IMG/VR virus record: IMGVR_UViG_3300027754_005988
Location: 62,970 to 126,969 of that record
Source of the DNA: a virus
Length of the DNA: 64,000 nucleotides
Reading direction: 5' to 3' (one strand)
Shown here: positions 1 through 64,000 of the stretch, piece by piece
Layout: the number at the start of each line of letters is the position of its first letter
How positions within the stretch are numbered: the stretch's first letter is position 1
The notes under the pieces: generated by a model
Seen by the model: the letters and a program-made list of their open reading frames with translations, nothing else
The model's database searches: none
Told to the model about the DNA's origin: nothing
Made by a program: the position numbers and the translations under genes

Positions 1-2
1 AA

Positions 3-560
3 TTAATAGATGATGAGATACAAATTTATTTTTGTGACCCAGCAATTAAAAATTATGTTGATAAATCAAATTTTTCTTCGTACTTTTGTTACCATCAAGA
101 AAACGCAGCACTAATTAAAACAATGATTGGTGATAAAAGCGACACGATAAAAGGTATTAAAGGGTTAGGAGAGAAGAAATTGGTATCACTATTCCCGATG
201 TTAAAAGAAAGTAAATTAACCTTAAACCAAATAATAGATGAAGCTAAAAAACAAAAATTAGAAAGAATATCGGAAAAGAAACCTAATCTATTGATATTAG
301 ATAATATCATTAATGGTGTCACTGAAGGTGTTCAAGGTAAAGATATCTATGAAATAAATCATAAATTAGTTAACCTTAAAGAACCAATGATGACAGAAGA
401 TGGGATTAAACAATTACATGATTTGATAAATGAACCATTAGAAAGAGGCGAATTTAGAAAAATATATGTTATGATGAAAAAAGATGGGTTAAATAAAGAA
501 ATGAGTGAATATAGATACGAAGATTTCTTAATACCTTTTAAAAGTTTAATAACGAGATAA
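3..560 (+). CDS. 5'-3' exonuclease / flap endonuclease (Pol I 5' nuclease family), C-terminal part; 5'-truncated by window edge
   Basis: Frame is open from nt 3 (LIDDEIQIYF...). H3TH motif LIKTMIGDKSDTIKGIKGLGEKK. Confidence 0.85.
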   Translation, partial: LIDDEIQIYFCDPAIKNYVDKSNFSSYFCYHQENAALIKTMIGDKSDTIKGIKGLGEKKLVSLFPMLKESKLTLNQIIDEAKKQKLERISEKKPNLLILDNIINGVTEGVQGKDIYEINHKLVNLKEPMMTEDGIKQLHDLINEPLERGEFRKIYVMMKKDGLNKEMSEYRYEDFLIPFKSLITR

Positions 561-584
561 ATAATTAATTTAAAACAATAAAAA

Positions 585-1079
585 ATGGCAACATCAGAAA
601 CTAAAACAACAGAAGTAACAAACACAAATGATTACGCAAAAAAAAATGAAGAAAGATTTGAATTTGTGTTATTTATAAATGACCACATTATATGTCAACG
701 ATATCTTAATATCAGAGATTACAATGAAGATGCTATAAAATCATTAGAATTAAAAGACCTTGCAGATAGTATCGTAGGTGTTAATAATGGTTCATTTGGT
801 GAAGTAGGTATTATACCTAAACATTTAAAGAATAAAGCAATAGAATATTTGTGGAGTAATTATAACCCATATTATACTAAACCTGAAACAACAACTGATA
901 AAATTGATAACTTTCAATTTGAAGTTAGAGTTGATAAAAAAGTGGTTTTAAGTTCTGGTTTTTCAGGTAATTTATTTCCTCCAAGAGTTAGATATGCTGT
1001 GGATATCAAAGAAATTATACCGTCTATTATGAGTGAGATTAGATATTATTTGAGTCAAAAAAATTATACTATTGTATAG
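585..1079 (+). CDS. Hypothetical protein (164 aa)
   Basis: Clean ORF between exonuclease and helicase; A-rich start context; no recognised motif. Confidence 0.8.
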   Translation: MATSETKTTEVTNTNDYAKKNEERFEFVLFINDHIICQRYLNIRDYNEDAIKSLELKDLADSIVGVNNGSFGEVGIIPKHLKNKAIEYLWSNYNPYYTKPETTTDKIDNFQFEVRVDKKVVLSSGFSGNLFPPRVRYAVDIKEIIPSIMSEIRYYLSQKNYTIV

Positions 1080-1140
1080 TATAAGTTATCACTTTAATAT
1101 ATTTATTAATACAGTAGTTTTAAAATTTAAAAACAAATAG

Positions 1141-2544
1141 ATGGCAAAAATAGACAAGGATACATTAGGATATTTAGGGATGGAGTACCAATTAAGATTA
1201 TTGGCACAAATATTAACAGATAAAAGATTTGCTAACTCAATAATTGATATTGTTGACCCAAATTATTTTGAAGAACAATACTTAAGAATAATAGCCGCCA
1301 CTATTAAAGATGCAAAAAATAAATCAGATATAATACCAGATTTTGGTAGTATTGAGTTTAGATTGTTAGAAGAAATAAGCGATGTACAACAAAGGAAGTT
1401 TGTACTCGCTCAACTTCGCAAGATTAAAGAAGCTAATTTAAACGATACTGAAAAGATTCAAGAGATTGCCATGACTTTTTGTAAACAACAAGAGTTAAAG
1501 AAGTCAATAAAAGAAATACAAAAAATTATTGACAAGGGTAATTTAGAGGATTATGAGAAATGTGAATCCATCCTTAGAAAAGCACTAGAACATGGTGATA
1601 ACAAAGATGATGGTATGGATATCTTTGAAAGTATTAACACAGTATTAGATGAAGATTTTAGAAAACCTATTAAAACAGGTATCAAAGGTCTTGATGAAAT
1701 AATGGATGGTGGGCTATCAAAAGGTGAATTGGCGGTTATATTAGCGCCATTTGGCGTTGGAAAAACCACAATGATGACTAAAATAGCTAATACAGCTATG
1801 CTTGATGGTCATAAAGTGTTACAAATATTTTTTGAAGATATGCCAAAAGTTATTCAAAGAAAACATTTAGCTTGTTGGTCTGGATATGATTTAAATAGTT
1901 TATCTTTACACAAAGATGAATTAATGCAAATGTGTAAAGATATGGAAAATGGCACTAAAGGTAATAGCGGTGTTTTAAGGCTTAAAAAATTCCCAAGTGA
2001 TGGAACAACAATACCTGTGATTAAACAATACATTAGAAAGCAAATTGCTGGTGGTTTTAGACCAGATATTATATTGTTAGACTATATTGATTGTGTTCAA
2101 CCATCAAAACACCATGATGATGCTAATGTTGGAGAAGGTGCAGTTATGAGACAATTTGAAACAATGTTATCAGAATTAGATTTGGCTGGATGGACAGCTG
2201 TTCAAGGTAATAGAAGTTCAATATCTGCTGAAGTTGTTGAAGCCAATCAAATGGGTGGTTCAATTAAAAAAGGACAAATTGGTCACTTTATTGTTTCTAT
2301 TGCTAAAACACTTGAACAAAAAGAAGAAGGTACTGCAACACTTGCAATTCTTAAATCTAGATTTGGTAAAGATGGGGTTATATTCCCTAACGTAATTTTT
2401 GACAATGCTAGAATACAAATAGAGATGGGTCAGAATCAAACAGGTGGCAGTACAAGAAAAGAACACAAAAAAGATACTGATAATAGTAACCAAGAACGCC
2501 TTAATGCATTATTTGATGCAAGGAAAAAAGCAACAAACAATTAA
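1141..2544 (+). CDS. dnaB: DnaB/gp41-like replicative helicase
   Basis: Walker A LAPFGVGKTT, Walker B ILLDYID, QGNR and ILKSRFG motifs. Confidence 0.93.
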   Translation: MAKIDKDTLGYLGMEYQLRLLAQILTDKRFANSIIDIVDPNYFEEQYLRIIAATIKDAKNKSDIIPDFGSIEFRLLEEISDVQQRKFVLAQLRKIKEANLNDTEKIQEIAMTFCKQQELKKSIKEIQKIIDKGNLEDYEKCESILRKALEHGDNKDDGMDIFESINTVLDEDFRKPIKTGIKGLDEIMDGGLSKGELAVILAPFGVGKTTMMTKIANTAMLDGHKVLQIFFEDMPKVIQRKHLACWSGYDLNSLSLHKDELMQMCKDMENGTKGNSGVLRLKKFPSDGTTIPVIKQYIRKQIAGGFRPDIILLDYIDCVQPSKHHDDANVGEGAVMRQFETMLSELDLAGWTAVQGNRSSISAEVVEANQMGGSIKKGQIGHFIVSIAKTLEQKEEGTATLAILKSRFGKDGVIFPNVIFDNARIQIEMGQNQTGGSTRKEHKKDTDNSNQERLNALFDARKKATNN

Positions 2545-2556
2545 TAATAAAATAAA

Positions 2557-3510
2557 ATGACAGAACCAATTTTAAAAAGCAATCCAGACAGATTTGTGTT
2601 ATTTCCAATAGTACATCAAGATTTATGGGATTATTATGAAACAGAGTTAGATGCAATGTGGACAGTTAAGGAAATTGACTTATCAAAAGACATTGACCAT
2701 TGGAATAATAAATTAACAGATAATGAAAGATTCTTCATTAAAAACGTATTAGCTTTTTTTGCAGCATCTGACGGTATTGTTAATGAAAATCTAGCGGAGA
2801 ACTTTTTAAAAGAAGTTCAGTATACAGAAGCTAAATTCTTTTATGGTTTCCAAGTAATGATGGAAAATATACATAGTCATATGTATTCATTACTTATCGA
2901 TACATACATAAAAGACGTTGAAGAACGCAAGAAATGTTTTAAAGCGATAGAATATATGCCACCAGTAAAGAAAAAGGCTGAGTGGGCTTTAAAATGGATT
3001 GAATCTAAATCATTTGCTGAAAGGCTTGTTGCATTTGCAGCTGTTGAAGGTGTTTTCTTTTCTGGTTCATTCTGTAGTATATTTTATTTGAAATCTAGAG
3101 GGTTAATGCCAGGGTTATGTGATACCAATGCATTTATATCAAGAGATGAAGCTTTACATTGTGATTTTGCAATTCATTTATTTAATAATCATATTATAAA
3201 TAAACCATCAAAGGATAGAATTCGTGAAATACTGTTATCTGCATTAGATATCGAAAAAGAGTTTATTACTGAATCATTACCAGTATCTCTTATTGGCATG
3301 AATTCTGATTTAATGAAACAATATTTAGAATTTGTCGTTGATGGTTTATTATCACAATTTAATTGTGAAAAAGAGTTCAATTCAAAGAACCCATTTGAGT
3401 TTATGAATCAAATAGCATTAAAAACAAAACAAAACTTTTTTGAGGGCCGTTCAACAGAATATAAATCAGCAGACTTAAGTGGTCCAATATCATTTGATGA
3501 AGAAATCTAA
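2557..3510 (+). CDS. nrdB: Class Ia ribonucleotide reductase beta subunit
   Basis: Di-iron ligands ASDGIV, MENIHS, AVEGVFF, RDEALH; radical Tyr in HSHMYS. Confidence 0.97.
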
Positions 3511-3522
3511 AAATTTAAAAAT

Positions 3523-6500
3523 ATGCAAGTAATAAAAAGAAACGGAAATAAAATAGATTTTAATCCTAGTAGAATACTTACTAGGATTAAAAAACAAGCT
3601 GAAGGGTTAAAAGTTAATGCTGATGAAGTGTTTATTAAAGTAACACAAGGTTTGGCTGATAATATGACTACTAACCAATTAGATGATTTGATTTCAGTAG
3701 TTGCTGAATCATTGGCTATGAATCACCCAGATTATTCTAAATTAGCGGCTAACATAGCAATTAGTAAGTTACATAAAGAAACTGAAGATAGTTTTATAAA
3801 AGCTACTAAAAAAATGTACAATAATGGTTTGTTAAGTGAAACATATTATAATAAAGTTAAAGAAAATATAGACATTATAGAATCTATTATTGATTATAGT
3901 AGAGATTATCAATTTGATTATTTTGGGTGGTGTTCATTAAAAGATATCTATCTATTGAAATTATCTAATGGTATGATAGTAGAAAGACCGCAACATATGT
4001 ATATTAGAGTTGCGTTAATGATTACTAATAATGAAGCAGACTTTAAAGAAAAATATAATGATTTAAGTAATCAAAAAGAAAGCCCAGCAACACCTATTAA
4101 AATTAATATTGGTACTAAAATTGGACAAATAGCTTCATGTTTTGATGAAAATACTGAAGTATATATTCATAATAAAGGTTTAATACCAATAAAAGATGTT
4201 AAAGTTGGTGATAAAACAATAACACATAAAAATAATTTAAAAAATATTACTAATGTTTGGGTTAATGACGTAAACGATAGAGAAGTTGTTACATTTAAAA
4301 CTTATAGAAGTAGACCAATAACTTGTACATCTAACCATGAATTTTATTCAATATCTAACGAACAATTAAAATGGGGTTTAAAACCAAGTTTTAATTCTAT
4401 TGAATATTTAAGAGAAGGTGATTACATTAAATTAGGTTATAATGTTGGTGAAACATCTGTTGAAGTAATTGATTTATTTAATATTTTAAAAGATGTTGAT
4501 GGATATGAATTAACATGTGATAATGAATATATTTATGGTGTTAAAAAATGGGAACAAACCGTTCATAATGTAAAAGATACAGTTGTAAATCATAAAAATT
4601 TAGATAAAATTAAAAGATTTTTGATAATTGATGGTGATATGGCTAAATTTATTGGGCATTGGTATGGTGATGGTACGTTACTTAAACGAAATGGTAATAT
4701 TAGAGGTATTTCTTTAGTAGCACATACGAAACAAAAAGGTATTTGTGAATTTATAAGAAATATTATTACTAATAATATTGGATTACATTTTACTGATTAT
4801 CTAAATAAACACAATAAAAATGATAGTGAATGGTATAGTTTTTCAATAAACAATAATTTATTAGGGTTATGTTTTGAAAAACTATTTGGTAGTTATTTTG
4901 ATGGTAAAAAAATAAATTCCTTTATGTATGATTGGGATAAAAACTTAGTTGATAATTTTTTAATAGGGTTAATAAATTCTGATGGATGTGTCACCAATAA
5001 ATTAGATGTTAATTTATCCATGAAAAATTTAGATTTAATAAAAAATCTTTCTATTATTTTAAAAAAACATGGGTATAATACTGGTTATTCAATGACTAAA
5101 AAAGGTCTATACCGATTAGATTTAGGTAAAAATTTAGATTTAATAAAAATGGTTACCAAACATTATAATGACGATAGGTTAACTAGAGATTATAAATTAG
5201 TGAATAGTAGAAAATATGTTATTAAAATTAACGGTGAAACATATTCTCAAATTATTAGTAAATCAATTATAAGTTATAATAAAACTAAAGTTTATAATTT
5301 GGAAGTAGAAGATGACCATTCATACAACGTTGAAGGTATTATAGCTAAAAATTGTAATTTGTCTATTATTCCTGATGATTCAACAGAAGGATTACTTAAT
5401 ATGCTTGGTAGAATATCTGTATCTTCTTCAAAAGCTGAAGGTATTGGTCTTGCTATATCAAACATTCGTTCTAAAGAAAGTAATGTTGGTAATTCAGATG
5501 GTAAAGCTGGTGGTATTTTAAAATACTTGAAAGTTGTTAATGAAGCATTAAGATATTGGAACCAAAGAGGTAAAAGACCAGGTTCATGTGCTGTTTATAT
5601 CGAACCATGGCATAAAGATATTTATGATGTTTTAGATATTAGAAAGAAAACTGGTGATGAAACACTTAGAGCACGTGATTTGTTTTCAGCGCTATGGGTT
5701 CCAAATAACTTTATGAAAGCCGTTGAAACAAATAGTGATTGGTATTTATTCTGTCCACACGATATTAAAAAAGCTGGTTTAAAACCATTTTATGAAATAT
5801 ATGGTGAAGAATATGAAACAGAATATAATAAAGCAGTAGAATTAGGTATTGGTACTAAAATTAAAGCACATGATTTATGGATAAAAATCATTGAATCACA
5901 AATTGAAAGCGGTATGCCATATATGTGTTTCAAAGACCACGCTAATGAAAAATCTAATCAAAAGAATTTTGGGGTTATTCATTCTAGTAATCTTTGTTCA
6001 GAAATTATGGAAGTGACTGATAGTCAGACAACTGCAATATGTACACTTACATCAATACCAGTTCAAAAATTTGTTACGGATGGTAAATATGATTTTAATG
6101 AATTAGGCAGGGTTAGTCGTTCAATTACTAAATCACTTAATATAGCTGTTGATGTTAATGAGTATTCAACTGTAGAGGGTAGAAAAGGTGGTTTAGAGCA
6201 AAGAGCATTAGGTATAGGCATTCAAGGTCTTGCTGATGTGTATGCTATTCTTAAATTAGCGTTTACATCACAGGAATCTAGAAAGTTAAATAAAGAGATA
6301 TTTGAGACGATTTATTTTAATGCTTTAAGACAATCATGTGATTTGGCTAAAGAAACTGGTTTAACTTATGACCATTATGAAGGTTCTCCAATTTCAAAGG
6401 GTATTTTTCAATGGGAAATGTGGGGATTAAAAGAAGAGGATTTAAGTGGTATGTATGATTGGAAACAATTAAGAGAAGATATCTTATTATATGGTGTTAG

Positions 6501-7050
6501 AAACTCTCTTGTTACAACATGTCCACCAACAGCTAGTTCGGCTCGTGTAATAGGTTCTAATGAAGCGTTTGAACCATTTACATCTAACTTATATGTTCGT
6601 AAGGTAACTGGTGGTGAATTTGCTATGGTAAATAAACATTTGGTTAGAGATTTAGAAGAATTAGGATTATGGAATAGAGAAATTCTTAATGAATTGATTA
6701 AATATGAGGGTAGCCTTCAAAAAATACCAGTGATACCACAAGATATTAAAGATAGATATAGAACGGTATGGGAGATATCTCAAAAATCACTTATTGAAAT
6801 GTCAGCAGACAGGGGTCCATTTATTGACCAATCACAAAGTCTTAATATCTTTTTTGACACACCAACTGTTGCAAAATTAACAACAGCTCACACATTAGGG
6901 TGGAGGTTAGGGTTAAAGACTGGTCAATATTACTTAAGGAGTCAACCAGTTGAAAATAAAGCAAAACATTTAGCTATTGATATGGTAAAACAAAACAAAC
7001 CAGAAAAACCAATAGATAGTCAATTTGAATGCTTTGGATGTTCAAGTTAA
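3523..7050 (+). CDS. nrdA: Class Ia ribonucleotide reductase alpha subunit with intein (predicted spliced product 770 aa)
   Basis: N-terminal ATP cone (VIKRNG), SNLCSEI active site, KTGQYYLR Tyr pair, C-terminal CFGCSS. Confidence 0.97.
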   Translation: MQVIKRNGNKIDFNPSRILTRIKKQAEGLKVNADEVFIKVTQGLADNMTTNQLDDLISVVAESLAMNHPDYSKLAANIAISKLHKETEDSFIKATKKMYNNGLLSETYYNKVKENIDIIESIIDYSRDYQFDYFGWCSLKDIYLLKLSNGMIVERPQHMYIRVALMITNNEADFKEKYNDLSNQKESPATPIKINIGTKIGQIASCFDENTEVYIHNKGLIPIKDVKVGDKTITHKNNLKNITNVWVNDVNDREVVTFKTYRSRPITCTSNHEFYSISNEQLKWGLKPSFNSIEYLREGDYIKLGYNVGETSVEVIDLFNILKDVDGYELTCDNEYIYGVKKWEQTVHNVKDTVVNHKNLDKIKRFLIIDGDMAKFIGHWYGDGTLLKRNGNIRGISLVAHTKQKGICEFIRNIITNNIGLHFTDYLNKHNKNDSEWYSFSINNNLLGLCFEKLFGSYFDGKKINSFMYDWDKNLVDNFLIGLINSDGCVTNKLDVNLSMKNLDLIKNLSIILKKHGYNTGYSMTKKGLYRLDLGKNLDLIKMVTKHYNDDRLTRDYKLVNSRKYVIKINGETYSQIISKSIISYNKTKVYNLEVEDDHSYNVEGIIAKNCNLSIIPDDSTEGLLNMLGRISVSSSKAEGIGLAISNIRSKESNVGNSDGKAGGILKYLKVVNEALRYWNQRGKRPGSCAVYIEPWHKDIYDVLDIRKKTGDETLRARDLFSALWVPNNFMKAVETNSDWYLFCPHDIKKAGLKPFYEIYGEEYETEYNKAVELGIGTKIKAHDLWIKIIESQIESGMPYMCFKDHANEKSNQKNFGVIHSSNLCSEIMEVTDSQTTAICTLTSIPVQKFVTDGKYDFNELGRVSRSITKSLNIAVDVNEYSTVEGRKGGLEQRALGIGIQGLADVYAILKLAFTSQESRKLNKEIFETIYFNALRQSCDLAKETGLTYDHYEGSPISKGIFQWEMWGLKEEDLSGMYDWKQLREDILLYGVRNSLVTTCPPTASSARVIGSNEAFEPFTSNLYVRKVTGGEFAMVNKHLVRDLEELGLWNREILNELIKYEGSLQKIPVIPQDIKDRYRTVWEISQKSLIEMSADRGPFIDQSQSLNIFFDTPTVAKLTTAHTLGWRLGLKTGQYYLRSQPVENKAKHLAIDMVKQNKPEKPIDSQFECFGCSS
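4138..5352 (+). mobile_element. 405-aa intein with LAGLIDADG endonuclease in nrdA
   Basis: IAS|CFDENT start, block B ITCTSNH, FIGHWYGDG and FLIGLINSDG motifs, block F VYNLEV, end IIAKN|C. Confidence 0.95.
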
Positions 7051-7053
7051 AAT

Positions 7054-7081
7054 AAAAAGGTCCTTTAAGGGCCTTTTTTTT
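7054..7081. terminator. Intrinsic terminator after nrdA (bidirectional shape)
   Basis: AAAAAGGTCCT-TTA-AGGGCCTTTTTTT. Confidence 0.85.
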
Positions 7082-7118
7082 ATTTAACACATTTACTTAT
7101 AAAAAATAAATATTATAA

Positions 7119-7125
7119 TATTTAT
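7119..7125 (+). promoter_or_regulatory. Putative late promoter motif TATTTAT
   Basis: 18 nt upstream of the gp25-like gene; motif recurs before virion genes. Confidence 0.55.
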
Positions 7126-7143
7126 TAAAAAAGAAACTAAACA

Positions 7144-7530
7144 ATGGCTGAAGGACGTTATATAAACATAAATTACCCATTTAGGAATAGTCCAAATGGA
7201 TTTTTCTTAGAAATGAATTCTGATGACAATTCAGCTATTAAAGCTGACCTTGTACATTTAATACTAACAAGAAAAGGTCAAAGACTTTATTTACCAGACT
7301 TTGGCACTGATTTAGTTAAATTCATATTTGACCAAAATGATGACATCACATTAAGTTTAGTTAAAGAAGAAATAAAAACAGTTGTTAAAAAATACTTACC
7401 AAATCTAACGATAACAAATTTAACAGTTACTTATTCAGATGAAAGTGAATATGCTGCTGTTATTACTATAGAATATATAGTAACTGAAGGAGCATTTCAA
7501 ACAAGTGACTCTGTAGTTATTAATCTTTAA
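7144..7530 (+). CDS. Baseplate wedge protein, T4 gp25/GPW-like
   Basis: LILTRKGQRLYLPDFGTDL motif; size 128 aa; lies upstream of a gp6-like gene. Confidence 0.88.
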   Translation: MAEGRYININYPFRNSPNGFFLEMNSDDNSAIKADLVHLILTRKGQRLYLPDFGTDLVKFIFDQNDDITLSLVKEEIKTVVKKYLPNLTITNLTVTYSDESEYAAVITIEYIVTEGAFQTSDSVVINL

Positions 7531-9164
7531 CATAATAAACTATATCTTTTATTACCAGAGTCATATATTCTATATATTCCTCTTGTTAACATAATAGAGT
7601 GTTCTGATTCATTTTCATCAAAACCTTGTTTAACTAGAATATCTTTCCTAAATTTGAAGCGATATTCTCTTTTTTTATTTAATATATAGTAATAATTAGG
7701 TATTGTATCGTATATAAATTTAAAACCTAATTTCTCATATAAATCACCTAGTGACCATCTTCTATCGGCATAACTAATAATTTCGATAGGTTTATATGTT
7801 TTAATAAAGTGTTTTAATAATTTGTCAGCACCGCCAATAACATTTGTGTTTAATTTATTACAAAATCTAACTAATTCATATAAACCTTCTGATGAATTAT
7901 GACCCATTATCTTACGTAATTTACCAAATGTCATAATACTAACTAATTCATCATTATAATATAGTCCTAATTTTATTTTAGAATTAACATTACCCTGTAG
8001 ATGATTTTTATTTAAAAATATTTTTGTTTCTTTAGAAGATACTTCTTTTATTTCTGTTTTTCTTCCATATATCTTATAATTGGTCATACCAAGTATATTA
8101 CGTATTCTAGATTTAACGATATCTTGTTTATGTACCCACTCATCTTCAAATATATGTACTAACTGTATACCTAATTGTTCACATTCATTTGTTTTATTTA
8201 AATGATAATCATTATTTAAGTATTCTTCTGAGTGCCAATAAAGACCATTAAATTCAACAGCTATTTTTTTAGAAGGTATGTATATATCTAATTCTTTACC
8301 ATTAAGTATTGATTTATTGTTTTCAATCATATCAATATTTAGTGACTTAATAAAATTAGTTACTTCTTTTTCATTATTAGAAACTCCGTTATTAGAACAT
8401 TTAGCACAACCGTTACCATTTCTATGTGAATCACAACGCTGTTCAAATTCACCATGTATAGGACATATTATTTTTACTTTATCTGTTATTTTATTATAAT
8501 CGACAAAAGAATAATCATATTTATTATTATGTACAAAAGAACAAAAAGTATTAAATGTTTTAGTGTCATATATTTTTTCTAAACATTTAAAACAACCTTG
8601 TTGTTTTGATATATGGTTATTTGGTGTTTGTTCAAAAACACCGTGTTCTGGGCAAATAATTTTAATTTTATCGTGTGATGTATCATATTTCACTAAAGAA
8701 TAATCGTATTTATTATCATGAATTTCTTTAGCTTTTAATATAAACATGTTAGTATCCATTTTACTAGTACCACCACAATACAAACACCCTCTACCATTTA
8801 AATGATTACTAGGTATTTGTTCAAAAATACCGTGCTCTCGACAAATGATTTTAATTTTTGTTTTTGAATTAATGTAGTTAACAATAGAATAATCGTATAC
8901 ATCACCATGAACTTTTTTTGCGTCTGAAATAAATACATCTATATTTTTTCTTTGTTTATTATGTAATATGGTAGTTGAACACTTAGGGCAATTTTGTTTT
9001 GCATTAACATGTTTACTTGGTGTCTGTTCAAAAACACCATGTATTGGACATATTATTTTAATCATTGAATCATTTTTAAAATATTCAACCAATGAATAAT
9101 CATACCTATCACCATGAATTTTCTTTGCTGATAAAATAAATTCTTTAGATGTTTTCTTTTTCAT
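7527..9164 (-). mobile_element. Free-standing Hef-like homing endonuclease: 4 Zn-binding repeats + Vsr/PD-(D/E)XK nuclease + C-terminal GNAT-like domain
   Basis: Four HxxxYDYS...IICPxHGxFEQ...H...C repeats; ELDIYIPSKKIAVEFNGLYWH; IFEDEW; GGADKLL...SYADRRWSLGDLYEKLGF. Antisense insertion in the baseplate operon. Confidence 0.8.
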
Positions 9165-9248
9165 ACCTTATGGTGTTTAATTATAACTATGTAAAGTTAG
9201 TAAAAAAAAATAATAAAAGAAATGTTTATTATTTTTTTTTATTAGTTA

Positions 9249-9255
9249 TATTTAT
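9249..9255 (+). promoter_or_regulatory. Putative late promoter motif TATTTAT
   Basis: 15 nt upstream of the gp6-like gene. Confidence 0.55.
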
Positions 9256-9270
9256 TATTAAAAGAATAAT

Positions 9271-11091
9271 ATGGCAAATCAAGGGATTAATTATACTTCA
9301 CGTAACTTCGCAGACATAAGGTCTGGGCTAATAGATATGGTTAAACAATATTACCCAGACATCTTTAATGATTTTAATGATGCATCTGTTGGTATGATGT
9401 TACTAGAATTAAATGCAGCTGTTGGTGATATGTTATCAGTCAATACTGATAGGATGTTTCAAGAAACACAAATAGATTACGCTAAAGAGTCAAAATCTGT
9501 TCGTTCATTAGCTAGGACATTTGGTTTAAAGATACCAGGTAAACGACCAAGTATAACAATAGTTGATTTTAGTGTTAAAGTTCCAGTTTTTGGTGATACA
9601 TATGATTCTTCATATGCTCCTATTATTAGAGCTGGTGCACAGGTAAATGGTGCAGGTAAGGTATTTGAAACAACAGGTGATATTGATTTTACTAATCCAT
9701 TTACTGTTGGTGGTATACCAAATAGAAAAATAATACCTAATTTTGATTCAAATGGTACTATTATTAACTATACTATTGTAAAAAGGGAAATTGTTATAAA
9801 TGGTTTTACCAAAGTATTCAAAAGAATAATAACAGCTAACGATGTTAAACCATTTTTAGAAGTTATATTACCAGATGACAATGTTTTATCTATAGATTCA
9901 ATTATATCATTACAAGGTACTAATTTTTCAACACAACCAAGCAATAGTCAATTCTTAGATATACAAAATAGATGGTTTGAAATGGATGCATTGGCTGAAG
10001 ATAAAGTATTCATCGAAGATACTGCAAAGGTTTCAGATAATGCTGGTGTTAGACCAGGAAAATGGATAACAGTAACAAAAAAATTCATAAGAGAATATAC
10101 TGATTTAGGTTTTACAAAACTAATATTTGGTGGTGGTACGCAAGACACTAGTAGCCTTTCTGATTTTGACACAAACAAAGCTTTGGTTAATCAAATAGGT
10201 GACTTTATAAATAATATGTCATTAGGTGTTACACCAACAGCAAATACTACTATGTTTATTAAATATAGAGTTGGTGGTGGTACTGATACCAATTTGGGTG
10301 TTAATGTATTGACATCTGTTGGCTTGGCTGATATTAGTGTAATAGGTAGTGATGCTCAAATAAATCAAGCTGTTAGAAATTCATTAACAGTTAATAATGC
10401 ATTACCTGCTTTAGGTGGTAGAGATGTTCCTAGTGTTGAAGAAATAAGGAATATGGTTAGATATAATTTTGCCTCACAAAATAGAGCAGTAACTATTAAA
10501 GATTACCAAACAAGAATAACACAAATGCCAGGCAAATTTGGTGTTCCATTTAGATGTGGTGTTTTTGAAGAACAAAATAAAATCAATATATACGTATTAG
10601 GTTTAAATGGTAACGGTAATTTATCTAATTCATCAACTAGCGCATTAAAAGATAATATAGCAACATATTTAGCTGATTATAGAATGCTAAATGATTATAT
10701 TCAAATGACTGATGGTAGAATAATAAATTTAGCATTTGAAGTTGATTTATATACTGATAAAAAAATACCACAATCACAAGTTATTAGTGAAGTAATTAAT
10801 AACATACAAACATATATGGATATTAATAATTTCCAAATGGGTGATAATATATACATATCTAATTTACTTAATAAAATAAATGATGTTGGTGGTGTTATAA
10901 ACGTAATTGATTTGAGGATATATAATAAAGTTGGTGGAATATATAGTATTAATGAAATATCACAACCTTATTTAGATGCTGAAACAAGACAAATAGACCT
11001 ATCAAGTGATTATACTTTATTTGGTGAACCTACTAGTATGTTTGAAATATTACAACCAACTAAAGATATAATGGTTAGGGTTAAATCTTAG
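9271..11091 (+). CDS. Baseplate wedge subunit, T4 gp6/P2 gpJ-like
   Basis: NYTSRNFADIR...DFNDASVGMMLLE N-terminus; ASQNRAVTIKDY motif. Confidence 0.88.
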   Translation: MANQGINYTSRNFADIRSGLIDMVKQYYPDIFNDFNDASVGMMLLELNAAVGDMLSVNTDRMFQETQIDYAKESKSVRSLARTFGLKIPGKRPSITIVDFSVKVPVFGDTYDSSYAPIIRAGAQVNGAGKVFETTGDIDFTNPFTVGGIPNRKIIPNFDSNGTIINYTIVKREIVINGFTKVFKRIITANDVKPFLEVILPDDNVLSIDSIISLQGTNFSTQPSNSQFLDIQNRWFEMDALAEDKVFIEDTAKVSDNAGVRPGKWITVTKKFIREYTDLGFTKLIFGGGTQDTSSLSDFDTNKALVNQIGDFINNMSLGVTPTANTTMFIKYRVGGGTDTNLGVNVLTSVGLADISVIGSDAQINQAVRNSLTVNNALPALGGRDVPSVEEIRNMVRYNFASQNRAVTIKDYQTRITQMPGKFGVPFRCGVFEEQNKINIYVLGLNGNGNLSNSSTSALKDNIATYLADYRMLNDYIQMTDGRIINLAFEVDLYTDKKIPQSQVISEVINNIQTYMDINNFQMGDNIYISNLLNKINDVGGVINVIDLRIYNKVGGIYSINEISQPYLDAETRQIDLSSDYTLFGEPTSMFEILQPTKDIMVRVKS

Positions 11092-11153
11092 TATTTCCTT
11101 ATTATATTAAAAATACTAAATTTAATAAAATAACATTATTTAAAAATAAAAAT

Positions 11154-11513
11154 ATGAGTTGTAATTGTAAAAAAGAAAATAATAAAATAGAAAATAATGA
11201 AGAAACTAATATAATAACAACAATATTTAAACACTTTTTAAATTTTTTTATTTTTGCTATTTCATTAATGTTTTCTCCTGTTGCATTGGTTGGATATGTG
11301 ATAGTTATGTTTAGAGTTATCGTTTTGAATAAAAACGTTGATATCCTTAGTTTAACTACCAATTTTATTTCTAATTATAGGAAATATAAAGAAATTAAAT
11401 CACTTGAAGATAGTGATGATGAAGATGATGACTATGATTATTCTGAATTAGAGGTAGATGCTGATGATTACGAAATGGTTGATGTTGAAGTTATAACAAA
11501 AGAGACAAAATAA
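11154..11513 (+). CDS. Small membrane protein with N-terminal CxC and acidic tail
   Basis: MSCNCKK start; hydrophobic FLNFFIFAISLMFSPVALVGYVIVMF; D/E-rich C-terminus. Confidence 0.75.
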   Translation: MSCNCKKENNKIENNEETNIITTIFKHFLNFFIFAISLMFSPVALVGYVIVMFRVIVLNKNVDILSLTTNFISNYRKYKEIKSLEDSDDEDDDYDYSELEVDADDYEMVDVEVITKETK

Positions 11514-11517
11514 ATAT

Positions 11518-14500
11518 ATGTCAAAAACAGTAAGAATTAGAACATCACCAAATGGTGATGACCAATATATTAAAGTTAAATTAGAACAAGATTTTGATTT
11601 TATTGAAATATTATCATTAAAGATTTCACAAGAAGATACATATCTTAAATTTTGTTCTGATTATGGTGTTGTTGTAGGAAGAGTTAATGTTAATGGTGGT
11701 TTTGGTGTTCCTAATGCTAAAGTTAGTGTTTTTATACCACTGGATGATAACGATAAAAATAATCCAGATATAAGCAATATATATCCGTATGAGATTATAA
11801 CAGATAAAACTGATGAAGGTATTAGGTATAATTTATTACCAAAAGATGGTAATCCAAATGATATATGCTCAACACCAGTAGGTACATTCCCAAATAAAAG
11901 AGAAGTACTGGATAACCCAACAATGTTGGAGATTTATCAAAAATATTATAAATTCACAACTACAACAAATTTTGCTGGTGACTTTATGTTATTTGGTGTG
12001 CCACTTGGAACACATATAATACATGTTGATGCTGATTTATCTGATATTGGTTTGATATCACAAAAACCATATGATTTTATTGAGCAAGGTAGCCCAGAAA
12101 ATTTGTTTGAAAGTCCTACCAAGTTTAAAAAAGATATTAATTTAGATAAATTACCACAGATAAAATCATTTAATATCGGTGTTAATGTTGAGCCTTTTTG
12201 GGGTGATGTTGATAATTGTGAAATAGGTATTACTAGGTTAGACATACCATTAAATTATACAGTGGCCCCATCTGCAATCTTTATGGGTAATATTTTTGGT
12301 GACCAAGCGCAAAGTAAAGCTAAAATCAAAAGAAATTGTAAACCTAGTAATAAATTGGGGTATATATGTGACCAAGTAACCAATAGTGGTACTATTGAGA
12401 TGATTAGAAAAACAATAACTGGAGATATTGAAAGATTCGATATTGGAAATGTTATTGATGAAGATGGTTCATGGGCTTGTCAAATACCAATGAATTTAGA
12501 TTATGTTATAACTGATGAAACTGGTAAGTTCATTTATTCACAAGACCCAAATATAGGCATTCCAACAAGAGCTAGTGTTAGATTTAGAATAGGTATGGAT
12601 GACGCTGGTGGTTCAGCTAGATTAGCAACAAGGGCAAAATATTTGATACCTAATAATCCTTATAATAAAAATGAGATAGATTATAATTTTGGACCAGAAA
12701 GCAATGAATTTAAAGCAACAAAAGATTCTAGTTTTAAAGAATTATTCTGGAATAAAATATATACTGTTTCAAACTACATACCTAGATTTCAAAATAATTC
12801 AATAATAAAAAATGATTTTATTACTGGCATCAAAAATGTTGATGGTTGTGTAGGTGATAAAACACCATTCCCATATAATAGAGTTTCATCACAATATAAC
12901 CTTTTATTTGTTTTCATTTGTTTTTTAGTGTTATTATTAGAAGCTTTAATTGGTGTCGTTAACCTTATAATTACTGCAATTAATGAAACCATTATATTTT
13001 ATATTAATTTTGTTATAATTGGGTTTATAAATTTAATTTTTTCGTTTATTTCTTTTCTTGGGGTACCAAAGATTGAAATCCCTCCAATACCTTATATATC
13101 TTGTATAAGTGTTAAATGTCCTAATGGAGACCCAGATGCTTTGAATTGTGCTCCTGGATGTGTTCCTGGTAGTCATGGGTATAATAAATTAAAAGCAACG
13201 TTAGGTACCATAGCGACTACACCATCAGCATTAAGTGATTGTATGGCTTTTCAATTGGCTAAATCATTTGGTGTATATGAGTTATCTTTTTATAATGACT
13301 GGGTAAACGGTAGTCTTTATAGTTTTTTATTACAATACAAAAAAAGAAACTCATTAAAAAATAGATTAGGTTCTGAAACTTTTTGTGAATATGATTGTTC
13401 TGAATTTGTTAATGATGAAAATTACACAGGTGTTAAAGCTAATAAAAATGGACAACCAGATAACAAATGTTCATATAATTATTTAGCTGATACAATGTTA
13501 ACAACCGACACAGAAACAATAGACGTACGATTATCAGGTGAAACATCTGATGCAATTAGAGAAGGGTTAGTTAAAAAAGTTGGTAATGAGTATATTTATG
13601 CTGCAACAACACATGATGCTAAATATAAATTATTTGCTACTGATATAGTATGTTTAGGTTCTATTTCTAATTATGATTGGCAAGGTATTCCAAAAATAAA
13701 CGATTTATTGGTACCAACAACTTATAAAATTTCACCAGACGTTCCAGATATTATAGATGGTGTTACCGATGTGAGTGGCGTTGTTAATATAGTTAAAAAT
13801 ACTCAAATGTTTAGTGGTATACTTGGTGGTGGTGTAGACACTCCTTTTGTCTTTTTCGATATAAATTGTCTAGGTGTATTTATACCATATAAAGGTGGTT
13901 TAAATTTAAGGCATCAATGTGAATTTGGTGTTGATATTGACCAAACAACGCTAAAGTCAGATAACACAACACTACCACCAAATGGTATACTTGGTGCTGA
14001 TGATATAGATGATGATAATGGTAAATATTTTAGAGACATTTTTCTTGTTTTAAATAGATTAAAAGATATTCCAAAACCATTTCCTATAATTAAAAGTGGT
14101 GGTCAATCAAGTATAACTAGTAATTTTAATTTAAACAATTCACCAACAGCTAACTTTACATCATATGCTGATAATGGTGTTGATTATATTAATTTTAGAC
14201 ATTATTCTGTAAATGGTGTATTAGTAGGTAGTGACAAATTTGGTCAGACACAACATTCATTTTATTTTTACTTTGGTGTTAAGCCAGGTAAAACAGCGTT
14301 AGATAAAATGAATTCAAAATACTTTACTAAGTGTATTAAAGAAAAAATAGATGAATTTACCATTCAAGCATCAACAACTCCAACTGCTAAAAACGCAAAG
14401 ACTGGTACTATAATGTTTAATTTTATTGGTGGTGCATCTCCAATAAAATATACAGTAACTGGACCTAATACAGTAAAAAAAGGTGTTACACAACCAAACG

Positions 14501-15639
14501 CATCTATATTCATAGATTCATTAGGCGTTGGTGAATACAAAATAGAAGGTGTTGATTCACTTGGTGTTGTTGTTGTTAAAATTCTTAATATATATGGTCC
14601 AAACCCTTTATCTGCTTTAGTTCAAGTAACATCAAATGCGTCAACTGTTGTTAGTTCGGATGGTGAGATAACAATAGAAGCAATATCTAATGGTGTTCAA
14701 CCTTACACATATACACTTAAAAACTCTTCTGGTACTATAGTAGCAGGTCCTTCAACTGCAACACCTCCAGTAGTATTAGGTGGTTTGGTTAAAGATGCAC
14801 CAATTGGTTATACTATGCAAATAAAAGATAGTGCTAATGAAACAATAACAATATCAAAATTGGTTTTAATTGGTATTTCAGAACAATTAAGCGCTAAAAT
14901 TGATAAAAAGGATACAACATGTTACGATGGTAAAGATGGTACAATCACTATATCAAATAATGGCGGTAAACCACCATATACTTTCAAAACAGTTGGGCCA
15001 AATGGTTATGTTAATACTAGTAATCTATTAGAAGGTTTAGGTATAGGTACTTATACTACAACATTAACTGATAGTAGTAAAACTCCAGTAACTTTAGTGT
15101 ACAATACAGTAATTAATTCAGTTAACCCAAAAATGACATTAAGAGCTGGTTCTACTGCTGAGTTGAAAAAACAATGTAGTAATACAATGCATAAGATAAC
15201 TGTTTATTTAGAGTATTCATTTGGAGCTCCAAATGTGGCTAATTTAGAATACAGAACATCTAATGGTAGTTGGGTTACTTTACCGCCACTTACTTACGTT
15301 AATAAAGATACTAAGTTAGAATTTGACATACCGTCAGTTTTGGTTAATAATGATTTAGTACTTAGGTCTAAAATGTATCCTCAATTATGCTATAGTAATG
15401 AATTATCAATAAACAAATCTAGCATTACATTACCTACAGCTAATTTAACTGGTAATATAACCACAACAAATGGCACTGGAGCGTATAAAGGAAAATACAA
15501 ACAGGATATTAGAGTAGTTGGTGGGTTTAGCTCATATACTGGAAGTCCATATGGGCCAGGTATTACATATACAGATGCTAAATCAATAACAACAACAATA
15601 ACTGATAATGTTGGATGTACTGTAACACTTAAATCATAA
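11518..15639 (+). CDS. Large putative baseplate/tail protein with internal hydrophobic segment and C-terminal SprB-like repeats
   Basis: 1373 aa in the baseplate operon; ~55-aa hydrophobic stretch; three S/C-x-x-x-DG-x-I-T...GG-x-x-PYT-type repeats. Confidence 0.75.
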   Translation: MSKTVRIRTSPNGDDQYIKVKLEQDFDFIEILSLKISQEDTYLKFCSDYGVVVGRVNVNGGFGVPNAKVSVFIPLDDNDKNNPDISNIYPYEIITDKTDEGIRYNLLPKDGNPNDICSTPVGTFPNKREVLDNPTMLEIYQKYYKFTTTTNFAGDFMLFGVPLGTHIIHVDADLSDIGLISQKPYDFIEQGSPENLFESPTKFKKDINLDKLPQIKSFNIGVNVEPFWGDVDNCEIGITRLDIPLNYTVAPSAIFMGNIFGDQAQSKAKIKRNCKPSNKLGYICDQVTNSGTIEMIRKTITGDIERFDIGNVIDEDGSWACQIPMNLDYVITDETGKFIYSQDPNIGIPTRASVRFRIGMDDAGGSARLATRAKYLIPNNPYNKNEIDYNFGPESNEFKATKDSSFKELFWNKIYTVSNYIPRFQNNSIIKNDFITGIKNVDGCVGDKTPFPYNRVSSQYNLLFVFICFLVLLLEALIGVVNLIITAINETIIFYINFVIIGFINLIFSFISFLGVPKIEIPPIPYISCISVKCPNGDPDALNCAPGCVPGSHGYNKLKATLGTIATTPSALSDCMAFQLAKSFGVYELSFYNDWVNGSLYSFLLQYKKRNSLKNRLGSETFCEYDCSEFVNDENYTGVKANKNGQPDNKCSYNYLADTMLTTDTETIDVRLSGETSDAIREGLVKKVGNEYIYAATTHDAKYKLFATDIVCLGSISNYDWQGIPKINDLLVPTTYKISPDVPDIIDGVTDVSGVVNIVKNTQMFSGILGGGVDTPFVFFDINCLGVFIPYKGGLNLRHQCEFGVDIDQTTLKSDNTTLPPNGILGADDIDDDNGKYFRDIFLVLNRLKDIPKPFPIIKSGGQSSITSNFNLNNSPTANFTSYADNGVDYINFRHYSVNGVLVGSDKFGQTQHSFYFYFGVKPGKTALDKMNSKYFTKCIKEKIDEFTIQASTTPTAKNAKTGTIMFNFIGGASPIKYTVTGPNTVKKGVTQPNASIFIDSLGVGEYKIEGVDSLGVVVVKILNIYGPNPLSALVQVTSNASTVVSSDGEITIEAISNGVQPYTYTLKNSSGTIVAGPSTATPPVVLGGLVKDAPIGYTMQIKDSANETITISKLVLIGISEQLSAKIDKKDTTCYDGKDGTITISNNGGKPPYTFKTVGPNGYVNTSNLLEGLGIGTYTTTLTDSSKTPVTLVYNTVINSVNPKMTLRAGSTAELKKQCSNTMHKITVYLEYSFGAPNVANLEYRTSNGSWVTLPPLTYVNKDTKLEFDIPSVLVNNDLVLRSKMYPQLCYSNELSINKSSITLPTANLTGNITTTNGTGAYKGKYKQDIRVVGGFSSYTGSPYGPGITYTDAKSITTTITDNVGCTVTLKS

Positions 15640-17423
15640 TGGCTACTTATAGAACTAAACAAAAATTAAATTCAGAGGTTTCTAAACAATCGGTAAATAC
15701 TGATACATTTTTAAAAATTAAAATGGATGGTAAAGAAAAACTTTTGCCATACGATTCTATTAATGAAATTGTAAATGTAGGTGAACAATTTAATATTGAA
15801 AGACAAAACAGTAAATTTTATAGGATATTAGGAACTATTAATTTAACTGTTTCAAATGTATTATTTAATTTAAGTAATATAACTAATAGAAATTTTAGAA
15901 CTTGGAGTGGGTTTAACGATATTCTTTTTTTAGATACAGATAAACCTAGAGATTATGCTACTACTAGTTCGACTGATTATAATTATAATGAATCAATTAC
16001 TAACAACTTAAAAGAATTGAATGGTTGGTTTGGTTTTTATAATAATTTTTCATGGGAAACTATGGTTACCACATATGATAATGTGTTTTATGATATGGAA
16101 CCACAAAGAAGTAGATTTTCATTCATACCAGATAAAGCATCATTTAATAATAGTAAAACACCAGTTAAAAATTGGGAATTAACAATAACATACCCACATC
16201 ATTCAGATAAAAATCATGAAATGGTTAAGGGTGGTTTATTAATAATAGACACATTACCAGCAATTGTTGCAACAAAATCTATGACTGCTTTCGGAATGGC
16301 TTGTTTACATAATTTATCTATAGGGGATACCATTAAAATAACTGGAACAACTGGTTATGATGGAATACACACTGTAATTAGAACGGGTTTAGATGATGGT
16401 AGTTTTAAAGGTTATTATTTTGTATTGGATTTACCAACTACTGGTTTAATTGGTGGTACATCTAGAATTAAGAAAATAATAGCTGGTAATGAATCAGAAT
16501 ATTATTTTAGAGTGTTTAAAAAAATAAAAACTAGGTCCGCTTCAACAATTGAAGTTGATGATTACGAAACATATAAATTAGCTTTTAGTGAAAACATATA
16601 TGCTGATAATATTTGTCAATATGTTTTTAATGAAGATATTGATGTAACTGATTTAGTTGATAATTTAGGTAGACCATTAAGTGAATTATACGTAACAAAG
16701 GTTAAAACTAGTAGTGATTCATTATTTAGAAAAGTATCTTCTGGTATTGAAACACCATTTATGGCTAGACTTAAAAAAAGCAAAACAATTCCATATCTTA
16801 TAAATGTACCAGCTATTAATATGATACATAATGGAGGTAACACCCCTTTCCCTACACATAAACCATTGGAGAGTCAATTAAATATTTATGGTGAATACTT
16901 TTATGGTGATTTGGTTGAGTATAATACGTATGAAGTTAAGGAAACTATTTTAGCTAATATAGCGCATAGATTTAATACTGTAAACAGAGAATCTACATCT
17001 AGCTTAACTTACTTAGACACAAAAGGTTTTTCACCAACAACTAAAACAATCGATTTAGGACCAAGACAGGAAGGATATTTTTATTATCCGCATCAATTGG
17101 TTAGAATAAGAGAGTTTTCTTCTTATATTGAACAAGGTGATGAAAAAACAGAAGGTGTACCTAGTTATGCTGTTAATATTGGTGACAATACATATTTATG
17201 GAGAGACTTATTGGACATAGGGTATAATCAAAGTGATGAAACCGCATTAAATTATCCATTTTTAAATGGGTGTCATTATATGTATCAGAATGAAAATTTT
17301 TTAGTTAGAAGACAAGACCCATTTAATAATTGGGAATTATATTATAATAAATTTCCATCTGACCCGATAGGTGATAGAATTTCAGATAAAAACTCATTTA
17401 ATTCAGAAGAAGATGTTTGCTAA
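15639..17423 (+). CDS. Putative virion structural protein (594 aa)
   Basis: TAATG-coupled to the upstream gene; T/S/G/N-rich composition typical of tail proteins. Confidence 0.7.
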   Translation: MATYRTKQKLNSEVSKQSVNTDTFLKIKMDGKEKLLPYDSINEIVNVGEQFNIERQNSKFYRILGTINLTVSNVLFNLSNITNRNFRTWSGFNDILFLDTDKPRDYATTSSTDYNYNESITNNLKELNGWFGFYNNFSWETMVTTYDNVFYDMEPQRSRFSFIPDKASFNNSKTPVKNWELTITYPHHSDKNHEMVKGGLLIIDTLPAIVATKSMTAFGMACLHNLSIGDTIKITGTTGYDGIHTVIRTGLDDGSFKGYYFVLDLPTTGLIGGTSRIKKIIAGNESEYYFRVFKKIKTRSASTIEVDDYETYKLAFSENIYADNICQYVFNEDIDVTDLVDNLGRPLSELYVTKVKTSSDSLFRKVSSGIETPFMARLKKSKTIPYLINVPAINMIHNGGNTPFPTHKPLESQLNIYGEYFYGDLVEYNTYEVKETILANIAHRFNTVNRESTSSLTYLDTKGFSPTTKTIDLGPRQEGYFYYPHQLVRIREFSSYIEQGDEKTEGVPSYAVNIGDNTYLWRDLLDIGYNQSDETALNYPFLNGCHYMYQNENFLVRRQDPFNNWELYYNKFPSDPIGDRISDKNSFNSEEDVC

Positions 17424-18228
17424 TCAAGTTCAAATAAATTTAACAACACTTGGTAGTGGTGCAACAGCTACTACAATAAACATACCTATCACAATGGAAT
17501 ACCAATTGGTTGACCAAACTGATATAATAAATACTGTTTTTGTTGATAGTGAAGTTAAAAAAGCAATAAACCCAATAATTGATAATGAAAAAACTAGATT
17601 TTTACCTATAAACAAAATAGGTGAAACTATTAATAAAATAACATATCAATTGAACTTAAATGGTAAATTGACATATGCGGATATTGGATTCACTGATAAT
17701 GATATAAAATTTAATGTTGAAAGTTTTAAACAAACATTTCTTAATTTAGCTTTTTATGATTCAGATAATCAGTTAACACAAAATCTAATTAGCTTTATTA
17801 CAATATATCCAACATTAACAAGTATGGATTTATATCAAGCTGGTGAGAACGGTCCACTTGGACAACCAAAACCAGCAAGTCAAATATTTTTAACATTTGT
17901 TGTTGAGAACCCAATAATTAACCCAAGAGGTAATAGTCAAGGTTATCATATTTATGATTATAAAGATGATGTGACATTAAGTGGGGCCCCAAAAGAATTA
18001 TATATGAGGGGCACATTTAAAAACGCTAAAACAGGTAAATCAACTAATTTAATGGTTAATAATAAAGCATTACCTATAGATGATTTAATAAATAATTTAC
18101 ATACTAAGTATATATTGGTTAAAAAGAATAATGGGTTTTATTATACTATTGATAATACTTATTCAAAAAACATATCATACATAACAAATAATGTAATTGT
18201 TAAATTATATGAAATATTAGCGCTATAA
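17413..18228 (+). CDS. Putative virion structural protein (start re-assigned to MFANQV)
   Basis: ATG at 17413 overlaps the upstream stop by 11 nt; same frame as track ORF 17371. Confidence 0.7.
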   Translation: MFANQVQINLTTLGSGATATTINIPITMEYQLVDQTDIINTVFVDSEVKKAINPIIDNEKTRFLPINKIGETINKITYQLNLNGKLTYADIGFTDNDIKFNVESFKQTFLNLAFYDSDNQLTQNLISFITIYPTLTSMDLYQAGENGPLGQPKPASQIFLTFVVENPIINPRGNSQGYHIYDYKDDVTLSGAPKELYMRGTFKNAKTGKSTNLMVNNKALPIDDLINNLHTKYILVKKNNGFYYTIDNTYSKNISYITNNVIVKLYEILAL

Positions 18229-19106
18229 TGGATACAATAAATAGAAAAATATTACTAGAGGATAGTATTGACAGAACATATAATAGCCCAACATGGGGAA
18301 CTATTACTGCAACTACATTTTATTTAAAAATTAATATAAATCAAAATGTTGATGATATGGGAATGTTCACTAATATTGAATATTTTCCAGATAATAAAGT
18401 AACGTCAACTAAAGCTGATTATACTGTATTGGTTAATAAATTAAGCGCTAGTGGTATAACATTTCCATTTATGAATGGTGCAACGTCACCAACAATGACA
18501 GGTATAACTGGTACGACAAAACTTGTATTAAGAATGCCATCTAGCGTTGAGTCTGATTATTACGTCTTTGGAAATTTAGTTATAACTGGTTTCACTGATA
18601 GTAAAATAGAAGATGTTACATCATATAGTTCGATAAACACACATAGGATTGGTTTTAATACTAATACCGATACATATGTAAATTATTTAGGTAACACTAT
18701 AAATGGTGTCGATAGGATTAAAAACACTAGTGAACCAACTGTTTATGTTTTTGATACACCTAACGATGTTAATTTAGGTACAAGCAATCAAAAATATGGG
18801 TTACAATATTCTGATTATACAGGAAAAACAAGAGTAGTTTTAATAGATAATGTTGAAACTTCAATACCAGAAACTGATTTTAGGTTTATCGGTGAAGGTT
18901 TTAATCAAACAAATGTGTCATTATCAGCATTAACAAAAGAAGAATATTTATTTGGTATAATTTCTTTACCAGAAGTAGAAAGTGACGTATTTATAGATAG
19001 AGGTTTAACAAGTGTTATGGATATGCATTTAAGGATGTCTGAAATAAAAAATTTAGATGAATTAGCTAAATACGGTAACGGATTCTATAATTTAAATAAA
19101 CAATAA
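18228..19106 (+). CDS. Putative virion structural protein (292 aa)
   Basis: TAATG coupling; in the structural operon. Confidence 0.7.
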   Translation: MDTINRKILLEDSIDRTYNSPTWGTITATTFYLKININQNVDDMGMFTNIEYFPDNKVTSTKADYTVLVNKLSASGITFPFMNGATSPTMTGITGTTKLVLRMPSSVESDYYVFGNLVITGFTDSKIEDVTSYSSINTHRIGFNTNTDTYVNYLGNTINGVDRIKNTSEPTVYVFDTPNDVNLGTSNQKYGLQYSDYTGKTRVVLIDNVETSIPETDFRFIGEGFNQTNVSLSALTKEEYLFGIISLPEVESDVFIDRGLTSVMDMHLRMSEIKNLDELAKYGNGFYNLNKQ

Positions 19107-19181
19107 AATATACTTTGTTAAAAATAAGGCTATATTAATAAAAATAGACAATAACAATATAAAAATTAATAAACGAATAAA

Positions 19182-20105
19182 ATGGCAACTGGTACATATG
19201 GTGTAGTTCGTGGGGCAGATATTAGCCCAGATGATGTAGAGATATTTTATCATTACACACCATCAAGAGATAAGGTAGGTAATAATACGTTAATAAAATT
19301 AGACCCTAATGAAGTATTAATAAAAATTGATAACCCAAATAAAACACAATCTGGGGTGTCATCATTTGAGATATTTGGTGGGATGTATACGCTTAAATTA
19401 CCTGTAGCTACTTTTGGTGTTAAAGGATTTTATACTATAATGATAAAACCAGTTGAAATTAGAACAAAAATTGTTGATTGTGGTGTGCTTTCGGCATATC
19501 CAGATATCAAGGGTATTTTATTCGATATTTCAACAATACCTACTAATTTTACTAATAAATTTGAAAATAATGGATTGGTTGGATATAGAATTGAATATCT
19601 AAACAGTGAGGCAACTGCTACTGATGCTAAAATTAATAATTTTTTTAGAATTATTACATCAAATAACAGAGCAGAACCAGTTAATGAAAATTTAACAAAT
19701 AGCAATCAAAAATCTATTCGTTATAGATTTAATGATAACTCATCACTTACCTATTGTACTGTATCGCCTAGTTCAGCCCCAAATGTTAAACCAAATGCTT
19801 TACCATTTATCGGTCAACCTAATCAACAAGTTATAATTACCAACACCTTTTTTAACCCAATAATGATTGAAGTTGAAATGGTACAATATGACGTTGAGAC
19901 ACTTGCATTTGGAATACTTGGAAATCAAACTAAATCAATTGAAGATGGTATTTATACAATATATAACTTTAATAATGATATTTATAAACAATATAACTTA
20001 TACGAAATAAAAGACCAATTTACTGGTAAACCATTATTCGAAGTTAGAGAAGAAAGAAATAGTATTGATTTTTCTAAAGCATTTACAAATATCACAAATA
20101 TATAA
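19182..20105 (+). CDS. Putative baseplate protein (307 aa)
   Basis: Structural operon context; beta-rich composition. Confidence 0.68.
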   Translation: MATGTYGVVRGADISPDDVEIFYHYTPSRDKVGNNTLIKLDPNEVLIKIDNPNKTQSGVSSFEIFGGMYTLKLPVATFGVKGFYTIMIKPVEIRTKIVDCGVLSAYPDIKGILFDISTIPTNFTNKFENNGLVGYRIEYLNSEATATDAKINNFFRIITSNNRAEPVNENLTNSNQKSIRYRFNDNSSLTYCTVSPSSAPNVKPNALPFIGQPNQQVIITNTFFNPIMIEVEMVQYDVETLAFGILGNQTKSIEDGIYTIYNFNNDIYKQYNLYEIKDQFTGKPLFEVREERNSIDFSKAFTNITNI

Positions 20106-20112
20106 TTAAAAA

Positions 20113-22812
20113 ATGGGTAATAAAATTAAAGTTGTTGGTTATTCAAAGAAAGAATTTTTTGGTAACGGTATAGAATACAGACCATTCTCACCAGATTTAG
20201 TTGGGTTACAATTATCTAGTCATGGTGGTACACCATTGTTTACAATGGGTAATTTTGCAATAACAACAAACATGGAACCAAAAAGTGATAAAACTTTTGT
20301 CACTACTAAGTTCTCTAATTTTATATCTTTAACTGATTTAAATTTAACAGTAACAGAAACCCAAACTTTATTATCTAATAATGCTGGTGTTTATCTTAAT
20401 TTAGATAAAAAGAATTTAAAAAACTATGCATTATTTGGTTCATTAACCGAATTTGTTAGAGTTTCTTTAGAGGATATAATAACCAAATGGCCAGCTTCAT
20501 TATATACAACAGCAAACAGTGTTGATAGTAATGGAAATCAAATAACTGGTTATACTATTGAGAATTACACATATGATTCAGTAACTCAAGAAGCATCATT
20601 TAAATTAAATAATAGTTTTTTAATAAATAAATTTCAAATAAACTATTTGAAAAATGGAACTATCTTAAACACATTTAACGAAAGTAATCCATTAAGAGAT
20701 TTAACAAGTGGGTATTTATCGTATTCAATAACAAACAATGGTGTTGAATATCCGTTAATTGACTTTACTGGTTCAACATATCAAGTTAATGATTATTTAT
20801 ACTTTAAAGTAAAAGGTAATGTGTTTAGTGGTGTAACCAATTCAAATATTTCTTACCATATTAAACCAAACAAAACGCAACAAGATACATTTTTTAATGC
20901 GTTACCAGAATTTGAGTATTACCTTTTAAATAGAAAAGTAACACCAATTTATACATCAACATTTAATTACCCAATACTAGGTAGTAATGGTGCTATATTA
21001 TATATCAGTGAATCAATAACATGGCCAGTATCTGATGGTTATAACATAGATTTTGATACATCAGAATATTTTAATTACATCACTAAATTATTAGACATAT
21101 CAAAAAGTAATGATACGAATTCTAGTGATTTGATAAATAGATTTTTAGTAACAGAATCAATCACTGCATTTGATACAGCACCTATAGTTATTGACCAAAG
21201 CCAAATTGACCAAACAGGTCAAAAAGTTAATAAAACACTAAGAATATACGGTAGGGAATTTGATGATATAAATAAATTCATAAGTGGTATTGCTTTAGCT
21301 AATACAGTAACTTATGATAAAGAAGATAACACACCAGATGCATATTTAAAAAATATAGCTAGAGTGTTAGGTTGGGAATTAATATCTTCAGTTATTGAAA
21401 ATGATTTACTGTCTAATTACGTTAATTCAGCTGAATCAACATATTCAGGTGAAAGTGTTGGCTTAACACCAGCAGAGGCAGATATTGAATTATGGAGAAG
21501 ATTAATATTAAACACACCATGGATTTGGAAATCAAAAGGAGCTAGGAAATCTGTTGAGTTTTTACTTAAATTTATTGGCGCACCGCAAGGTCTAGTTAAA
21601 TTTAACGAATATATCTATAAAGCAGATGCCCCTATAGATATTGAATTATTTAAACAAATATTAGCGTTAAATGGGTTAGATACTGACATATCAATATATC
21701 CAATGGATTCAGATGGTTACCCTAGACCTTTAGCAGATACAGCAGATATGTACTTCCAAAATAATGGTTTATGGTATAGACAAACTGGTGGATTAAATTC
21801 TGATTCTGATATATTAACAGGTAATAACCCACATTTAGGTCCTTATGATGGCGGTTATAAATACATAAACCAATTTAGAAAATTAATAACTGATTTTTCA
21901 GCAGTTACACTTTCAAGTGTAACAATAACTACAGGAACAACTAATTTATATACAAATAACCAATCAGGTACATTTGACCAAACATCTGCTTATACAACAG
22001 TAAACACAGTTGAAATAGCGGATGAAGATTTATCAAGTTGTTATGTTGTTAAGGCAACTGTATTACCTGACCCATATAGTGGAGGTACAATACTTAATAA
22101 TTGTGGGTGTCCATGTGAAGGTACTGATAATGTATTAAGTGTATGTGTTGATAAAGCACCAGAAATTAAAAAAACACCATGTGGTCCAAATCTAATTTCA
22201 AAACCTACAGTAGATGCTGAAGATGGTCTTTACTATTTTAGTTATTACCAGTATAATATGGACGGCAGTATTTATAAATATAATAATGTTATTGTACCAT
22301 CAGTTACAAAGTATTCAACACAAGAATGCTGTAAAGCAAATAATGGCACACCGTTTTTATATGAAGAATTTGAGTTAATTGGTACTAATTATGTTACTTG
22401 GAATTCTGGTTATATTTGTTGTGATAAATCTGGTAAATGTGGTTGTACTTTAGGTTGTAAATGGACAACAAGTACAGATACATATACAATAACTAATAAC
22501 ACAGGCACAAGTCAATTTGGTTTTGATTCATCTTCTAGCGCTGTTCAATATTTAATATTTAACAAACAGAACGGTGAAAAAGGTGTTGTTACTACAGATG
22601 GTTGTAATTGTATTGATAAATACACTATAAAAGTACCTAACATTGTTGACCCATATACAAATAAAGTTGGTGTTGGTTGTCAATTAACATCATTAGGGTT
22701 AAGAGATTTAAGTGAACCATCAACTAGTACAATATTAAGCACGTATAAGGCTAGAAAAGATGGTGTAATAGGTTGTAGTGCAACATATAGAACTGTTGTG
22801 TCAAGTTGGTAA
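20113..22812 (+). CDS. Baseplate wedge protein, gp7/P2 gpI-like, with Cys-rich C-terminal region
   Basis: YLKNIARVLGWE and NTPWIWKSKGARKSVEFLLKFIG motifs; CGCPC, ECCK, CCDKSGKCGC. Confidence 0.65.
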   Translation: MGNKIKVVGYSKKEFFGNGIEYRPFSPDLVGLQLSSHGGTPLFTMGNFAITTNMEPKSDKTFVTTKFSNFISLTDLNLTVTETQTLLSNNAGVYLNLDKKNLKNYALFGSLTEFVRVSLEDIITKWPASLYTTANSVDSNGNQITGYTIENYTYDSVTQEASFKLNNSFLINKFQINYLKNGTILNTFNESNPLRDLTSGYLSYSITNNGVEYPLIDFTGSTYQVNDYLYFKVKGNVFSGVTNSNISYHIKPNKTQQDTFFNALPEFEYYLLNRKVTPIYTSTFNYPILGSNGAILYISESITWPVSDGYNIDFDTSEYFNYITKLLDISKSNDTNSSDLINRFLVTESITAFDTAPIVIDQSQIDQTGQKVNKTLRIYGREFDDINKFISGIALANTVTYDKEDNTPDAYLKNIARVLGWELISSVIENDLLSNYVNSAESTYSGESVGLTPAEADIELWRRLILNTPWIWKSKGARKSVEFLLKFIGAPQGLVKFNEYIYKADAPIDIELFKQILALNGLDTDISIYPMDSDGYPRPLADTADMYFQNNGLWYRQTGGLNSDSDILTGNNPHLGPYDGGYKYINQFRKLITDFSAVTLSSVTITTGTTNLYTNNQSGTFDQTSAYTTVNTVEIADEDLSSCYVVKATVLPDPYSGGTILNNCGCPCEGTDNVLSVCVDKAPEIKKTPCGPNLISKPTVDAEDGLYYFSYYQYNMDGSIYKYNNVIVPSVTKYSTQECCKANNGTPFLYEEFELIGTNYVTWNSGYICCDKSGKCGCTLGCKWTTSTDTYTITNNTGTSQFGFDSSSSAVQYLIFNKQNGEKGVVTTDGCNCIDKYTIKVPNIVDPYTNKVGVGCQLTSLGLRDLSEPSTSTILSTYKARKDGVIGCSATYRTVVSSW

Positions 22813-22843
22813 TAAATAATTGAAAAAATAAAATATAGTGAAG

Positions 22844-22850
22844 TATTTAT
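22844..22850 (+). promoter_or_regulatory. Putative late promoter motif TATTTAT
   Basis: 19 nt upstream of ORF 22870. Confidence 0.55.
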
Positions 22851-22869
22851 ATACAAAAGATAAAATATA

Positions 22870-25662
22870 ATGGGTTATTTTTACGGTAAAAAAGGATGTG
22901 TTAGCTTGGCTTCAATAACGAGAGCTAATGGCGTTGTTGTCAAGAATAATGATGGAACATTATCTGTTTATATTCCAAATAAAACAGGGATAATGGGTGC
23001 ACCTATTTTATTAAACAAATTTTGTTGTGAAATTTTAGGGAATCCAATAAATGAAACTTATACATACGATAATGACACACAAGAATGTAGATGGGCGGCC
23101 AAAAACACAGAAACTTGTAGTGTTGACCCATTTAAAATAGCGCTAAACTCTAATGGCAATGATGGTTCAATATTTTATATTGATGGAAGTGATGAAACAT
23201 GCTCATTGAATATTAATTTTGATTATTTGATTAAACTAAATTGTGAAAAACTTAGTAATATATTAAATGGTGTTGCTAAAACACAAGAACAACTAGATGC
23301 AGAAGACCAAATTAGAACATTACAATTATTAATTGATAAAAAAACAGTTGATTGTGGTAGTATAACAACTAGTATAAATCAATTAAATCAAAATATAAAT
23401 AATACTAGTTATAGTATTACTTGTACTCAAAGTGCTTATTCAACACCACAAAATACAACAGTATCAACTTCTTCGATAATTCCTTTTAAGAATACGGGTT
23501 TTTATAACACATCATTATATGCGTTTAATACTTATGAAGGTAAGGTTACTGGTCAAGTAACTGTTAATTATTGTTTAACAACTGCTGGTTTATCTGTATG
23601 GTCTTCTATTTTAGGTAGCAGGTATCAAGCCTTTTTAAATGGTGACCCTAATTCATATGGTTGTGTTCAAGTAAATGATATAGTAAACAGACACGTTTTA
23701 GCTGTTGAAAATGGTACCCCAGCATTGATATTTGAATGTACAACACCTTTTGGTACAAAGTCTGCATTGATTAATCAATTGTCATTGTTAGAAGAACAAC
23801 AAACAACATGTAACAATGAACTATCAGCTTTAAATAATCAACTTACAACGCTACAAACAACACAAAATGAATCATCAGCCCTAACTAAGTGTAAAACACC
23901 AGTAGAAGTGTTAGAAACGCTTGATATATCATTAACATTAGATATTGTAGGTGCAGATAATAAATTAACAACGCTTGCAACATATCCTTTATTAGAACCA
24001 ATTGGAGCTGGAAATCTTTATAACTATTTAATTGAAAATAAAGAAAGTGGGTTATTAGTTTGTGGTGAATCAAATACTACTGAATTAGCGTATGGAATTA
24101 CTGGTTGTACACCAATGTACTTAAACGTTGAACAAACAACTGTTGGTTTAGAAGATTATCCTGTAAAATATAATGTTTATTCTTGTAATCAAGTAATGAA
24201 TAGCATATTGAATGATTTATTTATAGAATCTGGATTGGATGGTACATCAAAAACAAATACTACATTTAAAGGTAATATAAATCCAGATGCGTTAGCTTCT
24301 AAGTGGCTACGTTATGAAACAGTAGTAACTGATGCTACAATATTAGCAGCTATAAAAAATAAAAAGATTAAAATCACTCTTAAGATTAATAATTCTTGTT
24401 CTGATTTTTGTGTTTTATTAGATAACATAAAACTTAATAAGGATTGTACTATTATAGCTGAGAATAAATTATTTATAACACAATCACCTGGTTTTGAATT
24501 AGAAAGATTGATTGATAATAAAAAATCATGGATTGCTAATACAACACCACAAAATAGGTTTTTTTCTATTTTTAATAATGTTGCTGCAAATCCAATCAGA
24601 CAGACAAATTATGATGTTAACGATGAGCGATTGGTTATCAATACAAAAGAAATTGATTTAGATATAAGCATAGCATCAGCAATAGAAACAGATGTATGGG
24701 CATATGTTGTAGATAATCCTTGTTTATTAACTGGTGATACATGTACAATTACGTATCCAATACAGACTACAGATTTTTATGATAATGCAATTGAATTACC
24801 AGAAAATGATACAGAACCATTTAGAGGTGATATTGAAGATTATTATACGTGTTATCGTGCATTTAGAGATGCTGAAAGAACTGCTTTTAAAGATGGTGAT
24901 ATGGGTACTTTTTTACCTTCTCAAATTAAAATAGAAGATATAAATTGTGGTCGGTTATTTAAAATTATAACACCTGGTGATTGTGAATTTATTGTTTTAG
25001 AAAAACAAAATGGTTGTTTTGAATTTTATTATAAGGACTATCTTGGTTGGGTAAAATTTGGTGACCCATTTGTTATTGAATTTGCAAATGGTTTTATAAA
25101 TTCACATAATACTCTTTTGCTTGATTATGATGTAAATAACGAATATAGTGAATATTATATTGGACCTGTTAAATCATGTGGTGACGGAACTGTTGATTAT
25201 AGTAAATTATTAAGCCAACCAATATCAGACGTTAAAACAATTGAAGATTTTGAATATTATATGACTTCTGAGTTGATTGATGCTAAATCTAGAAAAACAC
25301 TTTCTGGATATCCAACATTAAGAGGCGTATATGATAGATATCTAAATAGTTCAATGTATTGCTCAACAGTTAGTTCAGCGTTTGATTATGAACAAATGGA
25401 CCAATTTGCAAAATTAATTGATAGTTATTGGGTTGATATTGTTGAACAAGTAGTTCCAGCAACAACTATATGGGGAAGTGTAAAAATATATGGTAATACT
25501 ATATTTGACGAACAAAAATTCACATATAGAAAAAGCTCACTATTTACCTGTGTTGATAGTGCAAATAAATGTTCTAGCAGTATTGAAAATTTAGAGTTTG
25601 TTAACAATTGTATTGGTAATATTCTTGATAAATTTTATTTCAATAATTGTGGGCCAATATAA
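22870..25662 (+). CDS. Large Cys-rich putative baseplate protein with coiled-coil segments
   Basis: 930 aa; FCCEILG; Q/L/N heptads; C-terminal WVDIVEQVVPATTIW motif. Confidence 0.65.
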   Translation: MGYFYGKKGCVSLASITRANGVVVKNNDGTLSVYIPNKTGIMGAPILLNKFCCEILGNPINETYTYDNDTQECRWAAKNTETCSVDPFKIALNSNGNDGSIFYIDGSDETCSLNINFDYLIKLNCEKLSNILNGVAKTQEQLDAEDQIRTLQLLIDKKTVDCGSITTSINQLNQNINNTSYSITCTQSAYSTPQNTTVSTSSIIPFKNTGFYNTSLYAFNTYEGKVTGQVTVNYCLTTAGLSVWSSILGSRYQAFLNGDPNSYGCVQVNDIVNRHVLAVENGTPALIFECTTPFGTKSALINQLSLLEEQQTTCNNELSALNNQLTTLQTTQNESSALTKCKTPVEVLETLDISLTLDIVGADNKLTTLATYPLLEPIGAGNLYNYLIENKESGLLVCGESNTTELAYGITGCTPMYLNVEQTTVGLEDYPVKYNVYSCNQVMNSILNDLFIESGLDGTSKTNTTFKGNINPDALASKWLRYETVVTDATILAAIKNKKIKITLKINNSCSDFCVLLDNIKLNKDCTIIAENKLFITQSPGFELERLIDNKKSWIANTTPQNRFFSIFNNVAANPIRQTNYDVNDERLVINTKEIDLDISIASAIETDVWAYVVDNPCLLTGDTCTITYPIQTTDFYDNAIELPENDTEPFRGDIEDYYTCYRAFRDAERTAFKDGDMGTFLPSQIKIEDINCGRLFKIITPGDCEFIVLEKQNGCFEFYYKDYLGWVKFGDPFVIEFANGFINSHNTLLLDYDVNNEYSEYYIGPVKSCGDGTVDYSKLLSQPISDVKTIEDFEYYMTSELIDAKSRKTLSGYPTLRGVYDRYLNSSMYCSTVSSAFDYEQMDQFAKLIDSYWVDIVEQVVPATTIWGSVKIYGNTIFDEQKFTYRKSSLFTCVDSANKCSSSIENLEFVNNCIGNILDKFYFNNCGPI

Positions 25663-25695
25663 TTATAAATAATAAGATAACAAAAACTAATATAT

Positions 25696-26271
25696 ATGTA
25701 TTTTTTTGACCCAAATGATTTTAATTGTAATGAAATACCAACAGCTGAAAAATGGGCTGAGTATTGTGTTACGTTAAGAACATTATACACTAATTATAAA
25801 AATTGTTTCACAGATTGGTATCAATCACAAGATAAAGATTCATTGGGTGAACCATGTAAAACTAAAATAACAGGACAATACAGTAGTTGGGGTAGTCTTA
25901 CATATTCATTTAATGTTACTTTAAATAATTTAATAACTGAGATACAATCACTGTCTTCAGGAACGACATGTGGTTTTGATAAACAAGTATATATTAATTA
26001 TGATATTGCTTATAACAACATGATTGAAAAATCTGACGAAATAAGTTTAATGTTTACAACTGGATGTAAATTAGTTGGTTTTAATAGATATGTTGGTGTT
26101 GATACAACAGATATTACTGGTGATAATAAAATGCAAAGATGTTCTGGAACATATATTAAACAAATAAACAATGGTTCTGAATTTATTGGAAGTATAAATG
26201 TTACTGGTGGTAATGATATAGCTAATAAAAGTGGTAATGGTTTAATAATAATAAGTGAAAATAGAACATAA
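25696..26271 (+). CDS. Hypothetical structural protein (191 aa)
   Basis: Operon context; Cys-rich like its neighbours. Confidence 0.65.
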   Translation: MYFFDPNDFNCNEIPTAEKWAEYCVTLRTLYTNYKNCFTDWYQSQDKDSLGEPCKTKITGQYSSWGSLTYSFNVTLNNLITEIQSLSSGTTCGFDKQVYINYDIAYNNMIEKSDEISLMFTTGCKLVGFNRYVGVDTTDITGDNKMQRCSGTYIKQINNGSEFIGSINVTGGNDIANKSGNGLIIISENRT

Positions 26272-26286
26272 ATTAATACAAGTTAA

Positions 26287-26293
26287 TATTTAT
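26287..26293 (+). promoter_or_regulatory. Putative late promoter motif TATTTAT
   Basis: 4 nt upstream of ATG 26298. Confidence 0.5.
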
Positions 26294-26297
26294 AAAC

Positions 26298-26540
26298 ATG
26301 CCACAATTAATTAAATCAGTAGAAGGTATAATACACTCAACACCTATATCTGAAGTTATATATGTTAAATCTGTAACTGGTGAGATACAAAGAGAAGATT
26401 ATATAAATTTAAATGGCTTTGTTGCTTATTTACAAAACTTTAGCAAAACCGAACTAACACAATTATTAACAAAACCAATAACATATGGTTTAGCTAATCA
26501 ATATAATTTAGACATTGAAACAATAGAAATTAGTTACTAA
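26298..26540 (+). CDS. Hypothetical protein (80 aa)
   Basis: Preceded by the late motif; TAATG-coupled to the next gene. Confidence 0.65.
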   Translation: MPQLIKSVEGIIHSTPISEVIYVKSVTGEIQREDYINLNGFVAYLQNFSKTELTQLLTKPITYGLANQYNLDIETIEISY

Positions 26541-27967
26541 TGAGATACCAAGAGAGAATATATATACAAAATGAAAATGGTGGTGTTAGGAATAGAGATA
26601 TTTTAAATGTTAACATGAGTTCAGATATTTGTGTTTTTGAAAATCCATTATATAATCTTAGTGGTGCCTCAAAACTTGATTGTACTGGCTATACTGGTAC
26701 AACATATGTTATTTCTACAGCTACCACAATACCATTAACATTCCAATTTACTGCAAATACAAATTCATTCTCAGCTAATTCAGCATCATTTAGTTACGAA
26801 ATATATAAATATGATACAGATGCTGGTGCTTTTTTCATTCCACCTGTTTATACTTCAGGCGTTATAGAGTATTCAGGATTTAGCGCTACTAGTAGCATTT
26901 ATCAAGCAATACCTGTCAGTGGTCTATCAATGGATGGTGAGTATCTTGTTAAAGGATATTTTGATTATACTGTATGTACTGAATACATGAGTAGATTAGG
27001 TAAGAAAATAGATACATTACTTTATAGAACTGGTACTGAATATGGGTTATATGATGGTAATGAAGATTATTTCTTTAGAGCAATAACAGAAGCAGCAGAA
27101 CCAATATTTCAACCAATTGCAGGTAATGTAATTACAGCAGCAGGGTTAAAACAAGTGGTTATATTACCAGAAGAAGGTATTACTGATGTAGTTATACCAA
27201 CAACTATAATTGGTGCTATGGTATTAACACTTAACGGTTTAATATTAGCTGACGGTTATGATTATTCAGTTTCTGGAGGTGTTATTACATTATCATCGTC
27301 AACAATTTATGATGATATAATAACTATAATATGTAATACAGAAGGTTCTAGTAGGACTATAGTAAGTGAAAATATAATAATATCTTCAGCAATTTCTAGC
27401 GGTACAACAGGTAATGAAGGAAGTAACATGGCTTACTTTAATACAACAACTGGTAAGTATGAAATATATACACAAGTAACGCCAAGCCAAAATGATGATG
27501 TATTGGTAATGCTTAATGGTGCGACATTAGCAATTAATGTTGATTATTATCCATCAATAACTAACCCAAAAAGAATGATACTTGAAGGTGATTTGCAAAT
27601 TGGTGATATTTTAACTTTAATTTATTATGCTAAAACAAATATTGTTGGTGGTATATATGTAAATTATCCAACAGTAGGTTGGGGAGTAACACCAATACCA
27701 GAACTTGCAAATGGTGTGTTTTCATTGGAAGTGAGTACTGGTAACACATTTACTAGTTTTTATTACACTGGTACAACACCATATGTAGCTGGTCAGGATT
27801 TTTACACTGATGGTTTTACAGCTTCTGGAACAATAGGTACTACTTTATATTATAGAGTTAAAAACACTAAAAATTACGAAACAATTTGTGGTGATATTGT
27901 TACTAGCACTGCGTATAGTGAAATAATACCTATTGTTATTCAAAGTAATGCGATAAATTCGTATTAA
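26540..27967 (+). CDS. Putative tail/fibre structural protein with two repeated small beta domains
   Basis: LTLNGLILADGYDY and VMLNGATLAINVDYY repeats; T/S/G-rich. Confidence 0.7.
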   Translation: MRYQERIYIQNENGGVRNRDILNVNMSSDICVFENPLYNLSGASKLDCTGYTGTTYVISTATTIPLTFQFTANTNSFSANSASFSYEIYKYDTDAGAFFIPPVYTSGVIEYSGFSATSSIYQAIPVSGLSMDGEYLVKGYFDYTVCTEYMSRLGKKIDTLLYRTGTEYGLYDGNEDYFFRAITEAAEPIFQPIAGNVITAAGLKQVVILPEEGITDVVIPTTIIGAMVLTLNGLILADGYDYSVSGGVITLSSSTIYDDIITIICNTEGSSRTIVSENIIISSAISSGTTGNEGSNMAYFNTTTGKYEIYTQVTPSQNDDVLVMLNGATLAINVDYYPSITNPKRMILEGDLQIGDILTLIYYAKTNIVGGIYVNYPTVGWGVTPIPELANGVFSLEVSTGNTFTSFYYTGTTPYVAGQDFYTDGFTASGTIGTTLYYRVKNTKNYETICGDIVTSTAYSEIIPIVIQSNAINSY

Positions 27968-27984
27968 TATTATTTACTATTGTA

Positions 27985-28019
27985 TATTTATAACTAAAAT
28001 AAAAGAAAAACATATTTAT
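27985..28019 (+). promoter_or_regulatory. Tandem putative late promoter motifs TATTTAT (27985-27991, 28013-28019)
   Basis: Two copies upstream of ATG 28025. Confidence 0.55.
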
Positions 28020-28024
28020 AACAT

Positions 28025-30172
28025 ATGAGCTATATAATTAAAAACACAAACCCATTCGTTAGCATAAAATTAACAGAAAAAGGGAGAGAACAATTGGCAC
28101 AAGGTAAACTAACCTTTTCTTATTGGGGCATTGGTGATTCTGAACTTAATTACGACAGAGAAGCTATTGTTGATGCTGCAATATTGGCTAATGACACTAC
28201 ATTGAACGAAACAAGTAGGATAATGAGACCATTTGACAGACAACCAAACTTTAAGTCTTATATCACACCAGATGGTGCAACAACTCCTTATCAAGACCTT
28301 ACAGCTGGAAATATAAATGTAATAAAAGCTGTTGTTAATAATGCTGCAACTGAAAGAGGATTTTTTAGTGTATCTGGTAGTGTTTTTACAACACTTACAG
28401 GTCAAACTTATATATCATATAATAATATAATAAGCAATACAAATTTCACTGGTGGAACGAAATTAAATATTAGTGGTACATCATGGGTGTCGGTTGGTGA
28501 TTTAATATTAATTAAATTAACAAACAATACTACTGGAAATATCATACAAAATGAAAATACTAGACCATTACCAAATTTGTGGTATAAAATCCAATCAATT
28601 GTTGATAGTAATAATGTAACGGTTGATAGGGATTTACCTAATTTAGTAAGTAATACTGCAACATCACAAATATTTGTTTATAGAGGTGGTGAAGTATATG
28701 ATACAATAGCTACTGGAAATACAACAGCATATTGGGATACTGGAACTTTATCTTTTGATTCAGCATGTAATGTTTCTTGTTTTGATGTTCCAGTTTGGAA
28801 TATGAATAATGTTTGGTGTGAAGATTTAGCTGGTGTAACTGGTTTAACAACAACAAAGCTTTATGAAAACTTTACAAAATATGGTTCATATACTTATTTA
28901 GGCGCTAAAAACCCTTATTTTGAATATCTTTGTCAGAGCACAGCAACAACAATATCTTTTAGTTGTAATGGTCCTGGATTAAGTTATCCAGATGATATTA
29001 GTAAATCAATATCTATTATACATTATACCAATAATACTATATCAAATCTATATGGTGATTTCTTTTATGTTGATGCAACAAACAATAAAATTGTTTCATT
29101 AGATATACCAGACCTTATGTACCATAGAAGAGATTTTGGTACAGGAAGTGGTACAACTATGGGTATGAGATTCATAGCTAGTGGGGCAACAAAATATGTT
29201 GGTGTTAGTGATGTAGAGTACATTGATTTGATTGAAGACTCAACATATATTTCAAGTAGTTTAACTCCGTTAACTATAGGTAGAGTTTATCCACAGTTAA
29301 AAACAATTGTAATACATGATGATGAAATTGTTGCTGCAATATCTTACAAATCAAATAGAAACTGGACACTTCCAGAACTATCTGCTAATCTTGCATCACC
29401 TAGTGGTGGAACATCAACTGGTGTTTTACCAGTAAATAATACAATATATTTAACTTATAGTTTACAAAATTCAGGCGCAACTGGTTTAACAACTAGTTTA
29501 CCTTGTCAAAATTATGTGAAACTAACCAACGAAACAAATTCAGCTAAAGATGTTGCATTTAAAATAAATGAAACTGATTTATTACCTTATATGCGTAAGT
29601 CTGAATCTGCTTTATACGATGGATATGGTTTTTATGCTAATAGGTTTAAATTATTATATCAGATAGTTCAAGACCCAAGTGCTAGACCAGATGCTGGTTC
29701 ATGGAAAGAATATGATTTCACATCTACAGTTATTTCTAGTGTTGCTGGCCAAACAATCAACCCTAAATTACTAGAAATACAAACACCAACAACAACTGGA
29801 TTTATATTAGATTTGATAAAAGATTCATCAGCTGTAACATTTAATCTTATTAATATATTAAATATGCCAGCAAATACAGCGCCAACAACATTACAGTTTG
29901 GTGATGAAAGATTCTTCTATGGTAATTTTAACACATATATTGGTTCTACAATTTACAAAACAATATTTAACTTAAATGTTAATGCGGCAACATTTAATGC
30001 AACAACAAACCCAACTAGAAGTAAAGATTCTGCTACCAACCCACCAAACATTAAAATTAGTGAAGTTGGTATTTATGATTCAGATAAAAACCTAGTATGT
30101 ATTGGTAAAGTTAGCACACCGATAACACTCGCATCAAACACAATAACAATAGAACTTAGTATGGATTTTTAA
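28025..30172 (+). CDS. Tail collar-fibre/baseplate protein (gpH-N/DUF3751-like termini)
   Basis: IKLTEKGREQLA...WGIGDSELNY N-terminus; ISEVGIYDSDKNLVCIGK C-terminus. Confidence 0.65.
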   Translation: MSYIIKNTNPFVSIKLTEKGREQLAQGKLTFSYWGIGDSELNYDREAIVDAAILANDTTLNETSRIMRPFDRQPNFKSYITPDGATTPYQDLTAGNINVIKAVVNNAATERGFFSVSGSVFTTLTGQTYISYNNIISNTNFTGGTKLNISGTSWVSVGDLILIKLTNNTTGNIIQNENTRPLPNLWYKIQSIVDSNNVTVDRDLPNLVSNTATSQIFVYRGGEVYDTIATGNTTAYWDTGTLSFDSACNVSCFDVPVWNMNNVWCEDLAGVTGLTTTKLYENFTKYGSYTYLGAKNPYFEYLCQSTATTISFSCNGPGLSYPDDISKSISIIHYTNNTISNLYGDFFYVDATNNKIVSLDIPDLMYHRRDFGTGSGTTMGMRFIASGATKYVGVSDVEYIDLIEDSTYISSSLTPLTIGRVYPQLKTIVIHDDEIVAAISYKSNRNWTLPELSANLASPSGGTSTGVLPVNNTIYLTYSLQNSGATGLTTSLPCQNYVKLTNETNSAKDVAFKINETDLLPYMRKSESALYDGYGFYANRFKLLYQIVQDPSARPDAGSWKEYDFTSTVISSVAGQTINPKLLEIQTPTTTGFILDLIKDSSAVTFNLINILNMPANTAPTTLQFGDERFFYGNFNTYIGSTIYKTIFNLNVNAATFNATTNPTRSKDSATNPPNIKISEVGIYDSDKNLVCIGKVSTPITLASNTITIELSMDF

Positions 30173-30174
30173 TC

Positions 30175-31395
30175 ATGGGATTTAATAGCACAGCTTCAAC
30201 AATATCATTAACTGCAAAGTTAACACCAATAGGTAGACAATTACTAGTATCAAGTAATAACGCACTAATAACTAGTTTTAGTTTAGGTGATTCTGATGCT
30301 AATTATGATGTAACACCAACATTATCAACTGGGCAAGTGCCATCAGAAAGTGGTAGTGTAGGTCCTAACTCAACTGTTGGTAATGGGACAAGTCCAAATA
30401 CAAATTTTAAAAGTGTATTGATAGTTACTAGCAATGGAATACTAACAAAACAAGTTGAATCACAATCAAGACAAATTATTGTTGAAACAGTTAGCAATGG
30501 TGTTACAACAGTTTCTGGTACTAGTTTAACAAGAAACTTAATAAATAGAAATAATTACACAACTGATTCATTAGTTAATTTATTTTATTCATTTGGTTTG
30601 TCATTAAACACTTTAACCGATGCTAACTATACTGGAGTTACTTATGCGAATGGTGGTTATTCAGACACTGCTTTATCTGCTATAGCTAAATCAAATATAT
30701 TTGTTATTGGTATTGATAACTCAAAATATGGTGAATCAATTGATGGTAAAACAATAAAACTAACATTACCAACAACTGGTGGTACATATGATATTTATAG
30801 CACATTCCAAAACAAAGGAGAATCAACGCAAATTGAAGATGCAAATATTAATGATACATCAACAATAACTGAGTTTATCGGAAATGATATTGCATTCTTA
30901 TTTTCAGATGGTATAAAAAGACCAAATGGTGGTGACGCATCACTTAGTTGGTCAACTGGTTATAATTTAGATAAACCATTCTCAATAAACGGAAAAGAAC
31001 TATATAACTTACAAACAAATAGTAACGTTTCACAAAGTGCTGATACTATAGTTGGTATTGCTTATTTAGCTAAAGGGTTCTTAGTTATAACAGACCCTAC
31101 AATACTAGCAAATATTGGCCTTAGCTCAACACTAACAACTGGTAGTACAACAGGTGCAACAGTAACATTTAATAACGTATCAACGTCAGTATATCAAAGT
31201 ATTACATGTATTGCCGCTAGAGGTGAGTTTGGTGGTTCAACCAATCCATCATTTACTGGTAGTGATATACCTAGAATTACCGAAGTTGGATTATATGATA
31301 CAAATGGTAATTTAATTGCAATGGCTAAAACTGATAGACAGATTAGTAAAAATGTTAATGAATTCTTAGCATTATCAATAAAAATTACACTATAG
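30175..31395 (+). CDS. Tail collar-fibre/baseplate protein, paralogue of the preceding gene
   Basis: AKLTPIGRQLL...FSLGDSDANY; ITEVGLYDTNGNLIAMAK. Confidence 0.65.
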   Translation: MGFNSTASTISLTAKLTPIGRQLLVSSNNALITSFSLGDSDANYDVTPTLSTGQVPSESGSVGPNSTVGNGTSPNTNFKSVLIVTSNGILTKQVESQSRQIIVETVSNGVTTVSGTSLTRNLINRNNYTTDSLVNLFYSFGLSLNTLTDANYTGVTYANGGYSDTALSAIAKSNIFVIGIDNSKYGESIDGKTIKLTLPTTGGTYDIYSTFQNKGESTQIEDANINDTSTITEFIGNDIAFLFSDGIKRPNGGDASLSWSTGYNLDKPFSINGKELYNLQTNSNVSQSADTIVGIAYLAKGFLVITDPTILANIGLSSTLTTGSTTGATVTFNNVSTSVYQSITCIAARGEFGGSTNPSFTGSDIPRITEVGLYDTNGNLIAMAKTDRQISKNVNEFLALSIKITL

Positions 31396-31443
31396 GCTTT
31401 ATTTTTGTAAAAAGTTATTTAGATTAATAAAAAAATAATTTTT

Positions 31444-32094
31444 ATGTCAAAAGAACCAGAGTTTCTATTAGCGTTAGATGTATCAACTAGTACCATAGGT
31501 ATAGCGTTATTTCAAGATATGGGAGAACATGGTGAACTAAAATTGCTTCACCATGTTAGTCCAAAAGTAAAACCACAACCAAGTAGTAAAATGGAAGAAT
31601 TATTCCGTAAGGTTGAGATTTTTGAAAAAGAATTTTTAGTAAATTATAGTGATTTTGGAATTACTAGAGTTGTTATTGAAGAACCCTTATTACAATCAAA
31701 CAACGTATATACTATTGCAACATTATTACGATTTAACGGTATGATATCTAAATCGGTATATGACACACTAGGAGTCGTTCCAGAGTTCATTTCATCATAT
31801 GATGCTCGTAAGTATGCTTTCCCAGAATTAATGGCTGTAAGACGCTTTAAAAAGGATGGGACACCATTAACTGAAAAAGCTATAGAAAAAAATACACCTG
31901 TATTATTCGGTGATTACCCTTTCGATATAGATAAGAAAATGGTAATTTTTGAAAAAGTTTGTGATTTAGAACCACAAGTAGTTTGGTTTTATGATAAAAA
32001 ATACAAACTAAAAAAAGAAACCTTTGATACTTCAGATGCATATGCGTGTGGTATTGGTTATATGAATAAAATAGGTGTTTGGCAAATTAAATAA
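31444..32094 (+). CDS. ruvC: RuvC-like Holliday junction resolvase
   Basis: LALDVSTSTIG, VVIEEP, DTSDAYAC catalytic carboxylates. Confidence 0.8.
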   Translation: MSKEPEFLLALDVSTSTIGIALFQDMGEHGELKLLHHVSPKVKPQPSSKMEELFRKVEIFEKEFLVNYSDFGITRVVIEEPLLQSNNVYTIATLLRFNGMISKSVYDTLGVVPEFISSYDARKYAFPELMAVRRFKKDGTPLTEKAIEKNTPVLFGDYPFDIDKKMVIFEKVCDLEPQVVWFYDKKYKLKKETFDTSDAYACGIGYMNKIGVWQIK

Positions 32095-32101
32095 CCAAAA
32101 A

Positions 32102-32133
32102 TTTGTAAAATAGGAATTGGTTTAGTATATTTG
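32102..32133 (+). promoter_or_regulatory. Bacteroidota-type early promoter
   Basis: TTTG-N20-TATATTTG upstream of primase. Confidence 0.8.
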
Positions 32134-32137
32134 TGCC

Positions 32138-33094
32138 ATGTCACATTTATTAGTTAATATACTAGAATCGTTTTTAGGTGAACACCGCAAGTTGAATGAA
32201 GATACTGGACAAGTAGCATTCGATTGTCCTGCGTGTTCAGATGAGAAAGGATTGTCTGAAGGTGACGGTAAAGGTAATCTAGAAATAAACTACGATAAAA
32301 ACATTTTTAAATGCTGGGTTTGCTGTGATACCAATTACATGCATGGCCCAGTTACCAAATTAATCAAAAAATATGGTTCTAATAAAAATCTACGTGATTA
32401 TTTATTGGTTAAACCAGATGCTAACGAATTTTCTAAAAAAGAACATGCTGAAATAATAGTTGAATTACCAGAAGGTTATAAAAAACTTTCTAATTGTACT
32501 TCTAAAGATTTCAAGTATGATTTGGCCATGAACTATCTAAGAAAACGTGGCATTACTGATGAAATAATAAAATATTATGATATAGGTTATACAATTAAAG
32601 GACCTTTTTTTAATAGAATAATAATACCATCATATGATAGTGATGGGAAGTTAAATTATTTTATTGCTAGATGGTTTGCTAATGAATATACAAAACTTAA
32701 ATACGTAAATCCAATTGCTGAAAAGCAAGAAATAGTCTTCAACGAATCAAAGATAAATTGGGATGCTACAATATATCTAGTAGAAGGTGTAACTGACCAT
32801 ATTGTTACACCAAACTCAATACCACTATTAGGTAAATTCATATCCCCAATGCTATTAGAAATGCTTCACGATAAAGCAGCTGCTAATGTAGTAGTTGTTT
32901 TAGATGATGATGCAACAAAAGATGCTATTAATTTATATAAACAACTTAATTTTAGTGATTTATATAATAGAATAAGAATATGCATACCACCAAAAGATTA
33001 TGACCCATCAAAGTTATTTGAAGAGTATGGTGCCAAAGGTATAATTAATTTATTAAAAACTTCTAGAAAATTAAGTGAATCTGAAATGTATTAA
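32138..33094 (+). CDS. dnaG: DNA primase (Zn finger + TOPRIM)
   Basis: FDCPAC...CWVC zinc site; IYLVEGVTD and VVLDDDA TOPRIM motifs. Confidence 0.88.
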   Translation: MSHLLVNILESFLGEHRKLNEDTGQVAFDCPACSDEKGLSEGDGKGNLEINYDKNIFKCWVCCDTNYMHGPVTKLIKKYGSNKNLRDYLLVKPDANEFSKKEHAEIIVELPEGYKKLSNCTSKDFKYDLAMNYLRKRGITDEIIKYYDIGYTIKGPFFNRIIIPSYDSDGKLNYFIARWFANEYTKLKYVNPIAEKQEIVFNESKINWDATIYLVEGVTDHIVTPNSIPLLGKFISPMLLEMLHDKAAANVVVVLDDDATKDAINLYKQLNFSDLYNRIRICIPPKDYDPSKLFEEYGAKGIINLLKTSRKLSESEMY

Positions 33095-33096
33095 TA

Positions 33097-33128
33097 TTTG
33101 CACATGGTGTAAAGATTTGGTATATTTG
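33097..33128 (+). promoter_or_regulatory. Bacteroidota-type early promoter
   Basis: TTTG-N20-TATATTTG. Confidence 0.8.
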
Positions 33129-33144
33129 TAATTAAAAAAAACAT

Positions 33145-33927
33145 ATGAGTAAAGCAAAAAGATGGGAAGGTCCTGTTTATTTAGAACCTATAGAACATAA
33201 GTATCACCATAGAGTTACAGGTAAAATATATAAATCTGTAACTACTACTTTAACATCTATCGAACCACATTTTGATTCAGAGTCTGTATCAATGGCTATT
33301 GTAAATCAAGCTGATGATAAAAAACAAGAACGTTATGTTGGGTTAAGTCAACAACAAATACTTGATTATTGGCAATTGCTTAATGATGAGGCAAATATCT
33401 ATGGTTCAAAAGTTCATGATATTGTTGAAAGATATTTATTAGCTAATAAATGGTATTTTCCAGATGATTCTGAAGATGGTTTATTTGAGCAAAGAGTTAT
33501 TGAAGGATTTGAAGCTCTTAAAGTTGATGAAGGTGTTGCCATGTGGCCAGAAAGAATCCTTTTTGCTGAACAATATGAGTTAGCTGGTATGTCAGATTTA
33601 ATAATAGATATTGATGATGTTTATTTTGATGTATGGGATTGGAAAACAAATAGAGAATTTAATTTCTTTGACCAATTTGGTTATAAGACTTTATTTAAGC
33701 CGTTTGACCACATGCAATCATGCCAATGGTCAATATATACCCTTCAATTATCAGTATATGCTTATATGTACGAATTGGAATTCCCTAAAAGAAAATGTAG
33801 GCAAATAAAGATTGGTTATTGGGATAAAGAAAAAATGTCATTTGAAAAGATACAAATAATGTATATGAAACATGAAGCACGTAAATTAATAGAGATGCAT
33901 CACTATAATTTAATGAAAAATAGTTAA
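33145..33927 (+). CDS. PD-(D/E)XK exonuclease
   Basis: YGSKVH, AGMSDLII, WDWKT, LQLSVYAYM motifs. Confidence 0.85.
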   Translation: MSKAKRWEGPVYLEPIEHKYHHRVTGKIYKSVTTTLTSIEPHFDSESVSMAIVNQADDKKQERYVGLSQQQILDYWQLLNDEANIYGSKVHDIVERYLLANKWYFPDDSEDGLFEQRVIEGFEALKVDEGVAMWPERILFAEQYELAGMSDLIIDIDDVYFDVWDWKTNREFNFFDQFGYKTLFKPFDHMQSCQWSIYTLQLSVYAYMYELEFPKRKCRQIKIGYWDKEKMSFEKIQIMYMKHEARKLIEMHHYNLMKNS

Positions 33928-34034
33928 AATTCATCTTTTTTTATGTCTCTATTAACATAAGAACATAAAGGTTGAAGATTACTGAAGTGATTTAATTTCA
34001 GTAATTCTTCTTCTGTCCAAGTATTTTTTTTCAT
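33924..34034 (-). pseudogene. 36-aa remnant resembling the C-terminus of an HNH homing endonuclease
   Basis: Translates MKKNTWTEEELLKLNHFSNLQPLCSYVNRDIKKDEF; not in the ORF track. Confidence 0.65.
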
Positions 34035-34083
34035 AATATTTTTTTTCACTTATTGTTATTCATATTATTAAATATATAAATAA

Positions 34084-34115
34084 CTTGCAAAAAACATAAA
34101 AAATTAGTATATTTG
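34084..34115 (+). promoter_or_regulatory. Bacteroidota-type early promoter
   Basis: CTTG-N20-TATATTTG. Confidence 0.8.
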
Positions 34116-34132
34116 TAATAAAAATATATATT

Positions 34133-34945
34133 ATGGTCAAAGCCGTTATCCATTTAGCTGATATTCACATTAGAACAATGAGAATGCATGATGAATATAA
34201 AGAAGTATTTGTAAAATTAATAAGTCAAGTAACTGACCTAGTTAAAGAATATAAAAGAGAAGAAGTTAGGATAGTAATTGCTGGTGACCTAGTTCATCAA
34301 AAAATTATAATATCTAATGAACAGTTAATATTAGGTACGTGGTTACTTAGAAAACTAGAAGAAATTGCTCCGCTTATTATAATTGCTGGAAATCATGATT
34401 TGTTAGAAAATAATAAAGATAGAATGGATAGTATTACACCAATGGTACAATTCTTACCAGATGCTGAAATAAACTATTTTAAAGATTCAAATTGTTTTTT
34501 AGATGATAATATAGTATGGTGTGTTTATTCAATTTTTGAAGAAAACAAGAGACCAGATATTGAATCCGCTAGAGTTGAATTTGGTGATAATAAAACATAT
34601 ATTGGATTATTCCATGCACCATTGGTAAATGCTAAAACAGACATTGGTTATGAGATTGACCATGGTGCTGGATTAGATATATTTGAAGGTTGCGATATTG
34701 CAATGCTAGGTGATATACATAAAAGACAAATTTTTAACCATAAGGGTATTTTGATAGCATATCCATCTAGCTTAATACAACAAAATTTTGGTGAGAATGT
34801 AAGTAAGCATGGATTTTTGTTGTGGGATATTGAAACAAAAACATTTACTGAACATGATGTTGATAATAGATTTCTATATTATCAATTCAAGATAAAATCG
34901 CTTGAAGATATTGAAAACGGTACAGAACAATTAACAAATAAATAA
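34133..34945 (+). CDS. Mre11/SbcD/gp47-like metallophosphoesterase nuclease
   Basis: HLADIH, IAGDLVH, IAGNHD, FHAP, LGDIH motifs. Confidence 0.9.
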   Translation: MVKAVIHLADIHIRTMRMHDEYKEVFVKLISQVTDLVKEYKREEVRIVIAGDLVHQKIIISNEQLILGTWLLRKLEEIAPLIIIAGNHDLLENNKDRMDSITPMVQFLPDAEINYFKDSNCFLDDNIVWCVYSIFEENKRPDIESARVEFGDNKTYIGLFHAPLVNAKTDIGYEIDHGAGLDIFEGCDIAMLGDIHKRQIFNHKGILIAYPSSLIQQNFGENVSKHGFLLWDIETKTFTEHDVDNRFLYYQFKIKSLEDIENGTEQLTNK

Positions 34946-34946
34946 T

Positions 34947-35171
34947 ATGACATTAGGAGAACTAAAAGAATTTGTAAATTCATTACCAGAAAAAATGGAT
35001 GAATTTTACGTTATTAATGGGGAAGTTGGATATATTGACCCAGATGATGCGGATAGTGCGGTATATCGATTAGATAAGCCAATTATAGCTATATATGTTG
35101 ATGAGAAAGAAGGCGAAATTTGTTTTTTCCATCAAACACAAGAAGATGTTAATAAAGTATTGCCAAAATAG
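34947..35171 (+). CDS. Hypothetical protein (74 aa)
   Basis: MTLGELKEFVNSLPE start, 1 nt after the upstream stop. Confidence 0.7.
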   Translation: MTLGELKEFVNSLPEKMDEFYVINGEVGYIDPDDADSAVYRLDKPIIAIYVDEKEGEICFFHQTQEDVNKVLPK

Positions 35172-35178
35172 AATAAAT

Positions 35179-35577
35179 ATGAAAATACCTTATGATTTGG
35201 AGCAAGATATTCTACAGTATTGTAAAGCTAATGATATAACAGATATCGATAACTATTTAATCAGAATAGTTAAAACAGCTCAGACTATTGAAAAATTTGG
35301 TGCGACTCCAACAATAAAAGAAAAGATTGTTGAGAAGATTGTTGAAGTTACTGTTGATAAGATTGTAGAAGTTGAAAAAATAGTTGAGTTACCTGTTGAA
35401 AAAAATGTATACATTACGGATGATTCACAAATAGGTTTATTAACTGATGAGATTAACACTCTAAAAGCTGAACGTGATGATTATAAAAAAAAATTAGATG
35501 ATTTATCTAAAGAGTTAGAGCTAAACCAAGAAAAATTAAAAATAGAAAAAAATAGAAAAGACATTTATGGAGAGTAA
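35179..35577 (+). CDS. Hypothetical protein with EKIVEV repeats and coiled coil (start re-assigned to MKIPYD)
   Basis: In frame with track ORF 35095; repeated (V)EKIVE(V) units. Confidence 0.72.
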   Translation: MKIPYDLEQDILQYCKANDITDIDNYLIRIVKTAQTIEKFGATPTIKEKIVEKIVEVTVDKIVEVEKIVELPVEKNVYITDDSQIGLLTDEINTLKAERDDYKKKLDDLSKELELNQEKLKIEKNRKDIYGE

Positions 35578-37936
35578 CATCGAAGTCGTTGATAAGATAT
35601 CAATATCGTCACATTCAAAAATAAAAGTGTATTGGGATGACCAACCACATAACTATAGCAAAGAAAATAAGTTAAAAGTTAGAAATTATTTTGCTAGCAA
35701 ATATGGTGTTAATAGAAATAACATAAATGTAGTTTATAGACCTGTTAAGAAAAATGAAAAGGGTGAGTTAATTGAAATTAGCGGTGCTGGTATTGATAAT
35801 ATCATGGATGTTAACTATCAAAGAGCTCTTATGAAAGAAATAATTGAGCGAGATAGTAAATCAATTGATTTTGAAAGGATTATATCATTAGATAATCGTA
35901 TAAATGGCGAGTTAAATGTTGATTTGACAGTATCACAACATAAAAAATGGCAGATAAAGTGGTTAATGATAGATAATTTCTTATCATTTGGTGAAAACAA
36001 CTATGTACCTTTTTCCAAGATTAAGGGTTTAACTATAGTTAATTCAATACCTGCAAATACTGGTGGTAAAACTACGCTTACAATTGATGCTATTAAGTTT
36101 TTATTACATGGTACTACAACAAAAACTGATAAGAATGAACAAATTTTTAACACATATAGTGATAAAAATGAGTTAGTTGTTCGTGGGATGATTGATATTG
36201 AAGGTGATGAGATTATTATCGAACGTAAAATGAGACGTTCTCAAAAGAAAACTGGAGAATGGACTGTTGTTAATAAATTACATTATTATGAATTGCTTCC
36301 AGATGGCAGTGAAAAGGAAATGGAGGAAGAGAATGCTAAAGAAACTACTAAAAAGATAAAAGAAACTATTGGTAGTGAAAAAGACTTTGAGTTATTAGTA
36401 TTAGCTACTGAAAAGAATTTGGATGATTTGATTGGTTTAACAACTAATGAATCTGGTAAGGTGTTAACTAGACTAATAGGATTAGAGATACTTGAATTAA
36501 AAGAGGCGGCTGCTAGAACTATGTATAATGAGTTTGCCAAAAAGAAAAAATCTAATGAGTTTGATGTTATTACATTAGGTAATGATATTGAAGACCATAA
36601 ACAAAATGTAATTGATTCTACTGAGTTATTAGGTACTCTTAATGAGCGACTAGAATCAACAAAAAAAGAACTAATTGATTTAGGTAATGAGAATGATAGG
36701 TTAATAAATAGCAAAGAAAAGATTGATGTAACAATATCTGAATTAAACCCATCTAAACTAGAAGAAGAGATTGCTGAGCTAACTAAAACAGGTGTTACAT
36801 TAAAACAGACTGTTAATGAATTGGTTACTAAAATCGATGCGATTGGTGATATCATATTTGATGAGGATAGGCACCATGAATTAGGTAAAATTAGTTTAGC
36901 GTTATCAAATGGAATTGCTGTTACTACAGCTGAAATAAAAAGACTTGAAACTGCTGTATCTGACTTAATAGCTGGTGGTATTTGTAAATCATGTAATAGA
37001 AAATTAGACAATGTTGATAATAGTGAACATATTTCTAAACATAATCTAGGTATTCAAAATCTATTTAAAAAATTAAATTCAGATGGTAAAAAATTAAAAA
37101 AGGTTGAGGAAGAATTAACAAATTTAAATAATACCAAAACACTTATTGATAATAAAAATAAATTAGAATTAGCTAGGGATAGAACTGATGTTGAAATTGG
37201 TACTTTAAGGAATAAGGTTGTTGGTAAAATGAATGACCTTAAAAAATATAAACTTAATTTAGATTCAATTGAATTAAATAAGAGAGTTGATTCTGAAATT
37301 GAAAACGTTAAAACAAAATTGGTTGTTTCTAATTTAACAAAAGACAGCACGATAATTAATCTTGAAAGAGTAATTACTGATATTAAAACTAATAATGCGT
37401 CAATAGATACAAAGACAAAACTAATTGAGACAATAAAGAAAGAAGAAGAGGTTGATAAAATTTTTAAGGTTTATATTGATTTGGTTGGTAAGAAAGGTAT
37501 TAGTAAATTGGTATTAAGGTCAGTATTACCTATTATAAATTCAGAAGTACAAAGATTATTAGAAGATGTTTGTGATTTCGAAATCGAGATATTTATGGAT
37601 GATAAGAATGATGTTCAATTTTTAATAAATAAGGATGAGATATCCAAATTATTAAAATCTGGAAGTGGTTTTGAGAAAACAGCATCTAGTCTTGCTTTAA
37701 GGAGTGTATTAGGTAAGATATCTACATTACCAATGCCAAATTTCATTACATTTGATGAAGTATTGGGTAAAGTAGCGCCAGAGAATATTGAAAAACTTAA
37801 GCCATTATTTGATAAGATAAAAGACATGTATGATATTGTTTTCTTCATTACACACAATGATTTGGTTAAAGATTGGTCAACTTCTATCGTAACTGTAGTA
37901 AAAGAAAATAACTTATCTATGGTTAAAATAACATAA
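35567..37936 (+). CDS. Rad50/SbcC/gp46-like SMC ATPase
   Basis: Walker A PANTGGKTT, Zn hook CKSC, signature KSGSGFE, Walker B ITFDEV, FITHN. Confidence 0.92.
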   Translation: MESNIEVVDKISISSHSKIKVYWDDQPHNYSKENKLKVRNYFASKYGVNRNNINVVYRPVKKNEKGELIEISGAGIDNIMDVNYQRALMKEIIERDSKSIDFERIISLDNRINGELNVDLTVSQHKKWQIKWLMIDNFLSFGENNYVPFSKIKGLTIVNSIPANTGGKTTLTIDAIKFLLHGTTTKTDKNEQIFNTYSDKNELVVRGMIDIEGDEIIIERKMRRSQKKTGEWTVVNKLHYYELLPDGSEKEMEEENAKETTKKIKETIGSEKDFELLVLATEKNLDDLIGLTTNESGKVLTRLIGLEILELKEAAARTMYNEFAKKKKSNEFDVITLGNDIEDHKQNVIDSTELLGTLNERLESTKKELIDLGNENDRLINSKEKIDVTISELNPSKLEEEIAELTKTGVTLKQTVNELVTKIDAIGDIIFDEDRHHELGKISLALSNGIAVTTAEIKRLETAVSDLIAGGICKSCNRKLDNVDNSEHISKHNLGIQNLFKKLNSDGKKLKKVEEELTNLNNTKTLIDNKNKLELARDRTDVEIGTLRNKVVGKMNDLKKYKLNLDSIELNKRVDSEIENVKTKLVVSNLTKDSTIINLERVITDIKTNNASIDTKTKLIETIKKEEEVDKIFKVYIDLVGKKGISKLVLRSVLPIINSEVQRLLEDVCDFEIEIFMDDKNDVQFLINKDEISKLLKSGSGFEKTASSLALRSVLGKISTLPMPNFITFDEVLGKVAPENIEKLKPLFDKIKDMYDIVFFITHNDLVKDWSTSIVTVVKENNLSMVKIT

Positions 37937-37939
37937 ATA

Positions 37940-37971
37940 GTTGTGTGGTTAGATAATTATTAGTATATTTG
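37940..37971 (+). promoter_or_regulatory. Bacteroidota-type early promoter
   Basis: GTTG-N20-TATATTTG. Confidence 0.78.
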
Positions 37972-37989
37972 TTTAAAATATTTAATGTT

Positions 37990-38520
37990 ATGAAATTTAG
38001 AAATTATTGTATAGTGGTTATGGGTACCATGGATGGTTCCGATGTTAGACTAGAAATTGAAAAGATTGCTGAATCTAAAATTAATGTTTTGGATGCCAGA
38101 GGACTATTAATTGCTACATTCACATCTGGTGTTTCACCCAAAGAATTGACTGATTGGTTTAAGTTAAATAAGAGAAATTTTTTATTATTTGATTTAAATG
38201 ACGATAATTCTGGCTTTAATATCACAAAAAAAGATATACACGAAGGTTTATTTGGTTTCTTAAGCGAAATGAGTAATAAAGACCTAGAAGATAAAACCGT
38301 TGAGTTTTTAAAAGATATTGAAATGACATCTGACACTAAAAACTTTACATCTTTTGTTAAAGAAAATCGTAAAAAGGTAAAAGTTAAGAAAATAACCAAA
38401 GAAGATGTCAAAAAAATGACAATAAAAGAAAAGCAAGAATTACAAGATAGTATCATTGATAACGGTGTTGAAAACATGACAGAATATGATAAAGAAATTT
38501 TAAGTTTTTTGTGGTTATAA
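37990..38520 (+). CDS. Hypothetical protein (start re-assigned to MKFRNY)
   Basis: Track start TTG 37969 lies inside the promoter; first in-frame ATG is 37990. Confidence 0.75.
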   Translation: MKFRNYCIVVMGTMDGSDVRLEIEKIAESKINVLDARGLLIATFTSGVSPKELTDWFKLNKRNFLLFDLNDDNSGFNITKKDIHEGLFGFLSEMSNKDLEDKTVEFLKDIEMTSDTKNFTSFVKENRKKVKVKKITKEDVKKMTIKEKQELQDSIIDNGVENMTEYDKEILSFLWL

Positions 38521-38532
38521 ACACTAAAAACA

Positions 38533-38564
38533 CTTGACTTTAAAGGGTTTTATGCGTATATTTG
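38533..38564 (+). promoter_or_regulatory. Bacteroidota-type early promoter of the sigma gene
   Basis: CTTG-N20-TATATTTG; also readable as TTGACT-N17-TATATT. Confidence 0.8.
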
Positions 38565-38607
38565 TATAATCAAACATAACGAAGAGAATGTAAATGTATT
38601 AGTTTTA

Positions 38608-39441
38608 ATGAGTAAAAAATATGTAAATTTTAGTGATGACAATAGCGTATCGAGATATTTTAAAGACGTTAGGAAATCTAATCTATTAACTATTGAACAA
38701 GAAGTTAAATTAGCTAAAAGGATTAAAAAAGGGGATGATAATGCGGTTAACGAATTGGTTAACGCTAATCTTAAATTTGTTATCTCAATAGCCAAAGAAT
38801 ACCAGAATCAAGGATTGCCACTTTCTGATTTAATAAATGAAGGTAATTTAGGTTTGATAAAAGCTGCCAGAAAATTTGACCACAAAAGAGGTTTTAGGTT
38901 TATATCATATGCTGTATGGTGGGTAAGACAATCAATATTACAGAGTTTGAATGATAATGCTAGAATAGTTAGATTACCATCAAACATAATAAACAAATTA
39001 TCTTATTTGAATAAAGAAATAAGTAAATTTGAATATGTTAATGAAAGAGAACCTGTATTTGGTGAAATATTAGATAAAGATAAAAATGTTTGTATGTTAT
39101 TATCTTATCCAAAATGTGCATCTTTAAATGATGTCATAAATGAAGACGGTGATGAATTTATTGAATTGATACCTAGTGATGATGATGATTTAGATGACCA
39201 ATTGTTAATTGATAATAGAATAAAAGATGAAATAAATAAAACACTAGCGGTTTTAGATGAAAGAGAAAGAACAATTATTGAATCTTATTTTGGTATCAAT
39301 ACGACACATGAAGCCATGACACTTGAAGCTATTGGTGAAAGATATGGTTTAACAAAAGAAAGAATTAGACAGATTAAAGAAAAAGCTATTAGAAAGTTAA
39401 GACATAATGCACATGATTTATTCACTTTGTTAAACGAGTAA
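38608..39441 (+). CDS. RNA polymerase sigma-70 family factor, RpoD-like lacking region 1.1
   Basis: ANLKFVISIAKEYQNQGLPLSDLINEGNLGLIKAARKFD...FISYAVWWVRQSI; region 4 TLEAIGERYGLTKERIRQI. Confidence 0.93.
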   Translation: MSKKYVNFSDDNSVSRYFKDVRKSNLLTIEQEVKLAKRIKKGDDNAVNELVNANLKFVISIAKEYQNQGLPLSDLINEGNLGLIKAARKFDHKRGFRFISYAVWWVRQSILQSLNDNARIVRLPSNIINKLSYLNKEISKFEYVNEREPVFGEILDKDKNVCMLLSYPKCASLNDVINEDGDEFIELIPSDDDDLDDQLLIDNRIKDEINKTLAVLDERERTIIESYFGINTTHEAMTLEAIGERYGLTKERIRQIKEKAIRKLRHNAHDLFTLLNE

Positions 39442-39448
39442 TATTTAT
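39442..39448 (+). promoter_or_regulatory. Putative late promoter motif TATTTAT
   Basis: 13 nt upstream of ATG 39462. Confidence 0.55.
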
Positions 39449-39461
39449 ATTAAAATTAAAA

Positions 39462-40661
39462 ATGAAGATAAGATTTAGTTACCTTATGTTACTACTAGCG
39501 CTATCCGTTGCAGGATGCGCTGCTTATTTTTCAATATGTGGTTTAAGTCAATTATTTGCTGGTGCTAGCGTTGCTGTTATTATAATGGCTAGCGTATTGG
39601 AAGTTGGTAAAATAATTACAACAACAGCGTTACACACTTACTGGGATTATTTGGCTAGACCCCTTAAAATTTATTTAACTATAAGTGTTGGTGTTTTAAT
39701 GATAATAACATCAGCTGGGATATATGGATTTTTATCAAATGCTTATCAAAAGACTGCTAATAAATTAGAAATGCATGATGGTGAAGTTGGTGTGTTGAAT
39801 GGTAAAAAAGAAATATTTGATAATGCTATAAAAGATAATAAGGAAATAATAGATACAAAAAATAAAAGGATAGACCAATTATCTAACCTTAGAATCAATC
39901 AAGAAAATAGAATTGACCAAACCAAAGGTAATCGAAATAAAGATAAAGTTAGAAAAGATATTGAAGGGGCTAATATAGAAATTCAAAAACTATCATCAGA
40001 GATTGATTTGTTAAACGCTAAAAACATGGTGTTGTCTGATTCTGTTAGCAAATATAATGTTTCTGTTTTGGGATTAAAATCTAGTAGTGATGTTGCTGGT
40101 GAAGTAGGTCCTTTAAAATATGTTTCAGCGTTAACTGGTATTCCAATGGCTAATGTTGTTAACTATATGATTCTTTTACTTATTTTTGTATTTGACCCAT
40201 TAGCTATTGCATTGGTTTTAGTAACAAATAAAGTATTTGAACTAGAAGGTAGACAAACACCTTTAGAACCAAAAAAAGAATATGTTACTGAACCAACAAC
40301 TAGTATTGTAGAGTTTAATGATGGTTATGATAATGATGACTATGATAGTGATGAATCATTGGAAGATGTTTATGTAAGATATGATGATTTAATTGGGTTG
40401 AAAAACAAAGAGGTAATTGTTAATGAGATATCTGAAGAAGAGAGTAAAGTAGTTAGCGAATCACAAATAGAGGTTCCTGTTTATAAAAAAGAACCAGTAA
40501 TACCAACTGGTAAAATAGAAGTTGAAGACATTAAAGAAATAAAAGAAAATAGAGGTTATTCAGTACCTATTCCAAAAAACACGAATACAATAGAAAGGAT
40601 TGGTTCTAATAAACACATTAAAGATGGCGATAACAATAGATTTTTTTTCAAACGTAAGTAA
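39462..40661 (+). CDS. Multi-pass membrane protein with large coiled-coil loop
   Basis: Three N-terminal hydrophobic helices, coiled coil, then ILLLIFVFDPLAIALVL helix and acidic tail. Confidence 0.8.
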   Translation: MKIRFSYLMLLLALSVAGCAAYFSICGLSQLFAGASVAVIIMASVLEVGKIITTTALHTYWDYLARPLKIYLTISVGVLMIITSAGIYGFLSNAYQKTANKLEMHDGEVGVLNGKKEIFDNAIKDNKEIIDTKNKRIDQLSNLRINQENRIDQTKGNRNKDKVRKDIEGANIEIQKLSSEIDLLNAKNMVLSDSVSKYNVSVLGLKSSSDVAGEVGPLKYVSALTGIPMANVVNYMILLLIFVFDPLAIALVLVTNKVFELEGRQTPLEPKKEYVTEPTTSIVEFNDGYDNDDYDSDESLEDVYVRYDDLIGLKNKEVIVNEISEEESKVVSESQIEVPVYKKEPVIPTGKIEVEDIKEIKENRGYSVPIPKNTNTIERIGSNKHIKDGDNNRFFFKRK

Positions 40662-41272
40662 TGATTATTGATGGAGAAAAATATAAATTACCTAATAACA
40701 ATTTTTTACAAATTGAAAATGTTAAAAAGCAAATAGTTATCGGCCACACATTTAACCGTGATATGAGACATTTTCATGGTTGGATTCATAGGCATAGTAA
40801 TAAGTATCTTAAAACAGCTGCATTCACAATTGATGCGGCTGGTGTTATTTATAAGCATTTTGAACCAAAGTATCAATCAAAATACTTTAACGATTTAAAT
40901 TTAGATAGTAAATCAATTGTTATTTTATTAGAAAATGAGGGTTGGTTGGTAAAAGATATTTCAAAAAATAGATATATTAATTGGGTTGGAGATATTTATA
41001 AAAAACCAAACGAGGTTATTGAAAAAAAATGGAGAGGTTATAGTTATTGGGCACCTTATTCTAATGAACAAATTGAATCAAGCAAATTTTTGGTTAAGAT
41101 GTTATGTGAAGAGTTTAATATTACTATGACATCTGTTATGCATAATACTAAAATAGATAGCTTTAATGGTTATGAAGGTGTTATTTATAAAAGTAATTTA
41201 GAAAAACAATACACAGATTTATCGCCAGCATGGGATTGTGCAATATTTAAAGAAAAAATTGAGAATGACTAA
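40661..41272 (+). CDS. N-acetylmuramoyl-L-alanine amidase-like protein (Amidase_2 fold, atypical metal site)
   Basis: IVIGHT, AAFTIDAAGVI, SIVILLEN, YSNEQIESSKFLV, VMHN, TDLSP pattern. Confidence 0.65.
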   Translation: MIIDGEKYKLPNNNFLQIENVKKQIVIGHTFNRDMRHFHGWIHRHSNKYLKTAAFTIDAAGVIYKHFEPKYQSKYFNDLNLDSKSIVILLENEGWLVKDISKNRYINWVGDIYKKPNEVIEKKWRGYSYWAPYSNEQIESSKFLVKMLCEEFNITMTSVMHNTKIDSFNGYEGVIYKSNLEKQYTDLSPAWDCAIFKEKIEND

Positions 41273-41292
41273 CAAATAAATAAATAAAAATT

Positions 41293-41835
41293 ATGAAAGA
41301 GAATATAAACGAACATGACAAAACAAAAGAGATGATGGATATCATTAGGAATGGGTTTAAATCTAAACTTATTAAAGAAGCTGATGAATTACCACAAACT
41401 ATTAATCAAGAACCAACAATGGAAGCTGGTGATGATTTACCAGAAGAAGATAATCAAGAAGATACTATAGTTGCGTCTGATGACATAAAAAACCAAGAAT
41501 TAAAAAAATTGGCAGATACTATCGACCCAAGAGTTGAAATAACTGATTTAATAATATATCCTTATGATTCTAACGTTAGAATGGAAGGTATAATAATGAA
41601 AGGTGGGGAAATAACTAGTTATACTTCTGAAGCTAGAAAATATTCAGGTCTTTATTTTCAATTTGATATTAATGATGGTTATAAAGAACCAGAATTGATT
41701 AATTTAAAAGGTGATGTTAAAGTAACTGAAATACTTAAAAAAATACCTGGTGTTTATGATGTATGGAGAGATTATTGGGTTGAAGAATTAAACACAAATA
41801 ATGATTACAAACCTGCAAAAGAAGAGGGCGAATAA
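41293..41835 (+). CDS. Acidic putative internal head protein
   Basis: NINE and LIKE motifs in the N-terminus; late gene context. Confidence 0.55.
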   Translation: MKENINEHDKTKEMMDIIRNGFKSKLIKEADELPQTINQEPTMEAGDDLPEEDNQEDTIVASDDIKNQELKKLADTIDPRVEITDLIIYPYDSNVRMEGIIMKGGEITSYTSEARKYSGLYFQFDINDGYKEPELINLKGDVKVTEILKKIPGVYDVWRDYWVEELNTNNDYKPAKEEGE

Positions 41836-41838
41836 GAT

Positions 41839-42219
41839 ATGAAATTAGATGTTAAAAATATACTTATAGTAATCCTAGGTGGCTGTTTAATAATAAGTTT
41901 CATGTTAGGTAAGAAAATAGTAACAGATGAAGCTGAAAGTAAAATAAAACTATTGCATGAAGCTAACAAAGATTTACTTGAAGATAATGATAGGCTATTT
42001 TCAATAATTATTGAAAAAGATATTGAAATTGAAAAAACAAATAAATTATTGGAAGTTAATAATAATGAATTAGAAAAATCAAGAATAGAAATAAAAAGAC
42101 TAAAAAATGAAAAAAACAAAATTTACCCTATTACTAAGCGCATGTCTGCTGATAACGTTGCAATCACTTTCTCAAAATATCTCGATAAAAGAACCGAGGG
42201 TAAAGACATCTGCAAATAA
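41839..42219 (+). CDS. Membrane-anchored coiled-coil protein (i-spanin-like)
   Basis: Single N-terminal TM ILIVILGGCLIISFML followed by a coiled coil. Confidence 0.6.
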   Translation: MKLDVKNILIVILGGCLIISFMLGKKIVTDEAESKIKLLHEANKDLLEDNDRLFSIIIEKDIEIEKTNKLLEVNNNELEKSRIEIKRLKNEKNKIYPITKRMSADNVAITFSKYLDKRTEGKDICK

Positions 42220-42571
42220 TAGCGATACTTTAATATTGATTAAATTATTTGATGCTAAAATTATATTAGCTGATGTATTAGAAAGAGAAATTTTAGATAG
42301 TTTGGTAACAGCTTACCAAGTGAGTGATTCTTTAAAAGATGTTGCTATTGAATTGCATAATAATAAGTTTAAAGCTTCAGAAGCTAAATGTAATAATCAA
42401 GTTAAGATTATCGATAACATGAATAGTATCATTGTAAACAATGGTGAGGAGATTGGAATTCTAAATGATACAATTGAAAAACAAAAAAAAGAAATAAAAA
42501 AACAAAAGTTTTTAAAAATAATAGGCTTCGCAGCTGCAATTGTGATACCGATAACAATGTTAATATTATAA
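42107..42571 (+). CDS. Exported coiled-coil protein with C-terminal TM (spanin-like), overlapping the previous gene by 113 nt
   Basis: MKKTKFTLLLSAC signal/lipobox-like start; C-terminal IIGFAAAIVIPITMLIL. Confidence 0.6.
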   Translation: MKKTKFTLLLSACLLITLQSLSQNISIKEPRVKTSANNSDTLILIKLFDAKIILADVLEREILDSLVTAYQVSDSLKDVAIELHNNKFKASEAKCNNQVKIIDNMNSIIVNNGEEIGILNDTIEKQKKEIKKQKFLKIIGFAAAIVIPITMLIL

Positions 42572-42575
42572 AAAA

Positions 42576-43211
42576 ATGGGAAGCAATCACATGAGTGAAC
42601 AATTCAATGACTCAAAAATAAAAGAAAAGAAATCAAAAGCATCAAAAGAAGATGTAATTTATTCTTTTGAAAAAAAGAATGAGATACCAATGTATGACCC
42701 TCAAACTGGTGAGCCTAATTATGAATATGAAAAATTAACTGGGAAACCAAACCCTTTGATTTATAAAAAGATAACTTCTAAAAGTGATTATTTACTTCCT
42801 AGGGATTTCCAAATTAAACAGAAAAATAGGTTTTTAGTTCATTTACCAGAAAGTTTTAATATAAAACCATGGTTTATTCGTTCAATCTCAAGCCCTAAAT
42901 TTAAAAATAAAGAATATACTTTTTTAGGTTTTAAATATGCTAGCTCAAAAACTATTGAACCAACAAAAATACAAATCAATGATAATGTTACTTCAAATGT
43001 TAATCAAAAACTTATGATGGTTTTTAACACTATGAGTAGATTTGATTTTGAATTAGAGGTAATAGACCCAGCTGGTGTTCTACTTGAAAAATGGAAATAT
43101 GTTGATTGTATTATTGAAGAAATTAATTTTGGTGATTTTAGCTATGCAGATTCTGATTTATTAACCATAAATATGGTTATTCAGGCCAATGACATTATAT
43201 TATTATTATAA
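42576..43211 (+). CDS. Tail-tube (gp19-like) paralogue
   Basis: QKNRFLV...WFIRSISSP...LEVIDPAGVLLEKW...INFGDFSYADSD pattern. Confidence 0.6.
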   Translation: MGSNHMSEQFNDSKIKEKKSKASKEDVIYSFEKKNEIPMYDPQTGEPNYEYEKLTGKPNPLIYKKITSKSDYLLPRDFQIKQKNRFLVHLPESFNIKPWFIRSISSPKFKNKEYTFLGFKYASSKTIEPTKIQINDNVTSNVNQKLMMVFNTMSRFDFELEVIDPAGVLLEKWKYVDCIIEEINFGDFSYADSDLLTINMVIQANDIILLL

Positions 43212-43233
43212 GATAATAAACCTTTGTGAAATT

Positions 43234-43255
43234 AAGCCCTATATGGGCTTTTTTT
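43234..43255 (+). terminator. Intrinsic terminator
   Basis: AAGCCC-TATAT-GGGCTT-TTTTT. Confidence 0.8.
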
Positions 43256-43268
43256 AGTTTACATGATA

Positions 43269-43275
43269 TATTTAT
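43269..43275 (+). promoter_or_regulatory. Putative late promoter motif TATTTAT
   Basis: 12 nt upstream of ATG 43288. Confidence 0.55.
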
Positions 43276-43287
43276 ATATAAAAAGAA

Positions 43288-43542
43288 ATGAAACCTAACA
43301 ATACTAAAAATATTAACGAAGATTTGACCAAATCTGATGTATCCAAAGAAATAAAAGGATATATCGATACAAAAGAATTCAAATCTAAAATTGAAAAAAT
43401 TGTTAAAGATAAACTTAAAGATGATAAGGAATTGGAAGATAAGGTGGTAGAGATTACTAAAAATGTCATATCTAGTTTATATAAAACACTTTGGGATAAA
43501 AGAAGTCTTTGGAAAAATAACTTAAGCAATAAAAATAATTAA
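43288..43542 (+). CDS. Small putative head-associated protein (84 aa)
   Basis: NINE|DLTKSDV; late motif upstream. Confidence 0.65.
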   Translation: MKPNNTKNINEDLTKSDVSKEIKGYIDTKEFKSKIEKIVKDKLKDDKELEDKVVEITKNVISSLYKTLWDKRSLWKNNLSNKNN

Positions 43543-43545
43543 AAC

Positions 43546-45267
43546 ATGAAAAAAATAAAAATCACTGAAAAACAGGCTCAACTATTAGGTTTAATTAAAA
43601 AACCGTTAACTGAAGGTGTTAAGAATAAACTTAAGATTACCCAAGAACAATATGATAGAATATTTGGTAGAGCAATAAATGAAGCTATGTTTTCACCAGA
43701 AGTTAATATAAGAGGTGGTGAGGCTAGAAACGATAAATCATTTAAAAAAAGCTTTCCAACCAACAGTGATGTTTTAAATTTAAACCCTATTGGTGAAGAA
43801 GAAGAAGGAACACCTCTTAACATCAAAAAACCAAACAAATCAGGTAACCCTAAAATACCTGCTGATATTCAAACTTTCAATAAACCAATATTTGAAAATG
43901 AATCAAACACACATGACGAATTAAAAGGGTTAATTGAAAGACTTTACGGTAAGTCTAAAGAACTTTCACCATTTTGGGAACAAAATGGTTTAACATATGA
44001 TAAAATATGCTTAGAATTGCTTAAAAACAATCCACCACTTATTAAAAGTACTGGTGATGAAACATATGTTATAACAAAAGCTATTGGTGATAAAGATGCA
44101 ACACTTAAAGCAATTGAAGATAAATTAGTATCTATTATAAAACCAAAAGAAGAAGCTTTAGATGAAATTGATACATTTGATTACTTATCGGATAATCCAG
44201 TTAATGAACCAGAAGATGAATATAGTGATAGAACAATAACTAAAGAATCTGGATTTGAAACATTAGCATTTAATCGTGATATTGCTATCTTAAAAAGTAA
44301 AAAAGGCGATTTGATTCTATTCAATTATAGTCATTTAACAGCTGACGATGAAAAAGGTTTTAGAGAAATAGCTATGGATTTAGGTAAAGTAACTAAAAAA
44401 TATGTTGGCACTTATCAAGGAGCGCCTGACTTTGATTATGGTGATTTTGAAATTGATAAAGAAATCATTTCTGCTTATGTAGATAAAAATATGGGTAAGT
44501 TAACAAAAGGTGTTGGTGTTGATGGGTTAATGGATGGTGACGAAATCATATCTATTAATGATGAATTAAAAAATAAAATATTAGAATTATATTGGCTTGA
44601 TGGAGAGATAAAAGGAGCTTTAGGTAGTGAACAATTAAAAGAAGAAGATAAGATAGACCCAACAAGAGAAAGAATTAAAAGAGACATGGCTGCTGGTTTT
44701 GTTCAAAAACCTGATTATGTTGAAAAATCTGATGAAGAAAAATTGGCCGCACTTAAAAGACTTAGAGCTAAAGAACTTGAGAGAAGAAAAGAAACTGGGG
44801 AATTAGAAGAAACTTCACTAGGTGGTGGGGCTATGGGTGGTACAAGTACTAGTCATGTTTTTGGGTCACCAGGAAATCAACCAGTTGGTAAATTTGGAGA
44901 ACCACTTAAAAGAACATTTAAAGAAGGCGTTGAAGATTCTGTTGGTCAATATACTGCACCAGCAATTAAAATGAAAAAAAACCATACTGATTTTGCTGAA
45001 ACAAACCCAAAAGCTTTTCAGAAGACTCAATGGGCTGATGGTGGTTTTGTAGAATTTGATGATTGTACAAAATTAAACAATAAACCAGCTGGTTCTGGTT
45101 GTAGTGCTGGCGCTATTGATAATGTTGTTAAGATTAAAAAAACAAAAGGAAATATTAACGCACCATCATTATCTGAGAATAAAATATATAAAACAATAGC
45201 TGAACAGACTGGCAAGTCAATTTATGAAATAAAAAGAATAATTAAAGCAAAAAACAATAAAGCCTAA
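43546..45267 (+). CDS. Putative internal head protein (573 aa)
   Basis: Many (I/L/F)-x-E motifs (KITE, PLTE, AINE, QLKE, PSLSE); charged and low in Cys. Confidence 0.6.
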   Translation: MKKIKITEKQAQLLGLIKKPLTEGVKNKLKITQEQYDRIFGRAINEAMFSPEVNIRGGEARNDKSFKKSFPTNSDVLNLNPIGEEEEGTPLNIKKPNKSGNPKIPADIQTFNKPIFENESNTHDELKGLIERLYGKSKELSPFWEQNGLTYDKICLELLKNNPPLIKSTGDETYVITKAIGDKDATLKAIEDKLVSIIKPKEEALDEIDTFDYLSDNPVNEPEDEYSDRTITKESGFETLAFNRDIAILKSKKGDLILFNYSHLTADDEKGFREIAMDLGKVTKKYVGTYQGAPDFDYGDFEIDKEIISAYVDKNMGKLTKGVGVDGLMDGDEIISINDELKNKILELYWLDGEIKGALGSEQLKEEDKIDPTRERIKRDMAAGFVQKPDYVEKSDEEKLAALKRLRAKELERRKETGELEETSLGGGAMGGTSTSHVFGSPGNQPVGKFGEPLKRTFKEGVEDSVGQYTAPAIKMKKNHTDFAETNPKAFQKTQWADGGFVEFDDCTKLNNKPAGSGCSAGAIDNVVKIKKTKGNINAPSLSENKIYKTIAEQTGKSIYEIKRIIKAKNNKA

Positions 45268-45288
45268 CAACTTTATTAAAAAATTATA

Positions 45289-45295
45289 TATTTAT
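45289..45295 (+). promoter_or_regulatory. Putative late promoter motif TATTTAT
   Basis: 16 nt upstream of ATG 45312. Confidence 0.55.
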
Positions 45296-45311
45296 AATAA
45301 AACCTATAAAA

Positions 45312-47483
45312 ATGGATAAAAATAAAATAAAAAAATACTTAACCACTAAGTTTATTTCTGAAGAGACTACTCCTGGTATTAGTGTTACTGCTTCTGCTAG
45401 AAAAAAATCTGGGGAATCAAACAAAAAAGGTGTTAAAGATATTGATAAGAACTTAAGTGATTATGAAAAATCTTTAGAAAAAGGTATGGAAACAACAAAA
45501 ACTCCTAATAAATTTAATTATGAGGATAAATTTGAAGAAACATACCATAATGAGATGGAAATCATGAATGGTCAAGAGATGGTTCAGTATGATAGCAAAC
45601 CTAGCGCTTTATTTAGTGAAAGAGCTGAAGAAGCAATCGTTGGTTCATCTAGAATGGGTAACAATCCAGAATGGGCTAATGTTATGCCAGAACAACAAGG
45701 ATTCGTTGGACCTGATTTTGGTAAAAACTTAGTAAAAAACATAAAAGCTTCTGTTGAAAAAAGAAATGACCAAACACCTACACTTAACTTAAGAGGTAGG
45801 GATATACAAGCTGATATTAAAGATTCTGGAAACAGACCTTATGCTTTACAAGAAAATAATAATAACAATAAAAATAATAATAATATGGAAAAAAATAAAG
45901 TTAATGAATTAACAAAAGGATTTGTTAATAAAGTACGTGATGCTGCTGTGGATAAAAGAGACAATACTCCAAGTGAAGACCCATTCACAAAAAATAGATT
46001 GAGTTTAGGTATCAGAAACTTAGGTGGATATATGAATCCAGAGATTAAAGCGTATGTTGAAAAATTAGGTGGTGAAATTAGTGAAGATTCTAAATCTGGT
46101 CAAATAGTTATAAAGTTCCATTCTGAAGGCGGTAATGCTAATTACATTTTTATTCTGATAACAGCTGATAGAGCTGAATTTAAAAACGGAGCACTTACAG
46201 ACTTAAATCAAAATGTGCAAAGATTATTACCAAAACTTATCAAAAAAATTCAAGATGATTTTAATAGTCAAAATGATAACCAATCTGAAATAAAAGAATC
46301 AATGAAAAGACTTAAATTTAAAAATCCATTTAATGGTGTTGGAAACGCACTTAAAATGATACCAGAGTCATATAGAGTAGATAACAAACAATTCGAAATG
46401 ACTGATGGTAATGAATCATATAAAATACGTTGGGAAGGTAACTTAACCGAAGGTAGAGCTGTTGTTCTTATGGCATCTGATAAAAATCTAGTTAACGAAG
46501 ATATGGCACATATGAAACATCTTATGGGTTACAAATCTAACGAAACTTTAGGACTTGTAAAAGGTAAATCAAGAATTGATGAAAATGCTGTATTTGGTGA
46601 TATCTATAACAAAACAAAAGCTTTATTAGAAGGTGAAGATATCGAAAGTGTAAAAGTAAAAACTGGAAACTTTGCTGATGTTAAGAAAAAAGCACCTGAA
46701 GCAACTAAACATGTACAAGGAAAAGTATCTAAAGATAAAATGGAAGCTAGTGCTAAAGAAGGTGATTTAGATGATGCTGTATCACATGCACCAGAAGCTA
46801 AAAAACACGTTGCTGGTTCAGTATCTAAAGATAAAGGAACAAAAGCACCAGCTGCAAAAACTGGAAACTGGAGTGATGTTAAGAAAAAAGCTGCTGAAGC
46901 AACTAAACATGTAACGATGAAAGAATCTTTCAATGCTGAAGAAGAAAATGAAGAAGAAGTAACAACTGAAAACGTTGAAGCTTCAGAATCAAGCGCTAAA
47001 GGTGTTAAAAAAGGTGAATGGGATAAAATAAAAGTTCCTCATGCTGCTGAAGCAAAAAAACATATCCACATGGGTAAAGAATCTAAAGCTAAAGTAGAGA
47101 CTGAAGCCAAAGAAGAAATGAACGAAGGTATTACCATTAACGGTATTAGATTTGAACCAATAAATGAAGGTATGTATGAAGAAGGTATGTATGAAGAAGG
47201 TATTGGCGAACAATATTATGTTGCTATAGAAGATATGGATGAGCCAGGAGAAGCAAATGCTCACATAGTTTCATCTAATGATGTTCATGAATATGAACAA
47301 AATGGTTGGGATTTAAGAGGACCTTTTTCTGAAGAAGAAGCTAATAAATACTTAGATAAAATACACCAATCTAATAGAGATTTTAGATATTATGATTCTA
47401 TGGATGATAGAGAAGGTAAATCAAACCTTTATATCGACCCATTAGATAAATTTGAAAAAGGTGGATTAGATACTAATTGGTAG
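45312..47483 (+). CDS. Putative internal head protein with internal repeats (723 aa)
   Basis: FISE, ALQE, EIKE, NLTE, ALLE, PINE motifs; four ~33-aa repeats. Confidence 0.62.
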   Translation: MDKNKIKKYLTTKFISEETTPGISVTASARKKSGESNKKGVKDIDKNLSDYEKSLEKGMETTKTPNKFNYEDKFEETYHNEMEIMNGQEMVQYDSKPSALFSERAEEAIVGSSRMGNNPEWANVMPEQQGFVGPDFGKNLVKNIKASVEKRNDQTPTLNLRGRDIQADIKDSGNRPYALQENNNNNKNNNNMEKNKVNELTKGFVNKVRDAAVDKRDNTPSEDPFTKNRLSLGIRNLGGYMNPEIKAYVEKLGGEISEDSKSGQIVIKFHSEGGNANYIFILITADRAEFKNGALTDLNQNVQRLLPKLIKKIQDDFNSQNDNQSEIKESMKRLKFKNPFNGVGNALKMIPESYRVDNKQFEMTDGNESYKIRWEGNLTEGRAVVLMASDKNLVNEDMAHMKHLMGYKSNETLGLVKGKSRIDENAVFGDIYNKTKALLEGEDIESVKVKTGNFADVKKKAPEATKHVQGKVSKDKMEASAKEGDLDDAVSHAPEAKKHVAGSVSKDKGTKAPAAKTGNWSDVKKKAAEATKHVTMKESFNAEEENEEEVTTENVEASESSAKGVKKGEWDKIKVPHAAEAKKHIHMGKESKAKVETEAKEEMNEGITINGIRFEPINEGMYEEGMYEEGIGEQYYVAIEDMDEPGEANAHIVSSNDVHEYEQNGWDLRGPFSEEEANKYLDKIHQSNRDFRYYDSMDDREGKSNLYIDPLDKFEKGGLDTNW
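46659..47072 (+). repeat. Four copies of a K/A/E-rich ~20-33-aa repeat (KTGNxxDVKKKAxEAxKHV type)
   Basis: 46659-46715 and 46857-46913 are 51/57 nt identical; diverged copies between them and at ~47001-47072. Confidence 0.85.
47166..47203 (+). repeat. 15-bp tandem repeat GAAGGTATGTATGAA x2.5 (EGMYE)
   Basis: Exact copies 47166-47180 and 47181-47195 plus partial GAAGGTAT. Confidence 0.9.
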
Positions 47484-47504
47484 TAAAATAATGAAACAAT
47501 AAAT

Positions 47505-47536
47505 AAAAAAAGAGATATTTGATATATCTCTTTTTT
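47505..47536. terminator. Intrinsic terminator (bidirectional shape)
   Basis: AAAAAAAGAGATAT-TTGAT-ATATCTCTTTTTT. Confidence 0.8.
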
Positions 47537-47548
47537 ATTTAGTTTAAA

Positions 47549-47555
47549 TATTTAT
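47549..47555 (+). promoter_or_regulatory. Putative late promoter motif TATTTAT
   Basis: 4 nt upstream of ATG 47560. Confidence 0.55.
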
Positions 47556-47559
47556 TAAT

Positions 47560-48576
47560 ATGAAAGATTTGATAAAAAAACTACTAAGGGAGAATACAAA
47601 CCAATTAAAATTTAATAAAATTGAAGTTGAGTTATTTACTAGTTCAGAAGGAACAAGTACTGATTATGAATCTGGTTCTAGTTCTAGTTCTAGTTATTCA
47701 ACACCTAAAGATAAACGTGTTAAAATAAGAATAACACCAATTATTGATTTGACGCATAAATATGACCGAAATAAATCTCAAGCTGTTACTAAACATGGTG
47801 AAGAATATGATGATTTTTTTGATTATGATAATATCGATTTAAGTGGTATTGTAAAATTTTATAGTAGTGATAATGGTGCTAATACTGTAGTATTATGTCA
47901 AGAAGGTATATTAACATATGAAATTGATAGTGATGCTGATTGTGATGGTAGTTCATATATTTTTACAGGTAATTTTATTCCTCATAGTAAAATCAGTGAA
48001 TGGGAAAAAATAAAAGAATTTATTAAACCTAGGTTAAAACAAAGTGATATTAATGATGCGATAAGAACTATTGGTAAAGAAAAAGAATTTTGTAAAGTAA
48101 CTAATTATACTGGAAAATACAATCAAAATAGCGCTTGTGACTATTTAAAAAAATTAAAAAAAGAAAATAAAATTGATTCGTTTTCACCATTAGCTGATTC
48201 ATGGGATTGTAGCAAAAGAACTATCATAAAAATAAATGGTAAATATGGGGTAGGTTATGTCAGAAATAATACATATGTATTAATAACAATGATACCATAT
48301 ATACATGATAAATATGAATATAACGAAAAAACCAAAGAATTAACTATGGTTAAAGGTGATATTAGTTATGTTTATGGTTATAAAAATGGTAAATTTGGAG
48401 TTGTTGATAAATTTAACCTTAAAGAAAAAAGAATGCAAGTAGATAAAAGCATAAAAATAATTGAAGATTTGTATCAAAGAAAAATTGATAAAAATGAATA
48501 TAAAGGTAGTTTCAGGCAATGGTTAAAAGATTATGGTCTTTATGATGATTACGATAATCTTTTAAAACAACTTTGA
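47560..48576 (+). CDS. Putative head-packaged cargo protein with WG-repeat-like motifs
   Basis: MKDLIKKLLRE leader; INGKYGVGYV and KNGKFGVVD motifs. Confidence 0.55.
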   Translation: MKDLIKKLLRENTNQLKFNKIEVELFTSSEGTSTDYESGSSSSSSYSTPKDKRVKIRITPIIDLTHKYDRNKSQAVTKHGEEYDDFFDYDNIDLSGIVKFYSSDNGANTVVLCQEGILTYEIDSDADCDGSSYIFTGNFIPHSKISEWEKIKEFIKPRLKQSDINDAIRTIGKEKEFCKVTNYTGKYNQNSACDYLKKLKKENKIDSFSPLADSWDCSKRTIIKINGKYGVGYVRNNTYVLITMIPYIHDKYEYNEKTKELTMVKGDISYVYGYKNGKFGVVDKFNLKEKRMQVDKSIKIIEDLYQRKIDKNEYKGSFRQWLKDYGLYDDYDNLLKQL

Positions 48577-48590
48577 AAATAGAATATAAT

Positions 48591-48621
48591 AAAAAAGGTG
48601 CTCATAATGGGTACCTTTTTT
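48591..48621. terminator. Intrinsic terminator (bidirectional shape)
   Basis: AAAAAAGGTGCTCAT-A-ATGGGTACCTTTTTT. Confidence 0.8.
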
Positions 48622-48631
48622 ATTTTTAGGA

Positions 48632-48638
48632 TATTTAT
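48632..48638 (+). promoter_or_regulatory. Putative late promoter motif TATTTAT
   Basis: 31 nt upstream of the endolysin ATG. Confidence 0.5.
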
Positions 48639-48669
48639 ACTTAAATAACGTTTTTAAAAAAAATAAATT

Positions 48670-49281
48670 ATGAGTTTAATAAAATTACAAGAAAAGATTG
48701 GCGCTAAAGCCGATGGTTCATTTGGACCAGACACATTAAAAAAAGCAATGGCTTATTTTAAAATGACACCTGAAAGAGCTGCTCATTTTTTTGGTCAGAC
48801 TTCACATGAGACTGGTGGTTTCAGTACCTTTAGTGAAAATCTTAATTATTCAGCTGCTGGATTACAAACAACATTTGGTAAGTATTTCCCAGGAAATCTA
48901 GAAGAATCTTATGCTAGACAACCAGTTAAAATTGCGTCAAGAGTATATGCTGATAGAATGGGTAACGGAAATGAAGCATCACAAGAAGGTTGGAAATTTA
49001 GAGGTAGAGGAGCCTTACAAACAACAGGTAAAGATAATTACAAACAATTTTCTGAATACCTAAAAAATCCAGAGATATTGAATAACCCTGATTTAGTTGC
49101 AACTGATTTTGCTTTTGAATCAGCTATTTTTTATTTTGAAAAAAACAATCTTTGGAAATTAACTGATAAAGGTATTAATGATGCTGCTATTTTATCTGTT
49201 ACTAAAGCCATTAATGGTGGCACTAATGGGTTAGAAGATAGAAGCTCATTAACCAAAAGATATTATACTTGGTTAAAATAA
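48670..49281 (+). CDS. GH19 (chitinase-like) endolysin with short N-terminal PG-binding helix pair
   Basis: LQEKIG..ADGSFGPDT; AAHFFGQTSHETGGF, ENLNYS, FRGRGALQTTGKDNY, INGGTNGLEDR. Confidence 0.9.
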   Translation: MSLIKLQEKIGAKADGSFGPDTLKKAMAYFKMTPERAAHFFGQTSHETGGFSTFSENLNYSAAGLQTTFGKYFPGNLEESYARQPVKIASRVYADRMGNGNEASQEGWKFRGRGALQTTGKDNYKQFSEYLKNPEILNNPDLVATDFAFESAIFYFEKNNLWKLTDKGINDAAILSVTKAINGGTNGLEDRSSLTKRYYTWLK

Positions 49282-49323
49282 TATTTATTTTTTTTATGTT
49301 GATATTATATTAATATAAAAAAT

Positions 49324-49803
49324 ATGGTAATGAATAAAAAAAATAATAAACTTAATTTTTTGACTTATATAAACAGTCCAATGAGCAAAGAGAGTATTGA
49401 TGTACTCTATAATGCTAATAATATAAAGTATGAGAAATGCGAGCTATATAATGATTTCGTACAATCATTATTGATGCTTGCATTCGATACTTATATGGGT
49501 GATGATGTTACTGAATTAAAAGACCAAATAAAACACTTTAAATGGTGTTGGGATACTAATGTTTCTAATTTTAAAGGTGAAGGTGTTTCATTTGAAAGCG
49601 ATAAACTATATAGCTATTTTTTAGAATTCATGCTAGAGGTTTATTATTCTGCTGTAGATAAATCATTATTTGAGAAGGCAAACAAAAACGTTTTAATATT
49701 ATGGGATGATATATTCAACTATAATAAAATCAAAACAAATGCTGACATGGATACATTGTTAGAAATATATAAATTGTTTAACTCTGCGTTAAAAATAATA
49801 TAA
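49324..49803 (+). CDS. Hypothetical protein (159 aa)
   Basis: Clean ORF; no motif recognised. Confidence 0.75.
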   Translation: MVMNKKNNKLNFLTYINSPMSKESIDVLYNANNIKYEKCELYNDFVQSLLMLAFDTYMGDDVTELKDQIKHFKWCWDTNVSNFKGEGVSFESDKLYSYFLEFMLEVYYSAVDKSLFEKANKNVLILWDDIFNYNKIKTNADMDTLLEIYKLFNSALKII

Positions 49804-49817
49804 AAATACGTTATACT

Positions 49818-49848
49818 ATTGATTTTTATAAATAGTTTAGTATTTTTG
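49818..49848 (+). promoter_or_regulatory. Bacteroidota-type early promoter
   Basis: ATTG-N19-TATTTTTG. Confidence 0.65.
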
Positions 49849-49853
49849 TTGAT

Positions 49854-50078
49854 ATGAACGGGGAAAGACTTTTTAAAATTGTGATGATGGAATTAACTTC
49901 TGATAGTTTAAAGCTAGAAGAAGAGCTTGAATTCACAATAAACTCTGACATGGATGTCAATAGTAAAACAACAAAAATAAAAGAATTGCTATTTAACATA
50001 GCAACTATTGAAATTAGTATTAGTAAATTTACTAGTATGGTTTCAACAAATCAAAATAACAATGAAATAAAAAATTAA
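49854..50078 (+). CDS. Hypothetical protein (74 aa)
   Basis: ORF directly after the promoter. Confidence 0.7.
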   Translation: MNGERLFKIVMMELTSDSLKLEEELEFTINSDMDVNSKTTKIKELLFNIATIEISISKFTSMVSTNQNNNEIKN

Positions 50079-50080
50079 AA

Positions 50081-50257
50081 ATGGAAAATTTTAACGAATT
50101 AAAAAAAATCGTTTCTGGATTAGAAGAAGACACTATTAAGTTTTATGAAAAAGACAATAAAGCAGCTGGTGTGAGAATTAGAAAAGCGTTACAAGAAATT
50201 AAAACTCTTGCTCAAACAATTAGAATAGAAGTTTCTAATAAAAACAAAAAAGCTTAA
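50081..50257 (+). CDS. Histone H1-like (Hc1-family) DNA-binding protein, 58 aa
   Basis: MENFNELKKIVSGLEEDTIKFYEKDNKAAGVRIRKALQEIKTLAQTIRIEVSNKNKKA; KFY..xNKAAG.R.RK motif of the Bacteroidota Hc1-like family. Not in the ORF track. Confidence 0.85.
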   Translation: MENFNELKKIVSGLEEDTIKFYEKDNKAAGVRIRKALQEIKTLAQTIRIEVSNKNKKA

Positions 50258-50268
50258 TAATAAAAAAT

Positions 50269-50481
50269 ATGATTATAGATATACTCAATAAAATATTAGT
50301 GGTGTTGTTTTTTATGTCTTGTTTAACGACAATAAGACATAGTTATTACTTTATTCAAGCTATATTGACATCGACAGAAGAACAACCAATAAAATATAAA
50401 TTATCAAATCAATCATTGGTTTTATTGTGTATATCTGTTTCATATATTTTATCAGTATTAATTACTGGCATTACATTATAA
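50269..50481 (+). CDS. Small two-TM membrane protein
   Basis: Two hydrophobic helices in 70 aa. Confidence 0.7.
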   Translation: MIIDILNKILVVLFFMSCLTTIRHSYYFIQAILTSTEEQPIKYKLSNQSLVLLCISVSYILSVLITGITL

Positions 50482-50495
50482 ATAAAACATGACCT

Positions 50496-51254
50496 ATGTC
50501 AAAAATACAAGAAACATTAGACAATTTACAACCATATGTTATCGGAATTAGATACCTAGAAGGTGCTGTAGTTGTTGATGCAGTTTTTAAAGAAGGCTGG
50601 ACCGTTCCAGATGATGCTAACATTAAAAAAGTCAAAGGTAACGATGAACTTAATTACTACATGATATTTAGTGAAGTAAAAAATGTTGGATTAGATGATT
50701 TATTAAATTATGTTGATAAAACAATTAAGGTTAATCTTGAAAGAGAGAAAAAACATGATTTATTACGTGAAAAGGTAAATGAATTAAAAGAAATCTTCAA
50801 AAAAAATAGTTTAACTAAATTACAAAGACTTAAATTCACATTTAATGAAGAAGAGTTATTACCTAATCTAAATGATTTTGATATTGATGATGAATTTATT
50901 TTACCTGAGTTACCAAAAAAAGAATTGCCAACATATGAAGACGAAAATGAATATCATGAAGAAGAAACACAAATAACCAATGAACCTATTGGTTATGTCG
51001 ATGAGAACGGTAATCAAATCGAAATGACTGAAGAAGAATTAGAAATATTAGCAGAAGAAGCTAGGGCTGAAAAAAATAGAAAAGCAATCGAAGCCAAAAA
51101 ACAAAAATCTGGTGTTAATAATGTGGCTAAAAAAATTGAGTTACCACCTAAAAGAAAAGTGGAAATGGCAATAAGTGAAAGCGATTATGAAACTGATTGT
51201 GATTGTGGACCAAATGATGCTTGTGAAAAATGCATAGATTCTAAAGATTATTAA
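50496..51254 (+). CDS. Acidic hypothetical protein with C-terminal Cys motif
   Basis: Coiled coil; CDCGPNDACEKC at the C-terminus. Confidence 0.75.
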   Translation: MSKIQETLDNLQPYVIGIRYLEGAVVVDAVFKEGWTVPDDANIKKVKGNDELNYYMIFSEVKNVGLDDLLNYVDKTIKVNLEREKKHDLLREKVNELKEIFKKNSLTKLQRLKFTFNEEELLPNLNDFDIDDEFILPELPKKELPTYEDENEYHEEETQITNEPIGYVDENGNQIEMTEEELEILAEEARAEKNRKAIEAKKQKSGVNNVAKKIELPPKRKVEMAISESDYETDCDCGPNDACEKCIDSKDY

Positions 51255-51258
51255 ACAT

Positions 51259-51286
51259 AAAAAAGAGCCTTATAAGCTCTTTTTTT
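51259..51286. terminator. Intrinsic terminator (bidirectional shape)
   Basis: AAAAAAGAGC-CTTATAA-GCTCTTTTTT. Confidence 0.8.
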
Positions 51287-51297
51287 GTTTTATAAAG

Positions 51298-51304
51298 TAT
51301 TTAT
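51298..51304 (+). promoter_or_regulatory. Putative late promoter motif TATTTAT
   Basis: 4 nt upstream of ATG 51309. Confidence 0.55.
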
Positions 51305-51308
51305 AAGT

Positions 51309-52214
51309 ATGAAAGAGTTTATTAAATTAAGACTTATTGAGTACGTAGAAAAAATCGAAGAATCAAACATAATTGATATTGATAAGATAGCACCAAACGC
51401 TGATGATATCACTGAGGAAAAGCTATATCCAATATTAAATGATTTATTTAGAGGTATTAATAAAATAAAAAGAAATCAATTTGATAAGTTATCAGATAGT
51501 GAAAAATCAATAATATTTAATACATTTCCCAATATTATTAATAAAAAGACCAAAGAATATAATAAAGCATTTAAAGTTACTTACGATAATTCAGTTATAA
51601 ACGATAATTTAATTTATATATACAATGTAAAAACGCTTAAGGGTGTTGATAAAAAAATATCAGTAGGGTTATTTTATGACAATGATAATCTAGCTTATAT
51701 GAAAGATAGCTTATTACTTTTAAACATTAAGAATATAGGTATAAATGGTCTAAACAATTTAAAACTAACTGTAAGACATGAATTAATCCATGCCGCTGAC
51801 CCTAAAGTAGATAACGCTAAACCAATAGTAAAAGATAAAAATAAGCGTAAGCAATATGTGAGATACACTAAATTAGATTATGAATTTGATTCTTTTAGTC
51901 ATGAATTAATAACTGTAGTGAAAGATAATGTGAATAATATTGCTAATGAAGAAAAGAAATTAGAAATAATTAAAAAATTATGGGAGGTAATTGATTCTGT
52001 AAAAACAAAAACCAAAGAAGAATTAAGTTATGAATATGCTTCTGATAGTGTAATAAGACTTTTTACACCTGACGGACTCACTAGTACTAATAATACAATG
52101 TTAAGAAGTAATTTTTGGCAGGCATTAAATTTATTAGAAGCGTGGAAAACGAAACCAACATTATATAATATGTTCTACAAAAGATTAACTAGGTTTATAC
52201 CATACATAAAATAA
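51309..52214 (+). CDS. Putative zincin-type metalloprotease cargo protein (start re-assigned to MKEFIK)
   Basis: HELIH at 51777-51791 plus downstream YEFDS; MKEFIKLRLIE leader; track start 51285 overlaps the terminator. Confidence 0.62.
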   Translation: MKEFIKLRLIEYVEKIEESNIIDIDKIAPNADDITEEKLYPILNDLFRGINKIKRNQFDKLSDSEKSIIFNTFPNIINKKTKEYNKAFKVTYDNSVINDNLIYIYNVKTLKGVDKKISVGLFYDNDNLAYMKDSLLLLNIKNIGINGLNNLKLTVRHELIHAADPKVDNAKPIVKDKNKRKQYVRYTKLDYEFDSFSHELITVVKDNVNNIANEEKKLEIIKKLWEVIDSVKTKTKEELSYEYASDSVIRLFTPDGLTSTNNTMLRSNFWQALNLLEAWKTKPTLYNMFYKRLTRFIPYIK

Positions 52215-52236
52215 AGCCCTTAGAAAGGGCTTTATT
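52210..52236. terminator. Bidirectional terminator between convergent genes
   Basis: AATAAAGCCCT-TAGAA-AGGGCTTTATT. Confidence 0.8.
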
Positions 52237-52255
52237 AATTTAATGGTAAATAATA

Positions 52256-52597
52256 CTATTCTTTAACAAAGGCTCGTTCTAACGCCTCTTCAAAATTGTG
52301 GAATAACCAAACACCAGCTGTTGATAATAATCCATTTAAAAATATCATTAAATAAAGATTATCAATACCATAGTAACCCATTGGTGTTAATTTAGCATAA
52401 CCAAAATAAGTCATTATTGCTGATATGGCAAAACCCATCCAAGTCCCCAAACATAAAAAGCAAGTAAACAATTTATGTATACTATATCCACTAGTGCCAA
52501 ATTTAGCTAATAGGTTTCTCCAACCTTCGAATACTGAACCATAAATCATGTTGTTACAAGCACCGTAACAAATAAGAATAAAAATAAGTGTAATCAT
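52256..52597 (-). CDS. Membrane protein, DUF1360-like
   Basis: Three hydrophobic helices; LFTCFLCLGTW resembles the CxxCxxxW motif of that family. Confidence 0.6.
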   Translation of the reverse strand: MITLIFILICYGACNNMIYGSVFEGWRNLLAKFGTSGYSIHKLFTCFLCLGTWMGFAISAIMTYFGYAKLTPMGYYGIDNLYLMIFLNGLLSTAGVWLFHNFEEALERAFVKE

Positions 52598-52658
52598 ATG
52601 TTTTTATTTTAAATGTAATGATAATATGGGTAATAGTAAATATTTATTAATTGTAATC

Positions 52659-52690
52659 GTTGACTAATAAAAAAATTAACAATATATTAG
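52659..52690 (+). promoter_or_regulatory. Variant early promoter
   Basis: GTTG-N20-TATATTAG. Confidence 0.55.
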
Positions 52691-52707
52691 CGAAATAAAA
52701 TATTTGT

Positions 52708-52932
52708 ATGAAACCAAAAAAAGACGCAGTAAGTAGAGAGATAGAACAAATTGAAAGAGAAAATCTTTTAGATATGTATAAAACTGCTCAAACAAAAGTT
52801 AAATTAATTAGTGAATTAAAAAATGGTTTGGGTGAAGATATTAAGAAGAACCCAAATAAAGTTACCTTTATAAAAAAAACTTGGTATCAAAGGTTTATGA
52901 TTACAATTAAGAATATTTTTACAAAATTTTAA
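52708..52932 (+). CDS. Hypothetical protein (74 aa)
   Basis: Clean ORF. Confidence 0.7.
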   Translation: MKPKKDAVSREIEQIERENLLDMYKTAQTKVKLISELKNGLGEDIKKNPNKVTFIKKTWYQRFMITIKNIFTKF

Positions 52933-52935
52933 AAA

Positions 52936-53169
52936 ATGACATACGAAAAACTAATAGAAACAATATCAACAATTGTTGATAATGAAAACATATTCAAAGA
53001 AGGATTAACACTTGTTTATGAACTAGATGAAAAAAAACATAGACAAATAAATGAACATTTATTTTTTAAATCAAACCCATCAACAAATGAATTTGTTGCT
53101 ACAGATGAATTTGAAGTAGAATTAGGTGGTATACTAGTTAAATTCGTGAAAAATAAAAAAAAATACTAG
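52936..53169 (+). CDS. Hypothetical protein (77 aa)
   Basis: Clean ORF, 3 nt after the previous stop. Confidence 0.72.
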   Translation: MTYEKLIETISTIVDNENIFKEGLTLVYELDEKKHRQINEHLFFKSNPSTNEFVATDEFEVELGGILVKFVKNKKKY

Positions 53170-53185
53170 TAGTTTATAATTATAA

Positions 53186-53216
53186 TTTGTTTTTTAACCA
53201 TAATTAAGTATATTTG
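53186..53216 (+). promoter_or_regulatory. Bacteroidota-type early promoter
   Basis: TTTG-N19-TATATTTG. Confidence 0.75.
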
Positions 53217-53223
53217 TGGTATT

Positions 53224-53916
53224 ATGAAAACAAAAGAGAAAAAAATACTAGAAGATTTTGGCGATTATGAATTTGTCGCTGGTATTGATGAAGTAGGTAG
53301 AGGCTGTGGCGCTGGTCCAGTTGTAACCGCTTCTGTAATTATGCCAAAAGGTTTTAAATCACCTCTTATAAGAGATTCTAAGAAACTTTCAGAGAAACAA
53401 AGACTAGAAGCTTACCAATTGATATTGGATAACGCTATAGCTATTTCATGTCAATCTGGTTTTGTGTCAGATATTGATGAACTAGGTATAAATCCAACTA
53501 CATTTAACACAATGGTTAAAAACATAAATGAAATATCTGAAATTTTATCTAAAAGTTATTCTATAAGTGAAACTGTTTGGGACCAAGAAAAACAACTTAG
53601 AGAGTATAAAGACCCAAATAGAGAACCGTTAAAAATAGGTGCTGTTTTAGTAGATGGTACTGAATGGATTAAAGATTCAGATATTAAAGTAATCTTAGTC
53701 CCTAAAGGTGATGATACGTATACTTGTATAGCAGCTGCGGCTATAGTTGCAAAAGTTAGACGTGATAAGTATATGGCGCAGTTACATGAATTACATCCAG
53801 AATATAATTGGAACAAGAATAAAGGTTATTTAACACCAGAACATATAGATGCGTTAAAAAAATATGGCCCCAACAAATATCATAGAAAACAATATGTTAA
53901 AAATTTTATTAATTAG
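53224..53916 (+). CDS. rnhB: Ribonuclease HII
   Basis: AGIDEVGRG, RDSKKLSEKQR, VLVDG, KGDD, AAAAIVAKVRRD, NKGY motifs. Confidence 0.95.
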   Translation: MKTKEKKILEDFGDYEFVAGIDEVGRGCGAGPVVTASVIMPKGFKSPLIRDSKKLSEKQRLEAYQLILDNAIAISCQSGFVSDIDELGINPTTFNTMVKNINEISEILSKSYSISETVWDQEKQLREYKDPNREPLKIGAVLVDGTEWIKDSDIKVILVPKGDDTYTCIAAAAIVAKVRRDKYMAQLHELHPEYNWNKNKGYLTPEHIDALKKYGPNKYHRKQYVKNFIN

Positions 53917-53927
53917 TTAATTATATT

Positions 53928-54440
53928 ATGAAAGTAAAAAATAAATTATCTGTTAGTTTAATTGTTTTATTAATCACAACACTATTTCTTGTGTCCTGTG
54001 AGAAAGAAATTATAACACCAACCAAACAACCAGAACCAGTTGACACAACAAAATGGCAAGACCAATACACTGACAGTGGTACATTACCTAATTGGACTGT
54101 TAACCAAAACACAAATAATGAATTAGTGAATACCAATTGGGTGTTGACAAAAATAGTTGCTGCATTTGGTACAACAACAATGAATGACACAATACATTTT
54201 ATTTCTAATAATAAGTATTATGTTGGTTCAGACACAACAAATAGTGGTTTATATACGTTATACACATCTCAAAATAATGTTACTCTTACATTTAAACCAT
54301 TTATACCAATGAATTATACACAATGTAGTACAAATCAATTAGGTGTTGGTTTTTCTAAAGGTACTAATATTACTGGTGTTGAATTTGTAAATTTATATAA
54401 TGTAACGTCAACATTTAAAGCTTGGTTTGTTAAAGTATAA
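53928..54440 (+). CDS. Lipoprotein with lipocalin-like beta domain
   Basis: Signal peptide II FLVS-C24, then EKE; LVNTNWVLTK motif. Confidence 0.75.
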   Translation: MKVKNKLSVSLIVLLITTLFLVSCEKEIITPTKQPEPVDTTKWQDQYTDSGTLPNWTVNQNTNNELVNTNWVLTKIVAAFGTTTMNDTIHFISNNKYYVGSDTTNSGLYTLYTSQNNVTLTFKPFIPMNYTQCSTNQLGVGFSKGTNITGVEFVNLYNVTSTFKAWFVKV

Positions 54441-54544
54441 AAAAACAACAAATTTATTAATTTTTTTATTTTATTGTTTACTGTATTAATTAATTTAACT
54501 AATTTTAATTAATAACATAACAATATATTTACAATGAGCAAGTA

Positions 54545-54787
54545 ATGATAAATAAAAAAATAATAATCAAAGAAATAGATAAATTATACAGTAAAAAATT
54601 CAAAGATAAGTTTGTAAGTGAATATATAATTTACTTAATGGAAAATGATGTTAAATTAGCGACATATACTGAAATTGGTGAGGAAGCTAAAAAAGAAAGG
54701 GTTAATAGTATTTTTTTAAATTACTTTCCACATACATTAAAATTAAATGAATATAAAAACATAATTGAAGAAATAACAAATAAATAA
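54545..54787 (+). CDS. Hypothetical protein (80 aa)
   Basis: Clean ORF. Confidence 0.6.
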   Translation: MINKKIIIKEIDKLYSKKFKDKFVSEYIIYLMENDVKLATYTEIGEEAKKERVNSIFLNYFPHTLKLNEYKNIIEEITNK

Positions 54788-54788
54788 T

Positions 54789-55133
54789 ATGGAAAAAGAA
54801 AATCCACTTATCATTGTTTTCTATCTAGATAGTGAAATGATGAAAATAAAAGAAATTATACAACCATTTGTCGAATCAGTTAACGATATGATTAAACAAA
54901 AAGAATCAAATGTAATGGCTTTCTTTTTGCCAACAAAAGGTGAGGAGAGAGTTGAATGCATAAATCCAAAAATAGTTGATAAAGCAGATATGGATAAAAT
55001 ATATAAAATGATTGAAGATATAAGAGAAACATACTTAATAGGTATTAATCTTGACTTACCAGATGAAGAAATAATAATTGATAATAAACCATGTGAATGT
55101 GGTAAGAATCCAGATGGTTCTTGTAAATGCTAA
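54789..55133 (+). CDS. Hypothetical protein with C-terminal CxC...CxC motif
   Basis: Ends KPCECGKNPDGSCKC. Confidence 0.75.
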   Translation: MEKENPLIIVFYLDSEMMKIKEIIQPFVESVNDMIKQKESNVMAFFLPTKGEERVECINPKIVDKADMDKIYKMIEDIRETYLIGINLDLPDEEIIIDNKPCECGKNPDGSCKC

Positions 55134-55137
55134 TATT

Positions 55138-55467
55138 ATGATTGAATGGGATTATTTAGGTTTTAGAAAAGATAAATGTTTAGCTTCAGCTTATAACCAA
55201 AAAGATTGGAATCAAACACTTATAACTCGTTTAAATCGAGCTAATGCTGAATATCATAGAACAGAAGCTAAAATTGGTTCAACAACAATAACGGTTAATG
55301 ATAAAATAAATACATTACTAAACACATTAGAAGATGTTATTGATGGTAAGCTTACACATAGAAAAATTATTATTGATAACAATGTGGATGATAAAACAAT
55401 TATAATCGGAAATACATATTTTCCAGATATTAATATAGAAATAAAAATACTTAATTATGAAAAATGA
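55138..55467 (+). CDS. Hypothetical protein (start re-assigned to MIEWDY)
   Basis: In frame with track ORF 55078; ATG 4 nt after the previous stop. Confidence 0.65.
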   Translation: MIEWDYLGFRKDKCLASAYNQKDWNQTLITRLNRANAEYHRTEAKIGSTTITVNDKINTLLNTLEDVIDGKLTHRKIIIDNNVDDKTIIIGNTYFPDINIEIKILNYEK

Positions 55468-55648
55468 AGATAAAGCACTTATTTATGATGAATGCCTAAG
55501 AGAAAGTGAAAAATTGCAAAGGATAAATTCTAAGATAAAATCAGAACATGCAACAAATATTCCACAACATTTACAAGAAGAAATTGACAGGAATAATGTT
55601 AAAATAAATTCGTTGGTTCGTAAATTAGAATCATTATTTAATAACTAG
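55457..55648 (+). CDS. Hypothetical protein (63 aa)
   Basis: Helical; overlaps the previous gene by 11 nt. Confidence 0.7.
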   Translation: MKNEDKALIYDECLRESEKLQRINSKIKSEHATNIPQHLQEEIDRNNVKINSLVRKLESLFNN

Positions 55649-55649
55649 T

Positions 55650-55826
55650 ATGTTATATTTTTTAAAAAAAGCAATACCAATATGTCGTGATATATCTAAT
55701 TTCACGACATTATTGTTATTACATATATTCTTTATGAATTTATCGGCAGGTATTGAAATAGATAATTTATTTTTGGTTTTATTATCGGCATTATTAACCA
55801 ATTTAATATATAGTTTTAAGGTCTAG
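55650..55826 (+). CDS. Putative 58-aa two-TM membrane protein (not in ORF track)
   Basis: ATG 1 nt after the upstream TAG; MLYFLKKAIPICRDISNFTTLLLLHIFFMNLSAGIEIDNLFLVLLSALLTNLIYSFKV. Confidence 0.5.
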   Translation: MLYFLKKAIPICRDISNFTTLLLLHIFFMNLSAGIEIDNLFLVLLSALLTNLIYSFKV

Positions 55827-56472
55827 TAGAAGTCCTTCTAATCTTTGTATATGGCCAACCAGTCCTATTATGGATTAAATCATAAATATTCCCAATCATA
55901 ACCTTACCAGCAGTCCCCATAAACATAAGACTTTTAATTTTTTGTTTTTTAGCTATTTTAGCCAATGTATGGTGAAGTCTTTGTGCTTCTTCTAAATTTT
56001 TACAAATAATCATTTCAAATTGGTCTTCATTATATATTATTAATTTATTATGTACAACAATTATTTGTTTAACCATTTTTTTTGAATGGGCACCAATTAA
56101 TAATCTTTTGATTATTTCAGATATGGTTGGTCTGTTAATACTATGATGCAATCCATATACCCAAAATGTTTCCTCAATAAAGTATTCATCTGAAGCTAAA
56201 ATAGTCCAATCACCTAATTGTTTTTCAGTATATAATTTACCATAATCATCTCTAAGGATTCTAAAGGTATCTGTATCTTCAGTTATTTTACTAACACATA
56301 TTTCATATTTAACTGGTTTTATGCCATTTGCGTTTATAAATTTTTTTGGATAGAATACTTTATTGTTTTCTTTTATTTTGTGGTAATTGATAAACACTGT
56401 TTCTTTTGTTTTGCATCTGTATAGTGTTTTTTTATATTTTCCGTTTACAAGTAAAATTACTCTAAATGTCAT
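55816..56472 (-). CDS. Hypothetical basic protein (218 aa)
   Basis: Long ORF divergent from dnaJ. Confidence 0.78.
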   Translation of the reverse strand: MTFRVILLVNGKYKKTLYRCKTKETVFINYHKIKENNKVFYPKKFINANGIKPVKYEICVSKITEDTDTFRILRDDYGKLYTEKQLGDWTILASDEYFIEETFWVYGLHHSINRPTISEIIKRLLIGAHSKKMVKQIIVVHNKLIIYNEDQFEMIICKNLEEAQRLHHTLAKIAKKQKIKSLMFMGTAGKVMIGNIYDLIHNRTGWPYTKIRRTSTRP

Positions 56473-56478
56473 GATTAA

Positions 56479-56510
56479 GTTGTTTTTTTAATTATAAGTT
56501 AGTATATTTG
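56479..56510 (+). promoter_or_regulatory. Bacteroidota-type early promoter of dnaJ
   Basis: GTTG-N20-TATATTTG. Confidence 0.8.
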
Positions 56511-56531
56511 TTTTAAAAATAAATACTTAAA

Positions 56532-57536
56532 ATGGCAAAAAGAGATTATTATGAAGTGTTAGGTGTAAATAAGAATTCCTCTGCTGATGAGATTAAGAAA
56601 AAATACAGACAGTTAGCCAAGGAATTACACCCAGATAAGAACAATGGTAGCAAAGAAGCTGAGGAGAAGTTTAAAGAAGTTTCTGAGGCTTATGAAATAC
56701 TTTCCGACAACGATAAAAAGGCTAACTATGATAGATTTGGTCATAGTAATGGTAGACAAAGCCAACAGGCCCAATATCATAGAACACAATATAGACAACC
56801 AGAAAGATTTGGTGAGAATATGCAGATGGTTGTTAAATTAACCTTAGATGAAATATATACTGGTGTTAAAAAAAGATTTAAGTACAATAGAAATGACAAA
56901 TGTGAATCCTGTGATGGACATGGTGGTCATGGTAAAAAAGATTGTGGGACTTGTGGTGGTAGTGGGTTGGTAACACATGCGATTAATACACCTTTCGGTC
57001 AATTCTCAAATATAACACAATGTTATTCATGTAATGGTATCGGTTTAACATATGATAGTCAATGTGGTACTTGCAATGGTTCTGGTGTTAATGTAAAAGA
57101 AGAATTAATAGATATTGATATACCATCTGGTGTTATGGAAGGTATGTCGTTTATTATGCATGGAAAAGGTCATGCGATAAAAGCTGGTAATTCAGGTGAT
57201 TTACATGTTAAAATAATGGAATTGGCGCATAAGGTTTATACTCGTAGCGGTAATGATTTAAAAATGGTTTTAAAACTAACATACCCACAATTGGTTTTAG
57301 GTAGTAAAGTTGAATTAGAAACCATAGACGGTAGTAAAATAAGGATAAACATACCAGAATATAGTGATATAGGTAATGATTTAAGAATACAACATAAAGG
57401 ATTAAAACATTACAATAACGAAGAACGAGGAGATATATTGATTAAATTGGGAATTGATATGCCAAAAGAATTAGATGATGATACAAAAGCTGTTATTATT
57501 GATTTAAAAGAAAAATTAGAGCAAATAGAAAAATAA
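56532..57536 (+). CDS. dnaJ: DnaJ co-chaperone
   Basis: J domain with HPD; four CxxCxGxG motifs; C-terminal substrate-binding domain. Confidence 0.96.
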
Positions 57537-57547
57537 AAATATTTTTA

Positions 57548-57579
57548 GTTGCAAGATAAATAATTAAATAGTATATTTG
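57548..57579 (+). promoter_or_regulatory. Bacteroidota-type early promoter of the clpP operon
   Basis: GTTG-N20-TATATTTG. Confidence 0.8.
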
Positions 57580-57611
57580 TAAAAATAATATAAACAATAA
57601 AAATAAAACTT

Positions 57612-58067
57612 ATGGCAAAATACGAAGAAGTATTCGAAGACACACAAGATTTGTACACTAGATTAATCAACGAAGCTAGTTTAAATCATGTTAACATTAC
57701 AATCTTAGCTGATAATAAAGCTAAAGAAATTTATAAACTTAATAAAGCTAATGCATTATTAAAGTTCAGAAGTGGTGATGATATCATTATAGTTTTAAAT
57801 GAAAAGATTTTTGAAAAACTAACACAAGAGCAACAAGTTATCATTGCTGAAGAATCATTGGCTGGTATTAGTTATGATGGTGAAAATGATAAAATTGAAC
57901 TTAAAAAACCAGACTTTACTGCTTACACTGGTATTTTGCGTAAGTATAATTATGAAACTGTTGATACTTTAAGAGAATCAATTATATCATTGTATCAAGC
58001 TGAAAAACAAGCTGAAGATGAAGCTAAAAATGCAAATACACCAAAAACAAAAAAACAATATTCATAA
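57612..58067 (+). CDS. Phage putative-metallopeptidase-family protein with degenerate active site
   Basis: IFEKLTQEQQVIIA-EESLAG...PDF...GILRKY resembles W..L..EQ..AL.DHEL.H...PHD...IV.RY, but the His ligands are absent. Confidence 0.5.
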   Translation: MAKYEEVFEDTQDLYTRLINEASLNHVNITILADNKAKEIYKLNKANALLKFRSGDDIIIVLNEKIFEKLTQEQQVIIAEESLAGISYDGENDKIELKKPDFTAYTGILRKYNYETVDTLRESIISLYQAEKQAEDEAKNANTPKTKKQYS

Positions 58068-58369
58068 TGACTAGAGAAGATGCAGAAGAATTAATAAGTG
58101 AGTTAAATCCAGAAGCGTTATTTCTAGATGGTTTCGATGATGCTATATTAGGTATAGCCGAAAGACCTAATTTAGGTCCAGTGGTGGCTTATGATGAAGA
58201 AAAGATAATAGCCATTCTTGTAGAACAAATGGAACCAGACTCTGAAGATTTAATTGATAGAGATGTTTTTGAACTTAAAATGGAAATGGCTCTGGATTAT
58301 TATCATTATAACATCAAAAACGCATGGGTTGGTGAATATACACCAATGATTATAACAACAAATATTTAA
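58067..58369 (+). CDS. Conserved-looking phage hypothetical protein (100 aa)
   Basis: ALFLDGFDDAILG...VAYDEEKI...YNIKNAWVGEYTP; TAATG-coupled. Confidence 0.75.
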   Translation: MTREDAEELISELNPEALFLDGFDDAILGIAERPNLGPVVAYDEEKIIAILVEQMEPDSEDLIDRDVFELKMEMALDYYHYNIKNAWVGEYTPMIITTNI

Positions 58370-58375
58370 TAAAAT

Positions 58376-59092
58376 ATGAATTTTACTAACGAATTTAGAG
58401 ATTATGCTATTAAGCATATGGGGGTTTCTTCAATGGAATTATATTATTGGGAACAATTACAAGATAATATATATAATTCTACTAAAGTGTTTGGTAGTAT
58501 GACACCTATGATTCTAGAAGAAAGAGAATTGAGAGTAACACAAATGTCAGTTTTCGATAGATTGATGATGGACCGTATTATTTGGTTAGCTGGTCCAGTT
58601 AATGATAGAATGAGTACAGTCGTACAAGCGCAGCTAATGTTCTTAGATAACTTAGAGGTAAAAGATATAACCCTTCATGTAGATAGTCCAGGAGGAAGCG
58701 TTAAAAGCGGTTTATCGATAGTTGATGTTATGGATTATATTTCATCTGATTTGGTTACTATTAACACTGGGATGGCTGCATCTATGGGTAGTATTTTATT
58801 AGGTGCTGGTACAAAGGGTAAAAGACATACACTTCCACATAGTAGAGTGATGTTACACCAAGTATCTACTGGTGCATCTGGTAATCTACAAGATATTAGA
58901 GTATCAATTGCTGAAGGTGAAAAATACAATACTGAGTTATTCAGATTATTAGGTAAGTATACTGATAAAGACCCTAAACAAGTTTTAGATGATACCAATA
59001 GAGATATGTGGCTTAATGCTGATGAGGCTTTAGCTTATGGTATCGTTGATAATATTATAACAAAAAAACCCACTAAAAACGGTAAAAAATAA
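58376..59092 (+). CDS. clpP: ATP-dependent Clp protease proteolytic subunit
   Basis: DSPGG, GMAASMG (Ser), MLHQ (His), RDMW (Asp). Confidence 0.96.
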   Translation: MNFTNEFRDYAIKHMGVSSMELYYWEQLQDNIYNSTKVFGSMTPMILEERELRVTQMSVFDRLMMDRIIWLAGPVNDRMSTVVQAQLMFLDNLEVKDITLHVDSPGGSVKSGLSIVDVMDYISSDLVTINTGMAASMGSILLGAGTKGKRHTLPHSRVMLHQVSTGASGNLQDIRVSIAEGEKYNTELFRLLGKYTDKDPKQVLDDTNRDMWLNADEALAYGIVDNIITKKPTKNGKK

Positions 59093-59094
59093 TA

Positions 59095-59116
59095 AATGGG
59101 GGTTAATCCCCCCATT
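59095..59116. terminator. GC-rich hairpin immediately after clpP (terminator or processing stem, no U tract)
   Basis: AATGGGGG-TTAATC-CCCCCATT. Confidence 0.6.
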
Positions 59117-59124
59117 AATTAATT

Positions 59125-59540
59125 AGGTGGCTAATCAAAACTAAAAAAAAGAAAGGAAAATAAAATGGAAACAATGATAATAGTATCAGTTTTAACTACT
59201 CTATGTGTTGGTGCAATAATTGCTTCACTTGTGATTGCGTATATGAAGTTAGATAGAAAAGTTGATGTTACAGAATATGATAATAATATTCTTGATGTTC
59301 GTAGAAGAATTAATGAAGAGTCAAAAATGATATTTGACCTAATAGATGCTAATGTTAGAAGCTTAAATTCAGACATTGAAGCTCTACATAGAAGAATTGA
59401 TGAAGCAAAAAATCAACAAGATAAAATAGGTGAAGAGTTAAGAAGCCTTATTGATTCTAGATGTGATAAATTGGATAATAAAATAAAAAAGAGTGGTAAA
59501 ACATTACTTAATGATTAATAAAAAATAAGGTTAGCCACCT
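59125..59540. repeat. Long-range inverted repeat flanking ORF 59165-59518
   Basis: AGGTGGCTAA(TC) at 59125-59136 versus (GG)TTAGCCACCT at 59529-59540, followed by TTTT. Confidence 0.75.
59165..59518 (+). CDS. Membrane-anchored coiled-coil protein (117 aa)
   Basis: N-terminal TM IIVSVLTTLCVGAIIASLVIAY, then heptad repeats. Confidence 0.75.
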   Translation: METMIIVSVLTTLCVGAIIASLVIAYMKLDRKVDVTEYDNNILDVRRRINEESKMIFDLIDANVRSLNSDIEALHRRIDEAKNQQDKIGEELRSLIDSRCDKLDNKIKKSGKTLLND

Positions 59541-59564
59541 TTTTAATAAAAAAAATAAAACATA

Positions 59565-59595
59565 CTTGCTTTTTATTAAAACTATAGTATATTTG
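59565..59595 (+). promoter_or_regulatory. Bacteroidota-type early promoter of the tmRNA
   Basis: CTTG-N19-TATATTTG, 25 nt upstream of the predicted mature 5' end. Confidence 0.8.
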
Positions 59596-59620
59596 TATAA
59601 TAAAAGTTCTTTAAAATTCT

Positions 59621-59977
59621 GGGAATGCCAAGGTATTGATTAGGTATAGTCGTAAATGGTAAGCATGTAGTGCTAGATTGGAAGCACTTAAATCTGTCTA
59701 TTAAACAATTGAATTGACAACGATTTCATCGTATCAGAAAATTTCCTTAACGAGTGCAGCATGTCTGTAATCGAGGGAGAGGTAGCAGCTGCCTAACAAC
59801 TGTAAATGGTGGTAATCCACTAAATGATGGTATCCCATCAATGGTAGTAATCTACTAGTGGGGCCAAAACCACTATAAAAGTAAGGAAGCTTTCGGATAG
59901 TTATAAAACTATGACCTAAACATGTAGAAGGCTATTGAAGAATATTTAAGACAGGAGTTCGAGTCTCCTCATTTCCA
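59621..59977 (+). ncRNA. ssrA: tmRNA (transfer-messenger RNA)
   Basis: Acceptor stem GGGAATG/CATTTCC-A with G3.U70; T arm AGGAG-TTCGAGT-CTCCT; pk1 GTGCT/AGCAC + AGATT/AATCT; CTAAACATGTAG; tag ORF 59716-59796 ending GCA GCT GCC TAA. CCA not encoded. Confidence 0.93.
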
Positions 59978-60067
59978 CAGTGAATGTTTTGTGCTTTGTT
60001 GATATTTATAGAGTACAAAATTCTTTACAGATTCTTCCCAACAATCACCTTATGGGATAGAAATTAT

Positions 60068-60102
60068 AACCTCTAGTAAGTCGCTTTACTAGAGGTTTTT
60101 TT
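60068..60102 (+). terminator. Intrinsic terminator downstream of the tmRNA
   Basis: AACCTCTAGTAAG-TCGC-TTTACTAGAGGTT-TTTTT. Confidence 0.85.
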
Positions 60103-60120
60103 ATAAAATAGATTTTCATA

Positions 60121-60127
60121 TATTTAT
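60121..60127 (+). promoter_or_regulatory. Putative late promoter motif TATTTAT
   Basis: 15 nt upstream of ATG 60143. Confidence 0.55.
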
Positions 60128-60142
60128 TGTAAAACAAAATAT

Positions 60143-60427
60143 ATGGACAAATTTTTAAACTTTATTAAACAGGCGCTTAGCTCTGGTAGCGATGTGTCAA
60201 GTAAAAGGTTAATTTCATTATTAGCTTTTGTTATGATGGTAATAGCTTTTCTATCTAATTTATATTTTAAATTTACGATAGAAGAACATATGTTTAAGTC
60301 TATGGAATGGATTGTTGAAATTGGTATGGGTACTATCCTTATTGAGAAGTTCAGTAAGAAAAAAGATGAGCTAACTCAGGTACAATCAACTAACACACCT
60401 GATGATGAACAAACACCATTAAAATAA
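60143..60427 (+). CDS. Holin-like two-TM membrane protein
   Basis: SSKR followed by LISLLAFVMMVIAFLSNLYF and a second helix; late motif upstream. Confidence 0.55.
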   Translation: MDKFLNFIKQALSSGSDVSSKRLISLLAFVMMVIAFLSNLYFKFTIEEHMFKSMEWIVEIGMGTILIEKFSKKKDELTQVQSTNTPDDEQTPLK

Positions 60428-60453
60428 AAAAAGGACTCAATTGAGTCCTTTTT
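60426..60453. terminator. Bidirectional terminator between convergent genes
   Basis: AAAAAAAGGACTC-AATT-GAGTCCTTTTT. Confidence 0.85.
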
Positions 60454-60469
60454 AGTTATTCTGCAAATA

Positions 60470-60553
60470 TTAATTGCTTGGTGGCGGTGGTGGTGGTGTA
60501 GTTCCTTTTGGTTTTCCACAACCACAACCGAACAATACATCTTGTCTAACCAT
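60470..60553 (-). CDS. 27-aa microprotein with CGC and hexa-proline (not in ORF track)
   Basis: MVRQDVLFGCGCGKPKGTTPPPPPPSN; A-rich start context; late motif on the - strand (60589-60595); terminator downstream. Confidence 0.7.
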   Translation of the reverse strand: MVRQDVLFGCGCGKPKGTTPPPPPPSN

Positions 60554-60618
60554 GATTTCTAGTTTTAATTTTTTAACGTTATGTTATCATAAATACTTTA
60601 TTATTGCTAAATAATTAG

Positions 60619-60626
60619 TATATTTG
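60619..60626 (+). promoter_or_regulatory. Early promoter -7 element (no well-spaced -33)
   Basis: AGTATATTTG upstream of ORF 60689. Confidence 0.55.
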
Positions 60627-60688
60627 TTCTATGTTTGAAATTAAATATAGCAAACATATTTTGAATAGTAAATAAAAAAAATTAATGT

Positions 60689-60910
60689 ATGTTTAAAAAA
60701 TATCACACGGTTACAATATTAGATTCTAAATGGAAACCAATACTTACAAATGTAAAATTAACTGTTATACCAAGAGCCAATGAATACATCTATTTAAATA
60801 ATCAATATTATCAAGTTATGAATATTATACACACAATAGATAAAAAACAAGGTATTTTTATTGTTATAGGTGAAATTGTTCGACCTGATAATCATATGAT
60901 TGTTGCATAA
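60689..60910 (+). CDS. Hypothetical protein (73 aa)
   Basis: Clean ORF. Confidence 0.72.
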   Translation: MFKKYHTVTILDSKWKPILTNVKLTVIPRANEYIYLNNQYYQVMNIIHTIDKKQGIFIVIGEIVRPDNHMIVA

Positions 60911-60933
60911 TTAAAAAAATAATAGTATATTTG
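60902..60933 (+). promoter_or_regulatory. Bacteroidota-type early promoter
   Basis: GTTG-N20-TATATTTG. Confidence 0.8.
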
Positions 60934-60947
60934 TTAAAAAAATATTT

Positions 60948-61205
60948 ATGGAAAAATTAACTAATAAAAATGTTGAGGATTTTATTTATTCGTATCCAAC
61001 AAAAAACAAAGAGGGATTTATTGCGTCTGAAATAAATGACATATTAGAAAAGTATAGTATCGATAAAGATAAGTTCTATACTGCTTTAGGGGTAAATACA
61101 TGTATGCTTATTGATGGTGAAGTTGTTACTTATCATTGTGATGTACTTAAAGGGTTACGATGCGTAATTGAAAATAGAGAACAGAATTTTTTTGAATGGG
61201 ATTAA
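60948..61205 (+). CDS. Hypothetical protein (85 aa)
   Basis: Clean ORF after the promoter. Confidence 0.75.
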   Translation: MEKLTNKNVEDFIYSYPTKNKEGFIASEINDILEKYSIDKDKFYTALGVNTCMLIDGEVVTYHCDVLKGLRCVIENREQNFFEWD

Positions 61206-61216
61206 ATATAAATAAT

Positions 61217-61729
61217 ATGGAAAATAGAAATTACCCTAAGCTTTTAATCATAGGAGCAGCTAGACATGGGAAAGATAGTTTAGCTGAATTATTGAATGAA
61301 GAATTTGGTTATACTTTTGAGTCATCATCTCAGTCAGCTTCGAACATATTCTTATATGATTTATTAAAAGACAAATATGGTTATAATACACCAGAAGAAT
61401 GTTTTGAAGATAGAATAAATCATAGACAAGAATGGTATGAAGCCATTTGTAATTACAATAAATATGATAAAGCTAGATTAGCTAAAGGTATCCTAGAACG
61501 TTCAGATTGTTATGTAGGAATGCGCGACAGGTATGAGATTGAAGAATGTATGAGACAAGGTATATTTGATTTAATCATATGGGTCGATGCTTCAAATAGA
61601 TTACCAATGGAAGATGCTAGTTCATTTAATATTGATAAATCATGTGCTGATATCATAATTGAGAATGATGGTACTTATGAGCAATTTAAGGAGAAAGTAA
61701 TTAGATTAGGTAAATTATTAATAAAATAA
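61217..61729 (+). CDS. P-loop kinase, dNMP-kinase-like (start re-assigned to MENRNY)
   Basis: IIGAARHGKDS Walker A; HRQEWY; YVGMRDRYE. Confidence 0.75.
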   Translation: MENRNYPKLLIIGAARHGKDSLAELLNEEFGYTFESSSQSASNIFLYDLLKDKYGYNTPEECFEDRINHRQEWYEAICNYNKYDKARLAKGILERSDCYVGMRDRYEIEECMRQGIFDLIIWVDASNRLPMEDASSFNIDKSCADIIIENDGTYEQFKEKVIRLGKLLIK

Positions 61730-61730
61730 A

Positions 61731-61762
61731 TTTGACATATATTATTTTTAATAGTATGTTTG
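61731..61762 (+). promoter_or_regulatory. Bacteroidota-type early promoter of the PPIase gene
   Basis: TTTG-N20-TATGTTTG. Confidence 0.78.
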
Positions 61763-61792
61763 TAAATAAATAATTTTAAAATAAATAAAAAT

Positions 61793-62209
61793 ATGACAGT
61801 AACAGAAAACAGTAATGTTAAAGTACATTACACAGGTAGATTAGAAGACAATACAATTTTTGATTCATCAGAAAATAAAGAACCATTATCCGTTGAATTG
61901 GGTAAAGGTGTATTAATTCCTGGTTTTGAAAAAGGGTTACAAGGTTTAAGTGTTGGTGAAAAAAGAACAGTAACCATACCAGCAGAGGAAGCTTATGGGC
62001 CAGTTAGAGTAGAAATGATTCAAGAAGTTGAAAAGAAATTTGTACCAGAAACAGTTGAAGTAGGTCAACAATTAACAGCTCAAGGACCACAAGGTCAAAT
62101 GGTTGTTGTTGTAACTGAAGTTAAAGAAGAATCAGTTGTTTTGGACGCTAATCACCCATTAGCTGGAAAAGCTTTAATATTTGACTTAGAAGTAGTTGAA
62201 ATAGCTTAA
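61793..62209 (+). CDS. FKBP-type peptidyl-prolyl isomerase (SlyD/FkpB-like, with IF domain)
   Basis: VKVHYTGRLEDNTIFDSS, LIPGFEKGL, IPAEEAYG, LDANHPLAGKALIFD. Confidence 0.95.
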   Translation: MTVTENSNVKVHYTGRLEDNTIFDSSENKEPLSVELGKGVLIPGFEKGLQGLSVGEKRTVTIPAEEAYGPVRVEMIQEVEKKFVPETVEVGQQLTAQGPQGQMVVVVTEVKEESVVLDANHPLAGKALIFDLEVVEIA

Positions 62210-62225
62210 ACCATTAATGATAATT

Positions 62226-62250
62226 AAACCCAGATAAACTGGGTTTTTTT
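62226..62250 (+). terminator. Intrinsic terminator
   Basis: AAACCCAG-ATAAA-CTGGGTTT-TTTT. Confidence 0.85.
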
Positions 62251-62327
62251 ATTGTTGGTAAAAAATAAAAATAAATTGGTGTTATTTAACTATAGCACCA
62301 TATTTATTTTACATATAATTAAATAGA

Positions 62328-62705
62328 ATGGCAAAATATTTAGCAATTTTTAGTGATACTATTGATGAAATAGGTATTAATGGTTTCATCACAATGACAG
62401 ACAAGGAAGTTGAGCAATATGAAGAATTGGCTTCTAGTATCACATGGTATTTTACTTATAGTGTGGGTGATAATTTTGAATTAGAATTTTCAAGTGGTGA
62501 TGATTTATTAGGTAGGGTAGAATTTAAAGAAATATCTAATGATGAATTTAAAGTTTTTAAAAAACTATTTGATGGTAAATTTGGTATTTTTGTTAGTGAA
62601 GACGATTTACATAACATTATAGGTGAAGAAGAATCAGAAATAGATGAAGATGATGAAGATGATGATTTTATTTATGATAATGATAGTGAAGATGACGATT
62701 ATTAA
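62328..62705 (+). CDS. Acidic hypothetical protein (125 aa)
   Basis: D/E-rich tail; TATTTAT at 62301-62307. Confidence 0.75.
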   Translation: MAKYLAIFSDTIDEIGINGFITMTDKEVEQYEELASSITWYFTYSVGDNFELEFSSGDDLLGRVEFKEISNDEFKVFKKLFDGKFGIFVSEDDLHNIIGEEESEIDEDDEDDDFIYDNDSEDDDY

Positions 62706-62717
62706 AATATTTAGTTA

Positions 62718-62724
62718 TATTTAT
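62718..62724 (+). promoter_or_regulatory. Putative late promoter motif TATTTAT
   Basis: 14 nt upstream of ATG 62739. Confidence 0.55.
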
Positions 62725-62738
62725 AATTAAAAACAACT

Positions 62739-63371
62739 ATGCGTAAATTTGATAAAAAGATTAATTTAGCTAGAATTAATATATTAGCCGAACAAAGATA
62801 CTTAGAATCCAAAGGAATAATCAAAGAAACTATTGAAGAAGAATATTTCGATTCACGTAAACCAGTTGAAGATTATGTTGATGCTGAAGAATTAGTTGGA
62901 AAACTTTATTGGTTCCATACTAACAGAACACATAGAAACCATGGTAAAAACGGTATGGTTGGTATTTACAGTGTTGGTAAAAATGGTGAAAGGGGTGAAG
63001 CTTTAAAAATGTATACCAACGAAGTTAGAATTAAATCACCTATTTATTTTCAAACTAGTGAAAGTGGTTCTAAACGAATAAGAAACACAAAAGAAAAAGA
63101 TGGAGGTGCTGGTACTAGAACATTGGTTGCTGGTGTATCTGGTGTTGTTGCCCCTACTGATAGTGGTAACACTAGTGGTATGGAATTAGCTAATTTTAAC
63201 CCATTTGATGCAAATGCACCATGGTTTTATTTAAACAATGATAGTGAAAAGAAAGAAATAGTTTCAGCTGATGAAGTTTATTTTTATGCGACTGAAGAAG
63301 GACAATGGTTTTTCTACGTTAAAAATGCACAGTTTAGTGGTAAAAAAGGTTATGATGTAGAAACAAAATAA
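62739..63371 (+). CDS. Putative head-packaged cargo protein
   Basis: MRKFDKKINLARINILAEQRYLESKGIIKE leader followed by a globular domain. Confidence 0.6.
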   Translation: MRKFDKKINLARINILAEQRYLESKGIIKETIEEEYFDSRKPVEDYVDAEELVGKLYWFHTNRTHRNHGKNGMVGIYSVGKNGERGEALKMYTNEVRIKSPIYFQTSESGSKRIRNTKEKDGGAGTRTLVAGVSGVVAPTDSGNTSGMELANFNPFDANAPWFYLNNDSEKKEIVSADEVYFYATEEGQWFFYVKNAQFSGKKGYDVETK

Positions 63372-63390
63372 AAACTTAATTATTAAAGAT

Positions 63391-63504
63391 ATGGCAACAC
63401 ATAAAAGAAAAGCGCATGTTAGAGTTGTAAAAACAAGAAAAGGTACGACTAATAGTATAAAAGTAGTTAGAGTAAAAAAAACAAGTGTAAAAAGAAAAAA
63501 ATAA
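63391..63504 (+). CDS. 37-aa highly basic peptide (not in ORF track)
   Basis: MATHKRKAHVRVVKTRKGTTNSIKVVRVKKTSVKRKK; followed by a terminator. Confidence 0.65.
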   Translation: MATHKRKAHVRVVKTRKGTTNSIKVVRVKKTSVKRKK

Positions 63505-63506
63505 CC

Positions 63507-63539
63507 AAAAGCCTTAGACTAAAAATCTGAGGCTTTTTT
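63507..63539. terminator. Intrinsic terminator (bidirectional shape)
   Basis: AAAAGCCTTAGA-CTAAAAA-TCTGAGGCTTTTTT. Confidence 0.82.
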
Positions 63540-63550
63540 AATTTTGAGCA

Positions 63551-63718
63551 ATGGAAGAACTTGTAAGAACAATAGGAAAAGTAAAAGCTAAAAAGTTTGA
63601 AGAGCACTTTGATAAGATAGTTGACAAATATAAATTAAAAGCAAAAGAAATGGGTTACTCTGGTGTTTTAAAATTTAAAAAAGAACATGGTAATGTGTTT
63701 ATATTTGCGGTTATTTAA
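63551..63718 (+). CDS. Hypothetical protein (55 aa; not in ORF track)
   Basis: MEELVRTIGKVKAKKFEEHFDK...GNVFIFAVI. Confidence 0.6.
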   Translation: MEELVRTIGKVKAKKFEEHFDKIVDKYKLKAKEMGYSGVLKFKKEHGNVFIFAVI

Positions 63719-63748
63719 TATTTATTGTTAGATGATTAAGATAAAATA

Positions 63749-64000
63749 ATGGGGTTATACCTTTTGGGTGATAGCCAATTAGATTCATTGACATTAAATG
63801 AAAAATATGTTAAACTAAAAGGTATTGAAGGTGTACTGTTAGTGGTTAATGAAGAAATAAGAGGGCAAGGTTGTGGTGACAAGTTAAAAGACTACCCAAA
63901 GACCCTTGATTTTGATTATATTTGGGGTCAACAACTAAAAACACTTAATAATTTAGAATATTGGTTAAAACGAAGAGAATTAATTACAGAAACTAAAAGT
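63749..64000 (+). CDS. GNAT-like acetyltransferase, runs off the window edge (possibly 5'-degenerate)
   Basis: VVNEEIRGQGCGDKL resembles GNAT motif A (R-G-x-G-x-G); no stop before nt 64000. Confidence 0.5.
   Translation, partial: MGLYLLGDSQLDSLTLNEKYVKLKGIEGVLLVVNEEIRGQGCGDKLKDYPKTLDFDYIWGQQLKTLNNLEYWLKRRELITETKS

What the first reader, a model, noticed from the sequence alone, without database searches (positions are those of the whole stretch)
59716..59796. tmRNA tag is about 2.5 times the usual length: (A)DNDFIVSENFLNECSMSVIEGEVAAA
The frame starting at GAC 59716 runs 26 codons to GCA GCT GCC TAA. Typical bacterial tags are about 10 residues (Bacteroidota type GENNYALAA). The C-terminal AAA keeps a ClpX-type degron, but the long acidic/hydrophobic upstream part could be a private recognition code for a phage adaptor or protease, with clpP encoded two genes upstream. 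That would route stalled-ribosome products into a phage-controlled pathway. The resume codon is inferred; an alternative frame from GAA 59711 gives ELTTISSYQKISLTSAACL.
Basis: partly seen in the sequence, partly recalled or inferred. Interest (0 to 1): 0.75.

Follow-up and report, generated by a model that had tools for sequence, protein, structure and literature searches.

The report
Giant-phage tmRNA with long conserved tag
A giant phage, probably of Bacteroidota, carries its own ribosome-rescue RNA (tmRNA) next to its ClpP protease gene, and this RNA writes a 26-residue tag, nearly three times the length of the likely host's; every related phage examined keeps the long tag, but what reads it is still unknown.

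Summary
Rfam finds a full-length tmRNA at 59621-59980 (70 bits). The frame from GAC 59716 runs 26 codons to TAA 59794-59796. This is a family trait. 71 of 80 related giant-phage loci have a tmRNA 63-1955 nt downstream of clpP, and in all 55 distinct sequences the same frame is open for 25-26 codons with a conserved peptide.

Tags in 55 sampled Bacteroidota tmRNAs are 8-10 codons. Bacteroidota is the probable host phylum, because the closest cellular ClpP sequences come from it.

The added length has an anatomy. There is a conserved acidic and hydrophobic N-terminal block, and the C-terminus is G-E-(V/L)-A-x-A. Between them lies a variable middle encoded by a stem-loop with compensatory changes, present in 49 of 49 distinct sequences.

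Near-complete relatives also encode SmpB and a ClpC-type unfoldase with a ClpP-docking loop. No ClpX, Lon, SspB or ClpS was found in them.

The "phage-private degradation code" idea therefore has genomic support but is unproven. A purely RNA-level reason for the insertion remains a serious rival.

Long tags are known in Mycoplasma (27 residues, read by Lon), and phage tmRNAs are known. I found no paper on this long-tag phage family. This scan has already noted similar long phage tags on other DNA.

The parts
59621..59980 (+). One-piece tmRNA gene. CCA is not encoded; the 3' end reads ...CCA-CAG.
   Evidence: Rfam RF00023 at 70.2 bits, model positions 1-374. Homologues are in 71 of 80 related loci. 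The named structure pairs in 90.1% of cells against 39-51% when partners are slid, and 30 of 42 pairs show changes on both sides.
59621..59627 (+). Acceptor stem, 5' strand GGGAATG. It pairs with 59970-59976 (CATTTCC) and includes the G3:U70 wobble, the alanine identity pair.
   Evidence: G:U at the third pair in 37 of 37 sequences. Pairs 4-7 covary.
59953..59969 (+). T arm: AGGAG, loop TTCGAGT, CTCCT.
   Evidence: All 5 pairs show compensatory changes and 100% of cells are paired.
59669..59695 (+). Pseudoknot PK1. Stem 1 is 59669-59674 with 59683-59688; stem 2 is 59675-59678 with 59692-59695.
   Evidence: Stem 1 is 98% paired with covariation. Stem 2 is 79% paired.
59712..59712 (+). A at position -4 relative to the resume codon.
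   Evidence: Invariant in the 37-sequence alignment (A92). From memory, it corresponds to the frame-setting A86 of E. coli tmRNA.
59716..59796 (+). Tag reading frame: resume codon GAC, 26 codons, stop TAA 59794-59796.
   Evidence: pN/pS is 0.36 for codons 1-13, 0.82 for 14-20 and 0.51 for 21-26.
59720..59732 (+). Small hairpin A within codons 2-6 (ACGAT, TTC, ATCGT).
   Evidence: Predicted in folds of divergent members. 3 of 5 pairs have changes on both sides and 76% of cells are paired.
59743..59781 (+). Stem-loop B inside the tag frame (codons 10-22): a basal helix TTCC/GGAG and an apical hairpin. This is the inserted piece that makes the tag long.
   Evidence: It folds as a stem-loop in 49 of 49 distinct family sequences. 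Apical stems differ in sequence. Mean z is -2.44 against shuffles, with 47 of 49 below -1. The basal helix is 98.6% paired. Lengths are 36 or 39 nt, so indels come in threes.
59785..59803 (+). Helix 5, with the stop codon in its loop (GCAGCT, GCCTAAC, AACTGT).
   Evidence: 5 of 6 pairs have changes on both sides. The same helix appears in the folds.
58376..59092 (+). clpP, 238 aa, with Ser-His-Asp motifs in place.
   Evidence: Pfam CLP_protease 1.1e-56. NCBIfam ClpP. The PDB alignment shows GMAASMG, MLHQV and DTNRD aligned to the catalytic motifs.
58067..58369 (+). Conserved 100-aa ORF packed between the metallopeptidase gene and clpP. It is a possible partner of unknown function.
   Evidence: Found in 66 of 80 related loci. 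phrog_13182, function unknown. The model is confident (pLDDT 93.6) but has no fold match.
57612..58067 (+). Putative phage metallopeptidase, 151 aa.
   Evidence: Pfam PF18894 1.5e-09. Found in 74 of 80 related loci.
56532..57536 (+). DnaJ co-chaperone, 334 aa.
   Evidence: Pfam DnaJ, DnaJ_CXXCXGXG and DnaJ_C. Found in 66 of 80 related loci.
59165..59518 (+). Variable 117-aa ORF between clpP and the tmRNA, with a hydrophobic N-terminus and a coiled-coil-like remainder.
   Evidence: No Pfam or NCBIfam match. A homologue is at this position in only 11 of 80 loci.
60068..60097 (+). Terminator-like hairpin followed by a T run, downstream of the tmRNA.
   Evidence: 4 such sites in the region against 0.4 expected.

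Best explanation
Shown: this is a working-looking, phage-encoded one-piece tmRNA whose mRNA-like part is enlarged. It has an alanine-type acceptor stem, T arm, helix 2, PK1, a resume codon with the usual A at -4, and a stop codon in the loop of helix 5. About 15 extra codons lie between the resume codon and helix 5, and they are kept in frame in every relative. A rescued ribosome would therefore add Ala plus 26 residues.

The tag has three modules. The first is a conserved acidic and hydrophobic block, (D/G)N(D/E)(F/L)x(V/I)(S/D)ENFL. The second is a variable stretch encoded by a covarying RNA stem-loop. The third is a conserved end, GE(V/L)A(V/L/F/A)A.

Inferred: during infection the phage tmRNA rescues stalled ribosomes, for instance on broken host mRNAs. 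In full genomes of this family it would work with phage SmpB. The tagged fragments would go to Clp-type proteolysis in which the adjacent phage ClpP takes part. ClpP would be driven by the phage's ClpC-type unfoldase or by a host unfoldase. The hydrophobic end would act as the degron and the conserved N-terminal block as a second recognition element specific to this phage family.
For: - tmRNA identity and structure.
- Frame conservation in 55 of 55 sequences, and indels only in multiples of three.
- Peptide-level constraint: pN/pS is 0.36 in codons 1-13. Ser7 is kept through four synonymous codons, and Asn9 and Glu22 are kept in 55 of 55.
- clpP-tmRNA adjacency in 71 of 80 loci, median gap 393 nt, on the same strand, within a conserved dnaJ-metallopeptidase-orf100-clpP-tmRNA block.
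- ClpP has an intact catalytic triad.
- Relatives of 306-380 kb encode SmpB in 3 of 4. All four encode a ClpC-type Hsp100; the two full-length copies examined (G001, G002) have a Clp_N domain, and the G001 copy aligned to S. aureus ClpC shows an M-G-F loop at ClpC's ClpP-docking loop.
- Sampled tags of the probable host phylum are 8-10 codons and end in (L/M)AA, so the phage tag is distinct from them.
- Precedent: the 27-residue Mycoplasma tag goes with a switch of protease (PMC8403727).
Against: - Nothing here shows tagging or degradation.
- This record (36% complete) has no SmpB or ClpC of its own in the 127 kb held.
- One 100%-complete relative lacks SmpB.
- ClpC, SmpB and the tmRNA are far apart in the complete relatives, so they are not an operon.
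- No known adaptor (SspB, ClpS) was found, and orf100 matches no adaptor fold.
- Much of the extension is constrained as RNA, not as peptide (middle pN/pS 0.82; stem-loop). Hairpin A overlaps the conserved N-terminal block, so RNA constraint may also inflate its apparent peptide conservation.
- 9 of 80 related loci have clpP but no tmRNA within 4 kb.
Confidence: 0.55

Rival explanations
1. The extra length is an RNA feature. A stem-loop, plus a small hairpin, was inserted into the mRNA-like domain for reasons of tmRNA folding, stability, processing or handling on the ribosome. It must stay in frame only because the stop codon lies downstream. The extra residues are passengers, and degradation works as usual through the hydrophobic C-terminus and the host's ClpXP or another host protease.
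For: - The stem-loop is present in 49 of 49 distinct sequences with unrelated apical stem sequences.
- The basal helix is 98.6% paired.
- Peptide constraint in the middle is nearly neutral (pN/pS 0.82).
- The first four and the last three residues resemble a host-type tag split by an insertion: compare GENNYALAA and DNNYSYRLAA.
Against: - The N-terminal 13 codons lie mostly outside stem-loop B yet are conserved as peptide (pN/pS 0.36). Ser7 uses TCA, TCT, TCC and TCG, and Asp/Asn12 and Glu13 vary synonymously.
- The motif ENFL is nearly invariant although only TTCC of it is paired.
- The C-terminal penultimate residue differs systematically from host tags.
Confidence: 0.3
2. The resume codon is later than GAC 59716, as ARAGORN proposes in some relatives, and the real tag is shorter.
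For: In relatives ARAGORN reports tags starting at Val6, Glu8, Glu13 or later.
Against: - ARAGORN's own calls in 15 of its 32 hits start at the first codon.
- The Rfam alignment puts the resume codon at GAC.
- The A at -4 is invariant.
- Residue 2 is Asn in 52 of 55 sequences, and conservation begins exactly at codon 1.
- A later in-frame start would still give 13-21 residues.
Confidence: 0.05
3. The RNA is not used to make a degradation tag. It might be a decoy that titrates host SmpB or EF-Tu. Alternatively, its tag might mark products for something other than proteolysis, such as sequestration or stabilisation.
For: - A tRNA-like-domain-only phage tmRNA (mycobacteriophage DS6A) is reported to inhibit host tmRNA (PMC4131195, PMC11915505).
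- The C-terminus is not the host type.
Against: - A decoy would not need an open, conserved, in-phase 25-26-codon frame with a stop in the helix 5 loop in 55 of 55 sequences.
- The end is alanine-rich and hydrophobic, like known degrons.
- The RNA is linked to clpP.
Confidence: 0.07
4. It is the host's own ssrA gene at the edge of an integrated prophage. The record is classed 'provirus', and ssrA is a classic integration site.
For: The IMG/VR class of the record is 'provirus'. The tmRNA lies 4 kb from the record's end.
Against: - The same gene lies deep inside 200-380 kb phage contigs next to the same phage genes.
- It scores 70 bits where Bacteroidota tmRNAs mostly score 105-198 (one at 93).
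- Downstream genes are also shared with the phage relatives.
- The window holds phage replication and baseplate genes.
- CheckV completeness of 36% points to a fragment of a roughly 350 kb phage.
Confidence: 0.02

Closest known systems
Canonical one-piece bacterial tmRNA (SsrA, Rfam RF00023), e.g. Bacteroidota with tags such as GENNYALAA
   Same: It shares the acceptor stem with G3:U70, T arm, helix 2, PK1, the A at -4 before a G-starting resume codon, the stop codon in the loop of helix 5, and a hydrophobic alanine-rich tag end.
   Different: The tag frame is 25-26 codons against 8-10. A covarying stem-loop sits inside the frame. The end is A-(V/L/F)-A instead of (L/M)-A-A. The Rfam score is lower (70 against 105-198 bits). 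The gene is on a phage, next to clpP.
Mycoplasma long ssrA tag (27 residues in M. pneumoniae), read by Lon
   Same: The tag length is the same. Length goes together with a change in who reads the tag. The upstream part is acidic and hydrophobic, and the end is hydrophobic (PMC8403727).
   Different: Mycoplasmas lack ClpXP and use Lon. This phage family encodes ClpP and ClpC, and no Lon was found in the four genomes searched. No sequence relationship between the tags was shown.
Phage-encoded tmRNAs already described: mycobacteriophages of the Bxz1 group, Bacillus phage G, huge phages
   Same: These are phage-borne tmRNAs. Phage G also encodes ClpP and an unfoldase, and huge phages also carry SmpB (PMC4131195, PMC12484599, PMC7162821).
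   Different: The phage G tag is 13 residues (PMC12484599). The Lak-C1 megaphage tag read here is about 10 codons and is not next to clpP. I found no paper in the searched library that describes a conserved 25-26-codon tag or a stem-loop in the tag frame.
E. coli ssrA tag with two recognition elements (SspB site AANDENY and ClpX site LAA)
   Same: It offers a two-part logic: an upstream adaptor element and a C-terminal unfoldase element. The phage tag likewise has two conserved blocks, and its start (D/G)ND..ENF recalls ANDENY.
   Different: No SspB was found in the phage genomes searched. The resemblance rests on short motifs only. The blocks are separated by about 10 residues encoded by an RNA hairpin.

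Membership tests
tmRNA (Rfam RF00023, one-piece) | Covariance-model match above the curated gathering score over the full model | tested here: met
   70.2 bits against 47, model positions 1-374, E 2.8e-25.
tmRNA (Rfam RF00023, one-piece) | tRNA-Ala-like acceptor stem with G3:U70, and a T arm | tested here: met
   G:U in 37 of 37 sequences. Acceptor pairs 4-7 and all five T-arm pairs covary.
tmRNA (Rfam RF00023, one-piece) | Pseudoknot PK1 upstream of the resume codon | tested here: met
   Stem 1 is 98% paired with compensatory changes. Stem 2 is 79% paired.
tmRNA (Rfam RF00023, one-piece) | Short open frame from a resume codon to a stop codon in helix 5 | tested here: met
   The frame is open in 55 of 55 sequences and the stop lies in the helix 5 loop. 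The frame is unusually long.
tmRNA (Rfam RF00023, one-piece) | Pseudoknots PK2-PK4 after the tag frame | not tested
The Rfam alignment is poor there, and the alignment shows a row of small hairpins.
tmRNA (Rfam RF00023, one-piece) | Partner protein SmpB available | tested here: inconclusive
   None is present in the 127 kb of this record, which is 36% complete. SmpB is present in 3 of 4 near-complete relatives. Host SmpB could also serve.
ClpXP-type ssrA degron | C-terminal (L/M)-A-A with a free carboxylate | tested here: not met
   The window ends in A-A-A. The family ends mostly in A-V-A, A-L-A or A-F-A. Host-phylum tags end in LAA or MAA. Whether ClpX tolerates these ends is not testable here.
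ClpXP-type ssrA degron | ClpX encoded or shown to act | tested here: inconclusive
   The AAA_2 search of four relatives found only the ClpC-type gene. Host ClpX was not examined.
Adaptor-assisted tag (SspB type) | SspB-family adaptor present | tested here: inconclusive
   No PF04386 match in the five phage records searched. A non-homologous adaptor is not excluded. orf100 has no fold match.
Mycoplasma-type long tag read by Lon | Tag of about 27 residues | tested here: met
   26 codons plus the Ala carried by tmRNA gives 27. M. pneumoniae has 27 (PMC8403727).
   No Lon_C match in the five phage records. ClpP and ClpC are present instead. Host Lon was not examined.
ClpC-ClpP protease (in relatives) | Two-ring Hsp100 with Clp_N and a ClpP-docking (L/I/V/M)-G-(F/L) loop, plus ClpP with a catalytic triad | tested here: met
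   The best PDB matches are ClpC, in one stretch over residues 24-827. MGF aligns to ClpC's AGF loop. Clp_N is present. The ClpP triad motifs are in place. The ClpC gene is in relatives, not in this record.

The most novel reading that the evidence does not exclude
The long tag is a degron private to the phage. The conserved DNDFIVSENFL-type block and the A-(V/L/F)-A end would be read by the phage's own ClpC-ClpP, perhaps through a phage-only partner such as the conserved 100-aa protein encoded just before clpP, and not by the host's system. The phage would then run a rescue-and-recycle pathway separate from the host's. The in-frame RNA stem-loop would be a second, RNA-level function of the same insertion.
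Probability: 0.25. Interest if true: 0.75.

Novelty: new variant of a known kind. Interest (0 to 1): 0.55.

Why it matters
tmRNA tags are among the best-understood degradation signals, and nearly all are about 10 residues long. Here a large family of giant phages keeps a tag of 25-26 codons beside its own ClpP, and full genomes also carry ClpC and SmpB. If the tag is read by phage proteins, it would be a natural second tag-and-degrade channel inside an infected cell. That is of interest for understanding how phages take over translation and recycle host protein, and as a source of orthogonal degrons.

There is also a practical point. ARAGORN misses or mis-frames many of these genes, so they are under-annotated in phage catalogues.

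Tried and rejected
- ARAGORN on the window found nothing. It also missed 40 of 72 family members and gave inconsistent resume codons.
- blastn of the tmRNA against GenBank phages found no match.
- The host-ssrA-at-a-prophage-border idea is rejected on synteny and score.
- Lon, SspB and ClpS were searched for in five phage records, with no match.
- orf100 was tested as an adaptor. The AlphaFold model is confident (pLDDT 93.6), but Foldseek against the PDB gave a best E of 0.67 and VIA-align a best Z of 4.7. The ESM Atlas returned only unnamed viral clusters. Its role is unresolved.
- Single-sequence folding of the whole tag region gave weak z-scores, -0.3 to -2.1. The signal became clear only when stem-loop B was folded alone across the family.
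- The two Mahaphage-like GenBank genomes with the closest deposited ClpP have no tmRNA.
- Literature searches for phage tmRNA tags found nothing on long tags.

Full report
**What is there**

Rfam's tmRNA model (RF00023) matches window 59621-59980 on the + strand over its full length (70.2 bits against a gathering score of 47, E 2.8e-25). The consensus resume codon aligns to GAC 59716. ARAGORN does not find the gene.

The window is the last 64 kb of a 126,969-base IMG/VR record. The record is classed 'provirus', has 28% G+C, and CheckV puts it at 36% complete, so it is a fragment of a phage of roughly 350 kb. The window holds a DnaB-like helicase, a ribonucleotide reductase, baseplate wedge proteins and an SbcC-like nuclease.

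Around the tmRNA lie these genes:
- DnaJ (56532-57536)
- a phage metallopeptidase (57612-58067)
- a 100-aa ORF (58067-58369)
- ClpP (58376-59092), with its catalytic motifs in place
- a 117-aa ORF (59165-59518)
- the tmRNA
- an FKBP prolyl isomerase (61793-62209)

**Is it more than chance?**

The ClpP protein retrieves 80 loci from IMG/VR, out of more than 599 matches, on contigs of up to 380 kb. A search with the window's tmRNA finds a homologue in 71 of them. It is always on the clpP strand, 63-1955 nt (median 393) downstream. The other nine have no tmRNA within 4 kb.

In all 55 distinct sequences the frame homologous to GAC 59716 is open for 25 or 26 codons.

The first codon is GAC, GGC, GGA or GCA. 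The A at -4 is invariant. In the window a TGA closes the frame two codons upstream.

The peptide consensus is (D/G)N(D/E)(F/L)x(V/I)(S/D)ENFL(D/N)(E/T)A, then 6-7 variable residues, then GE(V/L)A(V/L/F/A)A.

A strict DNA pattern for the tag-coding stretch matches 61 IMG/VR contigs, including several not among the 80.

**The RNA**

On a 37-sequence alignment I tested a named structure: acceptor stem, helix 2, both stems of PK1, T arm, helix 5 and two elements inside the tag frame. It pairs in 90.1% of cells, against 39-51% when partners are slid by 1-3 columns. 30 of 42 pairs show changes on both sides, and none of 500 shuffles reaches the observed values. The third acceptor pair is G:U in 37 of 37 sequences, which is the alanine identity element. 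The stop codon sits in the loop of helix 5, as in ordinary tmRNAs.

**Why the tag is long**

Codons 10 to n-4 (window 59743-59781) form a stem-loop in all 49 distinct sequences. It has a basal helix UUCC/GGAG and an apical hairpin of 5-9 pairs. The apical stem sequences differ between subgroups but stay complementary. Mean z against shuffles is -2.44, with 47 of 49 below -1. Its length is 36 or 39 nt, so indels keep the frame.

Constraint at the peptide level differs by module. Pooled pN/pS is 0.36 for codons 1-13, 0.82 for codons 14-20 (the apical hairpin) and 0.51 for codons 21-26. Ser7 is kept through TCA, TCT, TCC and TCG. A small hairpin also covers codons 2-6.

The extension is therefore partly a conserved peptide and partly a conserved RNA structure.

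**Host and host tags**

The closest cellular ClpP sequences (42-48% identity) are all from Bacteroidota. The higher-scoring genome hits are phage-like contigs binned into assorted MAGs. The closest deposited phage ClpPs are in uncultured megaphages and the Prevotella Lak phages.

I took 55 Bacteroidota tmRNAs: 5 from genomes holding those ClpPs, and 50 from a sample of 151 genomes of the phylum. ARAGORN tags in these are 8-10 codons, and 54 of 55 end in LAA or MAA.

One Flavobacteriaceae MAG holds both an ordinary tmRNA (tag GENNYALAA) and, on a 248-kb phage-like contig, a 69-bit tmRNA with a 21-codon tag. The Lak-C1 megaphage tmRNA has an ordinary tag of about 10 codons and is not next to clpP.

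**Partners**

Four relatives of 306-380 kb (CheckV 86-100% complete) were searched:
- Three encode SmpB.
- All four encode a ClpC-type two-ring Hsp100, one of them with an intein. The two full-length copies examined have a Clp_N domain. In the copy aligned to S. aureus ClpC, an M-G-F motif aligns to ClpC's ClpP-docking loop. Its best PDB matches are ClpC in a single full-length stretch, while ClpB matches in two pieces.
- No Lon, SspB or ClpS match was found, and the only AAA_2 hits are the ClpC genes, so no ClpX.

These genes are far from the tmRNA in those genomes. This record's 127 kb holds neither SmpB nor ClpC.

The conserved local block is dnaJ, metallopeptidase, orf100, clpP, tmRNA, present in 66, 74, 66, 80 and 71 of 80 loci respectively. 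orf100 gives a confident model (pLDDT 93.6) with no fold match, so it can be neither called an adaptor nor excluded as one.

**Comparison with what is known**

- The commonest tag length in the current tmRNA database is 10 residues (PMC11915505).
- M. pneumoniae has an 'unusual long' 27-residue tag thought to have evolved for Lon (PMC8403727).
- Phage tmRNAs are known in mycobacteriophages and Bacillus phage G (PMC4131195). Phage G has a 13-residue tag and also ClpP and ClpX (PMC12484599).
- Huge phages carry tmRNA and SmpB (PMC7162821).
- I found no paper in the searched library on long tags in phage tmRNAs or on a stem-loop within the tag frame.

This scan has already noted long tags in tmRNAs of about 300-kb Bacteroidota-type phages on other DNA, and another note covers the region after the tag in this same tmRNA. 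I treated these as leads only.

**Verdict**

The mechanism is inferred: ribosome rescue by a phage tmRNA whose products go to Clp-type proteolysis involving the adjacent phage ClpP. The reading that the extension is a private recognition code has circumstantial support. That support is clpP linkage, ClpC and SmpB in full genomes, a peptide-constrained N-terminal block, and a C-terminus unlike the host's.

The main rival is that the insertion serves the RNA and the extra residues are passengers. It is backed by the covarying stem-loop and the nearly neutral middle of the peptide. The two readings are not exclusive.

I class this as a new variant of a known kind, of moderate interest.

Noticed in passing
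window 58067-58369 (+): A conserved 100-aa ORF overlaps the end of the metallopeptidase gene and stops 6 nt before clpP. It is present in 66 of 80 related loci. The AlphaFold model is confident (pLDDT 93.6), but there is no PDB fold match and only unnamed viral clusters in the ESM Atlas. It could be a ClpP partner or adaptor; unresolved.
   Followed up: partly
L088:643-2304 (relative G003): The ClpC-type gene of one 362-kb relative carries an intein-splicing domain hit ahead of its second AAA+ ring. The ORF found holds only the D2 half.
   Followed up: no
window 59621-59980 and loci L002-L081: ARAGORN misses this tmRNA and 40 of 72 family members. Where it does call the gene, it often picks a late or wrong resume codon, so catalogues built with it under-report and mis-report these tags.
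   Followed up: partly
window 59804-59912 (+): After helix 5 the alignment shows a row of small hairpins (for example GGTGGTAATCCAC and GATGGTATCCCATC) where PK2-PK4 are expected, and the Rfam alignment is poor there.
   Followed up: no
L134 (G006 contig C1, 9285-9686) and L132: A Flavobacteriaceae MAG holds its own tmRNA (139 bits, tag GENNYALAA). It also holds, on a 248-kb phage-like contig with a 60%-identical ClpP, a phage-type tmRNA (69 bits) with a 21-codon tag. This is a weak host link and an intermediate tag length.
   Followed up: partly
window 59165-59518 (+): The 117-aa ORF between clpP and the tmRNA has a hydrophobic N-terminal segment and a charged, coiled-coil-like remainder. A homologue is at this position in only 11 of 80 relatives.
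   Followed up: partly
window 59585-59600 (+): About 20 nt upstream of the tmRNA 5' end lie TATATTTG and TGTATAAT. From memory, the first resembles the Bacteroidota -7 promoter motif TAnnTTTG. This was not tested.
   Followed up: no

Follow-up and report, generated by a model that had tools for sequence, protein, structure and literature searches.

A jumbo-phage tmRNA with tandem mini-hairpins and no pseudoknots downstream of its tag

The tmRNA gene and its phage neighbourhood

The window analysed here is a stretch of 64 kb, the last part of a 127-kb IMG/VR virus record with a CheckV completeness of 36%. The G+C content is even across the window, at 25-32%, and to the left and right of the tmRNA almost every larger gene lies on one strand. 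The gene content is that of a large phage, with a replicative helicase, a ribonucleotide reductase, a baseplate wedge protein and an SbcC-like nuclease. The tmRNA gene lies at the end of a same-strand block (56532-59980), made up of dnaJ, a metallopeptidase gene, clpP, a small non-conserved ORF and the tmRNA itself (Table 1).

No convincing sigma-70-type promoter was found just upstream of the tmRNA, the count of promoter-like sites being at the level of shuffled sequences. On the other side, a terminator-like hairpin stands about 90 nt past the gene, given which the primary transcript probably needs trimming at its 3' end.

Table 1. Features of the tmRNA locus, numbered by position in the window
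Feature	Position	Strand	Description
dnaJ	56532-57536	+	Pfam DnaJ, DnaJ_C, DnaJ_CXXCXGXG
Phage metallopeptidase gene	57612-58067	+	Pfam PhageMetallopep
Phage clpP	58376-59092	+	Pfam CLP_protease, 1.1e-56
One-piece tmRNA gene	59621-59980	+	Rfam RF00023
Acceptor stem, 5' strand	59621-59627	+	pairs with 59970-59976; includes G3·U
Helix 2, 5' strand	59663-59668	+	pairs with 59920-59925; closes the pseudoknot/tag ring
Pseudoknot 1 (PK1)	59670-59695	+	stem 1 59670-74/59683-87; stem 2 59675-79/59691-95
Tag reading frame	59716-59796	+	26 codons; resume codon GAC; stop UAA 59794-59796
Helix 5, stop codon in loop	59785-59803	+	59785-88 with 59800-03
Mini-hairpin A	59807-59822	+	6-bp stem, 4-nt loop 59813-16; -7.0 kcal/mol
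Mini-hairpin B	59825-59840	+	6-bp stem, 4-nt loop 59831-34; -6.7 kcal/mol
Mini-hairpin C	59842-59857	+	5-6-bp stem, 4-nt loop 59848-51; -4.5 kcal/mol
Hairpin D	59856-59875	+	5-6-bp stem, conserved 8-nt loop 59862-69; -7.5 kcal/mol
A-rich linker	59878-59893	+	weak 5-bp hairpin at most; -1.7 kcal/mol, z -1.1
Hairpin E	59895-59916	+	6-bp stem, 4-nt loop, 2-nt bulge, two outer G-C pairs; -3.9 kcal/mol
T arm	59953-59969	+	5 bp, 7-nt loop
Acceptor stem, 3' strand	59970-59976	+
Intrinsic-terminator-like hairpin, T run	60068-60104	+	13-bp stem, T-rich tail, ~90 nt past the tmRNA

The RNA matches the Rfam model RF00023 over its full length (model positions 1-374) with 70.2 bits, the cut-off being 47, and its relatives score between 54 and 86 bits. 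Pairing in the core was counted on an alignment of 55 homologues (A1). The third pair of the acceptor stem, the G3·U70 pair by which alanine identity is set, is G·U in 53 of these and G-C in the other two. Pairing of the T arm reaches 98.5%, with all five pairs changed on both sides, and that of the inner part of helix 2 reaches 99.4%. As for pseudoknot 1, stem 1 covaries and is 97.5% paired; for stem 2 the figure is 75.8%, on an alignment that was not fitted to structure.

CCA is not encoded after the discriminator, and only some of the relatives encode it. The discriminator A at 59977 probably forms the mature 3' end. Many tRNA-like genes depend on the CCA-adding enzyme, and a missing encoded CCA does not disqualify the RNA, as it is not a defining feature of tmRNA. 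By its tRNA-like domain, PK1 and tag, the window RNA is a tmRNA, and the absence of pk2-pk4 is a variable, non-defining feature of the family.

ARAGORN reports no such gene in the window and, among the first 80 loci, finds 32 of about 70 that bear a homologue. Rfam and nhmmer find tmRNAs that ARAGORN misses, both in the window and at these loci (L002-L081), and such tmRNAs are therefore probably under-counted in phage surveys based on ARAGORN.

A protein search with ClpP gave at least 599 matching viral stretches, and 80 viral loci were kept. The ClpP relatives at these 80 loci have 62-83% identity and many lie on contigs of 200-380 kb. In most of them nhmmer places a homologous tmRNA just downstream of clpP, and the clpP-linked contigs include 360-380-kb records rated complete. 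The ORF found between clpP and the tmRNA in the window is not conserved, having one weak relative only, and was dropped as a conserved partner. A sequence pattern from the PK1 region was used to scan viral contigs and one-per-species GTDB genomes; it occurs on 60 viral contigs, as against a single 20-kb contig in the GTDB set. The final set of homologues holds about 70 distinct sequences. A blastn search of the tmRNA against GenBank phages gave no match, and neither did the exact T-arm pattern in IMG/VR.

Since the homologues are linked to clpP and the PK1 pattern is nearly confined to viral contigs, we assign the tmRNA to a jumbo-phage clade and not to a host at the edge of a prophage. The record does carry the IMG/VR class label 'provirus', and ssrA is a common integration site, both of which would suit a host ssrA next to an integrated prophage. 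That origin is nonetheless extremely unlikely, as the place beside a phage clpP is kept on most of the 80 viral loci, the complete 360-380-kb records included, the PK1-region pattern is essentially viral-only, and neither the even G+C content nor the shared strand of nearly all larger genes is interrupted around the tmRNA.

One 20-kb contig (C233, locus L143) in an assembly named 'Gammaproteobacteria bacterium' (G005) bears a phage-type tmRNA of this family. No second tmRNA above threshold was found in that assembly. Phage DNA that entered the bin is the probable explanation of the contig, which as a hint to the host is weak at best.

The SmpB gene is not on the 127-kb record of the window, which is a 36%-complete fragment. 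SmpB is encoded by four related records (G001, G002, G004 and G006), two of which are rated complete, and G006 belongs to the window's own hairpin-array subclass. One complete related record has no SmpB, and no phage clpX turned up in the five related records searched. An SmpB supplied by the host would serve as well. The block of dnaJ, clpP and tmRNA, with SmpB elsewhere in the genome, suggests that these jumbo phages bring their own proteostasis and ribosome-rescue kit.

The tag is 25-26 codons long in all 70 homologues, and in relatives ARAGORN gives the matching frame. Column entropy by codon position is 14.1, 11.6 and 21.8, so that the third position is the most variable, and because variation is concentrated there the tag is taken to be kept as a peptide. 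Its middle is conserved acidic or aromatic, and the C-terminal end is small-hydrophobic and varies among relatives; such an end would fit a degron unlike the common bacterial one. The first tag codons (59719-59731) are able to form a 5-bp hairpin. Relatives seem to retain a hairpin there, with differing stems, as judged by eye on alignment A1 with no formal count.

These properties of the tag bear on whether the RNA is a decayed tmRNA or a decoy, which performs no tagging but titrates SmpB or competes with host rescue, its hairpins being the debris of former pseudoknots. A decoy would account for the failure of ARAGORN, for the CCA that is not encoded and for the absence of pk2-pk4, and a phage RNA with little beyond a tRNA-like domain is known, according to Hudson et al. 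2014 (PMC4131195). We consider this very unlikely, as the tag frame is intact in 70 of 70 homologues with variation of the coding type, and the resume region, PK1, helix 5 and G3·U are all conserved. The hairpins, moreover, are under compensatory selection with no decay, as described below, and SmpB is encoded by relatives. The window tmRNA instead looks functional, as far as can be read from its G3·U pair, T arm, PK1 and codon-constrained tag and from SmpB in relatives.

Hairpins and pseudoknots downstream of the tag

Downstream of helix 5, the window tmRNA has no pseudoknots, and three tandem mini-hairpins (A, B and C) and two further hairpins (D and E) are found instead. Tandem Repeats Finder reports 59803-59857 as a repeat of period 18 with 3.1 copies. 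In a repeat search the 18-nt copies start at 59805, 59823 and 59840, and copy 3 has 89% identity to copy 1, the two differences between them turning a G-C pair into an A-U pair. The units are 17-18 nt long and fold alone as a 6-bp stem with a 4-nt loop (z between -3.6 and -4.5), and for the post-tag stretch as a whole z is -3.0 relative to dinucleotide shuffles.

The last base of mini-hairpin C is shared with hairpin D, whose position is the slot of an H-type pseudoknot in sister subclasses. The A-rich linker between D and E folds little better than chance, with 34 of 200 shuffles as good, and was not counted as an element.

Pairing of the local hairpins was assessed on an alignment of 37 homologues with mini-hairpins, 35 of them distinct (A2). 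Helix 5 and hairpins A-C together are 94.7% paired, compared with 81.4% in shuffles, and 16 of their 20 pairs are changed on both sides (106 cells), which none of 500 shuffles reaches. When the registers were slid by 1-3 columns as a control, at most 50% remained paired. RNAalifold, run unguided, returns the same four helices.

Taken one by one, helix 5 is 88.5% paired in A2, with three of four pairs changed on both sides. Mini-hairpin A is 97.7% paired in the 35 sequences and 91.6% family-wide (55 sequences), with five of five pairs changed on both sides in either set. Mini-hairpins B and C are 93.7% and 98.1% paired in A2, and the pairs changed on both sides are four of six and four of five. 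Within the window's subclass, hairpin D is 89.3% paired (15 members), with three of five pairs changed on both sides, and hairpin E is 96.2% paired; for the two as a set, no shuffle out of 500 is as good. Most family members have a hairpin at the position of E, with stems of many kinds. The outer E pair 59896-59915 gives the strongest covariation of the region, being GC in 9 sequences, CG in 10, AU in 4 and UA in 4.

The three repeats of about 18 nt, the two pair-converting differences between the first and the third, and the two further hairpins had all been described in the first-pass annotation, which read the changes as selection on structure; the repeat searches, the folding and the covariation agree with it on each of these points.

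Hairpins A, B and C also have a consensus in common beyond pairing. Conservation reaches 94% at the two bases that precede the stem, and the loops start with U-A in 94-99% of units, loop positions 3-4 being variable. A mid-stem U-A pair never or hardly ever varies across units, and the stems retain purine-rich 5' strands and pyrimidine-rich 3' strands.

Elsewhere in the record, the hairpin motif gives three matches within about 800 bases and one single match, all inside coding sequence. The three lie outside the window (G000:C1:3200-4500), in the gene of a protein with many short tandem repeats that looks to be of the fibre or adhesin type, and they are chance matches within coding sequence. 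In IMG/VR, hits to the hairpin 16-mer are close to the estimated chance level, and a tmRNA was present at only 3 of 108 new loci.

Pseudoknots were searched for with stems of at least 4 bp, a limit below which shorter stems, as well as tertiary contacts, are invisible. No H-type pseudoknot scoring 22 or above was found in the post-tag part of the window. Single-sequence pseudoknot scores are noisy in A+T-rich RNA, shuffles often being equal, so we relied on position-constrained searches and covariation. The Rfam alignment of the pk2-pk4 region has low posterior probability and is unusable for mapping pseudoknots to elements. Within the window's subclass, the position-constrained search of the D region gave no compatible stem pair for 11 of 14 members; within the sister subclass, the same search gave a stem pair for 17 of 20, often beating nearly all shuffles. 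The earlier failure to build canonical pseudoknots here is thus matched by both searches.

Two specific pseudoknots were tried and rejected. A strand-swapped pseudoknot between units is 79.5% paired, compared with 80.6% in shuffles, and shows no covariation, so the compensatory changes are specific to each hairpin. Pairing of the D loop with 59891-96 is 75.7% paired in the 15 members, compared with 74.3% in shuffles, and 137 of 500 shuffles are as high; this pairing also competes with the strongly covarying 59896-59915 of hairpin E. Neither pseudoknot is therefore supported by the alignment, in which standard pseudoknots formed by loop pairing would have undone the initial description. When every pair of columns was scanned, no other stacked pairs with covariation emerged.

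We think it quite unlikely, then, that canonical-like pseudoknots or tertiary pairings do form and were missed, whether as three-bp stems or as loop-loop contacts. The best candidate is the D loop (59864-68) with 59891-96. Pairing over 5 bp, interrupted by one bulge, is possible for them in the window and in four close relatives, a subgroup in which the loop is conserved. Across the 15 subclass members the same pairing is at shuffle level and conflicts with 59896-59915, the 4-nt loops of A-C are too short for a second stem, and the column-pair scan found nothing else.

Pseudoknots are present in sister subclasses. Some related phages have three mini-hairpins and one pseudoknot. In the sister subclass with a stem pair in the D region, both stems differ complementarily between members, for example between L007 and L023, L020 and L123. 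Another subclass has two mini-hairpins followed by two pseudoknots, and the 7-bp second stem of the first pseudoknot changes compensatorily among L052, L143 and L142. The deepest group has hairpin A alone and then two pseudoknot-like elements. The tmRNA family is thus a graded series, with the window at its pseudoknot-free end.

Origin and possible role of the hairpin array

The array appears to have grown by tandem duplication of an ancestral hairpin A, with pseudoknots lost alongside. We infer this from the shared unit consensus, the period of 18 and the variation in unit number, from one to three, among members. That the change ran towards duplication and pseudoknot loss is read from a tree of the core part that is midpoint-rooted and weakly resolved, and this direction is not proven. 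Architectures are interleaved on this tree, with at least 14 changes.

The first-pass annotation had spoken of a pk2-pk4 region replaced by the hairpins. Sister pseudoknots at the same places favour this wording. Hairpin A, however, is ancestral to nearly the whole family and is present beside two pseudoknots in some members, so for this hairpin there was no recent replacement.

Locus L077 (5108-5474) is a mosaic, in which the tRNA-like part and the tag go with the deep clade of one hairpin and pseudoknots and the post-tag module is near that of the window, and this suggests recombination inside the tmRNA gene. Together with the interleaved tree, it indicates that the post-tag module turns over quickly, and the module is probably exchanged by recombination. 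At another locus, L207 (2400-2660), the match to the family profile is limited to its first ~100 positions, and the hairpin motif appears about 145 nt beyond them; an insert may interrupt a tmRNA gene here.

As for function, we hold it probable on balance, from sequence comparison, that this is a working jumbo-phage tmRNA in which the hairpins stand in for pk2-pk4, used with SmpB and in tagging linked to ClpP. A structural stand-in for pk2-pk4 is the most likely role of the hairpins themselves.

The tmRNA ring (PK1, tag, helix 5, pk2-pk4) wraps the head of the 30S subunit. By its coordinates in the window, the ring that starts with PK1 and ends at the 3' strand of helix 2 measures about 250 nt. 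The E. coli ring is of similar size, the longer tag of the phage offsetting its shorter post-tag region. As compact modules resistant to nucleases, the hairpins would close the ring that runs from PK1 via the tag to helix 2 and set its spacing, and the ring closed in this way would wrap the 30S head during trans-translation. Hairpin A, about 11 nt past the stop codon, would occupy the usual place of pk2 at the mRNA entrance when the ribosome terminates. The host AlaRS would charge the RNA, SmpB, for which at least four relatives carry a gene, would be its partner, and stalled products would be tagged for a ClpP-based protease, clpP being the upstream neighbour.

A purely structural role leaves one observation unexplained, namely the near-invariant unpaired bases (94-99%) of the three units, whose stems have turned over. 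This consensus beyond pairing, in the flank, the mid-stem U-A pair and the U-A loop start, is what one would expect if the array were a multivalent platform recruiting several copies or domains of one protein, either a phage protein or host S1, SmpB or RNase R. Such a platform would give the phage tmRNA stability or preference over the host tmRNA. The first-pass annotation had proposed a multivalent protein-binding array of this kind, and the conserved unpaired bases are a hint in its favour. We regard it as an unlikely reading, with a modest chance of being right. No candidate binding protein was found, the ORF between clpP and the tmRNA lacking conservation, and the motif occurs outside the tmRNA only in coding sequence of the record, with no enrichment of it in other viral contigs. 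Close relatives have anything from 1 to 3 units, with pseudoknots in the same slots, as expected of interchangeable spacers. The transition-only changes in the stems are also expected from neutral compensatory evolution via G·U intermediates.

A more far-reaching form of this idea, which we consider doubtful, is that the duplicated U-A-loop hairpins form an array on which a protein of the phage or the host docks specifically, making up a rescue system that is apart from, or preferred over, that of the host and is tuned by a copy number of 1-3. If so, the tmRNA, the phage SmpB, the phage ClpP and the long private tag would act as a separate system. The structural stand-in remains our preferred reading.

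Comparison with known systems

The window tmRNA resembles canonical tmRNA, such as that of E. coli, in its tRNA-like domain with G3·U, its T arm and long helix 2, in having PK1 just before the resume codon, in its tag frame with the stop codon in helix 5, and in its length of about 360 nt. It differs from it in having no pk2, pk3 or pk4, and five hairpins instead, three of which are tandem duplicates. The tag has 26 codons, whereas a canonical one has about 10, and the gene is borne by a phage and adjoins clpP.

tmRNAs that have lost or reduced pk2-pk4 are in themselves well known. In the survey of Burks et al. 2005 (PMC1168896), pk4 is reduced to a single helix in alphaproteobacteria, pk2 is missing in Rickettsia, pk3/pk4 are missing in cyanobacteria and plastids, and betaproteobacteria have a short extra hairpin, 6d. 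These natural tmRNAs with a reduced ring are like the window in that pk2-pk4 elements are lost or reduced to a helix and the gene is retained. In them, however, a single element is lost or reduced, in cellular or organellar lineages, whereas in the window all three are gone from a one-piece RNA. The phage family also differs from them in its duplicated hairpin unit as the replacement and in having intermediates among close relatives.

It had also been asked at the outset whether such an architecture might be the norm in Bacteroidota. In Table 1 of Burks et al. 2005 (PMC1168896), the Flexibacter-Cytophaga-Bacteroides group appears with the full set of four pseudoknots, which speaks against this; that the host belongs to Bacteroidota is itself an assumption. 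As to the suggestion that the architecture may be undescribed, a search of open-access text yielded no account of pk2-pk4 giving way to an array of tandem-duplicated hairpins; the loss of pk2-pk4 itself is not new.

Among phages, tmRNAs are known from the mycobacteriophage Bxz1 group, Bacillus phage G and huge phages, and in large phages they are sometimes accompanied by SmpB and ClpP (PMC4131195, PMC7162821, PMC12484599). In the available parts of these accounts, the genes and tags are listed and the pseudoknot region is not described. Compared with the phage tmRNAs as presented there, the window family is set apart by its long tag, its fixed synteny with clpP and its hairpin array. Hudson et al. 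2014 (PMC4131195) is the source for strong inhibition of tmRNA by a molecule similar to the phage RNA that has little beyond a tRNA-like domain.

Outside tmRNA, the array calls to mind the protein-sponge RNAs. In CsrB and RsmZ, a single RNA carries several short hairpins that have a loop motif in common. The window array differs from these in having neither the GGA loop motif nor a known partner and in lying inside a tmRNA ring, and the resemblance is just that.

Lastly, the array can be set beside experiments on E. coli, in which PK2-PK4 proved interchangeable in vitro, and single strands could take their place (Nameki et al. 2000, cited in PMC3985003); the same text has PK2-PK4 aiding folding and processing. 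What pk2-pk4 do has been a puzzle since in vitro work showed that they can be replaced. Those constructs support the reading that any module which spaces and closes the ring can substitute for pk2-pk4. The constructs are artificial and were studied in vitro, whereas the window holds a natural solution under selection. It shows how little of the pseudoknot ring is needed. Furthermore, the phage family provides a natural series, in which the same slots hold two, one or no pseudoknots, with small hairpins instead, and the role of pk2-pk4 is thereby testable by swapping natural modules.
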